Source of the DNA: an uncultured Actinomycetota bacterium
GTDB lineage: Bacteria; Actinomycetota; Actinomycetes; Propionibacteriales; Nocardioidaceae
Direction of reading: 5' to 3'
NCBI GenBank assembly: GCA_963767095.1
Contig: CAVYCK010000011.1
Coordinates: 64,199 to 128,198 of the forward strand
DNA length: 64,000 bases
The stretch's first letter is position 1, and every line of letters starts with the position of its first letter. Under the pieces are notes generated by a model. It had not been told where the DNA came from, did no database searches, and saw nothing but the letters and a program-made list of their open reading frames with translations. Of this stretch, positions 1 through 64,000 are shown one piece after another. Both the position numbers and the translations under genes were made by a program.

Positions 1-201
1 ACCTGCTTCTACCGCCCGCTGCTGTCGAGCTCGGAGAACTACGAGCGCTGGAACCGCAACGGCGGCCGCGACACCGCCGAGCGCGCCACGACGATCTACC
101 AGGAGAAGCTCGAGGCCTACGAGGCGCCGCCGCTGGACGACGCGATCGCCGCCGAGCTCGACGAGTACGTCGTGCGCCGCCGCGCCGAGCTGGGCGACTG
201 A
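1..201 (+). CDS. 3' end of trimethylamine methyltransferase (MttB)-family protein, partial; probably glycine-betaine:corrinoid methyltransferase-like
   Basis: Frame 1 reads TCFYRPLLSSSENYERWNRNGGRDTAERATTIYQEKLEAYEAPPLDDAIAAELDEYVVRRRAELGD*, typical of the MttB C-terminus. TGA overlaps the purU ATG, and the context is betaine metabolism. Confidence 0.7.
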   Translation, partial: TCFYRPLLSSSENYERWNRNGGRDTAERATTIYQEKLEAYEAPPLDDAIAAELDEYVVRRRAELGD

Positions 202-1121
202 TGGCCGCGGACGACGCGACCGAGCTCGCCACGCCCCTCGACCCGCACGGCGGCGGGACGACCGACCCCGCCCAGGAATGCGTGCTCACGGTCATCTGCG
301 CCGACCGGCCCGGGATCGTGCACGAGGTCTCGGGCTTCCTGGTCCGCCACTGCGCCAACATCGTCGAGAGCCAGCACTTCAACGACCTCCAGGAGCGGCG
401 CTTCTTCATGCGGGTGCGCTTCGAGGGGACGACCGGCCCGCTCGACCCGGTGGCGCTGCGCGACGACTTCGCGGCGGTCGCCGACGCGTTCGGGATGCAG
501 TGGGAGCTGTGGGACACCGCGACGCCGTACCGCACCCTGCTGATGGTCTCCCAGCACCTGCACTGCCTCAACGACCTGCTGTTCCGCTGGTCGACGGGCT
601 CGGTGAACATCGAGATCCCGGCCATCGTGTCCAACCACCTGGACGCGAAGCGGCTCGCCGACACCTACGAGCTGCCGTTCCACCACATCCCGGTGCGGCC
701 GGACAACAAGGCGGACGCCGAGCGTCAGCTCTCCGAGCTCGCCGACGAGCACGGCATCCACCTGATCGTGCTGGCGCGCTACATGCAGATCCTCAGCGAC
801 GACCTGTGCACGCGCTGGTCGGGCCGGATCATCAACATCCACCACTCGTTCCTGCCGAGCTTCAAGGGCGCCAAGCCCTACCACCAGGCGTTCGAGCGGG
901 GCGTCAAGCTGGTCGGCGCGACCGCCCACTACGTCACCGCCGACCTCGACGAGGGCCCGATCATCGAGCAGGACGTGCTGCGCGTCGACCACGGCCTGGT
1001 GCAGGACCAGCTCGTCTCGGCCGGGCGCGACGTCGAGGCGCAGGTGCTCTCCCGCGCCGTCCGCTGGCACTCGGAGACCCGGGTGCTGATGAACGGGCAC
1101 CGCACGGTCGTCTTCCGCTGA
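201..1121 (+). CDS. purU: Formyltetrahydrofolate deformylase
   Basis: N-terminal ACT domain (DRPGIVH), LARYMQILS, INIHHSFLPSFKGAKPYHQA, GATAHYVT, DLDEGPIIEQ. Confidence 0.95.
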   Translation: MAADDATELATPLDPHGGGTTDPAQECVLTVICADRPGIVHEVSGFLVRHCANIVESQHFNDLQERRFFMRVRFEGTTGPLDPVALRDDFAAVADAFGMQWELWDTATPYRTLLMVSQHLHCLNDLLFRWSTGSVNIEIPAIVSNHLDAKRLADTYELPFHHIPVRPDNKADAERQLSELADEHGIHLIVLARYMQILSDDLCTRWSGRIINIHHSFLPSFKGAKPYHQAFERGVKLVGATAHYVTADLDEGPIIEQDVLRVDHGLVQDQLVSAGRDVEAQVLSRAVRWHSETRVLMNGHRTVVFR

Positions 1122-1127
1122 CAGTCG

Positions 1128-1192
1128 GGATAGTCCCTCACGTATGGCACCGGCCCAGGCCGGGTTTCGGTGCCATACGTGAGGGACTATCC
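1128..1192. repeat. 65-bp intergenic palindromic element, family 1, copy 1
   Basis: GGATAGTCCCTCACGTATGGCACCG-N15-CGGTGCCATACGTGAGGGACTATCC; also at 18169 and 45769. Confidence 0.9.
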
Positions 1193-1242
1193 GAGCAGCG
1201 TGCCGGCCGGCTGTCGTGACACGTTGCGTCATGAGGTCTACG

Positions 1243-1259
1243 GTTGCGCCATGAGCAAC
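1243..1259. promoter_or_regulatory. Putative operator GTTGC-N7-GCAAC overlapping the IclR start codon
   Basis: GTTGC GCCATGA GCAAC; same motif before betB, betT and the GcvT-family gene. Confidence 0.6.
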
Positions 1260-2030
1260 GAGGCCGGGGCGGTCAACGGCGCAGCGGTGCAGTCGGTCGA
1301 CCGGGCGCTCAGCATCCTTGAGTCGCTGGCCCGCACCGGTGAGCTGGGCGTCACCGAGCTGGCCCAGGGGCTCGACGTGCACAAGTCGACCGCGTTCCGG
1401 CTCGTCGCCACCCTGGAGAGCCACGGGCTGGTCGAGCAGACCGAGGACCGGGGGAAGTACCGCCTCGGCGTCGGCCTGCTCCGCCTCGCCGGCGCCACCA
1501 CGGCCCGGCTCGACGTGGTGCAGGAGGCGCGCTCGATCTGCCGCAAGCTCGCCGCCGACACCAACGAGACCGTCAACGTCGCCGTCCTCGCGGACCACTC
1601 GGCGCTCTACCTCGACCAGGTCGCCGGCTCCAGCGCACTCCAGTCGCACAACTGGGTCGGCCAGCACATCCCGCTGCACGCCACCAGCAACGGCAAGGTG
1701 CTGATCAGCTGGCTCGAGCCCGAGGAGCAGACCCGGGTGCTCGGCGCGCTGCCGGCGTACACCGCCCTCACCATCACCCGCAAGGGCGAGCTGCGCAAGG
1801 AGCTCGAGAAGGTCCGGGCGCAGGGGTACGCCGTCGCCGTCGACGAGCTCGAGATCGGGCTGACCGCCGTGGCCGCGCCGATCCACAACGCCCACGGTGA
1901 CGTGATCGCGTCGATGAGCGTGAGCGGCCCGACGTTCCGCCTGACCGAGGAGAAGCTCCCCGGCGTCATCGAGCTTCTCGTGGCCTCGGCCGACGAGGTC
2001 TCCCACCGGCTCGGCTGGGGCCACCGCTAG
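1251..2030 (+). CDS. IclR-family transcriptional regulator
   Basis: VQSVDRALSIL...HKSTAFRLVATL helix-turn-helix; PLHATSNGK; GYAVAVDELEIG..AVAAPI..SMSVSGP effector domain. Confidence 0.93.
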   Translation: MSNEAGAVNGAAVQSVDRALSILESLARTGELGVTELAQGLDVHKSTAFRLVATLESHGLVEQTEDRGKYRLGVGLLRLAGATTARLDVVQEARSICRKLAADTNETVNVAVLADHSALYLDQVAGSSALQSHNWVGQHIPLHATSNGKVLISWLEPEEQTRVLGALPAYTALTITRKGELRKELEKVRAQGYAVAVDELEIGLTAVAAPIHNAHGDVIASMSVSGPTFRLTEEKLPGVIELLVASADEVSHRLGWGHR

Positions 2031-2046
2031 GCGCGACCCAGCGACC

Positions 2047-2905
2047 TCAGAGGTGGCGAGCGCTCGGCCAGACGGTGGCGAGGTCGACGTCGGGGAAGCG
2101 GAGGGCGGTGGCGTCGTAGACGCCCCGGAAGTACGCGGCCATCTCGGCGACCAGGTCGTCCGGGAGGGCCTCGCCCTTGGGCGAGGCGTTGACGACGTGG
2201 CTCAGGTCGGGCTCGTGGAAGTCGATGGCGAGCCGGTCGCACAGCGACGGCGAGGACGTCGCGGTCGAAGAGCTGCTCGTAGAGGGCCAGCCACGAGGCG
2301 CCGGGCCCGAAGGCCTCGTCGAGGGCGGTGAGGGTCAGGTCGTAGCGGGTGCGCAGCGCGTGGTCGTCCTGGGCGTACAGGCGCCGCACCCAGTCCGACG
2401 TCGGCCCCGGAAAGTCCTCGGGCCGACGCTGCTGGTTCATCCGCACCATCGACCAGATCCGCTCGACCGGGTCGCGCAGCAGGAACACCGGCACGATCGG
2501 CACGCCCCGCTCGGCGAAGCCGGCGCGGATCGAGACGAGGCGGGTGGCCGGCAACAGGGCGTACGACGGCGTGATGTCGCAGGTGAGCGAGACGCCGGGC
2601 CGGGCCAGGAGCGAGGTGAAGTAGTCGAAGTACGTCGTGGGGTCGGCGTAGAAGGCCGCCTGGCGCAGGGCGTCGACGTTGGCGGGCACCCCGCGCTCCA
2701 GGGCCTCGACGGCCTTGGCCGCCCGGGCGACGACGCGCCGGCGCATCCAGGCCTCCGAGGGGAGGTCGAGCCCGTCGAAGACGTGGTACTCCTTGCGGAA
2801 CCCCGGGTCGCACGCCGGCGAGGCCGCGAGATAGTCGTGGAGCCACGACGTACCGCCCTTCTGGCAGCCCAGACCGAGGGCGAAGACGGGCGAACGATCC
2901 GGCAC
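2047..2905 (-). CDS. Sulfotransferase-family protein (apparent frameshift near 2249)
   Basis: GLGCQKGGTSWL (5'-PSB), KEYHVFD, DITPSY, LLRDPVERIWS (3'-PB); C-terminus continues in another frame (LCDRLAIDFHEPD...WPSARHL*). Confidence 0.75.
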
Positions 2906-3103
2906 CGTTGCATCATCGCAACAATCCAGAGACACCACGAACCTCAGGGCATGGCCGCTGCCCGTGCCCTGCTGCGCGTGGTCACGACGACACCTGGACT
3001 GCGTTGTCGTCAGTAGCCAGGGCTCCGCCCTGTCTCCCTCCTCCGCCTTGCCAGGCGTGCGCCGGGACCACGCTCGCGACGGACACGGACAGCGGCCATC
3101 CCC

Positions 3104-3183
3104 TTGACTGCGCGTGACCGAGGTCGCATGCTCAGGCTCATCATCGAGTTGCGACATGAGCATCGGGTTGCTTGATGTGCAAC
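3104..3183 (+). promoter_or_regulatory. betB promoter (TTGACT-17-CATGCT) followed by tandem operator boxes
   Basis: GTTGC GACATGA GCATC (3148-3164) and GTTGC TTGATGT GCAAC (3167-3183). Confidence 0.6.
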
Positions 3184-3212
3184 ACAACCCGTCAAACGTG
3201 ACGGAGGGTCGA

Positions 3213-4730
3213 GTGTCGTCGCTATACGTGGGTGGGGTCTGGACCGGCGCCCGTGCGGGAGGCCGGCGGGAGATCCGCTGCCCTGCCGACGGTGCCCTGG
3301 TGGGCACCGTCGACGAGGCCACGGCAGCTGACACCGAGGCGGCGATCGCCGCTGCCCGCGACGCGTTCGACGAGGGACCCTGGCCGCAGCTGTCGACTCG
3401 CGCGCGGGCCGACGTCCTCCTCGAGGTCGCCGACCTGCTCCAGCGCGACAAGGCCGCGATCGCGCGGATGGAGAGCCTCGACACGGGGAAGCGGCTCGCC
3501 GAGAGCGAGCTCGACGTCGACGACGTCACCAGCGTCTTCCGCCACTACGGCGAGAGCGTGCGCACCGAGCCCGGGCGCAGCGTCGACGTGGGCCGCGACG
3601 ACGTCGAGTCGCGGGTCGTCCACGAGCCCGTCGGTGTCTGCGCCCTGATCACGCCGTGGAACTACCCGCTGCTCCAGGTCGCCTGGAAGGTCGCGCCCTG
3701 CCTCGTCGCGGGCAACACCTTCGTGCTCAAGCCCAGCGAGCTGACGCCGCACACGGCGATCCACCTGATGCGGCTGCTGGAGGAGGCCGGCGTCCCCGCA
3801 GGCGTGGCGAACCTGATCCTCGGCGCCGGCGCCGATGCGGGCGCGCCGCTCTCCACGGACCCACGGGTCGACCTGGTGTCCTTCACCGGCGGCGTCGAGA
3901 CGGGCAAGCGGCTGATGGTCAATGCCGCCGCCACCGTGAAGAAGATCGCCCTCGAGCTCGGCGGCAAGAACCCCAACATCGTCTTCGCCGACGCCGACCG
4001 TGAGGCCGCGCTCGACAACGCGCTGACCGCGGTCTTCCTGCACTCCGGCCAGGTGTGCTCGGCCGGGGCGCGGCTGCTGGTGGAGGAGAGCCTCCACGAC
4101 GAGCTGGTCGCGGAGATCGCCAAGCGAGCCGGCGCGATCCGGCTCGGCGGACCGTTCGACGACGACGCCGAGACCGGCGCCCTCATCTCGCAGGGCCACC
4201 TCGACAAGGTGACGGCGTACGTCGACGCGGCGGTCGCCGAGGGCGCGACCGTGCTCGTGGGCGGCACGCGGGCAACCGACGGTGACCTGGCCGACGGCTA
4301 CTTCTTCCCGCCGACCGTCCTCGACGGGTGCGACACGACGATGCGGTGCGTCCAGGAGGAGTCCTTCGGACCGGTCGTCACGGTCGAGACCTTCCGCTCC
4401 GAGGAGGAGGCCGTGCGACTGGCCAACGACTCCATCTACGGGCTGGCCGGCGCGGTGTGGACCTCGGACGAGGCCAAGGCCGAGCGGATCGCGCGTCGCC
4501 TGCGCCTCGGCACGGTGTGGATCAACGACTACCACCCCTACGTCGCCCAGGCGGAGTGGGGCGGCTACAAGCAGTCGGGCATCGGGCGCGAGCTCGGCAA
4601 CGCCGGGCTCGAGGAGTATCGCGAGACCAAGCACGTCTGGCGCAACCTCAAGCCTGCTCCGTCGGACTGGTTCGGCGGAGCGGAGCCGCCGTCTCGAGAC
4701 CGAGCCGACGAAGGAGCGGCCCGTGGCTGA
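3213..4730 (+). CDS. betB: Betaine aldehyde dehydrogenase
   Basis: [50 protein letters not shown]; directly upstream of choline dehydrogenase. Confidence 0.88.
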
Positions 4731-6429
4731 ACGGGTCTACGACTACGTCATCGTCGGTGGCGGCTCGGCCGGCTCGGCGCTCGGCAACCGGCTCAGCGCG
4801 GGGCCGGGGACGTCGGTCCTCGTGCTCGAGGCGGGCCGCTCCGACTACATCATCGACCCGCTCGTCCACATGCCCGCGGCGCTGCCGTTCTCGATCGGCA
4901 ACCCGCTCTACGACTGGAAGTACGAGACCGACCCCGAGCCGCACATGAACGGCCGCAGGATCGCCCACGCGCGCGGCAAGGTTCTCGGTGGCAGCAGCTC
5001 GATCAACGGCATGATCTTCCAGCGCGGCAACCCCATGGACTTCGAGCGCTGGGCGGGTGACCCGGGCATGGAGACCTGGGACTTCCGGCACTGCCTGCCC
5101 TACTTCAAGCGCATGGAGACCCGTCTCGACGACAACGGGCGCCCCGCGCCCGACGACTGGCGCGGCGGTGACGGGCCGCTCGTGCTCGAGCGCGGCCCGG
5201 CGAAGAACCCGCTCTTCGACGCGTTCTTCAAGGCGTGCGAGGAGGCCGGCTACCCGCTGACCGACGACGTCAACGGCTATCGCCAGGAGGGCTTCGCCCG
5301 CTTCGACCGCAACATCCGCAACGGCCGCCGCCTCTCCGCTGCCCGCGCCTACCTGCACCCGGTGATGCGCCGGACGAACCTCAAGGTCGAGACGCTCTCG
5401 TTCGTCACCGGCATCCGGTTCGAGGGCAAGCGCGCTGTCGGCGTCGACTACCGGCGCGGCGGCGTACGCCGATCGGTGCGGGCCGGCGAGGTGATCCTGT
5501 GCGGTGGGGCGATCGCGAGCCCGCAGCTGATGCAGCTCTCGGGTGTCGGCGACCCCGACCTGCTCCGCCCGCTGGGCATCCCCGTCGTGCACGACCTTCC
5601 CGGGGTCGGCGCCAACCTGCAGGACCACCTCGAGGTCTACATCCAGTACGCCTCCAAGCAGCCGGTGTCGATCGCGCCCGGCCTGGCCTGGCACCAGCGG
5701 CCGAAGATCGCCTTCGACTGGCTGTTCCGGCACCAGGGCCTCGGCGCCACCAACCACTTCGAGGGCGGTGGGTTCTGCCGGAGCAACGACGCGGTCGGCT
5801 GGCCCAACCTGATGTTCCACTTCCTGCCGATCGCGATCCGCTACGACGGCACGTCGCCGACGAAGGGCCACGGCTACCAGGTGCACGTCGGCCCGATGTA
5901 CGCCGACACCCGCGGCCACGTCCGGATCAGGAGCACCGACCCGCGGATGCACCCGAGCATGGTCTTCAACTACCTCTCGACGCCGACCGACCGCAAGGAG
6001 TGGGTGGAGGCGATCCGCACGGCGCGGCAGATCCTCAACCAGCCGGCGTTCGCGCCGTACAACGACGGCGAGCTCTCGCCCGGACCCTCGGTCGAGACCG
6101 ACGAGGAGATCCTCGACTGGGTACGCGCCGACGCCGAGACCGCCCTGCACCCCTCCTGCACTGCCAAGATGGGCACCGAGGAGGGCTCCGTGACCGATCC
6201 GCTGACGATGAAGGTGCACGGCCTCGAAGGGCTTCGCGTCGTCGACGCCTCCGTCTTCCCGTACGTCACCAACGGCAACATCTACGCACCGGTGATGATG
6301 GTGGCCGAGAAGGCCGCCGACCTGATCCTCGGAAACACCCCGCTCGCGCCCGCCACGGTCCCGTACTACCGGCATGGTGCCGGCATGCCGCTGTGGCCAG
6401 GCGACCATCACGAGGAGGCCCCAGCATGA
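4723..6429 (+). CDS. betA: Choline dehydrogenase (GMC oxidoreductase)
   Basis: [67 protein letters not shown]. Confidence 0.93.
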
Positions 6430-7484
6430 CCGCCACGATCGACCCCGCCACCACCACCACCGACTCCGCGCTGAAGGTCGACGGGCTCTGGAAGATCTTC
6501 GGGCCCAGGTCCGACCAGATCATCGGCACGCCCGACGCGGAGCTCTCCCGTGCTGATCTCAAGGCCAAGACCGGCAACGTCGTCGGCGTGAAGGACGTGT
6601 CCTTCGACGTCGCGCCGGGCGAGGTGTTCGTGGTGATGGGCCTCTCGGGCTCGGGCAAGTCGACGCTGGTGCGCCTGCTGACCCGCCTGATCGAGCCGAC
6701 GGCCGGCTCGGTGACGCTGAACGGCGAGGACATCACCGCAGCGTCCGAGTCCAAGCTGCGCGAGATCCGCCGCCACCAGGTGTCGATGGTCTTCCAGCAC
6801 TTCGGCCTGCTGCCGCACCGCCAGGTCATCGACAACGTGGCCTACGGCCTCGAGGTCCGCGGGGTGCCGAAGAAGGAGCGCCGCGACAAGGCCGGCGAGA
6901 TCGTCGACCTGGTCGGCCTCACCGGCTACGAGAAGTCCTACCCCGACCAGCTCTCGGGCGGCATGCAGCAGCGCGTCGGACTGGCCCGCGCGCTGGCCGG
7001 AGACCCCGAGATGCTGCTCTTCGACGAGCCGTTCTCGGCCCTCGACCCGCTGATCCGGCGCGACATGCAGAACGAGGTCATCCGGCTGCACCGCGAGCTC
7101 GGCAAGACGATGGTCTTCATCACCCACGACCTCGCCGAGGCGCTCAAGCTCGGTGACCGCATCCTGATCATGCGCGACGGAGCGATCATCCAGATCGGCT
7201 CGCCCGACGAGGTGGTCGCCCGTCCGGCCGACGACTACGTCAAGGACTTCGTCTCGGAGGTCCCGAAGTCGCACGTGCTGACCCTGAAGTGGGTGATGCG
7301 CGACCCGCGGCCCGGTGAGTCCCTCGAGGGTCCCACGCTCCCCGTGACGACGATCGTCCGCCAGGCGGCCCGGGCGGCGATCGCGTCTGAGCACCCGATC
7401 CGGGTGGTGGACGGCGACACGCTGCTCGGCGTGGTCGACGAGGACGACATCATGCGGGTCGTCGTGGCCGAGGAGGAGGTGTGA
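6426..7484 (+). CDS. Glycine betaine/choline ABC transporter ATP-binding subunit (ProV/OpuAA-like)
   Basis: [44 protein letters not shown]. Confidence 0.93.
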
Positions 7485-9560
7485 CCACCACCGCCCCGGC
7501 ACCGGCTGCCCGCAAGCCGGTCGAGCCCGGCGCCGCGCCGCCGCCGCCCGAGCGCAAGTACGTCAGCCGCTGGATCCCGGCCACCGCGATCGTCGCGGTG
7601 TGGATCGTGGTCTGGTACTTCACCGACGGCACCGACACCCTCACCCTGCCCGGCGTCGCGCGCACCGACCTGCACGACCGCCTCACGGAGTTCAACAACG
7701 ACCTGCTCGCGAGTCGCGACACCAACCCGGTCATGCAGTTCACCAACGCGATCTCGGACCTGCTGCGCAGCGCCTTCGAGTGGGTCCAGCGGATGATCGT
7801 CGTGCCCAACCCGCCGCGGCCGGTGCCGGAGATCGGCTGGCTGGGCGTCGTCGCGATCGCGACGTACATCGGGCTCGTGATCGCCAACTGGCGCATCGCC
7901 ATCCTGGTCTGCCTCTCCTTCCTCTCCTTCGGCGTCCTCGGGTTCTGGCAGGACTCGCTCGACCTGCTCATCGTCACCGGCATCTCGGTCGCGATCGTGA
8001 TCCTGCTCGGGATGCCCCTGGCGGTCCTGGTCGGCACCAGCGCGCGGGCCAACAAGGTGATCACCGTCGTCCTCGACCTGATGCAGACGATGCCGACGTT
8101 CGTCTACCTCCTGCCGGTGGTGCTGTTCTTCGGCATCGGCGTGAGCGCGGCGGTCGTGAGCACGCATGATCTACGCGCTCCCGCCCCTGGTCCGGATCGC
8201 CGGCTTCGGGATCAAGGAGGTCCCGACGACCACGATCGAAGCCACCGACTCGGCCGGTCAGACGTACTGGCAGCGGCTCTTCAAGGTGCAGCTGCCGATG
8301 GCGCGCAAGACGATCATCGTCGGCCTCAACCAGACCACGCTCGCCGCGCTCTCGATGGCCACGCTGGCGGCCTTCGTCAACGGCCCGGGTCTCGGCAAGC
8401 CGGTCCTGGCCGGGCTGCGCATCAACGACGTCGGGGCGGCGTTCGTGCCGGGCGTGCTGATCGTGGTGATGGCCGTGATGCTCGACCGCACCACGACAGC
8501 GGCCAGCGAGCGCTCCGAGAAGGTGGCCCGTGGCGGCGGCGGCAACGTCCGGCAGCGCCGGATCATCCTCGCGGTGGGCGGCGTCGTCACCCTCGTCGCC
8601 GTCTACCTCTCGCGCACCTACATCGGCCTCGCCGAGTTCCCCGTCTACACGATCGGCGACAAGATCGCCGAGGGCGTCAACGAGGCCATGGACTGGGTCA
8701 CCAGCACCTTCGGTGGCGTCACCGGCGCGTTCAAGGACTTCATCACCAACTGGTTCCTCAACCCGATGCAGAACCTGATCGCCGAGTCTCCGTGGTACGT
8801 CTCGTTCATCGCGATCGCCGCGCTCGCCTTCGTCTTCGGGGGCTCCCGCGCCCTGGTGTCGACGCTCATCTGCCTCACCGGCATCTGGTACTTCGACCTC
8901 TGGCACGACGCGATGATCACCCTGACCATGACGCTGGTCGCCACCGTGCTGGTGATGATCCTGGCCCTGGTGTTCGGCGTCTGGATGGCCCGTGACCGCA
9001 AGGTCGACTTCGGCATCAGACCGTTCCTGGACGCCGGCCAGACCATCCCGCCGTTCGTCTACCTGATCCCGGTGCTCGCGCTCTTCGGGCCGTCGCGCTT
9101 CACCGCGATCGTGGCGGGCGTCGTCTACGCGGCCCCTGCGGCGATCAAGCTGGTGGCCGACGGCGTCAAGGCCGTCTCGCCCACCACCATCGAGGCGGGT
9201 CGCTCGACCGGCCAGACGACCTGGCAGGAGATCACCAAGGTCCAGCTGCCGATGGCCAAGGGCTCGCTGGTGCTGGCCACCAACCAGGGCCTGCTCTACG
9301 TGCTCTCCATGACCGTGATCGGCGGCCTGGTCGGCGCCGGTGCTCTCGGCTACGACGTCGTCTACGGGTTCGCTCGAAGCGAGGCGTGGGGCAAGGGCCT
9401 CGCGGCCGGCATCACCATCGTCCTGCTCGGCGTGATGCTCGACCGGATCACCCGCGCGGCGGCCGACGTACGCCGCGACGACGGGGCCGGCCCGCGCCGG
9501 GCCTTCCACACGCGGCTGCCGATCGGCTTCCCCGGCGACCGGAAGGTCGTCGAGACCTGA
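7481..9560 (+). CDS. Glycine betaine ABC transporter permease with two fused permease domains (frameshift near 8162)
   Basis: Two ProW-like modules: [13 protein letters not shown] and [14 protein letters not shown]; two KVQLPMA EAA regions. Confidence 0.85.
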
Positions 9561-9621
9561 CCCCGGTCGAGCCAGAGACCCCCAACGATTTCCGATCAAC
9601 CATCAGATGAGGAGAACCACC

Positions 9622-10611
9622 ATGAGAACTGCCCGCAGCCGGGGTGCGCGACTCGGGGCAGTAGCCGCCGTCGCCACTTTGGCCCTCTCCGCCTGCGGCG
9701 GAGGTTCGATCGACGAGCAGACCGAGGCCAACGAGTCGCAGGCCGCCGAGGGCGGTGGCGAGTGCGGTGACCTCAACATGGCCGTGAACCCCTGGGTCGG
9801 CTACGAGGCCAGCGCGTACGTCGTCGGCACCGTGGCCGAGCAGGAGCTCGGCTGCACCGTGGAGTACAAGGAGCTCAAGGAGGACGTCTCCTGGCAGGGC
9901 TTCGGCACCGGCGAGGTCGACGTCGTCATCGAGGACTGGGGCCACCCGGACCTGGAGAAGAAGTTCTTCGCCGAGTCCGGCGACGGCACGGCGACGGACT
10001 TCGGTCCGCAGGGCAACATCGGCATCATCGGCTGGTTCGTCCCGCCGTGGCTCGCCGAGGAGCACCCGGACATCCTCGAGTGGGAGAACCTCAACAAGTA
10101 CGCCTCCGAGTTCGAGACCAGTGAGTCCGACGGCAAGGGCCAGTTCCTCGGCGCCGACCCGTCGTACGTCCAGTTCGACGAGGCGATCGTGGAGAACCTG
10201 GACCTCGACTTCAAGGTCGTCTTCTCCGGCAGCGAGGCCGCCTCCATCGAGGCGTTCCGTGCCGCCGAGGAGAACAAGGAGTGGGTCATCGGCTACTGGT
10301 ACGAGCCGCAGTACTTCAACGCCGAGGTCGCGATGCAGCGGGTCGCGCTGCCGCCGTACGAGGACGGCTGCCAGGACGACCCGCAGACGGTCGCCTGCGA
10401 CTACCCCGAGACGGAGCTGAAGAAGATCGTCAGCACCGAGTGGTCCGAGGGCGACTCCACCGCGGTCGGCCTGGTCCAGAACTTCACCTGGACCAACGAG
10501 GACCAGAACGTCGTCGCCGGCTACATCGCGGCCGACGGGATGTCTCCGGAGGACGCCGCCGCCAAGTGGATCGAGGAGAACCCCGACAAGGTGGAGGCCT
10601 GGCTCGGCTGA
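9622..10611 (+). CDS. Glycine betaine ABC transporter substrate-binding lipoprotein
   Basis: Lipobox LSAC, NPWVGY, GYWYEPQ, EDAAAKWIEENPDKVEAWL; RBS GAGGAG. Confidence 0.88.
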   Translation: MRTARSRGARLGAVAAVATLALSACGGGSIDEQTEANESQAAEGGGECGDLNMAVNPWVGYEASAYVVGTVAEQELGCTVEYKELKEDVSWQGFGTGEVDVVIEDWGHPDLEKKFFAESGDGTATDFGPQGNIGIIGWFVPPWLAEEHPDILEWENLNKYASEFETSESDGKGQFLGADPSYVQFDEAIVENLDLDFKVVFSGSEAASIEAFRAAEENKEWVIGYWYEPQYFNAEVAMQRVALPPYEDGCQDDPQTVACDYPETELKKIVSTEWSEGDSTAVGLVQNFTWTNEDQNVVAGYIAADGMSPEDAAAKWIEENPDKVEAWLG

Positions 10612-10629
10612 CGCTGAACCGACGACCCT

Positions 10630-10665
10630 GAGCCGGCGTCGGCTCTCGCGAGCCGGCGCCGGCTT
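10630..10665 (+). terminator. Stem-loop after the ABC operon
   Basis: GAGCCGGCGTCGGCTC-TCGC-GAGCCGGCGCCGGCTT. Confidence 0.6.
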
Positions 10666-10691
10666 CGTCGTCCTCGCGGCCGGACGAGTCC

Positions 10692-10756
10692 TTGACGCCG
10701 GGTGTGACGCACGCACAGTGTGTCTCGTATCGCGCATCGTGTTGCGCAGCAGCAAC
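10692..10756 (+). promoter_or_regulatory. BCCT promoter (TTGACG-16-CACAGT) with tandem operator boxes
   Basis: GTCTC GTATCGC GCATC (10722-10738) and GTTGC GCAGCA GCAAC (10741-10756). Confidence 0.5.
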
Positions 10757-10784
10757 ATCGTCCGACGATCTCGACAGGTGGCGC

Positions 10785-12405
10785 ATGGCAACGTGACACC
10801 GCAGGGCCGGCGCACCGAGCCGACCAGCCGGCGGCCGCTCCGCCGTCGACAAGATCGTGTTCGGCGTCGCCGCCGTGCTCGTCCTGGCGTTCCTGCTCTG
10901 GGGCGTCATCGACGCCGATGGATCGGGTGAGACGACCCTCGAGGCGCGCAACTGGATGACGACGACGTTCGGCTGGCTCTTCGTGCTGACCAGCGGCGGC
11001 TTCCTGCTCTTCTCGGCGTTCCTCGCCTTCTCCCGCTACGGCAACATCAAGCTCGGCCCCGACGACTCCGAGCCGGAGTTCTCGACGTTCTCGTGGGTCT
11101 CGATGATGTTCGCCACCGGCATGGGCATCGGGCTGATGTTCTACGGCGTCGCCGAGCCGCTGTGCGCACCTCGACGACCCCGCCGCTCGGCCTGGCCGAG
11201 GCCGGGCTCGCGAGCAGGCCGCGCAGCTCGCGATGGAGTACACGTTCTTCCACTGGGGCTTCCACCCCTGGGCGATGTACGCCGTCATCGGCCTCTCGAT
11301 CGGCTACTTCGCCTACCGCAAGGGCTACGGCAACCTGGTGTCCGGCGCCTTCACCCCGCTGCTCGGCGCGCGCGCCAAGCAGGGTCCCGGCAAGGCCATC
11401 GACGTCGTCGCGATCTTCGCGACGCTGTTCGGCTCGGCGACCTCGCTGGGCCTGGGCGCGCTGCAGATCACCGGCGGGCTCGACGAGGTGTTCGGTCGGG
11501 GCGAGGGCAGCAAGTCGCTCGCCACGGTCGTGATCGCCGTCCTGACCGCCTGCTTCGTGATCTCGGCGGTCAGCGGTGTCGAGAAGGGCATCAAGTGGCT
11601 CTCGAACGCCAACGCGATCGCCGCGGCGCTGCTGGCGTTCTTCCTGTTCGTCGTCGGCCCGACGGTGTTCATCCTGAGCACCTTCACCGAGTCGATCGGC
11701 GGCTACCTCACCCACCTGCCGGCCATGAGCTTCCGCACCGGCGCGTTCAACGAGGAGAGCATGCAGCTGGCTGAGCGGCTGGACGATCTTCTACTGGGCC
11801 TGGTGGGTCTCGTGGACGCCGTTCGTCGGGCATGTTCATCGCGCGCATCTCCAAGGGCCGCACCATCCGGCAGTTCGTGATCTACGTGATCGCGGTGCCG
11901 TCGCTGGTGTCGTTCGTCTGGTTCTCGATCCTGGGCGGCGCGGCGTTCGACCTGCAGCTCAACCAGGGCGTCGACCTCACCGAGACCGCTGAACGACCGA
12001 CGGCCAGGAGGTCGCGTTGTTCGTCGATGCTGAGCGAGTACCCGCTCGGCTCGATCACCGGTGGCGATCGCGGTGTTCCTGATCGCGATCTTCTTCATCA
12101 CCGGCGCCGACAGCGCCTCGATCGTGATGGGGATGCTGAGCCAGAACGGCGAGGAGCACCCGAAGCGCGGCCTGGTCATCTTCTGGGGTGTCGCCACCGG
12201 CGCCATCGCCGCGGTGCTGCTCCTGCAGGACGGGCTGAACGCCTTGCAGACACTGGTGATCGTGGTCGGCGGGCCGTTCATGCTGATCCTGATCGGCATG
12301 TGCTTCTCGCTGATGAAGGCACTGCGTGAGGAGAACTTCGACTCGACGCTCCCGTCGCGGGTGCGGCGTGCCGTCCAGCACGCTGACAAGTTCCCCGACC
12401 AGTGA
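10785..12405 (+). CDS. BCCT-family choline/betaine transporter (BetT/BetP-like; several frameshifts, start approximate)
   Basis: [74 protein letters not shown]. Confidence 0.85.
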
Positions 12406-12515
12406 CGCTCGGCGCCCCAGCGCAGCTGACCAGTGCGGCGACCACGGTCAGCGCATCGGACCGAATCCCCTCGTGGTCGGCCTGTCACGGGACCTGGATC
12501 CCGTGCCGGCCCCTC

Positions 12516-13727
12516 CTACGGCTCGTCGCGGCGGCGTACGTAGTCGGCGAAGCCGGGGAGGGTGAAGCGGACCAGCCCGTGGCCGACGGGCTCGATGACG
12601 CCCTTGTCGATGAGGCGCTCGCGAGGGACCGAGATCGCGCGGGAGTCCTGACCGAGGGCGCCGGCGATGTCGGCGCGCGAGACGTTCCCCTCGCCCGCGT
12701 CCAGGGCCCCCATCGCGCGGGCCATGGCGGTGAGGAAGGCCTGCTCGTTGGGGGTGGCGGAGCCCCAGCGAGCGCGGTACATCGCGGTGACCTGGCCCTG
12801 GGCCGCCGGGATGCCCGCGCGGACGTCGGCCATGCCGATGCGACCACCCGGGCGCGGACCGGCCGCCGCCCACGAGGCGCTGCCCAGCAGCTGGAGGAAG
12901 TAGGGATAGCCGCCGGACTCGGCGACCACGGCGTCGAGGGCCGGGCCGGTCCAGGACACGCCGAGAGCGTCGGCCGGGGCGGTCACCGCCGACCGGGCGT
13001 CGGCGTCGGCCAGCAGGTCGAGGGCCACGAACGAGCTCCGCTCGCCGAACGTCGCCGCGCGGGTGATCGCCTCCGGCGTCACCGGAAGGCCGGCCGTCAC
13101 GACGGCCAGGGGGTTCTCCTCGCGCTGGCCGTCGAGGTTCTGCAGGGCGTTGAGGAACAGCGACAGCTCGTCGCGCTGTGCCGCGTGCAGCTCGTCGACC
13201 AGCACCAGCAGCCCGGCGCCGCCCCGGTCGCGGACCAGCATCGAGGTGTCGTGGAGCAGGTCCTCCAACGCCGCGACCGGGGCGTTGGCCGGGGGATTCG
13301 GCGCGGGCGCGTCCGCGCGCAGGTCGGCGGACACCTTCAGGCCGGGTACGCCGAGCTCGAGGCCGATCCGCTCCAGCCGGGTCCGCCAGCGGGCGCCGGC
13401 CGCGCCCGGCGGGACGATCTCGGCGCGCTCGAGGCTGCGGGCGACGCCGGCCACGAGCTCGGGAAGCACCGGCGTCCCGCGCACGCAGGAGACCCAGACC
13501 GAGACGATGCCGAGCTCAGCCGTCTCGCGCTGCGCGGCCCGGAGCAGCGAGGTCTTCCCGATGCCGCGCGGGGCGTGGAAGACCAGCAGCGGGCCACCCA
13601 GCTCGCCGTACGTCGCCACCCGGCCGACCAGGTCGCGGATGCGGCCGAGCTCCTCGCGGCGTCCGGCGAGGATCCGCGGGACCTGCCCGGGGGTGTAGGG
13701 GTTGGGGAGCGTGTCGGTCGGGACCAC
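12516..13727 (-). CDS. AAA-family P-loop ATPase with C-terminal winged-helix (paralog of 46212-47415)
   Basis: NPYTPG, LAGRREEL, APRGIGKTSLL, LLVLVDELH, GGYPYFLQ, RERLIDKGVIE, FTLPGFADY. Confidence 0.8.
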   Translation of the reverse strand: MVPTDTLPNPYTPGQVPRILAGRREELGRIRDLVGRVATYGELGGPLLVFHAPRGIGKTSLLRAAQRETAELGIVSVWVSCVRGTPVLPELVAGVARSLERAEIVPPGAAGARWRTRLERIGLELGVPGLKVSADLRADAPAPNPPANAPVAALEDLLHDTSMLVRDRGGAGLLVLVDELHAAQRDELSLFLNALQNLDGQREENPLAVVTAGLPVTPEAITRAATFGERSSFVALDLLADADARSAVTAPADALGVSWTGPALDAVVAESGGYPYFLQLLGSASWAAAGPRPGGRIGMADVRAGIPAAQGQVTAMYRARWGSATPNEQAFLTAMARAMGALDAGEGNVSRADIAGALGQDSRAISVPRERLIDKGVIEPVGHGLVRFTLPGFADYVRRRDEP

Positions 13728-13759
13728 GAGGCCCTTCACCTCTTTCGGGTGGCTGGCGG

Positions 13760-13796
13760 ATACTTTGTTATACCCACGCGGAGTATAACAAGGTAT
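13760..13796. promoter_or_regulatory. 14-bp inverted repeat upstream of the AAA ATPase gene
   Basis: ATACTTTGTTATAC-N9-GTATAACAAGGTAT (13/14 match), strikingly AT-rich for this genome. Confidence 0.6.
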
Positions 13797-13803
13797 ACGG
13801 CGC

Positions 13804-13878
13804 TTGACGGTGCGCCGTCGATGGCGCAGACTTGAGCGCATCGTTTCACATCACGCAACACGTTGCATATTAAGCAAC
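13804..13878 (+). promoter_or_regulatory. Promoter (TTGACG-17-CAGACT) with tandem operator boxes
   Basis: GTTTC ACATCAC GCAAC (13843-13859) and GTTGC ATATTAA GCAAC (13862-13878). Confidence 0.62.
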
Positions 13879-13895
13879 AGTTGAAGGAGCACACA

Positions 13896-16413
13896 ATGGC
13901 GGAGGTCCCCACCTCGGCGCGAGTCGTGGTCATCGGCGCGGGCATCGTCGGCAACGGCCTGGTCTGGCACCTCGCGCGGCTCGGCTGGCGCGACATCGTC
14001 CAGATCGACAAGGGAGCGCTGCCCAACCCGGGCGGCTCGACCGGCCACGCCTCCAACTTCATCTTCCCGGTGGACCACTCCCGGGAGATCACCGACCTGA
14101 CCCTCGACTCGGTCGAGCAGTACCAGGAGATGGGCGTCTTCACCCAGTCCGGCGGCTTCGAGGTCGCCCGGACCGAGGCCCGCATGGAAGAGCTGCGCCG
14201 ACGGATGTCGAGTGCGAAGAACTGGGGCATCGAGGCCGAGCTCGTCACGCCCGAGCAGGTCGTCGAGAAGGTGCCGTTCCTCGAGAAGGACGTCATCATC
14301 GGCGCCTTCTGGACGCCGTCGGTCGGCGTCGTCGACTCCCTCCGGGCGGGCACGATCATGCGCGAGCGGGCCATGGAGGCCGGCGCGCTCACCGTCGTAC
14401 CGAACGTGGAGGTCACCGGCCTCGACGTCGAGGACGGCGCCATCAAGCGCGTGCGCACCTCGGGTGGCGACATCGAGGCCGAGGTCGTCGTCATCGCGTG
14501 CGGTGTGTGGAGCCCCAAGATCGCCAAGATGGCCGGCGCCGAGATCCCGCTGACGCCCGCCGTCCACCAGATGATCTCGGTCGGCCCGTGCCCGCAGCTG
14601 TCCGGCCTCGAGGGTGAGATCTCGTATCCCGATCGTCCGCGACATGGACACCTTCTGCTACGAGCGCCAGCACGGCGCCGACATGGAGGTCGGCTCCTAC
14701 GCGCACCGCCCGATCCTCTGGGACCCCGAGGAGATCCCCTCGATCGAGCAGTCCAAGCTGTCGCCGACCGAGCTGCCCTTCACCGAGGAGGACTTCGACC
14801 CGCAGCTCGAGGAGGCCTTCGAGCTGATGCCCGACCTGCTCGGAGCCGAGGGCGCCGAGATCCGCTACGCCATCAACGGTCTGCTCTCCCTCACCCCCGA
14901 CGGCTGGCCGATCCTCGGTGAGACCCCCGAGGTGAAGAACCTCTGGTCGGCCGCCGCGGTCTGGATCAAGGAGGGCCCGGGCGTCGCCCGCGCCGTCGCC
15001 GAGCGGATGACCCACGGTCACTCCGAGATCGACATCAGCCACTCCGACATCGCGCGCTTCTACCCCCACCAGAAGACCCGCGCCCACATCAAGGCGCGCA
15101 CGTCGGAGGCGTTCAACAAGACCTACGGGATCATCCACCCCGGCGAGCAGTACGAGTCGGACCGCCCGCAGCGGCTGGCCCCGATGCACGCGCAGCAGGT
15201 CGAGCAGGGCGCGGTGTTCTTCGAGGCCGCCGGCTGGGAGCGCCCGTTCTGGTACGAGTCGAACGCCGCCCTCGTCGAGGAGTACGGCGACCGGGTGATG
15301 CCCCGCGAGCACGAGTGGGACGCGCGCTGGTGGTCGCCGATCATCAACGCCGAGCACCTCCGGATGCGCGAGACCGCCGGCATCGTCGACCTCTCCGCGT
15401 TCGCCATCTTCGACGTGAAGGGCCCCGGCGCCCTCGAGACCGTGCAGACCGCCTGCGTCTCGCAGTGCGACGTCGGCCTCGGCAAGGTCATCTACACCCC
15501 GGTGCTCGACGAGACCGGCGGCTTCGTCTCCGACCTCACCGTGATGCGGCTCGGCCACGACCACTTCCGCGTGGTCACCGGCGGCGCGCACGGCATGGTC
15601 GACCGCAAGTGGTTCGCCGACCTCGCCGACAAGGTGGGCGGCGCCCAGGTCACCGACCTGACGTCGGCGTACACCACGATCGGCCTGTGGGGCCCGCGCG
15701 CCCGCGACATCCTCGCCTCGGTCACCTCGGCCGACGTGTCCAACGAGGGCTTCGGCTTCGGCTCCTGCCGGACGATCGAGGTCGACTCGCTGGCCGTGCT
15801 CGCCTCGCGCATCTCCTACGTCGGCGAGCTGGGCTGGGAGCTCTACGTCCCGATCGAGCAGGGCGCCCGGCTCTGGAAGATCCTGCACGAGGCCGGCGCG
15901 GCCCACGGCGCGATCCCCGTCGGCATCGGGGTCTACGGCACCACCGGCCGCATCGAGAAGGGCTACCGCGCGTTCGGCTTCGAGCTCGACGCCGAGCGCT
16001 CCATCGTCGAGGTCGGCATGCAGCGGCCGAAGGTCAAGGCGCACGACTTCGTCGGCCGCGCGGCGTACCTGAAGCAGCGCGAGACCGCCCCCGCCGCGGT
16101 GCTCTGCACGATGACCGTCGACGACCACACGTCGAAGTCGGGAGTGAAGCGCTACATGCTCGGCGGCGAGCCGATCCTGACGCGCGAGGGCGGCAGCCTC
16201 GTCGACGGCCACGGCCACCAGGCGTACGTCACCACCGCGGGCTCGGCCCCGTCGCTCGGCAAGCACGTGCTGCTCGCGTTCCTGCCCCCCGAGCAGGCGA
16301 CGATCGGCAACCAGCTGGCGGTGTCCTACATGGAGGAGCTCTATCCCGTGACGGTCGGCTCGGTCGACGCCACGTCCCTCTTCGACCCGGCCAACGAGCG
16401 GATCCGCGCATGA
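13896..16413 (+). CDS. GcvT-family FAD/folate enzyme, dimethylglycine/sarcosine dehydrogenase-like (frameshift near 14625)
   Basis: VVVIGAGIVG, GGSTGHA, NGLLSLTPDG, FFEAAGWERPFWY, SRISYVGELGWELY, RIEKGYR. Confidence 0.88.
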
Positions 16414-17185
16414 CGAACGTCCTCGTGGCGCTCAAGCGCGTGCCGGACTAGCTCCGGCGAGGTCTTGCTGACCGCCGACGGCCAGGGCGTCGACGGTCGC
16501 TACGTCGGCTTCACCATCAGCAACCACGAGCTCTGCGCGGTCGAGCTGGCCGTGCAGATCGCCGGTGCCAGCGGTGGCGAGGCCACCGTGGTGACGGTCG
16601 GCACCGCGGACGCCGCCGAGCAGCTCCGCTCGGCGCTGGCCCTGGGGTGCACGGCCGCGACGCACGTGGTCGCCGACCCGGTGGGCTACGGGCCCGCCGA
16701 CGTCGCCGACGAGATCGCCGCCGTCGTCACGGCCCACGAGGCCGAGGGCCGGAGTCACGACGTGATCCTGCTCGGCAACGACGCCGCCGACACCGGCGAC
16801 TTCCAGGTCGGGATCCGTCTCGCCTACGCGCTGGGTCGCCCGGTCGTCGCCGGTGCCAGCACCGTGGCTGTCGCCGACGGCACGGTCACGGTCGTGGCCG
16901 AGGGCCCGATCGGCACCGATACCTACCAGCTGCCCGTGCCCGCCGTGGTCACGGTGCTCGAGGGTGGCGTCGAGCCCCGCTACCCCACCGTGTCGGGGCG
17001 GATGAAGGCGAAGAAGATCGCGCATCGAGGAGCGGGCTGCCGCCGTGGCGACCCCGCGCGGGCCGAAGCGGGTCAGGCTCACGCTGCCCCCGCCGGTGCC
17101 CAACCAGGTGCAGATCCTCGGCGAGGGGCCATCGGCCGCGCCCGCCGTCAAGCAGCTGCTCGTCGACCTGGGGGTGACCCGATGA
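16410..17185 (+). CDS. etfB: Electron transfer flavoprotein beta subunit (frameshifts near 16449 and 17025)
   Basis: NVLVALKRVPD, CAVELAVQ, LRSALALG, GNDAADTGDFQVG, EPRYPT. Confidence 0.8.
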
Positions 17186-18150
17186 TCCTCGTCTACGTCG
17201 AACGCGAGGGCGACGGGTCCGGCGACGTCGCCGAGACGTCGCGGGAAGCCCTGACACTGGCCCGGTCGCTGTCGGCGGCCGGCGGCGGCATCCCCATCGA
17301 CGCCGTGGCGATCGGCGCGGTCGATGCCGGCACGCTGGCGGCGTACGGCGTCCGCGACGTCTACCAGGCCGACGGCGACGCCTTCGCGTCCTACTGCGCA
17401 GCGGCGCACGCCGCTGCCGTCCAGGCGGCCCGCGCCGCCACCTCCTCGGTCGTGGTGCTCGCCGGTGGCGGCCCGCAGGAGACGGAGGTGCTGGCGCACG
17501 TCGCCACGCGTGAAGGCGTGGCGATGGCCGCCAACGTGGTGTCCTTCGGCGGCCTCGCGCCGTTCGTGGTGACCCGCCAGGTCGTCGGGGGCCAGGTGAT
17601 GGAGGAGATGGCGCTCGACGAGCGTCCCGCGATCTTCACCGTCGCGGGCCACGCCGTGGAGGCGGCGCCGGCCGCGACGCCGGGCTCAGGCACCGTCAAG
17701 CCGCTCGCTGTCGAGGTGACCGACACCGACCTGGTCGCCCGGGTGCGCAGCACCAGCCCCCGCGCGGTCGGCGAGACCGGTGACCTGAAGAAGGCGCGGG
17801 TCGTCGTGGGCGCCGGGCGTGGCGCAGGTGGCCCCGACGGCTTCGGCCACGTCGACGAGCTGGCAGCGCTCCTCGGCGGGACGGTGGGTGTCTCCCGCGT
17901 CGTCACCAGCCTCGGCTGGCGACCTCACCACGAGCAGGTGGGCCAGACGGGCACGCGCATCTCGCCCGAGGTCTACATCCCCTGCGGCATCAGCGGCGCG
18001 ATCCAGCACTGGGCCGGCTGCTCGAGCTCCAAGGTGATCCTGGCCATCAACACCGACGCCGAGGCCCCCATGGTGACCAAGGCGACGTACGCCGTCATCG
18101 GTGACATGCACGAGGTCGTGCCGGCCATCAACGAGGCGCTCAAGGCCTGA
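17182..18150 (+). CDS. etfA: Electron transfer flavoprotein alpha subunit
   Basis: VVVGAGRG, VGVSRVV, QVGQTG, YIPCGISGAIQHWAG, AINTDAEAP. Confidence 0.9.
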   Translation: MILVYVEREGDGSGDVAETSREALTLARSLSAAGGGIPIDAVAIGAVDAGTLAAYGVRDVYQADGDAFASYCAAAHAAAVQAARAATSSVVVLAGGGPQETEVLAHVATREGVAMAANVVSFGGLAPFVVTRQVVGGQVMEEMALDERPAIFTVAGHAVEAAPAATPGSGTVKPLAVEVTDTDLVARVRSTSPRAVGETGDLKKARVVVGAGRGAGGPDGFGHVDELAALLGGTVGVSRVVTSLGWRPHHEQVGQTGTRISPEVYIPCGISGAIQHWAGCSSSKVILAINTDAEAPMVTKATYAVIGDMHEVVPAINEALKA

Positions 18151-18168
18151 CCGCCCGCCGCCCCTCTC

Positions 18169-18233
18169 GGATAGTCCCTCACGTTTGGCACCGGAATCCG
18201 GTGTAGGTCGGTGCCAAACGTGAGGGACTATCC
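18169..18233. repeat. 65-bp palindromic element, family 1, copy 2
   Basis: GGATAGTCCCTCACGTTTGGCACCG-N15-CGGTGCCAAACGTGAGGGACTATCC; both arms carry the matching A/T change. Confidence 0.9.
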
Positions 18234-18262
18234 CTTCTGCGTGCCCCGGTACCGTTCGAGGG

Positions 18263-19492
18263 ATGGCAGGGGTACGGGTGACGGCGCTGGCGGCCGTGCT
18301 CGTGCTGGCCGCGGCGTGCGGTACGCCGCAGAGCGGCTCGCGTCCCGACCCCGGCGAGGCGTCGGGGCCGGTCGGCGCGAGCGCGACGGCCACAGCGGGG
18401 CCGGCGGAGCCGACCACCTCGGGGACGCTCGGGTTGGATCCCGCCATGGCCGTCGAGCCGCCCGGCCCGCGCGACGGCGCGCTGCGATCGGCCGACCTGC
18501 TCGTGTTCGGCGAGTCCGCGCTCGGCGACGCCGCTCTCGAGGAGATCGCCGGCCTCGACGGCGTCTCCGCCGTCACGCCGATCAGTCTCGCCCAGGTCAC
18601 GATCGAGAACCGGGCGGTCAACGTCGCGGCGGTCGACCCGGCGACGTACCGGCTCTTCACCGTGCGCGAGGTCGCGCTGAAGCAGGCGATCTGGGACCGG
18701 GTGGCCGGCGGCGAGCTGGCCGTGACGCCGCGGCTGAAGGGGCGGATGAGCGACGAGGGCTATCTGCGCCTCGGCGTCAGCAAGGACGCGCCGTCGGTGC
18801 ACGTGGGCGCCGTGGCCGAGCAGATCCCCCAGGTCGACCTCGTGGTCAACGAGAAGTGGGGCGAGGAGCTCGGCATGACACCGGGCAACGCGGCCCTCGT
18901 GTGGACGGGGGCCTCGGCTCCGGCGCGACTGCGGGGCCCGGTGCAGAAGGTCGTCGGCGACGAGGTGTCGGTGCAGCGTCTCGACATCGCGGCACGGCTC
19001 GGCCTCGACACCACGTCACCCACGCAGACGGCGTTCTTCACCGGCGGCTCGGTGGCAGCGGTGGTCGGGACGTTCATCTACACCGTGCTGGACGGCGGCC
19101 GCATCGCACCCGAGGACGACTGGGTGAGCACGCACATCAGCACCGAGTCGGTGCCGATCCTCGGACAGATGACCTGCAACCGGGCCATCTTCCCGCAGCT
19201 GCGCGCCGCGCTCACCGAGGTCGAGGAGCGCGGCCTCGCCGACGAGATCCACGTCGACGAGTACGCCGGCTGCTACTACCCCCGCTTCATCGCCGGCACC
19301 ACCACCCTGTCCAACCACGCCTTCGGGCTGGCGTTCGACCTCAACGTTCCGGGCAACCAGCGCGGCACCGTCGGCCAGATCGACCGCACGGTCGTGTCGA
19401 TCTTCGAGTCGTGGGGCTTCGGCTGGGGCGGCAGGTGGGGCTGGACCGACCCGATGCACTTCGAGATGAACGCGATCGTCGCCCCCCGCTGA
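18263..19492 (+). CDS. M15-family metallopeptidase lipoprotein (peptidoglycan peptidase)
   Basis: Lipobox LAAAC; C-terminal SNHAFGLAFDLN, GFGWGGRW, DPMHFE. Confidence 0.85.
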   Translation: MAGVRVTALAAVLVLAAACGTPQSGSRPDPGEASGPVGASATATAGPAEPTTSGTLGLDPAMAVEPPGPRDGALRSADLLVFGESALGDAALEEIAGLDGVSAVTPISLAQVTIENRAVNVAAVDPATYRLFTVREVALKQAIWDRVAGGELAVTPRLKGRMSDEGYLRLGVSKDAPSVHVGAVAEQIPQVDLVVNEKWGEELGMTPGNAALVWTGASAPARLRGPVQKVVGDEVSVQRLDIAARLGLDTTSPTQTAFFTGGSVAAVVGTFIYTVLDGGRIAPEDDWVSTHISTESVPILGQMTCNRAIFPQLRAALTEVEERGLADEIHVDEYAGCYYPRFIAGTTTLSNHAFGLAFDLNVPGNQRGTVGQIDRTVVSIFESWGFGWGGRWGWTDPMHFEMNAIVAPR

Positions 19493-19502
19493 CAGGTCCA
19501 CA

Positions 19503-20110
19503 GGTTTCGAGACAGGACTTCGTCCTTCCTCAACCAGCGGTGGGTACCGGTGGTCGAGCAGCGGGTGGTACCGGTGGTCGAGCAGCGAGCGGAGCGAGCG
19601 ATCAGTCGAGACCACCACCTTGCCGGCGGACGGCACGTTCCGGTGGTCGAGCAGCGGGGTCTCGAATCGGTGGTCGAGCAGCGAGCGGAGCGAGCGATCA
19701 GTCGAGACCACCACTTGCCGGCGGTCGAGCACGTTCCGGTGGTCGAGCAGCGAGCGGAGCGAGCGATCAGTCGAGACCACCACTATGCCGGTCGGTCGCC
19801 TCACCGGGTTTCGAGACAGGACTTCGTCCTTCCTCAACCAGCGGTGGGTACCGGTGGTCGAGCACGTTCCGGTGGTCGAGCAGCGAGGTCTCGACTCGGC
19901 TCGACCACCAAGACGCGATCAGTCGAGACCACCTCCACGCGGTCGGTCGCCTCACCGGGTTTCGAGACAGGACTTCGTCCTTCCTCAACCAGCGGTGGTT
20001 GTGTACCGGTGGTCGAGCAGCGAGGTCTCGACTGGCTCGACCACCAAGACGCGATCAGCTCGAGCCATCCAAGACGCGGTCAGTCGAGACCACCACCACG
20101 CGGTCGGCCA
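19503..20110. repeat. REP/BIME-like mosaic repeat cluster
   Basis: Unit A GGTTTCGAGACAGGACTTCGTCCTTCCTCAACCAGCGGTGG x3 (19503, 19807, 19958); unit B GGTGGTCGAGCAGCGAGCGGAGCGAGCGATCAGTCGAGACCACC x3 plus partial copies. Confidence 0.85.
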
Positions 20111-20130
20111 CCGCTGCGAGGATCGAGTGC

Positions 20131-21102
20131 ATGCGCGCAGCCCAGGTCGTTGCCATCACCGGTCCGACGGGTGTCGAGGTGCGCGACGTGCCCGATCCGG
20201 AGCCGGGACAGCACGAGGTGCTCGTCCGGGTGCGGGCGGTGGGGCTGTCGTTCCCCGACCTGCTGCTGAGCAAGGGTCGGTACCAGCTGCGGCCCGACCT
20301 GCCGTTCACCCTCGGCGTCGACCTCGCGGGCGACGTGGTGTCCGCGCCCGAGGGGTCCGGCCTCGCCGCCGGCGACCGGGTGGCCGGCGTGCTGCCGCAC
20401 GGAGCCGCGGGCGAGCTCGCCGTCGTCCCGGCCGGGGCGGTCTTCCCGCTGCCCGACGCCACGTCGTACGACGCCGGCGCGGCCCTGCCGATGAACTACC
20501 TGACCGCGCACTTCGCGCTCGTCGAGCGGGCGGGCCTCCGCGCAGGCGAGACGGTGCTGGTGCACGGTGCCGCAGGCGGTGTCGGGACGGCCACGATCCA
20601 GGTGGCGCGGGCCTTGGGCGCCCGCACGATCGGCGTCGTCTCGACCGAGGCGAAGGCCGGGGTGGCCCGAACCGCCGGGGCCGACGAGACGGTCCTCCTC
20701 GAGGGCTTCAAGGACGCCGTCGCCGAGCTCACCGACGGCCGCGGCGTCGATGTCGTCGTCGATGTCGTCGGCGGTGAGGCGTTCACCGACTCGCTGCGCT
20801 CGCTCGCCCCGCTCGGACGGCTGCTGGTCGTCGGGTTCGCGGCCGGCCAGGGCATCCCCGAGGTCAAGGTCAACCGGCTGCTGTTGAACAACATCGACGT
20901 GCGTGGTGTCGGCTGGGGCGCCTACGCCTTCACCCACCAGGGCTTCCTGCGCGGCCAGTGGGACGCCCTGCTGCCCTGGCTCGAGGGCGGCCTGGTCGAC
21001 CCGACGATCGGGGCGACGTACGCCCTCGACGACGTGGTCCGGGCGCTCGCCGAGCTCGACGAGCGCCGGGCCACGGGCAAGGTGGTGCTGCGGGTCGGCT
21101 GA
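20131..21102 (+). CDS. NADPH:quinone oxidoreductase family (MDR)
   Basis: GRYQLRPDLPF, NYLTAHFAL, VLVHGAAGGVG, GRLLVVGFA, RATGKVVL. Confidence 0.9.
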   Translation: MRAAQVVAITGPTGVEVRDVPDPEPGQHEVLVRVRAVGLSFPDLLLSKGRYQLRPDLPFTLGVDLAGDVVSAPEGSGLAAGDRVAGVLPHGAAGELAVVPAGAVFPLPDATSYDAGAALPMNYLTAHFALVERAGLRAGETVLVHGAAGGVGTATIQVARALGARTIGVVSTEAKAGVARTAGADETVLLEGFKDAVAELTDGRGVDVVVDVVGGEAFTDSLRSLAPLGRLLVVGFAAGQGIPEVKVNRLLLNNIDVRGVGWGAYAFTHQGFLRGQWDALLPWLEGGLVDPTIGATYALDDVVRALAELDERRATGKVVLRVG

Positions 21103-21167
21103 CCCGGGCCGGACCCACCGGGTGATCAGGCGGGCAAGTCCACCGGTCGCGGGTTAGGGTCGCTCCC

Positions 21168-23117
21168 GTGAGCATCCTGGACGACGCCCGCGAGGGCATG
21201 GACCTCGACATCCGCCCTCAGGACGACCTCTTCGGTCACGTGAACGGCCGCTGGCTGGATACCGAGGAGATCCCCGCCGACCGATCAAGCTGGGGACCCT
21301 TCGTCGAGCTCGCCGACATCGCCCAGGAGCAGGTGCGCACGATCATCGAGGAGCTCGCCGAGCGCCCGCCGACCGGCGAGGCCGACAGCGAGCCCGAGAA
21401 GATCGCCGCGCTCTACGCGTCGTTCATGAACACCGACGCGATCGCCAGGCTCGGCACGCGCCCGGTGCAGCCGCTGGTCAACGCCGTGGCCGCGCTGCGC
21501 GACGTGCGCGACCTGGCGGCCTTCGTCGGGGAGTTCGAGCGCATCGGCGGTCACGGCCTGTTCGGGTCCTACGTCAACACCGACCGCAGGGACTCCGACC
21601 GCTATCTGGTCTACCTCGCCCAGGGCGGGCTCGGGCTGCCGGACGAGAGCTACTACCGCGAGGACAAGTTCGCCGAGATCCGCGAGAAGTACGTCGCCTA
21701 CCTCGCCGCCCTGTTCCGGCTGGCCGACCACGACGGCGACGCCGAGGCCGACGCCGCGACCGTTCTCGCGATCGACACCAGGATCGCCGCCGGGCACTGG
21801 GAGCGCGCCGAGACCCGCGACGTGCAGAAGACCTACAACCTGCTGACCTTCGACGACCTGACGACGCTCGCTCCGCAGTTCGACTGGAAGGCCTACGTCA
21901 CCAACCTCGGCGGCAACGACGAGACGCTCGCCGAGACCGTCGTGATGATGCCGTCGTTCTTCGAGCACCTCTCGACCGTGCTGGCGGAGGTCCCCATCGA
22001 GGACTGGCGACCGTGGATGCTCTCGCGCGTGCTGCGCTCCGCGGCGCCGTACCTCACCGACGACTTCGTCGAGACCAACTTCGACTTCTACGGCCGCACC
22101 CTCAACGGCACCCCCGAGCTCCGCGCGCGGTGGAAGCGCGGGGTCGGTCTCGTCGAGGGCGCGATCGGGGAGGCGGTGGGACGCGAGTACGTCGCCCGCC
22201 ACTTCCCGCCGCGCGCGAAGGCGCTGATGGACGACCTGGTCGCCAACCTGCTCACGGCCTACCGGCAGTCGATCGCCGCGCTGGACTGGATGACCGAGGA
22301 GACCAAGCAGCGGGCCTACGAGAAGCTCGAGACCTTCCGGCCCAAGATCGGCTACCCGGACAAGTTCCGCGACTACTCCGCGCTGCACGTCCGCGGCGAC
22401 GACCTGCTCGGCAACGTCGCTGCCGCGGCGGCCTTCGAGACCGACCGCGAGCTGGCCAAGATCGGTGCCCCCGTCGACCGTGACGAGTGGCTGATGCTGC
22501 CGCAGACCGTCAACGCCTACTACAACCCGGGCACCAACGAGATCTGCTTCCCGGCCGCGATCCTGCAGCGGCCGTTCTTCGACGCCGACGCCGACGAGGC
22601 CGAGAACTACGGCGGCATCGGCGCCGTGATCGGGCACGAGATCGGCCACGGCTTCGACGACCAGGGTGCGCAGTACGACGGCGCGGGCAACCTCAACGAC
22701 TGGTGGACGCCCGACGACAAGGCGGCGTTCGAGGTGAAGTCGAAGGCCCTGATCGCGCAGTACGACGCCTTCGAGCCGCGCAACCTGCCCGGCGAGCGCG
22801 TGAACGGCGCCCTGACCGTCGGCGAGAACATCGGCGACCTCGGGGGCCTGACCATCGCGCACAAGGCCTATGCGATCGCCCGCGACGGCGCCCAGGGACC
22901 AGAGGACAGCCGGCGGCTGTTCATGAGCTGGAGCTACTGCTGGCGTACGAAGCGGCGCCAGGAGCAGGAGCAGCAGTACCTCACCATCGACCCGCACTCG
23001 CCGCCGGAGTTCCGCGCCAACATCGTGCGCAACCTCGACGAGTACCACGACGCGTTCGGCACGGTCGAGGGAGACGGCCTCTGGATCGACCCGGCTGACC
23101 GGGTGCGGATCTGGTAG
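21168..23117 (+). CDS. M13-family zinc metallopeptidase (PepO/Zmp1-like)
   Basis: PQDDLF, VNAYY, GHEIGHGFDDQG, GENIGD, DPHSP. Confidence 0.93.
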   Translation: MSILDDAREGMDLDIRPQDDLFGHVNGRWLDTEEIPADRSSWGPFVELADIAQEQVRTIIEELAERPPTGEADSEPEKIAALYASFMNTDAIARLGTRPVQPLVNAVAALRDVRDLAAFVGEFERIGGHGLFGSYVNTDRRDSDRYLVYLAQGGLGLPDESYYREDKFAEIREKYVAYLAALFRLADHDGDAEADAATVLAIDTRIAAGHWERAETRDVQKTYNLLTFDDLTTLAPQFDWKAYVTNLGGNDETLAETVVMMPSFFEHLSTVLAEVPIEDWRPWMLSRVLRSAAPYLTDDFVETNFDFYGRTLNGTPELRARWKRGVGLVEGAIGEAVGREYVARHFPPRAKALMDDLVANLLTAYRQSIAALDWMTEETKQRAYEKLETFRPKIGYPDKFRDYSALHVRGDDLLGNVAAAAAFETDRELAKIGAPVDRDEWLMLPQTVNAYYNPGTNEICFPAAILQRPFFDADADEAENYGGIGAVIGHEIGHGFDDQGAQYDGAGNLNDWWTPDDKAAFEVKSKALIAQYDAFEPRNLPGERVNGALTVGENIGDLGGLTIAHKAYAIARDGAQGPEDSRRLFMSWSYCWRTKRRQEQEQQYLTIDPHSPPEFRANIVRNLDEYHDAFGTVEGDGLWIDPADRVRIW

Positions 23118-23203
23118 TCGGGCCGGATGCCCGCGAGCACCCGAGAGGCGCTCACGGACACCCGGCCCTGCGGGGGGCGCGATCTGTCGTAGGGGCCCTT
23201 CTC

Positions 23204-23818
23204 TCAGCTCGAGACGCAGGTCACCTGGATGACGAGCGGCCCGGCGGCCAGCACGTTCACGGCGTTGGCGTCCGACGCCGTGAAGCCGTTGCCGGTGCGC
23301 TGGATCTGCGTGGGCGGCAACAGATCGACGGGGCTCTCGGTGAAGGCGTTCGCGCTGATGGCGAGCTTGCCTGCCGGGCACGTGGCGGTCACCGAGCGGG
23401 CCGCGAGGAGCGGTACGTCGGATCCAGGCGACTGGGCCGTGACGACCTGGAAGCCCGAGGCTCCGCTGGTGAGCGTCTGGAGCAGCGTGGTCGACAGGTT
23501 CGAGGAGGTGATGGTGCCGCCGGCGATCTCCTTGCCGGTAACGGTGCTGGCCTTGAGGTCTGAGCCGGTGAGGCTGTGGTCGAGGACGGTGACGCTCTTG
23601 ATGGCGCCCTTCTTCAGGTCCTTGCCCTTGACCGTCTTGTTCTTGATCGTCTTGCTCTTGACGGCGTTCTTCTTGAGGTCCTTGCCGGTGACCGAGTGAT
23701 CCTTGATCTGCTTGCCCGAGACGACGAGCGCGGCGGTGGCGGAGGAGGAGACGGCGATGACGATCGCGAGGATCGCCACGGCCATGGAGGGAGTGATGCG
23801 GCGTAGGTAGCTGGTCAT
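23204..23818 (-). CDS. Secreted protein with about 10-residue (I/L)KxxSVTGxD repeats and a Cys-containing C-terminal domain
   Basis: Signal peptide; IKDHSVTGKDLKKNAVKSKTIKNKTVKGKDLKK...; TATCPAGK...QVTC. Confidence 0.75.
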   Translation of the reverse strand: MTSYLRRITPSMAVAILAIVIAVSSSATAALVVSGKQIKDHSVTGKDLKKNAVKSKTIKNKTVKGKDLKKGAIKSVTVLDHSLTGSDLKASTVTGKEIAGGTITSSNLSTTLLQTLTSGASGFQVVTAQSPGSDVPLLAARSVTATCPAGKLAISANAFTESPVDLLPPTQIQRTGNGFTASDANAVNVLAAGPLVIQVTCVSS

Positions 23819-23979
23819 GTGACCGAGAGTCGCACGGAATTCGACGACCGTAAGTAAAGACTGGATGTGTGAAGAAAGTTACGGCCCGGAAGCAAAATAA
23901 TCGCGAATTCCCTTCACCCTGAGGTGGGAATTGACCGCGGTTCGGACCGGCACTCGGAATGCGACAGGAGCCCTCGCGT

Positions 23980-24639
23980 TCAGCGAACGCGTTTGCAGCT
24001 CGTCTTGACCTCCACCGCAAGACAGGTGTCGTGGCCACGGCCGCCCTCGACCGTGTCGATGCCCAGGCCGCCGTCGACGAAGTCGTCGCCGCTCATGCCG
24101 AAGAACCTGTCGTTGCCCGGCTGCCCGTAGCCCTTGTCGTTGCCGGTGCCCAGGTAGACCAGGTCGTTGCCGCCGCCGGCCCACACCACGTCGACCCCGG
24201 CGCCGGCGAAGATGGTCTCGCCCTGGGTGCCGCCCCAGAAGATGTCGTTGCCGGCGCCGCCGTCCAGCTCCGGGCCGGCGACATCGGCGTCCACGGTGAT
24301 GGACACGAACTCGTCGTCGCCGGCGTTGCCGCGCGCGGTTCCGCCGCCCAGCATCCGGATCCGGTCATTGCCGTCGCCACCGAGAACGAACGCCGCGTCG
24401 CAGATGAGGTCGTCGCCGTCGCCGCCGTTGACGCTGCCGCCTCCGAGGACCACGTCGTCGATGCCGATGGTGTCGGTGTAGGGCTCGTCGGACGCCAGCG
24501 TGACGGTGGGCTCCTCGCCGAAGCAGGTCTCCTCGTCGATCTTCAGGCCCGCGGCACCCGACGCGACGCCCCACGAGGACGCCAGGAGTGCACTCGTCAG
24601 GGCCGACGCCAAGACGGCGCCGGCGAGGCGGCGGCTCAT
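23980..24639 (-). CDS. Secreted calcium-binding protein with RTX/hemolysin-type repeats
   Basis: Signal peptide; many GGxGxD nonapeptides (GGDGDD, GGDGND, GGAGND, GGRGHD). Confidence 0.85.
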   Translation of the reverse strand: MSRRLAGAVLASALTSALLASSWGVASGAAGLKIDEETCFGEEPTVTLASDEPYTDTIGIDDVVLGGGSVNGGDGDDLICDAAFVLGGDGNDRIRMLGGGTARGNAGDDEFVSITVDADVAGPELDGGAGNDIFWGGTQGETIFAGAGVDVVWAGGGNDLVYLGTGNDKGYGQPGNDRFFGMSGDDFVDGGLGIDTVEGGRGHDTCLAVEVKTSCKRVR

Positions 24640-24808
24640 GTGGTCCATCCTCGCGGTCAGGGGTAGGTGTGCGACAGACAGTGTGATGCACCGGGGGCCC
24701 GGTTGGTTCACGGCCGGCCGGCACGACTTTCGCGTCGCCCGGCCGCGCGCCCCATCCGTGACCGTCGGCGCCCGTCCGCGCCCGTGCGGGCCCTCCACGT
24801 GAGCGGGC

Positions 24809-24830
24809 TGTCTGCGGGCGCTGGTAGACC
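24809..24830 (+). promoter_or_regulatory. Near-consensus PafBC/RecA-NDp promoter
   Basis: TGTCTG-N10-TAGACC vs consensus TGTCGG-N10-TANNNT, 6 nt before GTG. Confidence 0.45.
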
Positions 24831-24836
24831 AGTGTC

Positions 24837-26954
24837 GTGCCTCTCGCCGACCTGACCACGCTCCGCGCCTCCGCCGAGGAGCAGCTGCGTGCGCTCGTCG
24901 GTCACGACGACGCCCGGCTCCGCGACGACCAGTGGTCCGCGATCGAGGCGCTGGTCGTCGACCGGCGCCGGGCGCTGGTGGTCCAGCGCACCGGCTGGGG
25001 CAAGTCGGCGGTCTACTTCGTCGCCACCGCCCTGCTCAGGGCCACCGGGGCCGGACCGACCGTGATCATCTCGCCGCTCCTGGCCCTGATGCGCAACCAG
25101 ATCGCCGCCGCCGAGCGGGCCGGCATCCGGGCCGTGACCATCAACTCCACCAACATCGAGCAGTGGCAGCAGGTCCACGACGACATCGCCGCCGGCCTCG
25201 TCGACGTGCTGCTGGTCTCGCCGGAGCGCCTCAACAACCCCGGCTTCCGCGACGAGGTGCTGCCCCGGCTGGCCGCGTCCGCCGGCCTGCTGGTCGTCGA
25301 CGAGGCGCACTGCATCTCCGACTGGGGACACGACTTCCGGCCCGACTACCGGCGGCTGCGCACGCTGTTGGCCGAGCTGCCCGACGGCATCCCCGTGCTG
25401 GCGACCACCGCCACCGCCAACGCGCGGGTCACCGCCGACGTCGCGGAGCAGCTGGGCACCGACGTGCTGGTGCTGCGCGGCTCGCTCGACCGCGACTCCC
25501 TGCGGCTCGGGGTGGTGCGGCTGCGCACGGCTGAGCAACGGCTGGCGTGGCTGGCCGACCACCTCGCCGAGCAGCCCGGGTCCGGCATCGTCTACTGCCT
25601 CACGGTCGCGGCCACGCAGGAGGTGGCCGACTACCTCCGCAGCCGCGGGCACACCGTGGCGGCGTACTCCGGGCAGACCGAGACCACCGAGCGCCTCTCG
25701 CTCGAGGACGACCTGGTCTCGGGGCGGGTCAAGGCCCTGGTCGCGACGTCCGCGCTGGGCATGGGCTTCGACGCGGCGCTGGGCTTCGTCGTCAACCTGG
25801 GGGCGCCGCAGTCGCCGGTCGCCTACTACCAGCAGGTCGGCCGCGCCGGCCGCGGGATCGCCCCGGGCACGAGCGCGACGGTGGTGCTGCTGCCGGCCCT
25901 GGAGGACCGTGACATCTGGGCCTACTTCGCCTCGCTCGCGTTCCCGCCCGAGCCCGTCGTCCGGCAGACGCTGGCCACGTTGACCGACCTCGGCGCCGAG
26001 ACCGGCCGCCCGGTGAGCACGCCCGCTCTCGAGGCCCGGGTCGAGCTCACCCGCACGCGGCTCGAGTCGATGCTGAAGGTCCTCGACGTCGACGGCGCCG
26101 TACGCCGGGTCCAAGGCGGCTGGGAGAGCACCGGCGCCGACTGGGCCTACGACACCGATCGCTACGCCGCCCTCGCCGAGGCGCGTCAGCGCGAGCAGGA
26201 CGCCATGCTCGCCTACCTCGACACCGACCGGTGCCGGATGTGGTTCCTGCGCGACCAGCTCGACGACGACGACAACTGGGCAGCAGCCGACGGCGGGTGC
26301 GGCCGCTGCGACAACTGCGGCGGCCTGACGTTGGGCACCGAGGTGTCCGCCGCCGCCGTCGACGCCGCCACCGAGCGCCTGGCCCGCCCAGGGGTGGTCG
26401 TCGAGCCCCGCAAGATGTGGCCCACCGCGCTCTCGGCCCTCGGGCTGTCGTTGACCGGGCGGATCGCCGATCCGCCCGCGGAGGGCAGGGCGATCGCCCG
26501 TCTGACCGACCTCGGCTACGGCCAGCAGCTGCGCCAGCTCTTCCGTGACGAGACCCCCGACGGACCGGTGCCCGAAGGGCTCGCTCGCGCCATGGTCGCC
26601 GTCCTCGCCGACTGGCAGCCCGGCGTCGACGCGATCGTCACGGTCGACTCCCTGCGCCGGCCCACGCTGGTCGGCGACCTCGGCGCCGGCCTCTCCCGCT
26701 ACCTGCGCGTGCCGGTCACCGGCCGCTACGTGATCGTCGACCCGCACGTCGCGCCCGGCCAGGGAGCGGTGAACTCCGCCCAGCGCGTGGCGGCGGTCTC
26801 CCGGCGCTACGGGTTCGAGGGATCCGCGGCGGGGCGGATCCTCCTGGTCGACGACCTCGTCGGCACCGGCTGGACGCTGACCCTCGCCGCCCAGGCGCTG
26901 CGCCAGGCCGGCGCGACCGAGGTGCTGCCCCTCACGCTCGCCGTGGAGGCCTGA
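24837..26954 (+). CDS. rqlH: RecQ-like helicase with C-terminal phosphoribosyltransferase-like domain (RqlH type)
   Basis: TGWGKS, DEAHCISDWGHDFRPDY, TAT, YYQQVGRAGR, Zn motif CR..CGRCDNC, ILLVDDLVGTGWT. Confidence 0.85.
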   Translation: MPLADLTTLRASAEEQLRALVGHDDARLRDDQWSAIEALVVDRRRALVVQRTGWGKSAVYFVATALLRATGAGPTVIISPLLALMRNQIAAAERAGIRAVTINSTNIEQWQQVHDDIAAGLVDVLLVSPERLNNPGFRDEVLPRLAASAGLLVVDEAHCISDWGHDFRPDYRRLRTLLAELPDGIPVLATTATANARVTADVAEQLGTDVLVLRGSLDRDSLRLGVVRLRTAEQRLAWLADHLAEQPGSGIVYCLTVAATQEVADYLRSRGHTVAAYSGQTETTERLSLEDDLVSGRVKALVATSALGMGFDAALGFVVNLGAPQSPVAYYQQVGRAGRGIAPGTSATVVLLPALEDRDIWAYFASLAFPPEPVVRQTLATLTDLGAETGRPVSTPALEARVELTRTRLESMLKVLDVDGAVRRVQGGWESTGADWAYDTDRYAALAEARQREQDAMLAYLDTDRCRMWFLRDQLDDDDNWAAADGGCGRCDNCGGLTLGTEVSAAAVDAATERLARPGVVVEPRKMWPTALSALGLSLTGRIADPPAEGRAIARLTDLGYGQQLRQLFRDETPDGPVPEGLARAMVAVLADWQPGVDAIVTVDSLRRPTLVGDLGAGLSRYLRVPVTGRYVIVDPHVAPGQGAVNSAQRVAAVSRRYGFEGSAAGRILLVDDLVGTGWTLTLAAQALRQAGATEVLPLTLAVEA

Positions 26955-27001
26955 GCCGCGTCGGGCTCATTGAGCTGGCGGGCGCTCGAGGGCGCCGTGC
27001 C

Positions 27002-28495
27002 TCAGTGCACCATCGCGGCCGGGTCGACCGGAGCGACCTTGTGACGCGGCAGGAAGAACGCCGGGACCAGGCAGAGCGCCACGAGCACGACCGCAACCAT
27101 GAAGGAGTCGGCGTACGCCGCCGCCATGCCCTCGGTGGGCGGGTCGGTGGGGTCGGCCATGGCGTCCTGGAGGCCGTTGGTCAGCAGCACGGAGAACAGC
27201 GCGAAGCCGATGGAGGAGGCCACCTGCTGGGTGATGTTCATCAGCGTCGAGCCGCGGGCGATGCTGTGGTCGGTCAGGGTGGCCAGCGCGGCCGACATGA
27301 TCGGCATCATCGTGCCGCCCATGCCGAGACCCATCACGAAGAGCGCCGAGCAGATCACGACGTACGACGTGGTGTCGGTCAGCTGGGTGAAGACCGACAT
27401 GCCGACCACGATCACGCCGATGCCGGTCATCACGATCTTGCCCGGCCCGATCCGGTCGGCCAGGATGCCGGCGATCGGCATCGTGATCATCGCGCCGAAG
27501 CCCTGCGGCGCGATCAGCCAGCCCGCCGAGAGCGCGGTCTCGCCGCGCACGCTCTGGAAGTAGAGCGGGAAGAGCAGGCTCGAGCCGAAGAACGCGATGG
27601 CGAACAGCATCATGGCGACGACGGCGATCGTCATGTCCTTGTTCTTGAACAGGCGCAGGTCGACCAGCGGGTGGATGTTGCGCGCCGCCAGCGCCCACGG
27701 GACGAAGGCGGCGATCAGCAGCAGCCCGACGGCGGCCGGGAGGAGCACCTTGGTGTGCGCGACGCCGTTGGCCTCGGGGATCGTCGAGACGCCGTACAGG
27801 AACAACGCCAGACCCGGGGAGAGCAGCAGCATGCCGAGCCAGTCGAAGCTCTCCGAGGGCTCGACGTGGTCCTTCGGCAGCACGAGCGAGGCATAGATGA
27901 GCGCGACGATGCCGATGGGCAGGTTGATCAGGAAGATCCAGTGCCAGGACGCGACGCCGATGAGCCAGCCGCCCAGGATCGGGCCGAAGATCGGGCCGAG
28001 CAGCATCGGGATGCCCAGCACCGCCATCACGCGGCCGACCCGGTCGGGTCCGGCGGCGCGGGTCAGGATCGTCATGCCGAGCGGCATCAGCATGCCGCCG
28101 CCGAGACCCTGGAGGACCCGGAAGCCCACCAGCATCTCCAGCGACGTGGCCGTCGCGCACAGGACCGAGCCGGCGGTGAACAGCGCCACGGCCAGCAGGT
28201 AGAGGCGCTTGGTGCCGAAGCGGTCGGCGGCCCAGCCGGTCAGCGGGATCACGCTGGCCAGGGCCAGGGTGTAGGCGGTCATCGTCCAGGCCACCTGGGC
28301 GGCCGTCGCGTCGAACTCGGTCTGGAAGGTCTGGAGGGCGACGGACACCACGGTGATGTCGAGGATCGACATGATGGCGCCGAGGACGACGACGCCGGCG
28401 ATGATCAGGACGCCGCGGTCGAGGCCCTCGTCGCCGTTGCCGGGGGGTCGCAGCTCGCCGGGCCGCCCGGCATCGGTGGAGGTCTCAGTGGTCAC
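27002..28495 (-). CDS. DHA2-family (EmrB/QacA) MFS efflux permease
   Basis: LDITVVSVAL, GWAADRFGTKR, FRVLQGLGGG, GPILGG, WHWIFLINLPIG; 14-TM pattern. Confidence 0.92.
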   Translation of the reverse strand: MTTETSTDAGRPGELRPPGNGDEGLDRGVLIIAGVVVLGAIMSILDITVVSVALQTFQTEFDATAAQVAWTMTAYTLALASVIPLTGWAADRFGTKRLYLLAVALFTAGSVLCATATSLEMLVGFRVLQGLGGGMLMPLGMTILTRAAGPDRVGRVMAVLGIPMLLGPIFGPILGGWLIGVASWHWIFLINLPIGIVALIYASLVLPKDHVEPSESFDWLGMLLLSPGLALFLYGVSTIPEANGVAHTKVLLPAAVGLLLIAAFVPWALAARNIHPLVDLRLFKNKDMTIAVVAMMLFAIAFFGSSLLFPLYFQSVRGETALSAGWLIAPQGFGAMITMPIAGILADRIGPGKIVMTGIGVIVVGMSVFTQLTDTTSYVVICSALFVMGLGMGGTMMPIMSAALATLTDHSIARGSTLMNITQQVASSIGFALFSVLLTNGLQDAMADPTDPPTEGMAAAYADSFMVAVVLVALCLVPAFFLPRHKVAPVDPAAMVH

Positions 28496-28569
28496 CTCCC
28501 GAAGGGTAGAGAGGGTCACCGACGCCGGGCCAGTCCTTAAGCCTCGGCTGGACCCGTCGGCGTACGCCG

Positions 28570-28595
28570 GGAACCAACCGTCGGTGGGCAGCGTT
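28570..28595 (+). promoter_or_regulatory. SigH/SigR-type ECF promoter
   Basis: GGAAC-N18-GTT about 35 nt upstream of the SNF2 gene. Confidence 0.45.
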
Positions 28596-28629
28596 AGCGT
28601 CGAGGGCGAGCAGGACGGAGGTGGCGTGG

Positions 28630-31384
28630 ATGGCGGCTGTCGGGCGGCTGCTCCCGCTGGACGGCAGGGCGCGCCTGAGGCCCGGCATCCCTCCTCGCGA
28701 CGGGTCGGTCGAGGTCGCCGACGACCGCCGGACGGTGACCCTCCCGGTCCGCGAGGCCGTGCCGCTGCTCGCCCGGGCGACGTCGCGCACCGACCTGTCC
28801 CCGAGCGCGCGCCTGCTGGCCGACGCGACCGTGCTCGGGCTGCGCCTGGTCGCCGCGGGCCGGGTGCGGCCGGCCTCGGGGCCCGGGGGACCGCACTGGG
28901 CGGTCGCCGATCTCGAGGCCGACGAGGAAGCCGCCGTCGCGACGATCGTCGGTGTGGCGACCGGCGCGGGCCTCGACGAGGCGGACGCCACGACGACGGT
29001 GCGGGGGCTCCTCGACGCGGTCGCCGACGTGCTGCCGCGGGCGGCGCCGACCCGCAACGGCGGCTGCAGACGGGTCTGCGTTCGCCACGGCGCTCGGCCG
29101 CCGTCTGGACGCGTCCCGGCGCCCGGACTCCGACGGGGCGCGCCCGCAGCTGGTGGCGCTCAGCCTGCGGGTGGAGGCCGACGAGGACGAGCTGGTGGCG
29201 GGCTCGGTGCGGCTGGTGCTCCAGGTGCACGACGAGCAGGACCCGCTCCACCTCGTCGACGCGGCCGTGCTCTGGACCGGCTCGGCGGACGAGCACGGCT
29301 TCGGCGACCGCGCCCGCGTGCATGCCACGATCGCGCTGCGCGCCGCGGCCGACGCGTGGCCGGTCCTCGACCGGCTGCTCGCCCTGGCCGTTCCCGACCA
29401 GATCACCCTCGACACCGACGAGCTCGTGAGCCTGCTCGACGACGGTGTGGCCGCGCTGCGGCACCGGGGCATCGACGTGCTCTGGCCGCGCAGCCTCGGG
29501 CGGGACCTGACGACCACGACCGTGCTCGACCGCAGACCCGGCGAGCCCCGCGAGGGCGAGCTGGTCGAGGGCCTGCTCGGCACCGACGCGCTGTTCTCCT
29601 TCCACTGGCAGGTCGCACTGCACGGCGAGCCCTTGTCGGTCGCGGAGATGGAGCGGCTGCGGGCCGCGACCGGACCCCTGCTCCGACTGCGCGGGCAGTG
29701 GACGGTCGTCGACCCGGCCGTCGCGCGACGAGCGAGGCGCCGCCTGGTCCGCACGGTCAGGCCGGTCGAGGCGGTGGCTGCGGCGCTGACGGGCATCGTG
29801 GAGGTCGACGACGTCGAGCACGACGTCGTCGTGGGGGCGTCGTTGCTCAAGGTCCGCGAGCAGCTCCGCACGGCGGCCACGCGAGACCCGATCGACTCGC
29901 CGGCCGGCCTGGTCGCAACTCTGCGGGACTACCAGCGGCACGGTCTCACCTGGCTCGTCCAGCTCACCGATCTCGAGCTCGGCGCCTGCCTGGCCGACGA
30001 CATGGGCCTGGGCAAGACCGTCACGCTGATCGCGCTGCACCTCCACCGCCGCGAGACCGGGCGCACCGGGCCGACCCTGGTCGTCTGCCCGGCGTCCCTG
30101 CTCGGCACCTGGGAGGCGGAGGTACGCCGCTTCGCCCCCGGCGTCGACGTCCGGCGGTTCCACGGGTCGGCCCGCGATCTGGGCGCCGGGAGGGAGGGGC
30201 CGAACGACGGGTTCGTGCTGACGACGTACGGCACCATGCGGGCCTCGCTCGCCGCGGGAGACGCCCTCCGCGAGGTGCCATGGGATCTCGTGGTCGCCGA
30301 CGAGGCCCAGCACGTCAAGAACCCACGGTCGGCCACCGCGCGGGCCCTGCGCACGATCCCCAGCCGGACCCGGGTGGCGCTGACCGGCACGCCGGTCGAG
30401 AACGACCTCACCGAGCTGTGGGCGATCCTGGACTGGGCGACGCCGGGCCTCCTCGGCAGCCGCAACGCGTTCCGCAAGGTGTGGGCAGGCCCCATCGAGT
30501 CGGGGCTCGAGCCGACCAAGGCGCGCCGGTTCGCCGAGCTGATCGGCCCCTTCCTGCTGCGTCGCCGCAAGTCCGACCCGGGCGTCGCGCCCGAGCTGCC
30601 CCCCAAGACGGAGACCGACCACGTCCTGGGCCTCACCCGCGAGCAGGTCGTGCTCTACGAGGCGTTCGTCCGCGACACGATGGAGCGCATCGAGCGCGCC
30701 GACGAGGAGCAGCGCCGCGGACTCGTCCTCGCCCTGCTCACCGGCCTCAAGCAGATCTGCAACCACCCCGCCCAGTTCCTCAAGCAGAGCTCGCCCCGCC
30801 TCGCGGGCCGCTCGCAGAAGCTCGACGCCGTCGACGAGCTCGTCGGCACGGTGGTCGCCGAGGACGGCGCCGTGCTCGTCTTCACGCAGTACGTCGCCAT
30901 GGCCCGACTCCTCGAGACCCACCTGACCCGCGCCGGGATCGCCCACCAGTTCCTGCACGGCGGCACGCCGGTGCGCGAGCGCGACGCGATGGTGGCGCGC
31001 TTCCAGGCCGGCGACGTGCCGGTCTTCCTGCTGTCGCTGCGCGCCGGAGGCACCGGTCTGACCCTCACCCGCGCCGACCACGTCATCCACGTCGACCGCT
31101 GGTGGAACCCCGCCGTGGAGGACCAGGCGACCGACCGCGCCTACCGGATCGGTCAGACCCGGCCGGTCCAGGTGCACCGGCTCGTCACGCGCGGCACGAT
31201 CGAGGAACGCATCGCCGAGCTGCTGGCCCGCAAGCGCGCCCTGGCCGACTCGGTGCTCGCCACCGACGGCGATCTCACCGCGCTGACCGAGCTCAGCGAC
31301 GGCGAGCTGCGCGACCTCGTGACCCTGCGCGAGGGCGCCGAGGTCGGTGACTCCGAGTGGGACGACGCGGGGCCGGAGCCGTGA
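28630..31384 (+). CDS. SNF2-family DEAD/H helicase (HelZ-like; frameshift near 29060)
   Basis: LRDYQ, LADDMGLGKT, DEAQHVKN, LTGTPVEN, LKQICNHP, SLRAGGTGL, WWNPAVEDQATDRAYRIGQ. Confidence 0.9.
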
Positions 31385-32046
31385 GCCCGATCCACCGGCG
31401 GCAGCCGCCCCGGCGGGGTGCGGCCCGGGCGACCACGTGGTGGGGCAAGGCGTGGGTGCGGGCCGTCGAGGAGTCGTCGTACGCCGAGGCCGACCTGCGG
31501 GCCGCCCGCTCGCTCGCGCGCTCGGGCCGGCTCGGGCCGATCGCGGTCGACCGGGGCGCGATCGGCTGCACGGTCGTCGGCGAGGACGGCATGCCGGCCG
31601 TCACCGGAGCCCTCGAGCTGCTCGACGTCGCCGCCACCGAGACGTTCGTGGAGCTGGTCGCCGCCGAGTCGGGCCGGATCGCCGACCTGCTGGCCGGCGA
31701 CCTGCCGATCGGGCTGGTCGAGCATGCCGAGGAGGCGGGGGTCGAGGTGCTGCCCTTCGCCGGCGAGTTCAGCTGGAGCTGCACCTGCGACGCCTGGCTC
31801 GACCCGTGCCGGCACGCGCTGGCCGTCGGCTACCAGCTGGCCTGGCTCGTCGACGCCGACCCGCTGGTGCTGCTCGGCCTGCGCGGGCTCCCGCGTGACG
31901 ACCTGCTGGCGCGCCTGCACGCCCGCGGCTCGGCAGGCCCGCCGCGCGGCCCCGACGACGTCGAGATCGCCCACGACGCCGCCCTGCGGGCCGCCCGGGC
32001 GCTGCACCTGCTCGCCGCCGGCGAGCCGATCGACCACCTGCTGTGA
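31381..32046 (+). CDS. SWIM zinc-finger protein, partner of the SNF2 helicase
   Basis: TWWGKAW, CTCDAWLDPCRHALAV, DPLVLLGLRG; follows the helicase with a 4-nt overlap. Confidence 0.85.
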   Translation: MSPIHRRQPPRRGAARATTWWGKAWVRAVEESSYAEADLRAARSLARSGRLGPIAVDRGAIGCTVVGEDGMPAVTGALELLDVAATETFVELVAAESGRIADLLAGDLPIGLVEHAEEAGVEVLPFAGEFSWSCTCDAWLDPCRHALAVGYQLAWLVDADPLVLLGLRGLPRDDLLARLHARGSAGPPRGPDDVEIAHDAALRAARALHLLAAGEPIDHLL

Positions 32047-32078
32047 GACGAGCCGCCTCGGGTCGTCCGCCGACCGGG

Positions 32079-34050
32079 TCAGGCCGGGCCGGCGTACACC
32101 CCGTCGATCCGCACCGGCTTGCCGTTGGTGGTGAGGGTGATCGTGAGCTTGCCCTCGCGCACGCCGGAGAACACGGCGACCGGGACGACCACCTGGGTGG
32201 CGCCCTTCCTCGAGGCGAGGGAGAACGTCCCCAGCCTCTCCTTGCCGAGCGAGACCGAGACCGAGCCGTGGCCGCGGCCGGTGGAGACCAGCAGGGCGAC
32301 CCGGTGGGCCGCCACGGGGAGGGTCAGCGTCGCGCCCTTGCGGGTGGACGTCGTGAGGTCCTTCCCGTAGGCGCCCTTGACCTTCCTGACGCTCTTCCAG
32401 ACAGTCCGGCCGGCCAGCTTCTTCTGCTTCAGGGTCTTGTCGTTGACCGCCACGCTCGCGCAGCGCGGCACCGACCACGCGCTGACGTTGCCGCCCGCGT
32501 CGCTGCCGCGCACCCGCAGGCAGACGGTCTCGCCCGGCTTCGCCTGGTACGCCGCGCCGGTGGCCGTCGTCGTCAGCCAGGTCTCAGCCGCCGACAACGA
32601 GGTGCGGTAGGTCGCCACCTGGCGCGACACCTCGTAGGTGATCGGGGAGAAGGTGTCGGCGCCGATCCAGCCGGCCTTGATGCGCTTCCCCTCGTTGAGC
32701 ACGCGCATCGGAGCCGTCAGGTGCACCGCGGTGGGCGACCCGCTGTCGAGGGTGCGGGCCTGGACGGCGCCAGCACCGCCGTCGGACCAGGCGAGCGTCG
32801 CGTCGCCCCCGTGCGCCGCCACCGACGGCACGGACCCGGCGGCCGACGGGACCGGCGTGGACGTCCACGCAGCGCCGGGCGGGCGGTGGGCAAGGGTCAG
32901 CCCGGCCCCGGCGGGGGCGTAGGCGACGGCGACGGCGCCGCCCTCGCTCAGCGCGAGGTCGTGAGCAGTGACGGGGGAGGCGGTCAGCGGCGTGGGCGCG
33001 CCGACGCCGAGGTCGACGTACCAGAGCGCCGCCCGGCGCGGACCAGGTGGCGGCAGCCTGCCCGGGGCCGCCGGCCGCGACGTGGACCGCACGCCCGGGC
33101 GAGGGGCTGAGGAGCACGGGGCCGCTCGGGGCGGCCTGGGCGCGCGGCCAGGCGGCGGCGTACGGCGTCGCCGACTCGGCGGTGGCGCCCTGCGCCCAGC
33201 CGATCGTCGCGTTGCCGGCGCCGTCGATGGCGACAGCGGTCCGGTCGGGGACGAGGACGGAGCTCGCCAGCGTGGCCGCGGGCGAGGACCACGCCTGCCC
33301 GGCCAACCTGCGAGCCACCTGCACCGAGCCGGCCGCGCCCTCGAGCCGCCAGGCGGCCACGGTGTCGCCGGTGGCGTTGCGCGCCAGCGAGACGCCGGAG
33401 AAGGTGCCCGCAGCCTCGGCGAGGACGCTCTGGCTGCCGATGGTGGTGGCGCTGGCGGTCTTGCTGCGCACGACGGCGTTGGTCGTGTTGCGGGAGGCCC
33501 ACACGACGGTCGCGACTCCGGCGGGGCCGACCTCGACCTGGGGCGAGGACGCCGGCTGGCTGCCGTCCGACACGTTGCGGGGCGCCCCGAAGGCCTGTCC
33601 CGCCGGGGCGACCGAGATCTTCACGGCGCTGGAGCCACCGGTCGGCGTACCGGCCCAGACCACCGCGGTCACGCCCCCCGGGCCGATCGACACGTCCGGC
33701 TCCGTGGCGACCTCGCCGGTCGCGCTCACGGTCGTGGCCGGCGTCCAGGCGACGCCCGGCGTACGCCGCGACACCTGCACCAGACCACCGGCGACCCACG
33801 CGGCGACGGCGGACCCGGAGCCGTCGGTCGACAGCACCACCTCGGAGCCTGCGGGCGCCAAGGTGCTGGCCGGGGCGAGCCCGGCCTTGGCGCCCGCCGG
33901 CGAGGGGACCGCGAGCACGGCGCCCACGACGCCGAGCGCGACACCGATGATGCCGACGACCTGACCAGCTCCTGCTCCACCTCGCCATCGCACGCGAGGT
34001 ACGACGCTCGCGGCGAGCGGATGGTTCGGCAGCCTCCCGGGCTGGGTCAC
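32079..34050 (-). CDS. Secreted beta-rich repeat protein with Ig/Fn3-like C-terminus (frameshift near 33030)
   Basis: Signal-like hydrophobic segment; repeated GxAxxxW...S.P.V blades; GETVCLRVRGSDAGGNVSAWS..RC; RBS GGAGG. Confidence 0.6.
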
Positions 34051-34069
34051 GAGGATTCCTCCCGAGCGT

Positions 34070-34786
34070 TCAGTAGTCGTAGAGCGGGCAGGCACGGTCG
34101 CGCAGCTCGCTCCACGTGTCGACGGTGACATAGCCGAAGGGCTGGATGGGGATGTCGGTCTGGAGCAGCCGGGTGGCGGCGACGGTGGGCTCGTCGAAGA
34201 CGCTCTTCTCGACGTCGTCGAGGTCGATCAGGCCCACCTCGGCCAGCATCGACTGGTAGGTGTAGGTCCACATCGCCGACACGGGAGTCAGGTCCTGACC
34301 CTCGCCGATCTCGGGCAGCGTGGCGCGGTCGAGCTCGCAGGCGCAGACCACGGTGTCGTCGTTCCCGTCCCGGAGGCGCGTGACGGCGTCACCCTTGTGG
34401 CTGCTCTGCATCCGCTCCTCGCAGGCCGCCTCGTTGGAGTCGAACGGCGGCAGGTAGGCGACGTACCGCGGCACCTCACCCGCCTCGGGTGGCCACGCGG
34501 TGTCGCACGAGCTCGCGGTCTCGAGGTACTTCACGCCGTCCTGGTCCCAGTCGCGGACGGCGTAGCGCAGGTCGCTCGCCGTGTTGCCGGACCCCACGAC
34601 GACCACGGTCTGGTCGGGGTTGCAGGCCAGGTTGGCAAGCGGGACGCCGACGTCCAACGGGTCGGGCCCGTCGGCCTGCGGCGTCGGGTCATCCTGCGCG
34701 AAGAAGGCGGTGACAGCACCTGCGGAGACGCCGAGGACGACGGCGAGTGCGAGCGCGGCAGCACCGCGCCCTCCGGGAGGAGTCAC
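34070..34786 (-). CDS. Membrane-anchored hypothetical protein, Cys-containing, possible peptidoglycan-binding C-terminus
   Basis: N-terminal TM segment; YQSMLAEVG..FDEPTVAATRLLQ..GYVTVDTW resembles a PG-binding domain; start uncertain. Confidence 0.55.
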   Translation of the reverse strand: MTPPGGRGAAALALAVVLGVSAGAVTAFFAQDDPTPQADGPDPLDVGVPLANLACNPDQTVVVVGSGNTASDLRYAVRDWDQDGVKYLETASSCDTAWPPEAGEVPRYVAYLPPFDSNEAACEERMQSSHKGDAVTRLRDGNDDTVVCACELDRATLPEIGEGQDLTPVSAMWTYTYQSMLAEVGLIDLDDVEKSVFDEPTVAATRLLQTDIPIQPFGYVTVDTWSELRDRACPLYDY

Positions 34787-34824
34787 GTCGGCAGGATACG
34801 TCGCGGTGTCAGGCGAACCCGGCG

Positions 34825-35385
34825 TCACGCACCGGAGCCGACGCCGAGCGCGTCGAGCGCCATCCGGGTCAGCAGGGCCCGCATCGGCTCGACGGCGAGC
34901 TGACGGCTGTGCGGCGTGGAGTTGATCAGCCCGAAGGCGACGTGGGCCATCGCCCGGGCCTTGTCGGTGCGCAGGCCGCGGTGCACGCGTCGCAGCTGGG
35001 TGGCCCAGAGGTCGACGTACTCCCGCTGGAGGGCACGCACCTGCTCGCGGTCGGCGTCGGGCAGCGACTGCCAGTCGCGGTCCTGCACGACGATGAGCGC
35101 CTGGTGGTGCAGGGCGAAGTCGACCTGCCAGTGGACGAGCGCCGTGATGGCGGCCCGGCCGTCGGCGGCTCCCTCGACGCGGGCGCGACCGCCCTCGAGC
35201 AGGTCCTCGCTGATGCGCACGAGCATCTCGGCGAGGATCGACTCCTTGGCGGCGAAGTGCTTGTAGAGCGCGGGTCCGGAGACCCCGACGGCGGCGCCGA
35301 TGTCGCCGACGCTCACGCCGTGGAACCCGCGCCGGGCGAAGAGCTCGGCCGCGGTCGCGACGATCTGCTCCCGGCGGCCCACCAT
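34825..35385 (-). CDS. TetR-family regulator (BkaR/Fad35R-like)
   Basis: RREQIVATAAELFARRGFHGVS..DIG..VGVSGPALYKHF; FGLINSTPHS; divergent from the carboxylase operon. Confidence 0.9.
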   Translation of the reverse strand: MVGRREQIVATAAELFARRGFHGVSVGDIGAAVGVSGPALYKHFAAKESILAEMLVRISEDLLEGGRARVEGAADGRAAITALVHWQVDFALHHQALIVVQDRDWQSLPDADREQVRALQREYVDLWATQLRRVHRGLRTDKARAMAHVAFGLINSTPHSRQLAVEPMRALLTRMALDALGVGSGA

Positions 35386-35407
35386 GGGCGTCAGGATAGC
35401 GCCTGAG

Positions 35408-35423
35408 GTTAATGATCGTTAAC
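35408..35423. promoter_or_regulatory. BkaR-type operator
   Basis: GTTAATGATCGTTAAC, close to GTTANT-N4-ANTAAC, overlapping the -10 TAACAT of the operon. Confidence 0.7.
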
Positions 35424-35432
35424 ATCGTGTTC

Positions 35433-36978
35433 ATGGGAGCGGAGCTGAAGGAGCTGGTCGACGATCTGCGCGGCAGGCTCGCCCGGGTGCGGCTCGGCGG
35501 GTCCGAGAGCGCGCGCCGCAAGCACACCGACCGCGGCAAGCTGCTCGTTCGCGACCGGGTCGACCGGTTGCTCGACCCGGGCAGCCCCTTCCTGGAGCTG
35601 AGCCCGCTGGCGGCGTACGGCATGTACGGCGCCGCCGGCGACGACTACGCCGTCCCCTCCGCCTCCATCGTGACGGGCATCGGCCGGGTCGCCGGCCGCG
35701 AGTGCGTGGTGGTCGCCAACGACGCGACCGTCAAGGGCGGGACGTACTACCCGATCACCGTCAAGAAGCACCTCCGCGCCCAGACGGTCGCGGCGGAGAA
35801 CCACCTGCCCTGCCTCTACCTCGTCGACTCCGGCGGCGCCTTCCTGCCGATGCAGGACGAGGTCTTCCCCGATCGCGAGCACTTCGGCCGGATCTTCTTC
35901 AACCAGGCCAACCTGTCGGCGAAGGGCATCCCGCAGCTCGCCGCCGTGATGGGCTCCTGCACCGCCGGCGGCGCCTACGTGCCCGCGATGTCCGACGAGT
36001 CGGTGATCGTGCGCAACCAGGGCACGATCTTCCTCGGCGGCCCGCCCCTGGTGAAGGCCGCGACCGGCGAGGTCGTCACGGCCGAGGAGCTCGGCGGCGG
36101 CGACGTGCACGCGCGCACCTCCGGCGTGGTCGACCACCTGGCCGACGACGACGCCCATGCGCTGGCGATCATGCGCTCGATCGTCGAGACGCTGCCGCCG
36201 GCCGGGTCCGGAGGGGTCGAGGTGAGAGAGGTCGAGGAGCCGCACGAGGACCCCTCGACGCTGTACGACGTCGTGCCCGCCGACACCCGGACGCCGTACG
36301 ACGTCCGCGAGGTGATCCGGCGCGTGGTCGACGGCAGCCGCTTCCACGAGTTCAAGAAGCTCTACGCCGAGACCCTGGTCTGCGGCTTCGCGCGGATCTG
36401 GGGCCACGAGGTCGGCATCGTGGCCAACAACGGCATCCTGTTCAGCGAGTCGGCGCTCAAGGGCGCGCACTTCGTCCAGCTGTGCAACCAGCGCGGGATC
36501 CCGCTGGTGTTCCTGCAGAACATCACCGGCTTCATGGTCGGCAAGGAGTACGAGAACAAGGGCATCGCGCGCGACGGCGCCAAGCTCGTCACGGCGGTCG
36601 CCTGCTCGGTGGTGCCGAAGTTCACCGTCGTCATCGGCGGCTCGTTCGGGGCCGGCAACTACGGCATGTGCGGGCGTGCCTACGACCCGCGCTTCCTGTG
36701 GATGTGGCCCAACGCCCGCATCTCGGTGATGGGCGGCGAGCAGGCGGCGTCGGTGCTGGCCGAGGTGCGCGGCCCCGAGAAGGACGACACCGAGGAGTTC
36801 AAGGCCGGCATCCGCGAGCAGTACGACGTGCAGGGCTCGCCGTACTACTCCACCGCCCGGCTCTGGGACGACGGCGTCATCGACCCCGCCGAGACCCGGC
36901 GGGTGCTCGGCATGGGCCTCGCCGCGACCGCGCACGCCCCGGTCGTCGACGCCGTCCTACGGCGTCTTCCGGATGTGA
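35433..36978 (+). CDS. 3-methylcrotonyl-CoA carboxylase carboxyltransferase subunit (AccD1-like; indel near 36950)
   Basis: [48 protein letters not shown]; true C-terminus PSYGVFRM* is in another frame. Confidence 0.9.
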
Positions 36979-36983
36979 TGGCT

Positions 36984-37023
36984 CCGCTGGTCGGGGAAGT
37001 CGCGCGGCGACTGTCCCGAAACC
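36984..37023 (-). repeat. Single degenerate REP-like unit (unit A family)
   Basis: Reverse complement GGTTTCGGGAC-AGTCGCCGCGCGACTT-CCCCGACCAGCGG matches the ends of unit A, with a different internal hairpin. Confidence 0.6.
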
Positions 37024-37037
37024 AAGGAAAGGCAACG

Positions 37038-38972
37038 ATGTTCGACACCGTCCTCATCGCCAACCGCGGCGAGATCGCCCTGCGGGTGATGCGCACGTGC
37101 GCTCGCCTGGGCATCCGCACGGTCGCGCTCTACACCGACGCCGACGCGACCGCACCCCACGTGCGCGCGTCTGTCGCAGCAGGGGGCGACGCGCGGCGGG
37201 TGCCGTCGTACCTCGACATCGACGCCGTCGTCGCCGCGGCCCTCGACTCCGGCGCCGAGGCGGTCCACCCGGGGTACGGCTTCCTGTCGGAGCGCGCTGC
37301 GTTCGCCGACGCGCTCGAGGCAGCCGGGGTCGCGCTGGTCGGCCCGACCGCGAAGGTCATGGAGCAGATGGGCCGCAAGGACGCAGCCCGCGAGATCGCC
37401 GTCGCCGCGGGGGTGCCCGTGGTGCCGACCGGCGACGACGCGGCCGCGTGGCTGGCAGGGCCCGGTGCTGGTCAAGGCGGCGGCCGGCGGCGGCGGCAAG
37501 GGCATGCGGATCGTGCGCTCGGAGGACGAGATGGCCGAGGCCGTCGCCGCCGCCAGGCGCGAGGCGATGGCGGCGTTCGGGGACGACACGATGCTGGTGG
37601 AGAAGTACGTCGAGAGCGGCCGCCACATCGAGGTCCAGGTCCTGGCGGACACCCACGGCACGGTGCTGCACCTGTTCGAGCGGGACTGCTCGGCGCAGCG
37701 TCGGCACCAGAAGGTGATCGAGGAGGCGCCGGCCCCCACCATCGACCAGGCCACCCGCGAGCGGATCACCGGCAGCGCGGTCGCGCTGGCGCGCGAGGTC
37801 GGCTACACCAACGCCGGCACGGTGGAGTTCCTCCTGGACAACAGCACCGGGGAGTTCTACTTCCTCGAGATGAACACCCGCCTCCAGGTCGAGCACCCGG
37901 TGACCGAGGCGATCTGCGCCGGGCCGGCCGGCCGCTCGACCTCGTCGAGCAGCAGCTCCGGATCGCGGCCGGTGAGGCGCTGTCGTTCGCCCAGGACGAC
38001 CTGCGCATCGACGGGCACGCGATGGAGGCGCGGGTCTACGCGGAGGACGCGTTCGGCGGCTTCCTTCCGCAGGCCGGCGCCGCGTCGCTCGTGCGATGGC
38101 CGGGGTCCCGACCCGGCTCGACCAGCGTGCGGGTCGACCAGGCGCTGGAGAGCAACCAGACGGTCAGCACGTCCTTCGACCCGATGCTGGGCAAGGTCGT
38201 CGTCCACGCGGCGGACCGCGAGAGCGCCCGGCGCGCCCTGGTCACCGCGCTCGACGACACGGCGATCCTCGGCCTCACCACCAACACCGGCTTCCTCCGC
38301 GCGCTCGCCGCGAGCGACGCCTTCCGCGACAACGAGATCGACACCTCCTGGCTCGACCGGGACGACCGGCCCGCGCTCACGCCCCCCGACGACGAGCTGC
38401 CGCGGGTGCTGGTCGCCTGGACGCAGGCGATGCTGACCGCGCTCACCGACAGCGGGCACCCCTTCCAGGCCGACGGGTTCCGCCTCGGCACCGCGCCCGC
38501 GGCCCAGGTGGTCGAGCTCGACGAGACGGTCATGGTCGACCGGGCCGCCGGCCGCGTCACCACCGCGCGGGCGTCGTACGACGTCACCCAGCTCGGCGGT
38601 GAGAACCACGTGCTCACCCTGCTCGTCGACGGGCGTCGCGTCTCCGCCGTCGTCAACGTGCAGCCGCACGTCGCCGAGGTCGCGTGGCAGGGACATCGGT
38701 TCGTGTTCGAGCGGCCCGACGTGTTCGGCGACCACGGCCCGGCGGCCGGCGACGGCACGCTGCTCGCTCCGATGCCCGGAACGGTGCTCACCGTGCGCGT
38801 CGTGGAGGGGGCGCGGGTCGCCGCCGGTGACCCGCTCGGCACGATGGAGGCGATGAAGATGGAGCTCGCCCTCAGCGCGCCCTTCGACGGCACGGTCACC
38901 CAGGTCGGCGCGGCCGCGGGTGAGCAGGTGGCGTTGGGCGCCCGGCTGTTCGTCGTCGAGGCGGACGCGTGA
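37038..38972 (+). CDS. Biotin carboxylase/biotin carrier subunit (AccA1-like; frameshifts near 37450 and 37925)
   Basis: [54 protein letters not shown]. Confidence 0.9.
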
Positions 38973-39910
38973 TCCCGCCCGCCGTGCCGGTGCCCGGCCT
39001 CCCCGAGCGGGTCACGATCTACGAGGTCGGCCCGCGCGACGGCCTCCAGAACGAGAAGGCCACCGTGCCCGTCGAGGTCAAGGAGGAGTTCGTCCGCCGG
39101 CTCCTCGCCGCCGGGTTGCCGGTCGTCGAGGCGACCAGCTTCGTCCACCCCCGGTGGGTGCCCCAGCTCGCCGACGCCGAGGAGCTGATGACGCGCCTGG
39201 GCACCGACGGCGTCGACCTGCCGGTGCTCGTTCCCAACGAGCGCGGCCTCGACCGCGCCCTGGCGCTCGGGCTGCGGCACGTCGCGATCTTCGGCAGCGC
39301 CACCGAGTCCTTCGCCCGCAAGAACCTCAACCGCGGGCTCGACGAGCAGGTCGCGATGTTCGAGCCGGTCGTCAGCCGGGCTCGGGGCGCCGGGCTCGAC
39401 GTGCGTGCCTACGTCTCGATGTGCTTCGGCGACCCGTGGGAGGGCGAGGTCCCGCTCGAGCAGGTCGTGCGCGTCGGGAGGCAGCTGCTCGACCTCGGGG
39501 CCGGCCAGCTCAGCCTCGGCGACACCATCGGCGTCGGCACGGCCGGCCGGGTCAAGGCGCTGGTGTCCGCCTTCGCCGACGCCGGCGTCGGCACCGACCG
39601 ACTGGCCCTGCACTTCCACGACACCTACGGGCAGGCGCTCGCCAACACCCTCGCGGGCCTGGAGGCCGGCATCACGACGTACGACGCCAGCGCGGGTGGC
39701 CTCGGCGGCTGCCCGTACGCCGAGAGCGCGACCGGCAACCTGGCGACCGAGGACCTGGTCTGGCTGCTCACCGGGCTCGGCATCGAGCACGGGGTCGACC
39801 TCGACGCCCTTGTCGCCACCAGCGCCTGGATGGCCGGCCAGCTCGGTCGGGAGAGCCCGTCGGCTGTCGTACGCGCCCTCGCGCCGGGTGCGGCAGAATC
39901 ACCCTCGTGA
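38969..39910 (+). CDS. Hydroxymethylglutaryl-CoA lyase
   Basis: [41 protein letters not shown]. Confidence 0.93.
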
Positions 39911-41007
39911 GCCGCCGGGTCTACCTCCACATCGGCGCCCCGAAGACCGGCACGACGTACCTCCAGGACCGCCTGACCCTCAACGCCGCAGAGCTGCGCC
40001 GCCACGGCGTGCTGGTGCCGACGTCCTCGCCGATGGTCTCGCCCGCGCTGTTCCACTTCCGGGCCGCCCTCGACGTGCTGGGCCAGGACTGGGGCGGGGC
40101 TCCCGGCCACGCCACCGGCGCGTGGGACACGCTGGTCAAGCGCGTGAGCCGCGCCTCGGGCAACGTGGTCGTCAGCCACGAGATCTTCGCGCCGGCCCGG
40201 CCCGAGCGCATCGAGCGCATCGTCCATGACCTGCGCGACAGCGAGGTCCACGTCGTCTACTCCGCGCGCGACCTGGGTCGACAGCTGCCGGCGGCCTGGC
40301 AGGAGAGCATCAAGCAGGGCCGCAAGTGGACCTTCCGCCGGTTCCTCAACCGCGTCGAGCGCAGCAACACGTGGTTCTTCCACGCCTTCGACCTGCCGAG
40401 CGTCCTGGCGAAGTGGAGCGTGGGCGTCCCGGCCGAGCGCATCCACGTCGTGACCGTTCCGCAGCGTCGCCAGCGCACGGCCGACGGCGACCTGCTGTGG
40501 GTGCGGATGTGCGAGGCGCTGGCCATCGACCCGGGCTGGGCCCCGCGCGACAGCCTGCGCTCCAACCGCTCGCTGGGCGCCGCGGAGACCGAGGTGATCC
40601 GTCAGCTCAACCGGCGCATGGACCGGGAGGCGCGGCGCGAGGCGAGGTTCGACGAGCTGATCCGCGAGATGCTCGCCCAGGAGAAGCTCGTCAACCGCGA
40701 CAGCATCCCCGTCCGGCTCCCACCGCATCGCTACGACTGGGCGGTGGAGCAGGCCGAGGTCTGGGTCGACTGGCTCAAGGCGAGCGGCGTGCAGGTCGTG
40801 GGCGACGTCGACGAGCTGCGACCGATGCGCCCGGGGGCCGACGACGAGTGGCTGCATCCCGGCAGGGTCCGCAACAAGCTCAAGCTGAACGCCGCCGTCG
40901 ACGCGCTCGCCGCGATGACCCTGGAGGCCGCGCGTCGCCCCGATCCCGACCGGACGACCGTGGCCCGGGTGCGCCAAGGCATCGACCGGGTCTGGTCGCG
41001 CCGGTGA
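39907..41007 (+). CDS. Sulfotransferase-fold protein (paralog 1)
   Basis: VYLHIGAPKTGTTYLQ, VVSHE, RDLGRQLPAAWQESIK. Confidence 0.75.
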   Translation: MSRRVYLHIGAPKTGTTYLQDRLTLNAAELRRHGVLVPTSSPMVSPALFHFRAALDVLGQDWGGAPGHATGAWDTLVKRVSRASGNVVVSHEIFAPARPERIERIVHDLRDSEVHVVYSARDLGRQLPAAWQESIKQGRKWTFRRFLNRVERSNTWFFHAFDLPSVLAKWSVGVPAERIHVVTVPQRRQRTADGDLLWVRMCEALAIDPGWAPRDSLRSNRSLGAAETEVIRQLNRRMDREARREARFDELIREMLAQEKLVNRDSIPVRLPPHRYDWAVEQAEVWVDWLKASGVQVVGDVDELRPMRPGADDEWLHPGRVRNKLKLNAAVDALAAMTLEAARRPDPDRTTVARVRQGIDRVWSRR

Positions 41008-42162
41008 CCGACGGCCAGACCCGGTCGAGCGAGCGGAGCGACGGCGAGGCCCGCGCCTGGGGCTGGGTCGGGCACCTGCGCGAGGGCGGCACGACGTCGT
41101 GGGCCGCCTGGTCCGCTGCCGCCGAGCGTGGCGGCAGGTTCCTGCCCGGCGCCCAGCAGCTGGAGCTGCTGCGGCGGCTCAACCTCGCCACCGGCGGCGC
41201 CGTCGACCGGACGCTCGCGACCCGGGTGCTGGAGGCGAGCGCGCCCGGGCGCGGCCGGCCCGACCTGCAGCTCGTCGGCGCCGCGAGGGAGTCGGCCTTC
41301 GGCCCCCGGCCCGTCGACCCGGCCGACCTGCCCGCCGAGGAGCTCGTGCGCGTCGCCACCAGTGTCATCGCCGAGGACGTCGCCGCCGCCGGACTGCCCG
41401 CGGAGCGGCCGGCCCCGTTCACCCGGCCGTGGCGCCGCCCCTACCGGCTGGTCGGCGACCCGGTGCTCGCCGATCCGCTGCGGGCGCAGCTGGTCGCGCG
41501 GGGCCGCCCGCCCGGCGGCGGTGGGGCTCGCGTCCTCGTCCTGGGTCGCGCCGTCGACGAGATGCTGGCCGACGCCTTCGAGGCCCGGGCCCTCGACAGC
41601 GGCGGGCCGTCCTGGCCCGACTGGCTCGAGGTGCTCTCGGCCCGCGACGAGCTCGCGCCGCGCATCGACCTCGCCGCGGTCGCCCGCACCTGGGCCCGAC
41701 GTACGTCGGTCGAGCGGGTGAGCATCGTGCTCGACGCCCGCCGGGTGGCCCGGCTCGTCGGCGTACGCCGCCTGGCCGTGCCCGACGCGCTGGCGGCGGA
41801 CGCCGTCGACCTCGCCCGGCGGGTGGCGGCGGTGCTCGGGCTGCTCGTGACCCAGGAGCGCCGGGCCGCCCTCCTGCAGCGGACGCTGGCGCCCCGGCTG
41901 CGCGGCTGTGACCGGACCGCGCCTCGCCGTGCCTGGAACCCTGCAGGGCTGGGTCTCCGACCGGGCTGAGCGGATGCGTCGACAGCTGCAGCGCGGTGGC
42001 TACCCTGTTGCTGGCTCGGGTCTGGGCTCAGGGCCCGGCCTCGACGCGGTGCTGCCGGTCTACGCGCCCGGTGGGGTCGAGCACGTCGGCCACGAGGGGG
42101 TCCTCCGGGTCGCGATCGACCTGATGCTCGACCCGACCCGACGACCCGAGGAGACCACGTGA
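41004..42162 (+). CDS. Hypothetical protein, divergent paralog of the flanking sulfotransferase-fold genes (frameshift near 41908)
   Basis: Overlapping start/stop codons on both sides; C-terminal PRLAVP..WV..RGGYPVAG aligns with PRLRLP..WV..RRGYDVVG of the next gene. Confidence 0.55.
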
Positions 42163-43400
42163 CGCCGACGCGATCCGCCGCGCGGCGCCGCGTCCTGCTG
42201 CACGTCGGCACGCCCAAGACCGGCACGTCGTACCTCCAGGACGTGCTCCACCGCAACCGCGAGACCCTCGCGATGCACGACATCTGCTATCCCGCCGACC
42301 GGTTCGACGCGCACTTCCTGGCGGCCCTCGACCTGATGCGGCTGCCGTGGGGCGGGCTCGAGACCGAGGCCGTCGGTGCGTGGGACCGGCTCGCGACGGC
42401 GGTGCGCGAGTGCCCCGGCACCTCGATCATCAGCCACGAGATCCTCGCCACCGCCTCGCGGTCCCAGGTGGGCCGGGCGCTGGCCTCCCTCGGCGCCGAC
42501 GACCCCGACGGCCCCGAGGTGCACGTCGTGCTCTCGGTGCGCGACCTGGTGCGCCAGATCCCGGCCGAGTGGCAGGAGAACGTCAAGCACCGCAGTCCGC
42601 TGAGCTTCGAGCGGTTCCTCGAGCGGATCCGCGACCCCGAGCGGGCCACGCGCATCGGGACCTGGTTCTGGGGCGTGCAGGAGATCCCCGACATCCTCGA
42701 CCGCTGGGGCCACGACCTGCCGCCCGAGCGCATCCACCTGGTCACCGTGCCCCCGCCAGGCGCGCCGCCGGGGCTGCTGTGGGAGCGCTTCTCCTCCGCC
42801 TTCGGGCTCGACGGGATCGACCTCGACCTGACCGCCGAGCGCGCCAACCCCTCCCTGGGCGTGCCCGAGACGGCGCTGCTGCGCCGGATCAACCGGTCGG
42901 CCAACCGGGTGCTCGACCCGAGCTTCTACCGCCCGCTGGTCCGCGAGCTGCTCGCGCACCAGACGCTGTCGAAGCGGTCGAAGTCCCCGCGCCTGCGCCT
43001 CCCGCCGACCGAGTACCCCTGGGTCCACGACCTCGAGCTCTCCTGGGTCGCCGAGATCGAGCGGCGCGGCTACGACGTGGTCGGCGAGGTCACCGACCTC
43101 GTCGGGGCCGAGCCCGACGCGGCGTACGCCGACCCGGACTCGCCGTCCGAGCGGGCCGTCGCCGGCGCCGCGGTCGACGCGATCCGGGCCCTGCTGCTCG
43201 AGAACGCCCGGCTGCGCGGCGAGGAGGCCAGGCTCTCCGGCGAGCTGCAGGCCACGCGTGACGAGCTCGACCGGGCCTACCTGCGGCCGTCGTACGTCAC
43301 CCGCCAGCGGGTGGTGCGCAGGCTCCAGCGCGGTGCGGCGGGTCGGGGCCTGCTCGGCGCCTATCGACGGTTGCGGGGGCGGAACTCGCGGTCGGCGTAG
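42159..43400 (+). CDS. Sulfotransferase-fold protein (paralog 2)
   Basis: VLLHVGTPKTGTSYLQ, IISHE, RDLVRQIPAEWQENVK; coiled-coil C-terminus. Confidence 0.75.
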   Translation: MTPTRSAARRRVLLHVGTPKTGTSYLQDVLHRNRETLAMHDICYPADRFDAHFLAALDLMRLPWGGLETEAVGAWDRLATAVRECPGTSIISHEILATASRSQVGRALASLGADDPDGPEVHVVLSVRDLVRQIPAEWQENVKHRSPLSFERFLERIRDPERATRIGTWFWGVQEIPDILDRWGHDLPPERIHLVTVPPPGAPPGLLWERFSSAFGLDGIDLDLTAERANPSLGVPETALLRRINRSANRVLDPSFYRPLVRELLAHQTLSKRSKSPRLRLPPTEYPWVHDLELSWVAEIERRGYDVVGEVTDLVGAEPDAAYADPDSPSERAVAGAAVDAIRALLLENARLRGEEARLSGELQATRDELDRAYLRPSYVTRQRVVRRLQRGAAGRGLLGAYRRLRGRNSRSA

Positions 43401-44041
43401 CGGCCGATCTTCCACGTCGCGAACCCGTCGGCGCCCAGCCCGACGACGCCACCCACGACCGGGATCTTGCGCGCGGCCGTCGAGGCCATCCGCTTGCCGG
43501 CGACCTTGGTGATCATGTCGCTGGCGACGTAGGAGGAGATCTGCGCGTCGATCGTGTCGTCGTAGGTCGGTGCCGTCGCGATGGCCCAGGGCGAGGCCGG
43601 GAGCTTCTTCTTCTTGATCATCTCCGCCACGCCCTCCTCGCCCAGCAGGGTCACCAGGATCGCGTTGCGCACGCGCGGGTCGTGGACGTCGTAGCCGCGC
43701 AGGTGCGCGATGCCGGCGATCATCCGGCACTGGATGAGGGCGAGGCCGGTGATGTTGGCCGGGACCGCCACCGCCGCCGTCACCACTCCGCCGATGTTGG
43801 TCACGAACCCCTGCGCGCCCGCGAGGCGCACGTGGAACTCGATGACCTCGTGGACCGCGCGCTCGACGTTGCCCTTCTGCTCCTTCAGCTGCTTCTCGGA
43901 GCCGCGGACCGCGCCGCTGAGCGGGCCGACCCCCACGATCGCGCGGTGCTCGGCCTCACGCACGAACCCCGTCGTCAGCCCCGGCGCCAGCTCGCTGAGG
44001 TGCGGTGCCAGCGCCTTCCCGACCGTATTTCTCACGCCCAT
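43361..44041 (-). CDS. EcsC-family protein
   Basis: GAQGFVTNIGG, PANI..L..IQ.RM..IAHLRGYD, RKIPVVGGVVG. Confidence 0.8.
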   Translation of the reverse strand: MGVRNTVGKALAPHLSELAPGLTTGFVREAEHRAIVGVGPLSGAVRGSEKQLKEQKGNVERAVHEVIEFHVRLAGAQGFVTNIGGVVTAAVAVPANITGLALIQCRMIAGIAHLRGYDVHDPRVRNAILVTLLGEEGVAEMIKKKKLPASPWAIATAPTYDDTIDAQISSYVASDMITKVAGKRMASTAARKIPVVGGVVGLGADGFATWKIGRYADREFRPRNRR

Positions 44042-44113
44042 GGTGTCGATCCTACGGAGGCGTCCCTGCCGCTCCTCGACAAGTGGCTGCGCACCAGCGC
44101 TACCGTCGCGCGC

Positions 44114-44818
44114 ATGCCCGTCGAGCCGCCGCCCTCGCCGTGGGGCTTCCCGCCGCCCGCGCTGTGGCCGGACGACGACGACGTGGTCGCGATGGGCGCC
44201 GACCTCGCGCCGGGCACCCTGCTGCGTGCCTACCGCCAGGGGCTCTTCCCGATGCCGTCGGGCACCCGCCGCCGCGACCCGCTGGCGTGGTTCAGCCCGG
44301 TCGAGCGCGGCGTCCTGCCCCTCGACGGGCTGCGCGTCCCGCGCTCGCTGCGCCGCGCCGTGCGGACCTTCGACGTACGCGTCGACACCGCCTTCGCCGA
44401 CGTGGTCCGCGGCTGCTCCGACCCGCGCCGGCCGGGCGGCTGGATCTCCGAGGACATCGCGTCGGCGTACCGCCACCTCCACGAGCTGGGCTGGGCGCAC
44501 AGCGTCGAGACCTGGCGCGACGGCCGGCTCGTGGGTGGGCTCTACGGCGTCGCGATCAACGGCCTCTTCGCCGGGGAGTCGATGTTCCACACCGAGCGGG
44601 ACGCGTCGAAGGTGGCGCTGGTCGCGCTGGTCGAGCGACTCCGGGACGGGTACGCCGCGCAGCGCATCCTCGACGTCCAATGGGTCACGCCGCACCTGGC
44701 CGGCCTGGGGGTGGTCGCGGTCCCGCGCGAGACCTACCTGGCGCGGCTGCGGGTCGCCCTCACCGTGCCGCCGGCCGACTTCGGCGACTCGTCCGCAGCC
44801 GCGGCACCGGGGGTGTAG
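44114..44818 (+). CDS. aat: Leucyl/phenylalanyl-tRNA--protein transferase
   Basis: GADL..LLRAYRQGLFP, GWAHSVE, LVGGLYG, FAGESMF, DASKVAL, DVQWVTPHL. Confidence 0.93.
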   Translation: MPVEPPPSPWGFPPPALWPDDDDVVAMGADLAPGTLLRAYRQGLFPMPSGTRRRDPLAWFSPVERGVLPLDGLRVPRSLRRAVRTFDVRVDTAFADVVRGCSDPRRPGGWISEDIASAYRHLHELGWAHSVETWRDGRLVGGLYGVAINGLFAGESMFHTERDASKVALVALVERLRDGYAAQRILDVQWVTPHLAGLGVVAVPRETYLARLRVALTVPPADFGDSSAAAAPGV

Positions 44819-44840
44819 CGGGCTCGGTGGCCGCGCTGGA

Positions 44841-45721
44841 TCACTTCAGCAGGCGGCTCATCCGTCGGTCGGCGAGCGGCTTGCCGCCGGTCTGGCAGGT
44901 CGGGCAGTACTGCAGGCTGGAGTCGGCGAAGCTGACCTCGCGCACGGTGTCGCCGCAGACCGGGCACGTCTCGCCCGTGCGGCCGTGCACCGCGAGGTTG
45001 GACTTCTTCTCGCCCTTCAGCTCGCTCATCGCCAGCCCGCTCGAGCGGGCGACGGCGTCGCCCAGGACGGTGCGGACGGCGTCGTACAACGTCTGGAGCT
45101 CGGCGTCGGTGAGGCTGTTGGCCGGCTTGAACGGCGACATCCGCGCGGCGTGCAGCAGCTCGTCGGAGTAGGCGTTGCCGATGCCGGCGATGGTGCCCTG
45201 GTGGCGGAGGACGCCCTTGATCTGGACCGGCCGGCGTCCTGCAGGATCTGCGCGAGCACCTCGATGGTGAAGGCGTCGTCGAGCGGATCGGGGCCGAGAC
45301 GCGCGATGCCCTCGACGTCGCGCGGGTCGCGGACGACGTAGATGGCCAGCGACTTCTTGGTGCCCATCTCGGTGATGTCGAGCCCGGAGGTGAATCCTTC
45401 GTCGTCCTCGTCGAGCACCACCCGCGCGGCCAGGGGTGACTTGCTGTTGGGGCGCGCGGGGAGCTTCGGCACGTCGTCGCGCCAGCGGATCCACCCGGCC
45501 CGCGCGAGGTGGATGCACAGGTGCAGCCCGCTGGCGCTGATGTCGAGGAACTTGCCGTGCCTCGTGACGTCCTCGACCAGGGTGCCGTGGATCGCCTGCA
45601 GCGGCGGGTCGAAGGTCTTGAGCGCGCTGAACGCCGCCAGGTCGACCCGCGTGATCGCACGGTCGGTCAGCCGGTTCCTCAGGTCGAGGGCCAGCGCTTC
45701 CACCTCCGGCAGCTCGGGCAC
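44841..45721 (-). CDS. Fpg/Nei-family DNA glycosylase (frameshift near 45230)
   Basis: MPELPEVE, RHGKFL, LGPDPL, IAGIGNAYSDE, Zn finger CPVC...CPTCQ. Confidence 0.9.
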
Positions 45722-45727
45722 CCACCC

Positions 45728-45749
45728 ATCCTATTTGGTGGCCCCGACA
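45728..45749 (-). promoter_or_regulatory. PafBC/RecA-NDp DNA-damage promoter (leaderless)
   Basis: Minus strand TGTCGG-GGCCACCAAA-TAGGAT, an exact match to TGTCGG-N10-TANNNT, 6 nt before GTG. Confidence 0.7.
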
Positions 45750-45768
45750 CCCGGCCCGCCCAAAATTC

Positions 45769-45833
45769 GGATAGTCCCTCACGTATGGCACCGGCCAGGG
45801 CCGGAAACAGGTGCCATACGTGAGGGACTATCC
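45769..45833. repeat. 65-bp palindromic element, family 1, copy 3
   Basis: GGATAGTCCCTCACGTATGGCACC-N17-GGTGCCATACGTGAGGGACTATCC. Confidence 0.9.
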
Positions 45834-45862
45834 CAATTTTCGGGCGAGAGGGAGAATGGGTC

Positions 45863-46126
45863 ATGGCCCCCACGCGCCCCGCGGAGACGACGATCTTCGT
45901 CGACCCGCGCGGTGGCGACCGGGCGTTGCGCGTCACGTGGCACCACGACGTGGCCGAGAGCCCCGACAGCCTGGCGGCCGACGGGCTGGTCGTGATCTCG
46001 CTGTGGCGCGCCAACCTGTGCATCGGGTCGTTCCGGCTGGAGGCCCACGAGGTGCCCGACCTGGTCCACGCGCTGACCAAGGGCCTGGCGCCCGCCGACG
46101 GCGGCTCGCTCTCCGACACCGCCTGA
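45863..46126 (+). CDS. Small hypothetical protein
   Basis: FVDPRGGDRALRVTWH..LVVISLWR..C.GSFRL pattern; GC3-rich codons. Confidence 0.7.
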   Translation: MAPTRPAETTIFVDPRGGDRALRVTWHHDVAESPDSLAADGLVVISLWRANLCIGSFRLEAHEVPDLVHALTKGLAPADGGSLSDTA

Positions 46127-46164
46127 CCCGAGCCCACGCCCAGCTAGCGGGGTACGGCGCGCCG

Positions 46165-46182
46165 TCTAGCAGATCCGCTAGA
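46165..46182. promoter_or_regulatory. Palindrome upstream of the AAA ATPase gene
   Basis: TCTAGCAGATCCGCTAGA. Confidence 0.5.
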
Positions 46183-46211
46183 GAGCCGATACTCCCGATA
46201 CCGTCGAGGGC

Positions 46212-47415
46212 ATGGACCCGGTACGCAACCCGTACGCGCCCGGTGCCGGGCAGCGGCCGCCCGAGCTGGCCGGTCGCGACGAGCAGCTCGCGGCGTTCGA
46301 CGTCGTGCTCCAGCGGGTGGCGCGCGGACGGCCCGAGCGGTCCCTGGTGCTGACCGGGCTGCGCGGGGTCGGCAAGACCGTGCTGCTCAACGCGCTGCGC
46401 TCGGCCGCCGTACGCCGGCACTGGGGCACCGGCAAGCTCGAGGCGCGCCCCGACCAGCACCTGCGCCGCCCGCTGTCGTCGGCGCTGCACCAGGCGGTCC
46501 GCGAGCTCGGCCACCCGCGCCCCGACGAGGCCGACCACGTGCTCGGCGTGATCCGCGCCTTCGCCCAGCGCGAGGCCGCCTCTCCGCGGCTCAAGGACCA
46601 GTGGAACCCCGGCATCGAGGCACCCGCCGTCCGCGGCCGCGCCGACTCCGGCGACATCGAGATCGACCTGGTCGAGCTGCTCACCGACGTCGGCGGACTG
46701 GCCGCCGACCAGGGCACGGGCGTCGCGGTGTTCGTCGACGAGATGCAGGACCTCGGCCCCGACGACGTCTCCGCCCTCTGCGCGGCCTGCCACGAGATCA
46801 GCCAGTCGGGCCTGCCGGTGATCGTGGTCGGCGCCGGGCTGCCGCACCTGCCCGCGGTCCTGCAGCGCGAGCAAGTCCTACTCGGAGCGGCTGTTCCGCT
46901 ACCAGCGCATCGACCGGCTGCCGCGCGAGGCGGCCGACCGCGCGCTCACCGCGCCGGCCGAGGACGAGGACGCCGCGTGGGCCGCCGACGCGCTCGCTGC
47001 CATGTACGCCGCCACGGGCGGCTACCCCTACTTCATCCAGGCCTACGGCAAGGCCGTGTGGGACCGCGCGACGACGTCGCCGATCACCGCGACCGATGTC
47101 GGGGTGGCCGCCCCCGAGGCCGAGGCCGAGCTCGCGGTCGGGTTCTTCGGCTCCCGCTACGACCGGGCCACGCCGGGGGAGCGCGACTACCTGCGCGCGA
47201 TGGCCGACGTGTCGGTCGAGTCGGTCCCCGTCGACGTACCGGCCGACGACTCGGTGCTCACCGCCGACGTCGCGGCGAACCTCGGCAAGAAGCCGCAGTC
47301 GCTGTCGCCCGCGCGCGACTCGCTGTTGAAGAAGGGCCTCATCTACTCCGCCGAGCGCGGCCGGATCGCCTTCACGGTGCCGCACTTCGGGCGCTACCTG
47401 CGCGAGAACGCCTGA
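46212..47415 (+). CDS. AAA-family P-loop ATPase with C-terminal winged-helix (frameshift near 46865)
   Basis: NPYAPGAG, LAGRD, GLRGVGKTVLL, VFVDEMQ, GGYPYFIQ, RDSLLKKGLIY, FTVPHF. Confidence 0.85.
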
Positions 47416-47499
47416 CCCCGGGCGTGCGGCCCTCCGGGTGGCGATGGCCGCCGGGCATCACCAGGCGGCCCGGTGCCTGGCCTCCGCTGCCCTCGCGCC

Positions 47500-48366
47500 C
47501 TAGCCCCGCCTGGTGCCCGCGCCGACCAACATCTCGCAGGGACCGACGAACCCGTCGGGACCTTCGTACGCCGTCAGCGCCTCGTGGACCTCTGCCCAGG
47601 TGTCGGCACGCTCGCTCTCGGAGAGTCCGGACATCATCTGGTGCAGCGCCCCGAACGACTCCTGCTGGAAGCGCACGCAGTCCGCCGCCGACGGCAGCAG
47701 GACCGGTGAGCTCACGCGGCGTACCTCCACGTCGGCGAAGCCCGCCTCGGCGAGCGTCTGCTCGAGCACGCCGTCGCCGCCGAGCGAGAACGGCCCGGGC
47801 TGGCCCGGCAGCGGCGGGCCGAGCTCGGCGCGGCGCCGGATGATGCCGACGGGCACGGAGAAGAAGGCGTTGGCCTCGGGAGTGGAGTACGACACGACCG
47901 AGATCCGGCCGCCGTCGCGCAGCACCGAGCGCATGCCGGCGAGAGCGCGGGCGCGGTCGGGGAAGTAGATCAGCCCGACCCGGCTCACCACGGCGTCGAA
48001 CGAGCCGGCCGGCAGGGTGCCGGTCTCCTCTCCGTCCTGCTCGAGGGTCTCGAGGTTGGTCAGTCCCTCGGCGGTCGCGTCCGCGGCGGCCAGGGCGAGC
48101 AGGTCGGGCGCCAGATCGGTCGCGAGCACCCGGCCGGTCGGGCCGACGCGCCGGGCGATGCGCAGCGACTGCTCACCCGCGCCGGCGGCGACGTCGAGCA
48201 CGGCACTGCCGGGGCCGACGTGCGCCAGCTCGACCATCGCCTCGGTCGCGTCGCCGAGCCACCGCCCGATGAAGTCGCCCCAGCGATGCCAGGCCTCAGC
48301 GGCGTCCTGCCACTGCCGGCGCGTGGTCTGCTTGAAGGCCACCGGGTCGAACGTCTGCACGGTCAT
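47500..48366 (-). CDS. Class I SAM-dependent methyltransferase
   Basis: VLDVAAGAGE, ATDL, SFDAV, LRDGGRI. Confidence 0.88.
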   Translation of the reverse strand: MTVQTFDPVAFKQTTRRQWQDAAEAWHRWGDFIGRWLGDATEAMVELAHVGPGSAVLDVAAGAGEQSLRIARRVGPTGRVLATDLAPDLLALAAADATAEGLTNLETLEQDGEETGTLPAGSFDAVVSRVGLIYFPDRARALAGMRSVLRDGGRISVVSYSTPEANAFFSVPVGIIRRRAELGPPLPGQPGPFSLGGDGVLEQTLAEAGFADVEVRRVSSPVLLPSAADCVRFQQESFGALHQMMSGLSESERADTWAEVHEALTAYEGPDGFVGPCEMLVGAGTRRG

Positions 48367-48449
48367 GTCGAGCTACCCCCTGGGTCTGGTTCGCCGGGCC
48401 CTGCGCCCGACGTCGACCCCGAGCGTGCGCTCGTCCGGGGCCGGCGACT

Positions 48450-48466
48450 AGTACACGTTCTGTACT
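48450..48466. promoter_or_regulatory. Putative HxlR operator
   Basis: AGTACA-CGTTC-TGTACT between the divergent methyltransferase and HxlR genes. Confidence 0.6.
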
Positions 48467-48501
48467 TGTGGTCGCGCCGCTCGGTTCCTACGCGTCAGCA
48501 C

Positions 48502-49191
48502 ATGCCCGACTACGGCCAGTTCTGCACCGTCGCCCGCGGGGCGGAGGTCCTGTGCGACCGATGGACCCCGCTCGTCGTCCGCGAGCTCCTCTGCGGCAGC
48601 ACCCAGTTCAACGACATCAAGCGCGGGGTGCCGCGGATGAACCGCACCCTGCTCGCGAAACGGCTGCGCACGCTCGAGGAGTTCGGCGTCGTCCGGCGTA
48701 CCGAGGACGGCCGGCGGACGTCGTACACGCTCACCCCTGCCGGCGAGGAGCTCCGCCCGATCGTGATGGCGCTGGGCCACTGGGGCTCGCGGTGGATCGG
48801 CAGCAGGCTGCAGCCGGGCCAGCTCGACGCGGGCTTCCTGATGTGGGACGTACGCCGCTTCGTGCGCCTCGAGGAGTTTCCCGACCAGCGCGTGGTGATC
48901 CACTTCCACTTCCCCGACGCCGGCCAGCGCGAGCGGGACTGGTGGCTGGTCGTCGAGGACGGTGTCGCCGACCTGTGCCGCGACGACCCCGGCCACGACC
49001 TGACCCTGCAGGTGCGCTCGACGGTGCGGGCGCTCACCGAGGTGTGGACAGGCGACGCGACGCCCGCGGAGGCCCTTCGCGGCCGCCACCTGCACGTGAT
49101 CGGCCCGAGCCGCGACGCCGAGCGGTTCTGGGACTGGCTGGGACGCAGCGCCTTCGCGCCCACCCGCGAGGCGGCACGCCTGGGCGCCTGA
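48502..49191 (+). CDS. HxlR-family winged-HTH regulator with SCP2-like C-terminal domain
   Basis: YGQFC, DRWTPLVVREL, LAKRLRTL, YTLTPAGEEL. Confidence 0.88.
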   Translation: MPDYGQFCTVARGAEVLCDRWTPLVVRELLCGSTQFNDIKRGVPRMNRTLLAKRLRTLEEFGVVRRTEDGRRTSYTLTPAGEELRPIVMALGHWGSRWIGSRLQPGQLDAGFLMWDVRRFVRLEEFPDQRVVIHFHFPDAGQRERDWWLVVEDGVADLCRDDPGHDLTLQVRSTVRALTEVWTGDATPAEALRGRHLHVIGPSRDAERFWDWLGRSAFAPTREAARLGA

Positions 49192-49222
49192 CGGCCGGAC
49201 GCGCTCGGCCTAGGTTGGACGC

Positions 49223-49960
49223 GTGCACGTGACCGGCCCGCTCCCCCTGCAGCAGGACGAGGCCGCGCACGAGGACGCGTTCCTCCGCTGGCACGTGGGG
49301 CCCGGGGCGCCGGCGCTGGTGTGGCGGGCCGACGACGCGGTCGCCGTCACCCTGCAGCGCGAGCGCGGCATGGGCGCGATCGCGCTCGGCCGGGGTGAGC
49401 ACCTCGACGCCGTGCTCGGCGCGGCTCTCGCGCACCTGCGCGCCGAGGGACTCGAGGAGGTCCGGCTCAGCGTGCCGGCCGACGCCGACGTCACGGTGCC
49501 GGCCGAGATCGAGGAGCCGAGTCGCTGGGAGTGGATGTGGACCAGCGTGGCGCCGCCGGCCCCGGTAGGCGTGGCGTGGCTGACCGCCGCCGAGGATCCG
49601 GCCGTCGAGGACCTGCTGACCCACAGCCCGCGCGCCCACGCCCGGCCGGGTGACGAGCTGGTGCGGGCCTGGGCCGGCGTACGCCGCGAGGGCCGGCTCG
49701 TCGCCGCCGGCGCCCTCTGCTCGACGACCTCCGGCACGCCCCACCTGCGCTCGATCGTCACCCACCCCGACCAGCGCGGCCAGGGCCTCGGGGGAGCGGT
49801 GACCGCTGCGCTGACGCTGCGCGGGCTGCAGGACTCGCCGGTCGTGACGCTCGGGATGTACTCCGACAACGACGTGGCCCGCCGGATCTACCACCGGCTG
49901 GGCTACCAGACGTCGCATCGGTGGGTGTCGTCGCTGGCGCGACTGGCCCCGGGCAGGTAG
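49223..49960 (+). CDS. GNAT-family acetyltransferase
   Basis: IVTHPDQRGQGLG, DNDVARRIYHRLGY. Confidence 0.82.
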   Translation: MHVTGPLPLQQDEAAHEDAFLRWHVGPGAPALVWRADDAVAVTLQRERGMGAIALGRGEHLDAVLGAALAHLRAEGLEEVRLSVPADADVTVPAEIEEPSRWEWMWTSVAPPAPVGVAWLTAAEDPAVEDLLTHSPRAHARPGDELVRAWAGVRREGRLVAAGALCSTTSGTPHLRSIVTHPDQRGQGLGGAVTAALTLRGLQDSPVVTLGMYSDNDVARRIYHRLGYQTSHRWVSSLARLAPGR

Positions 49961-49967
49961 CCGGGCC

Positions 49968-50648
49968 TCACCTGGGACGGGCGGCCCGCGCGACCGCCTC
50001 CGCGACGGCGTCCGGGTGGCTGAGCATCGGCAGGTGCCCGGCCGGCACGGTCGCGGTCGAGGCGGCGAGCACGGCGGCGTACCGCTCCTGGAGGGCGACG
50101 GGGAACTCGTGGTCCTCGGTGGTGACGAGATAGACCGCGTCGGCGGGCCAGTGAGCCCGGGGCTGCGCGGGCAGCCGGTCGAGGTAGAGCCGGCGCGACT
50201 CCGGCTCGAAGCCCGTCACCACCCGGTCGACCACGTCGTCGGGCAGGCCGCCGGCGAGCTGCGCACGCAGCACCGAGGCGGGAGGCCGGGTGCCGAGCAG
50301 CCGCACCATCGCGCTCATCACGTAGCGCTGGGGCGCGGGCAGCGACGACGCGAACGACCGCCCGGGCTCCGGCACGATCGCGCAGAGCGCCGTGAGCGCC
50401 GCCACGCGGTCGGGAGCCAGCGCCACCACGCCGGCCGCGACGGTGCCGCCGATCGAGTGCGCGACGAGGCGGCACGGCTCGGCCGGCAGCTGGGCCACCA
50501 CCCCCTCGACCACCTCGCGCAGCGTCGCGCGCCCCTTGGCGTACGCCGCCACGCTGCTCGGCGCGTCGAGGCGGGCCCGGACGTCGTCCCAGATCCACGA
50601 CGGAAGGCCGGCACCGGACAGGAGGACCACGGGAGCTGGAGTCGTCAT
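49968..50648 (-). CDS. Alpha/beta hydrolase
   Basis: VLLSGAG, AHSIGG nucleophile elbow, AGHLPML. Confidence 0.82.
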   Translation of the reverse strand: MTTPAPVVLLSGAGLPSWIWDDVRARLDAPSSVAAYAKGRATLREVVEGVVAQLPAEPCRLVAHSIGGTVAAGVVALAPDRVAALTALCAIVPEPGRSFASSLPAPQRYVMSAMVRLLGTRPPASVLRAQLAGGLPDDVVDRVVTGFEPESRRLYLDRLPAQPRAHWPADAVYLVTTEDHEFPVALQERYAAVLAASTATVPAGHLPMLSHPDAVAEAVARAARPR

Positions 50649-50914
50649 GCGACAGACGCTACGGCCGATTGCGGCCAGTTCCTGTCCGGAGGTCGGTGAG
50701 CGGGCGGTGGCTCCGGCCTGGTCGGCGGAAGCGTCGGCGAGCGACACCGGCCTACGTCGAGCGACGTACGTCGCGCGACCGGGTCCACGCTCCGCCCGTC
50801 GCCGGACCGCCGGAAAGCGGCCGCAGAGATCGGCTTCCGGACGGATGGAACCGGCCCGCGAAACCGCGAGCGTATTCCTCGTCAACCCACACACAGACGA
50901 GAGGAACCACCGAG

Positions 50915-51458
50915 ATGTCCACGCAGTTCGCCACCCGCCCCACCCAGCAGCAGGGCTCCGCAGAGCCCCGTCCAGAGCCCCGTCCAGAAGAACCCGGTCG
51001 AGCAGGCCGTCGAGCGGGCCGTCGACGCGCTGGCCGAGAAGCTCACCGCCTACAGCGTCCCGATCCTCCGGGTCAGCCTGGGACTGGTCTTCCTGGTCTT
51101 CGGCGCCTTCAAGTTCGTCCCGGGCTTCAGCCCCGCGGAGGACCTGGCCGTCGCCACGATCGAGAAGCTCACGCTCGGCATGGTCTCGGGCCAGTTCGCC
51201 CTCGTGCTCACCGCGGTGACCGAGGTCGTCATCGGCCTGACCCTGGTGTCGGGTCGCTTCCTCAAGGTCGGCCTGGCCGTCCTCGCCGGCGCGATGGGCG
51301 GGATCATGGCCCCGCTCGTGCTGTTTCCCGGCGAGCTCTACCTCGACAACGGCGTCACCCTGACGGCGCAGTACGTGTTCAAGGACATCGTGCTCGTCGC
51401 CGCCGGCATGGTCGTCGCCGCCCAGGCCCTGGGCGCGCGCTTCCGCCGGGACGTCTGA
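50915..51458 (+). CDS. DoxX-family membrane protein (frameshift in the 5' part)
   Basis: LRVSLGLVFLVFGAFKF..SPAE, QYVFKDIVL; RBS GAGG before ATG 50915, which is out of frame with the body. Confidence 0.7.
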
Positions 51459-51473
51459 GCCTTGGCCCCCCAC

Positions 51474-51549
51474 CATGTAACGCCCTGTTACGACATGTAC
51501 CCACCCCCATCGACGGGGGTGGGTACATGCCGTAACAGGGCGTTACATG
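51474..51549. repeat. 76-bp palindromic element, family 2, copy 1
   Basis: 35-bp arms CATGTAACGCCCTGTTACGACATGTACCCACCCCC / GGGGGTGGGTACATGCCGTAACAGGGCGTTACATG with one mismatch. Confidence 0.88.
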
Positions 51550-51571
51550 CGGTTGCGGTTGCGGCGGCTGC

Positions 51572-52144
51572 TCAGTGGCGATCTCCCCCGTTGACCAGCT
51601 GGCTGCGGATCTCGCCGCCGGGGTAGAGCGTCGTGTGCACGTTGACGTACGTCGACTCGGCCTTGATCGCCGCGACGAGCTCGTCGAACTGACCGGCCGT
51701 GATCCCCTGGCCGACCGGGCCGATCACGTTGGCGGGCCGCAGCGTGCCGGTGATCGTGGCCGGCGCCGGCGGGCAGGCCTGCGTGCCGACCGGGCCGTTG
51801 CCGAGGTTGGAGCACAGGAACGTCGAGATGCCACCCGACTGGCTGACCCCGCCGAGGTGGATGTGCGACTGCGTGACGGTGCCCTCGAGGGCGTCGTACG
51901 ACAGCGTGTAGTCGATCTCCTGGGCGCGCTGGTCGACCTGGATCGTGAACGTCCCGACGCCCGTGGTCGAGAGCGCCAGGGGATCCTCGTGGTAGCCGTC
52001 GAGCTGCACGTTGATCGTGCGGTTGCCGTGGTCTGAGCCCGGGTCGCTGCCGGCGCTGGCCACGCCGCCGGTGATGAGGGCGGCCGCCACGACGACCGCG
52101 GCGCCGAGGGGGAGGTGGGAACGGAGCGATGACAATCTGGACAT
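51572..52144 (-). CDS. Secreted CHRD-domain protein
   Basis: Signal peptide; QSHIH, YVNVHT..PGGEIRSQL. Confidence 0.85.
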   Translation of the reverse strand: MSRLSSLRSHLPLGAAVVVAAALITGGVASAGSDPGSDHGNRTINVQLDGYHEDPLALSTTGVGTFTIQVDQRAQEIDYTLSYDALEGTVTQSHIHLGGVSQSGGISTFLCSNLGNGPVGTQACPPAPATITGTLRPANVIGPVGQGITAGQFDELVAAIKAESTYVNVHTTLYPGGEIRSQLVNGGDRH

Positions 52145-52241
52145 GCGGGTTCCTTCCGTTGGCGAACGGTCCTGCAGGGGATACGGGCCAGCAGCCCGGA
52201 AGGATCTGTCCGTCGGCGATCAACCGGCCTAGGCTCGCTCC

Positions 52242-52613
52242 ATGGCCCTCATCCAGGTCGCCCAGCGGGCCGAGGACCTCGCCCGCGCCAGCGCGTTCTA
52301 CGCCGACCTGCTCGGCGTGCAGCCCGTCGCGACGTACGATCCGCCGGGCCTGGTCTTCTTCGACCTCGGCGGCACCCGCCTGCTGCTCGACACGGGCGCG
52401 CCGGCAGGGCTGCACTACTTCGGCGTCGACGACATCGACGCCACCGTCGAGCGCTTGCGGGCCGCGGGGGTCAGGGTGGAGTCCGAGCCGCACGTGATCT
52501 TCGGCCACGACGACGACACGCTGGGTCCCGCCGGCACGGACGAGTGGATGGCCTTCGTGGAGGACAGCGAGGGCAACCTCGTCGGCCTCGTCGAGCAGCG
52601 CCCGCGCGGCTGA
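52242..52613 (+). CDS. VOC/glyoxalase-family protein
   Basis: DLARASAFY..LLG, VDDIDA, EDSEGNLVGL. Confidence 0.85.
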   Translation: MALIQVAQRAEDLARASAFYADLLGVQPVATYDPPGLVFFDLGGTRLLLDTGAPAGLHYFGVDDIDATVERLRAAGVRVESEPHVIFGHDDDTLGPAGTDEWMAFVEDSEGNLVGLVEQRPRG

Positions 52614-52660
52614 CGCGTCCGAGCGCGCGGGTCGGTCACAATCCTCGTGTGGGGTCCCGC

Positions 52661-53470
52661 ATGCCCGTGAGGCCGCAGGTGGTCGCGCACCGCGGGGCGA
52701 GTCATGACACCGCCGAGCACACGCTCGGCGCCTACGTGAAGGCGCTCGACCAGGGTGCCGAGGCCCTCGAGTGCGACGTCCGGCTCACCGCCGACGGCCA
52801 CCTGGTGTGCGTGCACGACCGCGACCTGCGGCGTACGGCGTCGACGCGCGGGCTGGTCTCGACCATGGACCTCGCCGAGCTCGACCAGCTCGACTTCGCC
52901 TCGTGGAAGAACCCGTGGGCCGACCTCGACGACGAGGCCCAGGACCTCGACCTCGAGCTCGGCCGCGTGCTCACCCTGCGCCGCCTCCTCGAGGTGGCCT
53001 CCGACTACGACCGGCGGGTCGAGCTGGCGATCGAGACCAAGCATCCGACGCGGTACGCCGGACTCGTCGAGCGGCGCCTGGCCGAGACGCTCGCGGCGTT
53101 CGGCTGGACCGGGCCCGGTGCGCCCGTGCGGGTGATGAGCTTCTCCTACACGGCCCTGCAACGGATGCGGCGGCTCACCCCCGACGTGGCCCTGGTGATC
53201 CTGATCGAGAAGAAGCGGCACTGGCCGATGCTGCAGGGCGTGATCGGCGACGACTGGATCCTCGGACCCGGTGTCGACCTGCTGCGCGAGTCGCCCGCCT
53301 TCGCGAAGCGGCTCGCCAACACCGGCCGCGACATCCACGTGTGGACGGTCAACACCGCCGCGGACCTCGAGGTCTGCCGGCGGTACGGCGTCAAGGCCGT
53401 GATCACCGACCGCCCCGGCATGATGATCGATCTGCTGGATGCGGGCTCGGCGGCGGCGCCCGGCAGCTGA
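52661..53470 (+). CDS. Glycerophosphodiester phosphodiesterase
   Basis: AHRGAS, EHT, ECDVRLT, HD, IETK, VWTVN, ITDRP. Confidence 0.9.
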   Translation: MPVRPQVVAHRGASHDTAEHTLGAYVKALDQGAEALECDVRLTADGHLVCVHDRDLRRTASTRGLVSTMDLAELDQLDFASWKNPWADLDDEAQDLDLELGRVLTLRRLLEVASDYDRRVELAIETKHPTRYAGLVERRLAETLAAFGWTGPGAPVRVMSFSYTALQRMRRLTPDVALVILIEKKRHWPMLQGVIGDDWILGPGVDLLRESPAFAKRLANTGRDIHVWTVNTAADLEVCRRYGVKAVITDRPGMMIDLLDAGSAAAPGS

Positions 53471-53572
53471 CTGGCGCGGCGCTGTGGTCGGTTAGTGCGT
53501 GGCCAGCCACCCCCTAAGCGACCACACCCCCGCACCAGTCGGTGGCCACGGGCTGCCCGATAGGTTCGCGGC

Positions 53573-54523
53573 ATGGCGAAGCGCTCCCGCAGCAAGTCCC
53601 GCACCCCATCGTCCGCGGCCCCGGCCGAGGGCGCGGTCGGGCCCCGTCAGCCGTGCCCCTGCGGGTCGGGACGCCGCTACAAGCACTGCCACGGATCGGC
53701 CGACGGCGGCGCCGAGGTCTACGTCGCCCGGCCGTTCGAGGGACTGCCCGGCGAGCGCGACGTGGTCGCCCTGCGCGAGCTCGTGCCGTCGGCGACCGCT
53801 CCGCTGACGCTCAAGGACCCGGCGTACGCCGGCCGCGAGGTCCTGCTCGGCACCCTGCTCCCGACGGCCGCCCCCGCGATGGTGCGCGACTCGGGAGCCG
53901 TGTGGCTCGGTCTCCAGGTGCAGCACAACTTCGGTGACCCCGCGCGCGACCTCGGGGCGGTGCTGCTCAAGGCACTCGACGCCGAGCCCGGCGTCGTCGG
54001 GCTCACCGACTCTCCGGGCGCCGGCCCGCGCCTGCAGGACCTGGTCGCCGGCGACGACCTCGACGTCACCGTCCACGACGGCTTCGCCTGGTGGGTCGCC
54101 GACGTCGACGACCAGTCCGCAGAGCTGCAGGCCGCCCTCGAGCAGGCCGACGCCTCAGCCTCGCCGAGCTCCCGGCTGAGCTCGGTCGACGCGGCGTACT
54201 GGACCGATGTGACCACCAAGGAGCACCTGCGCTGGGTGCTCCCGGAGCCCGAGGCCGACGCGCTCGACGCGCTGGCGCGGCTGCACGCGGCCGGCCGCGA
54301 CCACCTCGTCCCGGACTCTCGGCTCGTCGGGATGTTCCGCGCCCACGGTCTTCTGGTGCCGGTCTGGGACCTCGAGGTCGGCACCGGCGCGGAGGCGCTG
54401 GAGGAGCCTGCGGCGGCGTTCCGCAAGGCCCTCGACGAGGCGCTGGCGGAGACCGCACCACTGTCGTCGGAGGAGCGTTCGGCCCGGAACGGACTGGCCA
54501 ACCGGCAGGTTACGATCCGGTAA
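53573..54523 (+). CDS. SEC-C motif protein (DUF5926-like)
   Basis: PCPCGSGRRYKHCHG; RPFEGL; FRAHGLLVPVWDL; GLANRQVTIR. Confidence 0.82.
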   Translation: MAKRSRSKSRTPSSAAPAEGAVGPRQPCPCGSGRRYKHCHGSADGGAEVYVARPFEGLPGERDVVALRELVPSATAPLTLKDPAYAGREVLLGTLLPTAAPAMVRDSGAVWLGLQVQHNFGDPARDLGAVLLKALDAEPGVVGLTDSPGAGPRLQDLVAGDDLDVTVHDGFAWWVADVDDQSAELQAALEQADASASPSSRLSSVDAAYWTDVTTKEHLRWVLPEPEADALDALARLHAAGRDHLVPDSRLVGMFRAHGLLVPVWDLEVGTGAEALEEPAAAFRKALDEALAETAPLSSEERSARNGLANRQVTIR

Positions 54524-54620
54524 ACGGACGACGAGAACCGACCTTCGGAACCCTCCCGCAAACCTTTGCCAAACAGTTCGCGGCTGTTGTGCAACGGTCA
54601 ACCATCCCGTAGGTTTTGAT

Positions 54621-54672
54621 GCGCCCGGTCGTTGTTGCCTCCCCCGTCAGCAACGACCGGGCGCTGCTATTT
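54621..54672 (+). ncRNA. Candidate single-hairpin sRNA with C-rich loop
   Basis: TTGTGC-17-TAGGTT promoter (54587-54615), then a 17-bp stem, loop CCTCCCCCGT and a TGCTATTT tail; no downstream + strand gene. Confidence 0.45.
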
Positions 54673-54705
54673 CCGGGGCAACTACCGGGGTCGCCGGGCG
54701 TGTCG

Positions 54706-55950
54706 TCAGGCCTCCAGCGGCGCCCGCGAGATGGGGCAGGACATGCACCGGGGCCCGCCGCGGCCCGAGCCCAGCTCGGACCCGGCGATCTTCACGACCT
54801 CGATGCCGGACTCCTCGAGCCGGTCGTTGGTCTCGTCGTTGCGCTCGTACGCCACAGCGACTCGCGGAGCGAGCGCGAGGGTGTTGTTGCCGTCGTCCCA
54901 CTGCTCCCGCTCGGCGGTGACGGGGTCGAGACCGGTGTCGATCTGGTGCAGCGTGTCGATCTGCATGGCCTTGGCGGCGGCCACCAGGAACGGCTCCGCC
55001 TCGGCGACGTGCAGCTCGAGGTCGGTGTCGTCGGGTGCGTCGGCGCCACCGACGAGCGTGACCGCCCAGGCCTGGAGGTGGTGGGCGACGTTGGGGTACA
55101 TCACGACCTTGTCGACATCGACCATCGTGCAGACCGTGTCGAGGTGCATGGTGGCCCGCTCCTGGGCGATCGGCACGGCGAGGACCGTGTGCGCGAGCCC
55201 GGCGTTGAAGACCTGGCGCGCCAGCCGCTCGGCGCCGGCGGGCGTCGTACGCTCCCCGACGCCGACGGCGATCACGCCCGGCGCGAGCAGCAGGACGTCG
55301 CCACCCTCGACGTGCTCGTGGTGCCAGCCGTGGATGCGCTCGGTGCCGACGAAGCGCGGGTGGCGGCTGTAGATCAGCTCGGTCAGGTGGGTCTCGCGCG
55401 ACCGCGCGGGCATCGCCAGGCTGGTGACGGCCACCCGGTCGCGGATCCAGACGCTGGAGTCACGGGTGAACAGCAGGTTGGGCAGCGGGTCGATGAGGAA
55501 GTCGTGGCTGTCGAGCAGCGAGGTCACCAGCCCGAAGCCGCCGCCGACCTCGTCGTTGCGGATGCCCGCGGTGAGGTACGTCGTCAGCTCCTCCGGCGCG
55601 GCCTCGTGCAACAGCGTGGTGAGGTAGCGGCGCAGGGTGTCGCCGATGTGCAGGCTCTCCAGCGCCTTGGTGATGGCGTCGTGGCGCGCCTCGGCCTCGG
55701 CGAAGGTCTCGGTCAGCAGGTCGGTCAGGTAGACGACCTCGACGTCCCTGGCGCGCAGGGCCTCCGCGAACGCGTCGTGCTCGTCCTGCGCCCGTGCGAC
55801 CCACGGCACCCCGTCGAACAGCAGCCGGTCGTTGTTGCGTGGCGTCAGGCGCTTCAGCTCCAGCCCGGGCCGGTGCAGCATGACCGTCTGCAGCCGGCCG
55901 ACCTCGCTGTCGGCGCCGTGGGGACGTGCTGGGTCCTTCGCGCTCACCAT
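54706..55950 (-). CDS. arcA: Arginine deiminase
   Basis: [54 protein letters not shown]. Confidence 0.95.
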
Positions 55951-56009
55951 GCGTCGGACCCTAACGTTCTCGTCGGACACTCGCACGGCCCAGGCGCCGG
56001 TCGACCGGG

Positions 56010-57030
56010 TCAGCCCGGTCGCCGGACGGCCCACGCCTCGAGGCGGGAGTACCCCTTCACCGACGTGCGCGGGATGCGCCGCAGCCGGAAGGCGCCGCCG
56101 TCGGCGTACGGCGCCGCGTCGTCCTCGTCGCCTTCCTCGTCGCCTAGGGGGGACGTCCTCAGCGCGTCGTGGGCGCCCCGGTCGGCCAGGACCGTGCCCG
56201 GCCGGGCGACGGAGGTGAGCCGGGCGGCGACGTTCACCGTCGGACCGAGCACGTCACCGAGCCGGCTGACGACGTCGCCGTAGGCCACGCCCGCGCGCAC
56301 CTGGGGGAAGTCGTCGGCGGGGTCGGCTCCGCGCTCGCAGGCGGCGAGGGCGATCTCGCAGGCCGCGGCGGGGGAGTCGGTGACGTAGAGGATCTCGTCG
56401 CCGATCGTCTTGATGACCCGGCCGCCGGCCTCGACGACGCTGCGGGTGAGCAGGTCCTCGAAGCCCTCGACCCAGGCCACCAGGTCGGTCTCGTCGAGCT
56501 GCCGGCTGCGGCCGGTGAAGCCCACGATGTCGACGAACCCGACGGCCTGGGTGACCGACGAGTCGCCGCCCTGCTCGAGCAGGCGACCGACCGCGCCGGC
56601 CAGGTGCCGGCGCCAGACGTAGGACTGGAGGCGCTCGACGTTCGGCAGCACCTGCTCGGTGAGGTCGCCGACCACCGCGGCCGGGTCGTCGTCCGTCGAC
56701 CGCGATCCGGGTGAGCAGGCCGACCTGCCACTCCGCCAACCGCGCGAAGCTGCGACCCCACGTGCGCACCAGCGCCGCCTGGCTGTCGGGCGTGAGGACG
56801 CCGAGGTCGACCAGCTCGCGGGTCAGCGCGAGCGCCTCGACGTCGGCGTCGGTGAACGCCAGGTCGTCGTCCGCTGCGTGCGGGAAGCCCAGCTGCTGCC
56901 ACAGCTCCTCGGCCTGCTCGAGCGGGACTCCGGCCTTCGCCGCCACCTCGACGCGCGTGAAGCGGAGCGAGGCGCCGAGCGCCGTCTCCTCCAGCGCCCG
57001 GACGTCGAGCCCGGCTTCCTCGCGGCCCAC
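56010..57030 (-). CDS. Class III adenylate cyclase with N-terminal regulatory domain (frameshift near 56700)
   Basis: [30 protein letters not shown] (Lys/Asp ATP specificity); N-terminal ELWQQLGF. Confidence 0.85.
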
Positions 57031-57038
57031 CGTCGTCG

Positions 57039-57410
57039 CTACGTCGTGCCGAGCCGCTCGCGGGCCGCGCGGTCGAGGGCGTCGCGGAACGCCGGGACCT
57101 GCTCGCACAGCCGTTCCAGCTGCTCGGCGGTGAAGTGGAGTGCCTGCACCGGGGTCGTGGTGACGATCGAGGCGTTGCGGAGCTTGCGGTTGACCAGGCC
57201 CGCCTCCCCGAAGACGTCGCCCGGACCGAGGGTGGCCACCTCGCGCCCGCCGCGGCGCACCGACGCCTCGCCCGAGAGCAGGATGTAGGCCTTGTCGGCG
57301 GGGGTCCTCTCGTGGATGGGCGACCAGTCCGCGGGCAGGCGGACGGCGGTCCCGGCGGCCCTGACCTGCCGGGCGTCCGTGGCTGAGAGGGCGTCGAAGA
57401 TGCCGGTCAC
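57039..57410 (-). CDS. Stand-alone cyclic-nucleotide-binding domain protein
   Basis: YILLSG, LGPGDVFGE, RNASI phosphate-binding cassette. Confidence 0.82.
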   Translation of the reverse strand: MTGIFDALSATDARQVRAAGTAVRLPADWSPIHERTPADKAYILLSGEASVRRGGREVATLGPGDVFGEAGLVNRKLRNASIVTTTPVQALHFTAEQLERLCEQVPAFRDALDRAARERLGTT

Positions 57411-57417
57411 ACCCGGA

Positions 57418-58008
57418 TCAACGCACCAGCTCGTACGCCGTTATGGCCGCCAGCACGAGACACACGCCACTTCCGACGTAGTGCAGCACGTGCAGCGAGA
57501 CCCAGCGCAGCAGCGCCCGGCCCGCGAGGCAGGCGAGCGCGCTGACCGTGAGCAGGGCGCCGAGAGCGCCGACGAACACGCTGACCGGGTCCTCGTAGCG
57601 CGCGACCAGGGTGAGCGTGAGCAGCTGGGACAGGTCGCCCCACTCGGCGGCGAAGAGCACCAGGAAGCTGGCCAGCACCGCTCGCCAGCCGGTCGCAGGG
57701 GCGGCCTTCTCGGCGTACTCGTCCTCCGCCGCGGCGTGGTGTGCGCGGCCCTCGCGGAACAGGATCACCGCGCCGACCAGGAACATCACCAGCGCCAGCA
57801 CGTGCACCGCCGTCTGCGGCAGGAACGACGCGGCGTGGCCGAGCGCGACGGCGACGACGGTCTGCACCGTGAACGCGAGGCCGACGCCGATCCAGACCAG
57901 GAGCGGCCGGTAGCGGGTGGAGAGCACCAGCGTGGCCAGGAAGGTCTTGTCGGGGAGCTCGACGATGAAGATGGCGCCGAAGGTCAGCGCCACGACCGCG
58001 AGATCCAC
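57418..58008 (-). CDS. TMEM165/GDT1-family Mn/Ca transporter
   Basis: ELPDKT and EWGDLSQ motifs. Confidence 0.88.
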   Translation of the reverse strand: MDLAVVALTFGAIFIVELPDKTFLATLVLSTRYRPLLVWIGVGLAFTVQTVVAVALGHAASFLPQTAVHVLALVMFLVGAVILFREGRAHHAAAEDEYAEKAAPATGWRAVLASFLVLFAAEWGDLSQLLTLTLVARYEDPVSVFVGALGALLTVSALACLAGRALLRWVSLHVLHYVGSGVCLVLAAITAYELVR

Positions 58009-58086
58009 CTGGACATTGTGCGGGACCGGTCCAGACCGACTGGAAACGCCGATGCGCCTCGGATGCTCGCCTGCTCCCATGGGGTG

Positions 58087-59129
58087 ATGAGGATCACGGC
58101 GTGGCCGCTCGCTGCACTCTGTGCGGCGCTGCTGACCGCCTGCTCCGAGGGTGAGCCGTCGGCGGAGCGCGACGCCGCACCGTCCGACACGGCCACGTCG
58201 TCGCCGTCGTCGTCGTCGCCGTCGCCGAGTCCGGGGAGATCGGCGCCGACGGGCTGCCGGTGCCGATCAGCGTGGCCGATGCCGGCGGGGAGTCGATCGA
58301 CGCCGGGCCGGAGAACGACTTCGCGATCGCCGCCGACGGCGGGATCTGGGTGACGGGTGTGCCGCCGGGCATCGTGCGGTACGACGCCGCGTCGGGCGAG
58401 ATCACGCACGAGATCCGGCTGTCGTCCGCTGTCGTCCAGGGACTCGACGCGACCGCCGGCCGGGTCTGGGTCACCGGCCTGGAGCCCGACGTGCTCCTGA
58501 CCGTCGACGAGACGACGGGAGAGGTCGTCGACCGGGTCGACCTGCCGGCCGCGCCTGTGCCGGAGTCCTCGGTGGCCGCCCACGGTGACGACGCCTGGGT
58601 GCTGGTCGACCACGACGCGCCGCGGATCGTGCGCGTCGACACGGCGTCGGGCCGGATCACCCCGCTGCCGGCGCTGGAGGGCCCGGTGGCGCTGCGCTAC
58701 GGGGCCGGGTCGCTGTGGGTGTCGACGTACGACAGCGTCGAGCGTCTCGACCCCGCCACGGGCCGGGTGCAGTCGTCGATCACGACCGGACCCGGATCGA
58801 GCTTCCTGACGTTCGACTCCGGCGCGGTGTGGGTGCTCGGCCAGCTCGACGGGACCGTCTACCGCGTCGACGCCGACACCGAGGAGGTGACGGCCATCGC
58901 GACGTCCGACGTGAGCGTCAACGGCGGTGACATCGCCGCGAGCGACGGCTTCGTGTGGTCGCGCACCTGGGAGGGCGTGACCGTCGTCGATGTCGCGACG
59001 AACACGGCGGTGGCCAGGATCGAGACCGAGGGCGGGAGCGGCAGCGTCGCGGCCGCCGACGGCTGGCTGTGGATCACCGACCACGACCACTCCGCGGTCC
59101 ACCGGGTGCCGTGGCCGCCGCCCGCGTGA
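58087..59129 (+). CDS. Beta-propeller lipoprotein (Vgb/YncE-like; frameshift near 58245)
   Basis: Lipobox LLTAC, Ser/Pro linker, repeated GxxWV..(R)xD..TG blades. Confidence 0.7.
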
Positions 59130-59130
59130 C

Positions 59131-59955
59131 TCAGCCCGCCTGCGCCGTCGCCTCGCGTGCGGCGGCGACGGCGGCCAGCGCCGGTGCCGGGTCGGGGTCC
59201 TCGCCCGTCGGCTGGAAGGCCAGCGTCGTGGCACCGGCGGCGACGAGCTCGCGCGCCCGCGTTGCCGGGTCGCCATCGAGCCCGACGTACGCCACGACCT
59301 CGAAGGGGCGGTCGGCCAACGGTCCGGCGGCGCGAGCCTCGAGGACGATCCCGAGCGACCGTGCGACCCGCTCGCCCGAGAGGTCCTGGTGGGTCGTCGT
59401 CGCCGTCGTCGAGCACCACGCCGTCGGCGAGCTCGCCGGCCAGGGCCAGGGTCTTGTCGCCGCGGGCGCCGACGAGCAGCGGCGGCACGCCGTCCCGGCC
59501 GGGGGCCAGTCGAGGGCGACGTCGTCGAGGTGGACGTAGCGGCCGTCGATCGTGACGCGCTCGCCGTGCAGGAGTGAGCGGACGGCGCCGGCGTGCTCGC
59601 GCAGCAGGGTGAGCGGGGAGGCGGCCCGGACGCCCGTCTGGCTCATCCAGTCGAGGACGCCGTGGCCGACCGCCGGCGCGAAGCGGCCGGGGAAGAACCG
59701 CGCGAGCGCCGCGATCTCCATGGCAGCCAGCGCGGGGTTGCGGAACGGCACCGGCATCAGGCCGAGTCCGACCCGAAGGTTGTCCGACCAGGCAAGGGCG
59801 GAGGCCGAGGCGGCGATCCCGCCGGTGAGGAAGCAGTCCTCCCAGAGCCACACGTCGTCGACGCCGGCCGCGTCGCAGCGGCGTACGGCCTCGCGCAGCC
59901 GCTCCGGTGCGATCTGCGGGCGGAGGACGACGCCGAGACGCGGCCTGCTGGTCAT
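59131..59955 (-). CDS. LLM-class flavin-dependent oxidoreductase (frameshifts near 59390-59490)
   Basis: DDVWLWEDCF, PFRNPALAAMEIA, PGRF..GHG, GARGDKTL..AGELADG. Confidence 0.8.
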   Translation of the reverse strand: MTSRPRLGVVLRPQIAPERLREAVRRCDAAGVDDVWLWEDCFLTGGIAASASALAWSDNLRVGLGLMPVPFRNPALAAMEIAALARFFPGRFAPAVGHGVLDWMSQTGVRAASPLTLLREHAGAVRSLLHGERVTIDGRYVHLDDVALDWPPAGTACRRCSSAPAATRPWPWPASSPTAWCSTTATTTHQDLSGERVARSLGIVLEARAAGPLADRPFEVVAYVGLDGDPATRARELVAAGATTLAFQPTGEDPDPAPALAAVAAAREATAQAG

Positions 59956-60803
59956 TCCCGGCGCCCCGGGTCGGCGGGGTAGACGCCGAGGATCCGCACG
60001 TCGGTGGTGAAGAACTCCAGCTCCTCGAGCGCCCGGCGTACGCCGTCGTCGTCGGGGTGCCCGTCGACCTCCGCGAGGAACTGGGTGGCCGCGAAGTGCC
60101 CGCCGACCATGTAGCTCTCGAGCTTGGTCATGTTGACGCCGTTGGTGGCGAACCCGCCGAGCGCCTTGTAGAGCGCCGCAGGCAGGTTGCGGACGTTGAA
60201 GACGAACGAGGTCACGACCGGCCCGTTGCCCTGGGCGGCGCGGACGAGATCGCGGGACAGGACGACGAACCGCGTCGTGTTGTGGTCCTCGTCCTCGACG
60301 TCGTCGGCGAGGATCTCGAGACCGTAGATCGCCGCTGCGAGCGGTGGCGCGATCGCCGCCTGGGTCGGGTCGCCGGCCTCGGCGACCTCGCGCGCAGCAC
60401 CGGCGGTGTCGCCGGAGATCACGGGCTGCAGGTCGTGCTCGCGGATGATCCGCCGGCACTGGCCGAGCGCGTGCACGTGGCTGTGCACCGTCTTGATGGT
60501 CTGGGTGGTCGCGCCGGGCAGCGCCATCAGCGCGAACCGGATGCGGAGGAAGTGCTCGCCGATGATGTGCAGGCTGGAGGTCGGCAGGAAGTGGTGGATG
60601 TCGGCGACGCGGCCGGCCAGGCTGTTGTCGATCGGGATCAGCGCGAGGTCGGCCTGGTGGTTCTCCACCGCTGCGAAGACGTCCTCGAACGACGCGCACG
60701 CCATCGCCTCCCAGTCGGGGTAGGCCTCGGTGCACACCAGGTGGGAGTTGGAGCCCGGCTCGCCCTGGTAGGCGATGCGTCCGGTCTCTCGCGCGGTCGT
60801 CAC
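59952..60803 (-). CDS. pheA: Prephenate dehydratase
   Basis: AYQGEPGSNSH, PIDNS, HSHVHALGQC, NTTRF, NMTKLES, ILGVYP. Confidence 0.93.
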   Translation of the reverse strand: MTTARETGRIAYQGEPGSNSHLVCTEAYPDWEAMACASFEDVFAAVENHQADLALIPIDNSLAGRVADIHHFLPTSSLHIIGEHFLRIRFALMALPGATTQTIKTVHSHVHALGQCRRIIREHDLQPVISGDTAGAAREVAEAGDPTQAAIAPPLAAAIYGLEILADDVEDEDHNTTRFVVLSRDLVRAAQGNGPVVTSFVFNVRNLPAALYKALGGFATNGVNMTKLESYMVGGHFAATQFLAEVDGHPDDDGVRRALEELEFFTTDVRILGVYPADPGRRE

Positions 60804-60884
60804 GTGCGCCAGTTTCCCACGTCGTACGCCGCGCCCCGGCGCTGCGCTCCTCTCGTGGGCGCTCTTCTCCTTAGGGTCGTGCGC

Positions 60885-61286
60885 ATGCCCACCGTGCTCG
60901 CCGTCATCGCCCTCGTGCTCGCGCTGGTGGCCGTGGTCTTCTCCGTGATCTCGCTGCGCAGGCAGGCGTCTGCGCGCCGGCGTCTCGGCGTCGACGCGCT
61001 GCCCGAGGACGTGCACGGTCTGCGGCAGGAGGTGGCGGCCCTGCGCGCCGAGGGCGCGGACGCCCTGCGCCACCTCGCGGTCGTGCGCTACGACGCCTTC
61101 GGCGACATGGGCGGCCACCTCTCGTGGTCGCTGGCGCTGCTCGACCAGGCCGGCCACGGCGTCGTGCTCACCTCGATCGCCGGCCGGTCCGACAGCCGCT
61201 CCTACGCCAAGTCGGTCTCCGCCTGGTCCTCCGACCAGCAGCTCTCGCCCGAGGAGGAAGAGGCGATCGCCAACGCGCGGCCCTGA
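60885..61286 (+). CDS. DUF4446-like membrane protein
   Basis: N-terminal TM segment; VVRYDAFGDMGGHLSWSLALLD..G.G..LTSI..R..SRSYAK. Confidence 0.8.
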   Translation: MPTVLAVIALVLALVAVVFSVISLRRQASARRRLGVDALPEDVHGLRQEVAALRAEGADALRHLAVVRYDAFGDMGGHLSWSLALLDQAGHGVVLTSIAGRSDSRSYAKSVSAWSSDQQLSPEEEEAIANARP

Positions 61287-61408
61287 GGGCTGTCACCTGC
61301 TCAGCTGGGCGGCCCGGCCCACGTCCACAGACCCACCCGGGCGGGAGCCGTCCACAGCGGCGCTGCGGGCACCCGATGCGGGAGGCGTGGTACGCCGACC
61401 CTGGCCGG

Positions 61409-62414
61409 ATGCGTCCTCGGCTCCTGGGTCTGATGGCCCGCCAGCACGGTCTGGTGGCCGGCCGCCAGGCGACCGCGCACGACCTCACGCCTCGACAGGT
61501 CGCGCGGCTGGTGAGCGACGGCAGCTGGGTGCGCGTCCGGCGGGGTGTGTACGCCGACGGCGAGGTGTGGGCCGCGGCCGACCCGCTCCGCGGCCGGCCC
61601 CTGCTGCGCCTGCGCGCGGCTCACCTGGTGCTCGAGCTCGACCACTGGTTCAGCCACGACTCGGCGGCGCTGCTGCACGGGATCGGGCTGCTCCCGCCGG
61701 CCGGCGAGCTCATCCACGTCACCCGGCCGCGTGTCGTCGGCGACCGGACCAAGGCCGGCATCAAGCACCACGGCGCGCGCTTCTGGCCGCACCAGACGGT
61801 GCTCGTGGAGGAGCTGCCGTGCCTCGACCTGGCCCGCACCGCCGTGGACGTGGCGCGCGAGCACGGGTTCACCAACGGCGTAGCGGCCTGCGACGCGGTG
61901 CTGCGCCGCGGCGTACCCCGCTCCGCCCTCGAGGACGCCGTCGCCGCGATGTCGAGCTGGCGCCACGTGCGCAGCGTTCGCGAGATCGTCGCGATGGCCG
62001 ACCCTGGGGCGGCCAACGCGTTCGAGTCGGCCGAGCCGGGTGCTGGTCCTCGAGCTCGGCATCGGCCGGCCGATCGTCGACGCCGGCCTCACCGACGGCC
62101 ACCGGACCGTGTGGTGCCCGCTGCGGGTCGGGCGGCACGTCTTCGAGCTCGACGGTCGGCGTGAGTCCGTCGCCCACGCCGACGGCGGCCTGGCGGACGA
62201 TCCCGCGCAGGCTCTGGGGGCGGAGCAGCAGCGCCAGGACGTCGTCACCAGCTTCAAGCTCGGCGTCTCGCGGATCACCTACGCCGACCTCTTCTCGGGC
62301 CGCGCCGCCGCCAAGGCCCGGCTGCTGCGGGAGTACGCCGACACCTGCCGCCGCTTCGGCACCGACGTCCGCGACCTGGCGCGCTACAGCGTGCGCCGGA
62401 CCCGGTCCGTGTAA
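61409..62414 (+). CDS. AbiEi-like (type IV antitoxin N-terminal domain) protein with probable PD-(D/E)XK-like C-terminus (frameshift near 62035)
   Basis: QHGLV..WVRVRRGVY, SHDSAALLHG, ARTAVDVAR, FES, FELDG, EQQRQD, RITYADL. Confidence 0.75.
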
Positions 62415-62482
62415 CGCCCCGTAACTGGCTCATGGCCCCCCCGTTGGCGGGCGCGGATCAGTCAGTAACGGCGCGTTACATG
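62408..62482. repeat. 75-bp imperfect palindromic element, family 2, copy 2; overlaps the AbiEi-gene stop codon
   Basis: CGTGTAACGCCCCGTAACTGGCT...AGTCAGTAACGGCGCGTTACATG; outer ends match the 51474-51549 element. Confidence 0.75.
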
Positions 62483-62600
62483 ACGAGAATCCGCCAGTTG
62501 TGCCCAGTTGTTTGTGCGTCCGCGCCGACGATCTCTAACGTCCGTTGCTACCCGCTCCCGAGCGGCTCGCAATTCATCTCCGGAAGGCAGATCCCACCTG

Positions 62601-63593
62601 ATGCGCACCCTCGTACGACGGCTCACGCCCGCTCTCGTCCTCCCGCTGCTCCTCGTCGGCGTGAGTCCCAGCCAGGCAGCCGATACAGACCGGGCCCCGC
62701 TGCTACGTGCCACGACCGACGTCGCGTCGTCCGAGGCACCAAGCTCGGCCGACGTCACCGCGGCGCTGACCAAGGCACCGGCGACGCTCGTGCCCGACAC
62801 CGCGCCGGTCAGCGCGATCTCGCAGGATGCGGTTGTCAGCGGCACCGTCACCGTGCCCCGCGATCCCGCCCGCCCGGTGCAGCTCGGACTGGCGAGGAGC
62901 GGTCTCGCCATCGGTCTGCCGGCCACCGACGCCGACACCTCGGTCGTGCGCGACGGCGTCAGCATCTTCCAGGACGCCGCGGCGGCGACGTCGTACGCCG
63001 TCAACCCGCTCGCCGGCGGAAGCGCGCAGTTCCTCGTCGCGATCGGGGGTTCGGACTCGCCCGAGGAGCACGCCTTCCCGATCGACGTCCCCGCCGGCGC
63101 GCTGCTGACCCTTACCGAGGACGGCGGCGCCCAGGTGGCTGGCGCCGACGGCTCGATGCTCGCCAGCATCCCAGCTCCGTGGGCGCGAGATGCGAACGGC
63201 CGTGCGATCCCCACGCACTTCACGATCGTCGACGGCGCGCTGGTCCAAATCGTCGAGCACAAGGGCTCCGGCGCCGCCTACCCAGTCCTCGCCGACCCGA
63301 GCATCTTCTCCTGCGACGCTTGGACCGCAACCTGCGTGAAGTTCACCAAGGCGGAGACGGTCGCGATTTCCAAGTACGCCAGCCCCGGTGTCGTTGGTGC
63401 GTTCGTCTACGCCGGCGCGGTGTGCGGCAAGATCCCGGTGCCGGTAGTGGCGGGAGGCTGCGCGCTCTACGTCAGCGTCTACTCCTACCTCCTGTCGAGG
63501 AGCTTCGACGGGGCCGCCGGAAGCGGAAAGTGCGTCGAAATGCACTTCTCAAGGATCGGAGCGCCGTTGTGGTGGAAGACGGAGTCGTGCTGA
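62601..63593 (+). CDS. Secreted precursor: signal peptide, pro-like domain ending YPVLADP, and a 97-aa Cys-rich hydrophobic C-terminal module
   Basis: MRTLVRR..SPSQA signal; APWARDANG..PTHF..LVQ.VEH..YPVLADP; six Cys after ADP. Confidence 0.75.
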   Translation: MRTLVRRLTPALVLPLLLVGVSPSQAADTDRAPLLRATTDVASSEAPSSADVTAALTKAPATLVPDTAPVSAISQDAVVSGTVTVPRDPARPVQLGLARSGLAIGLPATDADTSVVRDGVSIFQDAAAATSYAVNPLAGGSAQFLVAIGGSDSPEEHAFPIDVPAGALLTLTEDGGAQVAGADGSMLASIPAPWARDANGRAIPTHFTIVDGALVQIVEHKGSGAAYPVLADPSIFSCDAWTATCVKFTKAETVAISKYASPGVVGAFVYAGAVCGKIPVPVVAGGCALYVSVYSYLLSRSFDGAAGSGKCVEMHFSRIGAPLWWKTESC

Positions 63594-63790
63594 GAGACCC
63601 TGACGTACGACGCCGGCTCGCCATCGCCAGCACCGGTGCAGCGATAGCTCTGGTGGTCATCGTCGTCTTCTTCACACCTGAATCCCCACGCCAGTGGAGC
63701 ATGGCGGTGTTGCTCACCGGCGGGTTGGTCGTCGGCACCTGGATCAGCGAGGCGTTCTCGGCGCGAAAGAAGCGCCGCCAGCAACACTGA
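63587..63790 (+). CDS. Small basic two-TM membrane protein (candidate immunity protein)
   Basis: GTG overlaps the upstream stop; two hydrophobic helices; C-terminal ARKKRRQQH. Confidence 0.6.
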   Translation: MLRDPDVRRRLAIASTGAAIALVVIVVFFTPESPRQWSMAVLLTGGLVVGTWISEAFSARKKRRQQH

Positions 63791-64000
63791 CGGGGTGGAG
63801 CTTCGGGCACACCGGCTGCCAAGAACAGCCGGTGTGCCCGATGGGTGAGCGATGGTCGGAGTCTCCGCGACGCTTGGGGTCTGCCTCGAGGTTGGTGGAT
63901 GCGTGATCCGATGTTCATCAGGCTCGCGGCATGGATCGTGCGGTCCCCCATGTCGCGTTCTCGGCGGTCCACATCGCGAGCGTGATGCTGGGAATCTACG

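What the first reader, a model, noticed from the sequence alone, without database searches (positions are those of the whole stretch)
62601..63790. Candidate secreted pro-toxin/bacteriocin with a swappable C-terminus and an overlapping immunity gene
Seen: a Sec signal peptide, then a Cys-free acidic region of about 200 aa ending in APWARDANG...YPVLADP (ADP at 63291-63299). After it comes a 97-aa module with six Cys and a long Gly/Ala/Val hydrophobic stretch (PGVVGAFVYAGAVCGKIPVPVVAGGCALYVSVYSYLL). A 67-aa gene with two TM helices and a basic tail overlaps the stop codon. Codons in the tip and the small gene look less GC3-biased than the rest of the window (ATT, TCA, AGG, GGA, ATA), judged by eye. 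Established: carrier, motif, variable tip and a small coupled immunity gene is the layout of polymorphic toxins and processed bacteriocins. Inference: the YPxxADP region may be a pro-domain carrying interchangeable membrane-active tips in actinobacteria.
Basis: partly seen in the sequence, partly recalled or inferred. Interest (0 to 1): 0.72.

Follow-up and report, generated by a model that had tools for sequence, protein, structure and literature searches.

The report
Closticin-type carrier with swappable antibacterial tips
This soil bacterium's gene encodes a predicted secreted protein whose conserved front part, shared with a known Clostridium antibacterial protein, carries many unrelated tail pieces in thousands of relatives and is likely cut to release a toxin against rival bacteria, while a small overlapping membrane gene likely protects the producer.

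Summary
The anatomy is real; the GC3 claim for the tip is not. The 330-aa protein's ~155-aa domain ending YPVLADP is homologous to the pro-region of closticin 574-type bacteriocin precursors (E 3e-22), whose 83-residue active-peptide homologue starts exactly at the Pro of ADP. The domain has no Pfam/NCBIfam model yet hits 7,477 protein clusters. After DP, relatives carry about 20 unrelated tip types: this Cys-paired helical type, closticin-like, DUF2599, DUF4258 RNase, HNH-like, NlpC/P60, even an amylase inhibitor. 38 of 59 loci have a small membrane gene right behind (control 12 of 947); three nuclease-like tips instead precede DUF1963/Imm11-like genes. Just outside the window lie an orphan tip-end plus small-gene copy and a paralog (carrier 82%, tip 49%). 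Against: small genes track tips loosely (tip 86%, small gene 27% in the nearest named genome); the 12 closest carriers all keep this tip class; nothing was shown to be cleaved, toxic or protective. It is not BetaH/ABP (all-beta model, no neighbouring protease). Verdict: likely an undescribed, large Gram-positive polymorphic pro-bacteriocin family. The scan's notes held no earlier match.

The parts
62601..63593 (+). Precursor gene, 330 aa: signal peptide, Ala/Pro/Ser/Thr-rich linker, closticin-type pro-domain, Cys-paired tip
62601..62681 (+). Predicted Sec signal peptide (about residues 1-26/27)
   Evidence: sequence and hydropathy; no SignalP run
62826..63296 (+). Acidic all-beta pro-domain (residues about 76-232), homologous to the pro-region of closticin 574-type precursors; conserved PWAxDAxG, TxY/F, QxVxH, YPxxADP
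63294..63299 (+). Asp232-Pro233, the inferred cleavage site and the point where homology between family members ends
   Evidence: DP in 148 of 149 best representatives that reach the model end; last 83 aa of the C. beijerinckii and C. butyricum homologues start at this Pro
63297..63590 (+). Predicted mature tip, 98 aa, 10.3 kDa, pI 8.65; model beta-beta-4 helices-beta-beta; inferred disulfides 238-245, 275-287, 311-330
   Evidence: no fold match
63587..63790 (+). 67-aa two-helix membrane protein with basic tail, overlapping the precursor's end; candidate immunity protein
63803..63841 (.). Inverted repeat just downstream of the small gene (possible terminator); copied with the orphan cassette
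   Evidence: self-comparison
63899..64000 (+). Start of a frameshifted small hydrophobic ORF running past the window end; possible decayed extra immunity-type gene
   Evidence: translation; not tested further

Best explanation
The gene likely encodes a secreted pro-bacteriocin of a polymorphic family: a conserved closticin 574-type pro-domain is followed at Asp-Pro by an exchangeable tip, which is predicted to be cut off as a 98-residue disulfide-stapled cationic protein that would damage the membrane or envelope of related Gram-positive bacteria, while the overlapping two-helix membrane gene likely gives immunity. Shown: homology of the pro-domain to closticin-type precursors, near-invariant DP, unrelated tips on the same carrier, coupling to a downstream small membrane gene, orphan cassettes, purifying selection. 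Inferred: Sec export; disulfide formation outside the cell; the acidic pro-domain (pI 4.3) keeping the basic tip (pI 8.65) folded and inactive; cleavage at D232|P233 without a dedicated protease (self- or acid-assisted, or by a general secreted protease); membrane damage by helices 264-297; protection by the small protein; turnover of tip and immunity by recombination near DP and near the tip's last codons.
For: Pro-domain alone hits a phage gene annotated 'putative closticin' (E 1e-13) and aligns to the C. beijerinckii pNF1 protein (E 3e-22) that PMC5894183 (passages) reports as homologous to closticin 574 and the C. butyricum bacteriocin over its last 83 aa; those 83 aa begin at the Pro of ADP (same length for pCBM588). 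The primer for the predicted mature closticin-like peptide in PMC10888436 (passages) encodes Pro first; that paper states closticin 574 is a 309-aa pre-protein processed to 82 aa. Tip switching; carriers 91% identical with tips 35% identical (L015/L016); carriers bearing this tip class are rejected as one clade (p-AU 9e-5, 44 of 141 rows). Coupling: 38 of 59 loci with a 40-110-aa hydrophobic ORF starting -14 to +45 nt from the stop, 19 of 20 among six-Cys tips of 90-107 aa, against 12 of 947 control genes; nuclease-like tips are followed by soluble DUF1963 (E 1e-7 and 2e-4) or Imm11-like (E 7e-4) genes. Orphans: copy of the last 14 tip codons plus small gene (93%) and a paralog next to the window; arrays of 2-3 small genes in genus g44, e.g. 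L015 keeps a 92% copy of the small gene that is cognate to L008's different tip. Carriers net negative in 96% and tips net positive in 89% of 144. No S8 peptidase on the 188-kb contig or among 74 neighbours of 14 loci.
Against: Fine-scale co-variation is weak: L057 has a tip 86% identical to this one but a small gene only 27% identical, closer to the paralog's (44%); L093 tip 75%, small gene 37%; g44 tips 80-84% alike have small genes 28-53% alike; overall Spearman 0.42 on non-independent pairs. The 12 nearest carriers all bear this tip class, so local change is divergence, not swapping. The domain also heads non-toxic or ambiguous cargo (amylase-inhibitor domain) and giant NHL/Ig/RHS/amidase proteins, so the carrier alone does not prove toxicity. 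The tip is not homologous to the closticin-type mature peptide. A cell-free-made Bacillus closticin-like peptide showed no activity on two indicators (PMC10888436). pCBM588 has no small gene annotated directly behind its bacteriocin gene. In the two-domain model the VLAD strand and the first tip strands fall inside the range aligned to beta-sandwich folds, so the tip might stay bound.
Confidence: 0.68

Rival explanations
1. The domain is a general export and folding chaperone (pro-domain) for small disulfide-bonded secreted proteins, and this tip is a non-toxic cargo such as an enzyme inhibitor or signal; the small membrane protein is its receptor or export helper.
For: One relative carries an alpha-amylase-inhibitor domain (P0188, E 8e-6); the domain also begins giant surface proteins; small genes do not track tips tightly; tip hydrophobicity is moderate; tip has no toxin-family or fold match.
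Against: Orphan arrays of small genes with tip-end remnants, and soluble DUF1963/Imm11-like partners behind nuclease-like tips, are the pattern of conflict systems; the only tested members are bacteriocins.
Confidence: 0.15
2. It is an antibacterial toxin, but the beta-sandwich is a targeting (glycan-binding) domain that stays attached or bound and delivers the tip to the target surface, rather than a discarded pro-domain.
For: The carrier's best fold matches are galactose-mutarotase-like supersandwiches of carbohydrate-active enzymes and the YidC periplasmic domain (Z 9.2-9.9, rmsd 3.1-3.6, about 150-163 aligned, 6-12% identity).
Against: These Z values are tied across many unrelated entries and show only a common fold; closticin 574 is reported as an 82-aa processed peptide; DP is nearly invariant exactly at the boundary.
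Confidence: 0.1
3. The tip is a saposin-like membrane-lytic protein aimed at fungi or protists rather than bacteria, with the small gene as self-protection.
For: Weak hints only: saposin-type AOAH small subunit E 0.28, saposin-like Na-SLP-1 Z 3.2, saposin A E 4.3.
Against: All hints are below significance; the model adds four beta strands; Cys are gained in neighbouring pairs (28 rows with all six, 16 with 3-6, 13 with 5-6, 2 other, of 59), which implies 1-2, 3-4, 5-6 bonding rather than the nested saposin pattern (recalled); immunity arrays against kin tips point to bacterial rivals.
Confidence: 0.07

Closest known systems
Closticin 574 (Clostridium tyrobutyricum) and the pCBM588/pNF1 plasmid bacteriocins
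   Same: Signal peptide, homologous pro-domain ending [YF]PxxADP (E 3e-22 to pNF1 protein), about 310-330 aa precursor, C-terminal basic Cys-containing peptide of 80-100 aa starting at the Pro.
   Different: The tip here is unrelated to the closticin-type peptide, has six Cys and a beta-alpha-beta model; an overlapping two-helix gene and orphan cassettes are present; the papers seen treat closticin as a one-off class II bacteriocin, not as a member of a polymorphic family.
ABP / S8-PTS systems (BetaH toxins; PMC9424270, PMC13460014)
   Same: Sec-exported Gram-positive polymorphic toxins with an acidic N-terminal domain removed by proteolysis, basic toxin part, downstream immunity gene.
   Different: BetaH is about 120 aa, a seven-stranded sheet around a C-terminal helix with a dibasic site and an operonic S8 protease and cytoplasmic immunity. 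Here: about 155 aa, all-beta model, Asp-Pro boundary, no neighbouring S8 protease, mostly disulfide-bonded tips with membrane partners.
Gram-positive Rhs/WapA-type and NHL/Ig giant secreted proteins
   Same: Many begin with a homologue of the same domain ending YPxxxDP.
   Different: This protein has no YD repeats or other modules; the reported WapA cleavage sites in S. suis are elsewhere (PMC12704120 passages).
Polymorphic toxin systems in general (CDI, LXG, MafB; general knowledge)
   Same: Conserved N-terminus, variable C-terminus, coupled immunity gene, orphan cassettes.
   Different: Carrier domain not in Pfam, NCBIfam or PHROGs; no secretion machine or protease in the locus.

Membership tests
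Closticin 574-type precursor | Homologous pro-region ending in ADP | tested here: met
   (E 3e-22 to the pNF1 homologue; closticin 574 itself was not available for comparison)
Closticin 574-type precursor | Mature peptide homologous to closticin 574 | tested here: not met
   no alignment of the tip to the pCBM588 C-terminal 82 aa (E 89); separate clusters
Closticin 574-type precursor | Processing to a C-terminal peptide with antibacterial activity | not testable with these tools
   needs secretome MS and assays
Polymorphic toxin system | Conserved trafficking domain with unrelated C-terminal domains | tested here: met
Polymorphic toxin system | Adjacent partner gene whose type follows the tip type | tested here: met
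   class level: small membrane genes behind hydrophobic/Cys tips, DUF1963/Imm11-like behind three nuclease-like tips
Polymorphic toxin system | Strict sequence co-variation of tip and cognate immunity | tested here: inconclusive
   two pairs agree (L067/L068 92/75%, L008/L016 90/78%), others do not (L002/L057 86/27%)
Polymorphic toxin system | Orphan tip-end/immunity cassettes | tested here: met
Polymorphic toxin system | Toxicity neutralised by the partner | not testable with these tools
ABP / S8-PTS | BetaH domain (sheet wrapped round a C-terminal helix, dibasic site) | tested here: not met
   confident model (pLDDT mostly 85-97 over the domain) has 15 strands and no helix before ADP; no dibasic site at the boundary
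ABP / S8-PTS | S8 peptidase gene in the locus | tested here: not met
   6 S8 genes in the genome, none on contig C11 (genome 60% complete); none among 74 of 105 candidate neighbour ORFs from 14 loci
Saposin-like proteins | Saposin fold with nested disulfides | tested here: inconclusive
   only Z 3.2 and E 0.28-4.3 hints; Cys co-occurrence suggests sequential pairs
Rhs/WapA | YD/RHS repeats | tested here: not met
   330 aa, no Pfam or NCBIfam match

The most novel reading that the evidence does not exclude
The closticin 574 pro-region is an unrecognised self-cleaving (Asp-Pro) beta-sandwich carrier that defines one of the largest families of diffusible polymorphic toxins in Gram-positive bacteria, protease-independent, with thousands of new disulfide-stapled bacteriocins (including this new-fold six-Cys class), nucleases and wall hydrolases as cargo, and reused as the first module of Rhs-type giant proteins.
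Probability: 0.4. Interest if true: 0.85.

Novelty: new variant of a known kind. Interest (0 to 1): 0.7.

Why it matters
Diffusible protein weapons of Gram-positive bacteria are poorly charted; the recent review seen here lists T7SS, WapA-like, umbrella and ABP systems (PMC13460014, first part). This carrier has no family model, yet 7,477 clusters at 50% identity match it (4,948 at E 1e-10; the count includes giant proteins). One HMM plus the DP rule predicts the mature sequence of each cargo and its candidate immunity gene, giving a large, directly testable set of new bacteriocins from soil actinobacteria, and it would explain how closticin 574 is matured. A self-cleaving secretion domain that accepts unrelated cargo would also be a useful expression tag.

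Tried and rejected
GC3 step at 63300: rejected. Pfam, NCBIfam and PHROGs give no family for the precursor, tip or small gene above noise. PDB sequence search: nothing significant. Foldseek found no match at E 0.001 for either model; VIA-align gave the tip a best Z of 4.1, which shows neither kinship nor a new fold. ESM Atlas with a stored homologue: 29 of 30 hits unnamed clusters, one DUF4258 cluster at 0.85; no usable named hit for the tip. IMG/VR scan: none of 12 candidates confirmed, although two annotated phages carry homologues. Sequencing runs: no RNA holder listed, so expression is unknown. Promoter scan: no sigma-70-type site. The original closticin paper (PMC150056) is not held, so its experimentally determined N-terminus was not seen; that it starts with Pro is recalled, and supported here only by homologue arithmetic and a primer. 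Literature searches that found no description of this domain as a polymorphic carrier: 'closticin 574' (47 papers, 20 listed); 'closticin'+'Asp-Pro' (1); 'closticin'+'actino' (9); 'closticin, precursor, N-terminal domain, polymorphic'; 'DUF2599'; 'DUF4258'+'toxin'; 'bacteriocin'+'pCBM588'; two multi-term searches; BetaH search. Subscription papers and supplements were not searched, so absence in print is not shown. The scan's own notes: no look-alike by sequence or place, one unrelated note by words.

Full report
Observation. The GC3 step is not there (tip 0.866, carrier 0.883, p 0.71), though codon adaptation falls from carrier to tip to small gene. Both genes are under purifying selection and the junction recurs in contigs from three other studies.

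Local context. The genome (60% complete) holds two matches, both on this contig. Past the window end lie, in order, a frameshifted small hydrophobic ORF, a remnant of the upstream AbiEi-like gene into which the last 14 tip codons, the small gene (93% identical) and its hairpin are copied (C11:128762-129000), and a second full precursor (C11:129386-130372; carrier 82%, tip 49%) with its own small gene (34%). DNA identity between the two precursors is 75-93% over the pro-domain and drops to 50-68% from just after ADP. The named genome Nocardioides bigeumensis has one copy at the same chromosomal site.

The carrier. A 152-position profile from 20 carriers matches 7,477 clusters at E 0.001 and 4,948 at 1e-10. 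It is patchy: 18 of 300 family genomes with the single protein, 11 of 400 genus genomes at 1e-12, 30 of 400 phylum genomes at 1e-5, many of the last being giant proteins. No Pfam, NCBIfam or PHROGs family covers it. Among the 150 best representatives, 149 reach the model end and 148 of these end in DP; W-A-x-D-A-x-G, T, Q, H and Y are also nearly fixed. The AlphaFold model (63 sequences, mean pLDDT 86, pTM 0.66) is all-beta up to ADP and resembles galactose-mutarotase-like supersandwiches at Z 9-10 with no single best relative.

Link to a tested bacteriocin. The carrier alone hits a Paenibacillus phage gene annotated 'putative closticin' (E 1e-13), and a Nocardioides relative with a different tip hits Clostridium and Bacillus plasmid genes (17 records). 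The window protein aligns with the C. beijerinckii pNF1 protein up to ADP (E 3e-22). PMC5894183 (passages) says the last 83 residues of that protein are 81.9% and 64.6% identical to the active peptides of C. butyricum MIYAIRI 588 and closticin 574; counted on the translation, those 83 residues start at the Pro of ADP, as they do for pCBM588. PMC10888436 (passages) describes closticin 574 as a 309-aa pre-protein with a 27-aa signal, processed outside the cell to 82 aa by an unknown protease; its primer for a predicted Bacillus homologue starts with Pro, and that cell-free product was inactive on two indicators. The closticin fragment printed in PMC7690686 (passages) matches the pCBM588 protein six residues after ADP. 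The original paper was not held. The window's tip is unrelated to these peptides.

Tips. 141 tips of 40-250 aa (duplicates, frameshifted rows and short carriers dropped) form 20 single-linkage clusters; 78 join the window's class. In the independent representative set, 135 tips plus two reference tips form 18 clusters, with 53 in the window's class and 38 in the closticin class. Named cargo: DUF2599, DUF4258 (placed among colicin-like BECR RNases by a 2026 preprint, passages), HNH-like (weak WHH hit E 0.048 for one; the other two by my reading of motifs), NlpC/P60 and an alpha-amylase inhibitor. L015 and L016 have carriers 91% and tips 35% identical. On carrier trees tip classes are clustered (14 changes against 42 when shuffled) but not monophyletic: the window's class is rejected as one clade on a 44-row subset (p-AU 9e-5). 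So swaps happen, but rarely; the 12 nearest carriers all keep this class. The tip model (59 sequences, pLDDT 85) is two strands, four helices, two strands with no fold match. Cys occur in pairs across the class, implying bonds 238-245, 275-287, 311-330. Carriers are acidic and tips basic in about nine of ten cases.

Partner genes. In 38 of 59 loci (five duplicates dropped) a 40-110-aa hydrophobic ORF starts within -14 to +45 nt of the stop, 45 of 59 if larger membrane proteins count, 19 of 20 for six-Cys tips of 90-107 aa, against 12 of 947 crude control genes of this genome (kin are not independent). Three nuclease-like tips are followed instead by soluble DUF1963 or Imm11-like genes, two of the three below the curated cut-off. 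Genus g44 loci hold arrays of two or three small membrane genes; L015 keeps a 92% copy, and L004 a 75% copy, of the gene that sits behind L008's different tip. Against strict cognate pairing, L057 (tip 86%) and L093 (tip 75%) have small genes only 27% and 37% identical to this one; the partner may recognise a few residues, protect broadly, or have been exchanged.

Mechanism. Most likely (0.68): Sec export, oxidation, masking of the basic tip by the acidic pro-domain, cleavage at D232|P233, membrane or envelope damage by the Gly/Ala/Val helices, protection by the two-helix protein. No S8 protease lies on the contig or among 74 of 105 candidate neighbours in 14 loci, and no other peptidase family appeared at E 1e-8; with the invariance of DP this favours self- or acid-assisted cleavage, but a general protease is not excluded. 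Every step after homology and gene layout is inference. Rivals: general pro-domain with harmless cargo (0.15), retained targeting domain (0.10), saposin-like anti-eukaryote protein (0.07).

Comparison. It works like ABP/S8-PTS (PMC9424270 passages; PMC13460014 first part and passages) but fails the BetaH and protease tests. It shares the pro-region, not the peptide, with closticin 574. The domain also begins Rhs/NHL/Ig giant proteins; reported WapA cuts in S. suis lie elsewhere (PMC12704120 passages). Ten literature searches (listed under Tried and rejected; other papers seen as listings or short passages only) found no account of this domain as a polymorphic carrier; subscription papers and supplements could hold one.

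Verdict. A real toxin-immunity-like cassette and a member of a large, apparently undescribed polymorphic pro-bacteriocin family anchored by closticin 574: new variant of a known kind, interest 0.70.

Noticed in passing
window 61409-62414 (+): AbiEi_4-domain gene (E 6e-9) split by a frameshift near 62034; contigs in two other runs lack one base there, so it is a recent pseudogene or an assembly error. Pieces of the same gene recur between the two precursor copies, so it was duplicated with the cassette.
   Followed up: partly
G000:C11:128755-129060 (L001 about 4760-5060): The orphan tip-end plus small-gene copy sits inside the AbiEi-like remnant with GGATC on both sides, suggesting insertion by microhomology.
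   Followed up: partly
window 63353-63826: Tip plus small gene match soil contigs from three studies at 99-100% while flanking pieces differ by 2-10%; could be recent spread of the module, but the contigs may come from different organisms.
   Followed up: no
L089 (phage BN12) and L091 (phage Min1): Two phages carry carrier-tip genes with a downstream small gene close to their lysis genes, like moron cargo; Min1's tip is of the window's class.
   Followed up: partly
L092 (pCBM588) 482-961: A thioredoxin-family gene lies directly upstream of the closticin-type gene, fitting a need for disulfide formation in a host without a standard system.
   Followed up: no
P0188; P0020; P0217, P0259: Odd cargo or architectures: an alpha-amylase-inhibitor tip, a protein with two carrier domains in tandem, and giant Ig-repeat proteins with carrier-like domains and C-terminal amidase/CHAP domains.
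   Followed up: no
L065, L070: In two Streptomyces loci a second, Rhs-type homologue of the carrier domain lies about 1.5 kb upstream of the short carrier-tip gene.
   Followed up: no
L004, L006, L007, L008, L015, L016, L017: In genus g44 the cassette and its small-gene array occupy one site, followed in most by the same secreted lipoprotein-like hydrolase gene; a good natural panel for tip-immunity cross tests.
   Followed up: partly
L057 4621-5462: The N. bigeumensis copy is broken between signal peptide and pro-domain (two ORFs) yet keeps an intact tip and small gene.
   Followed up: no
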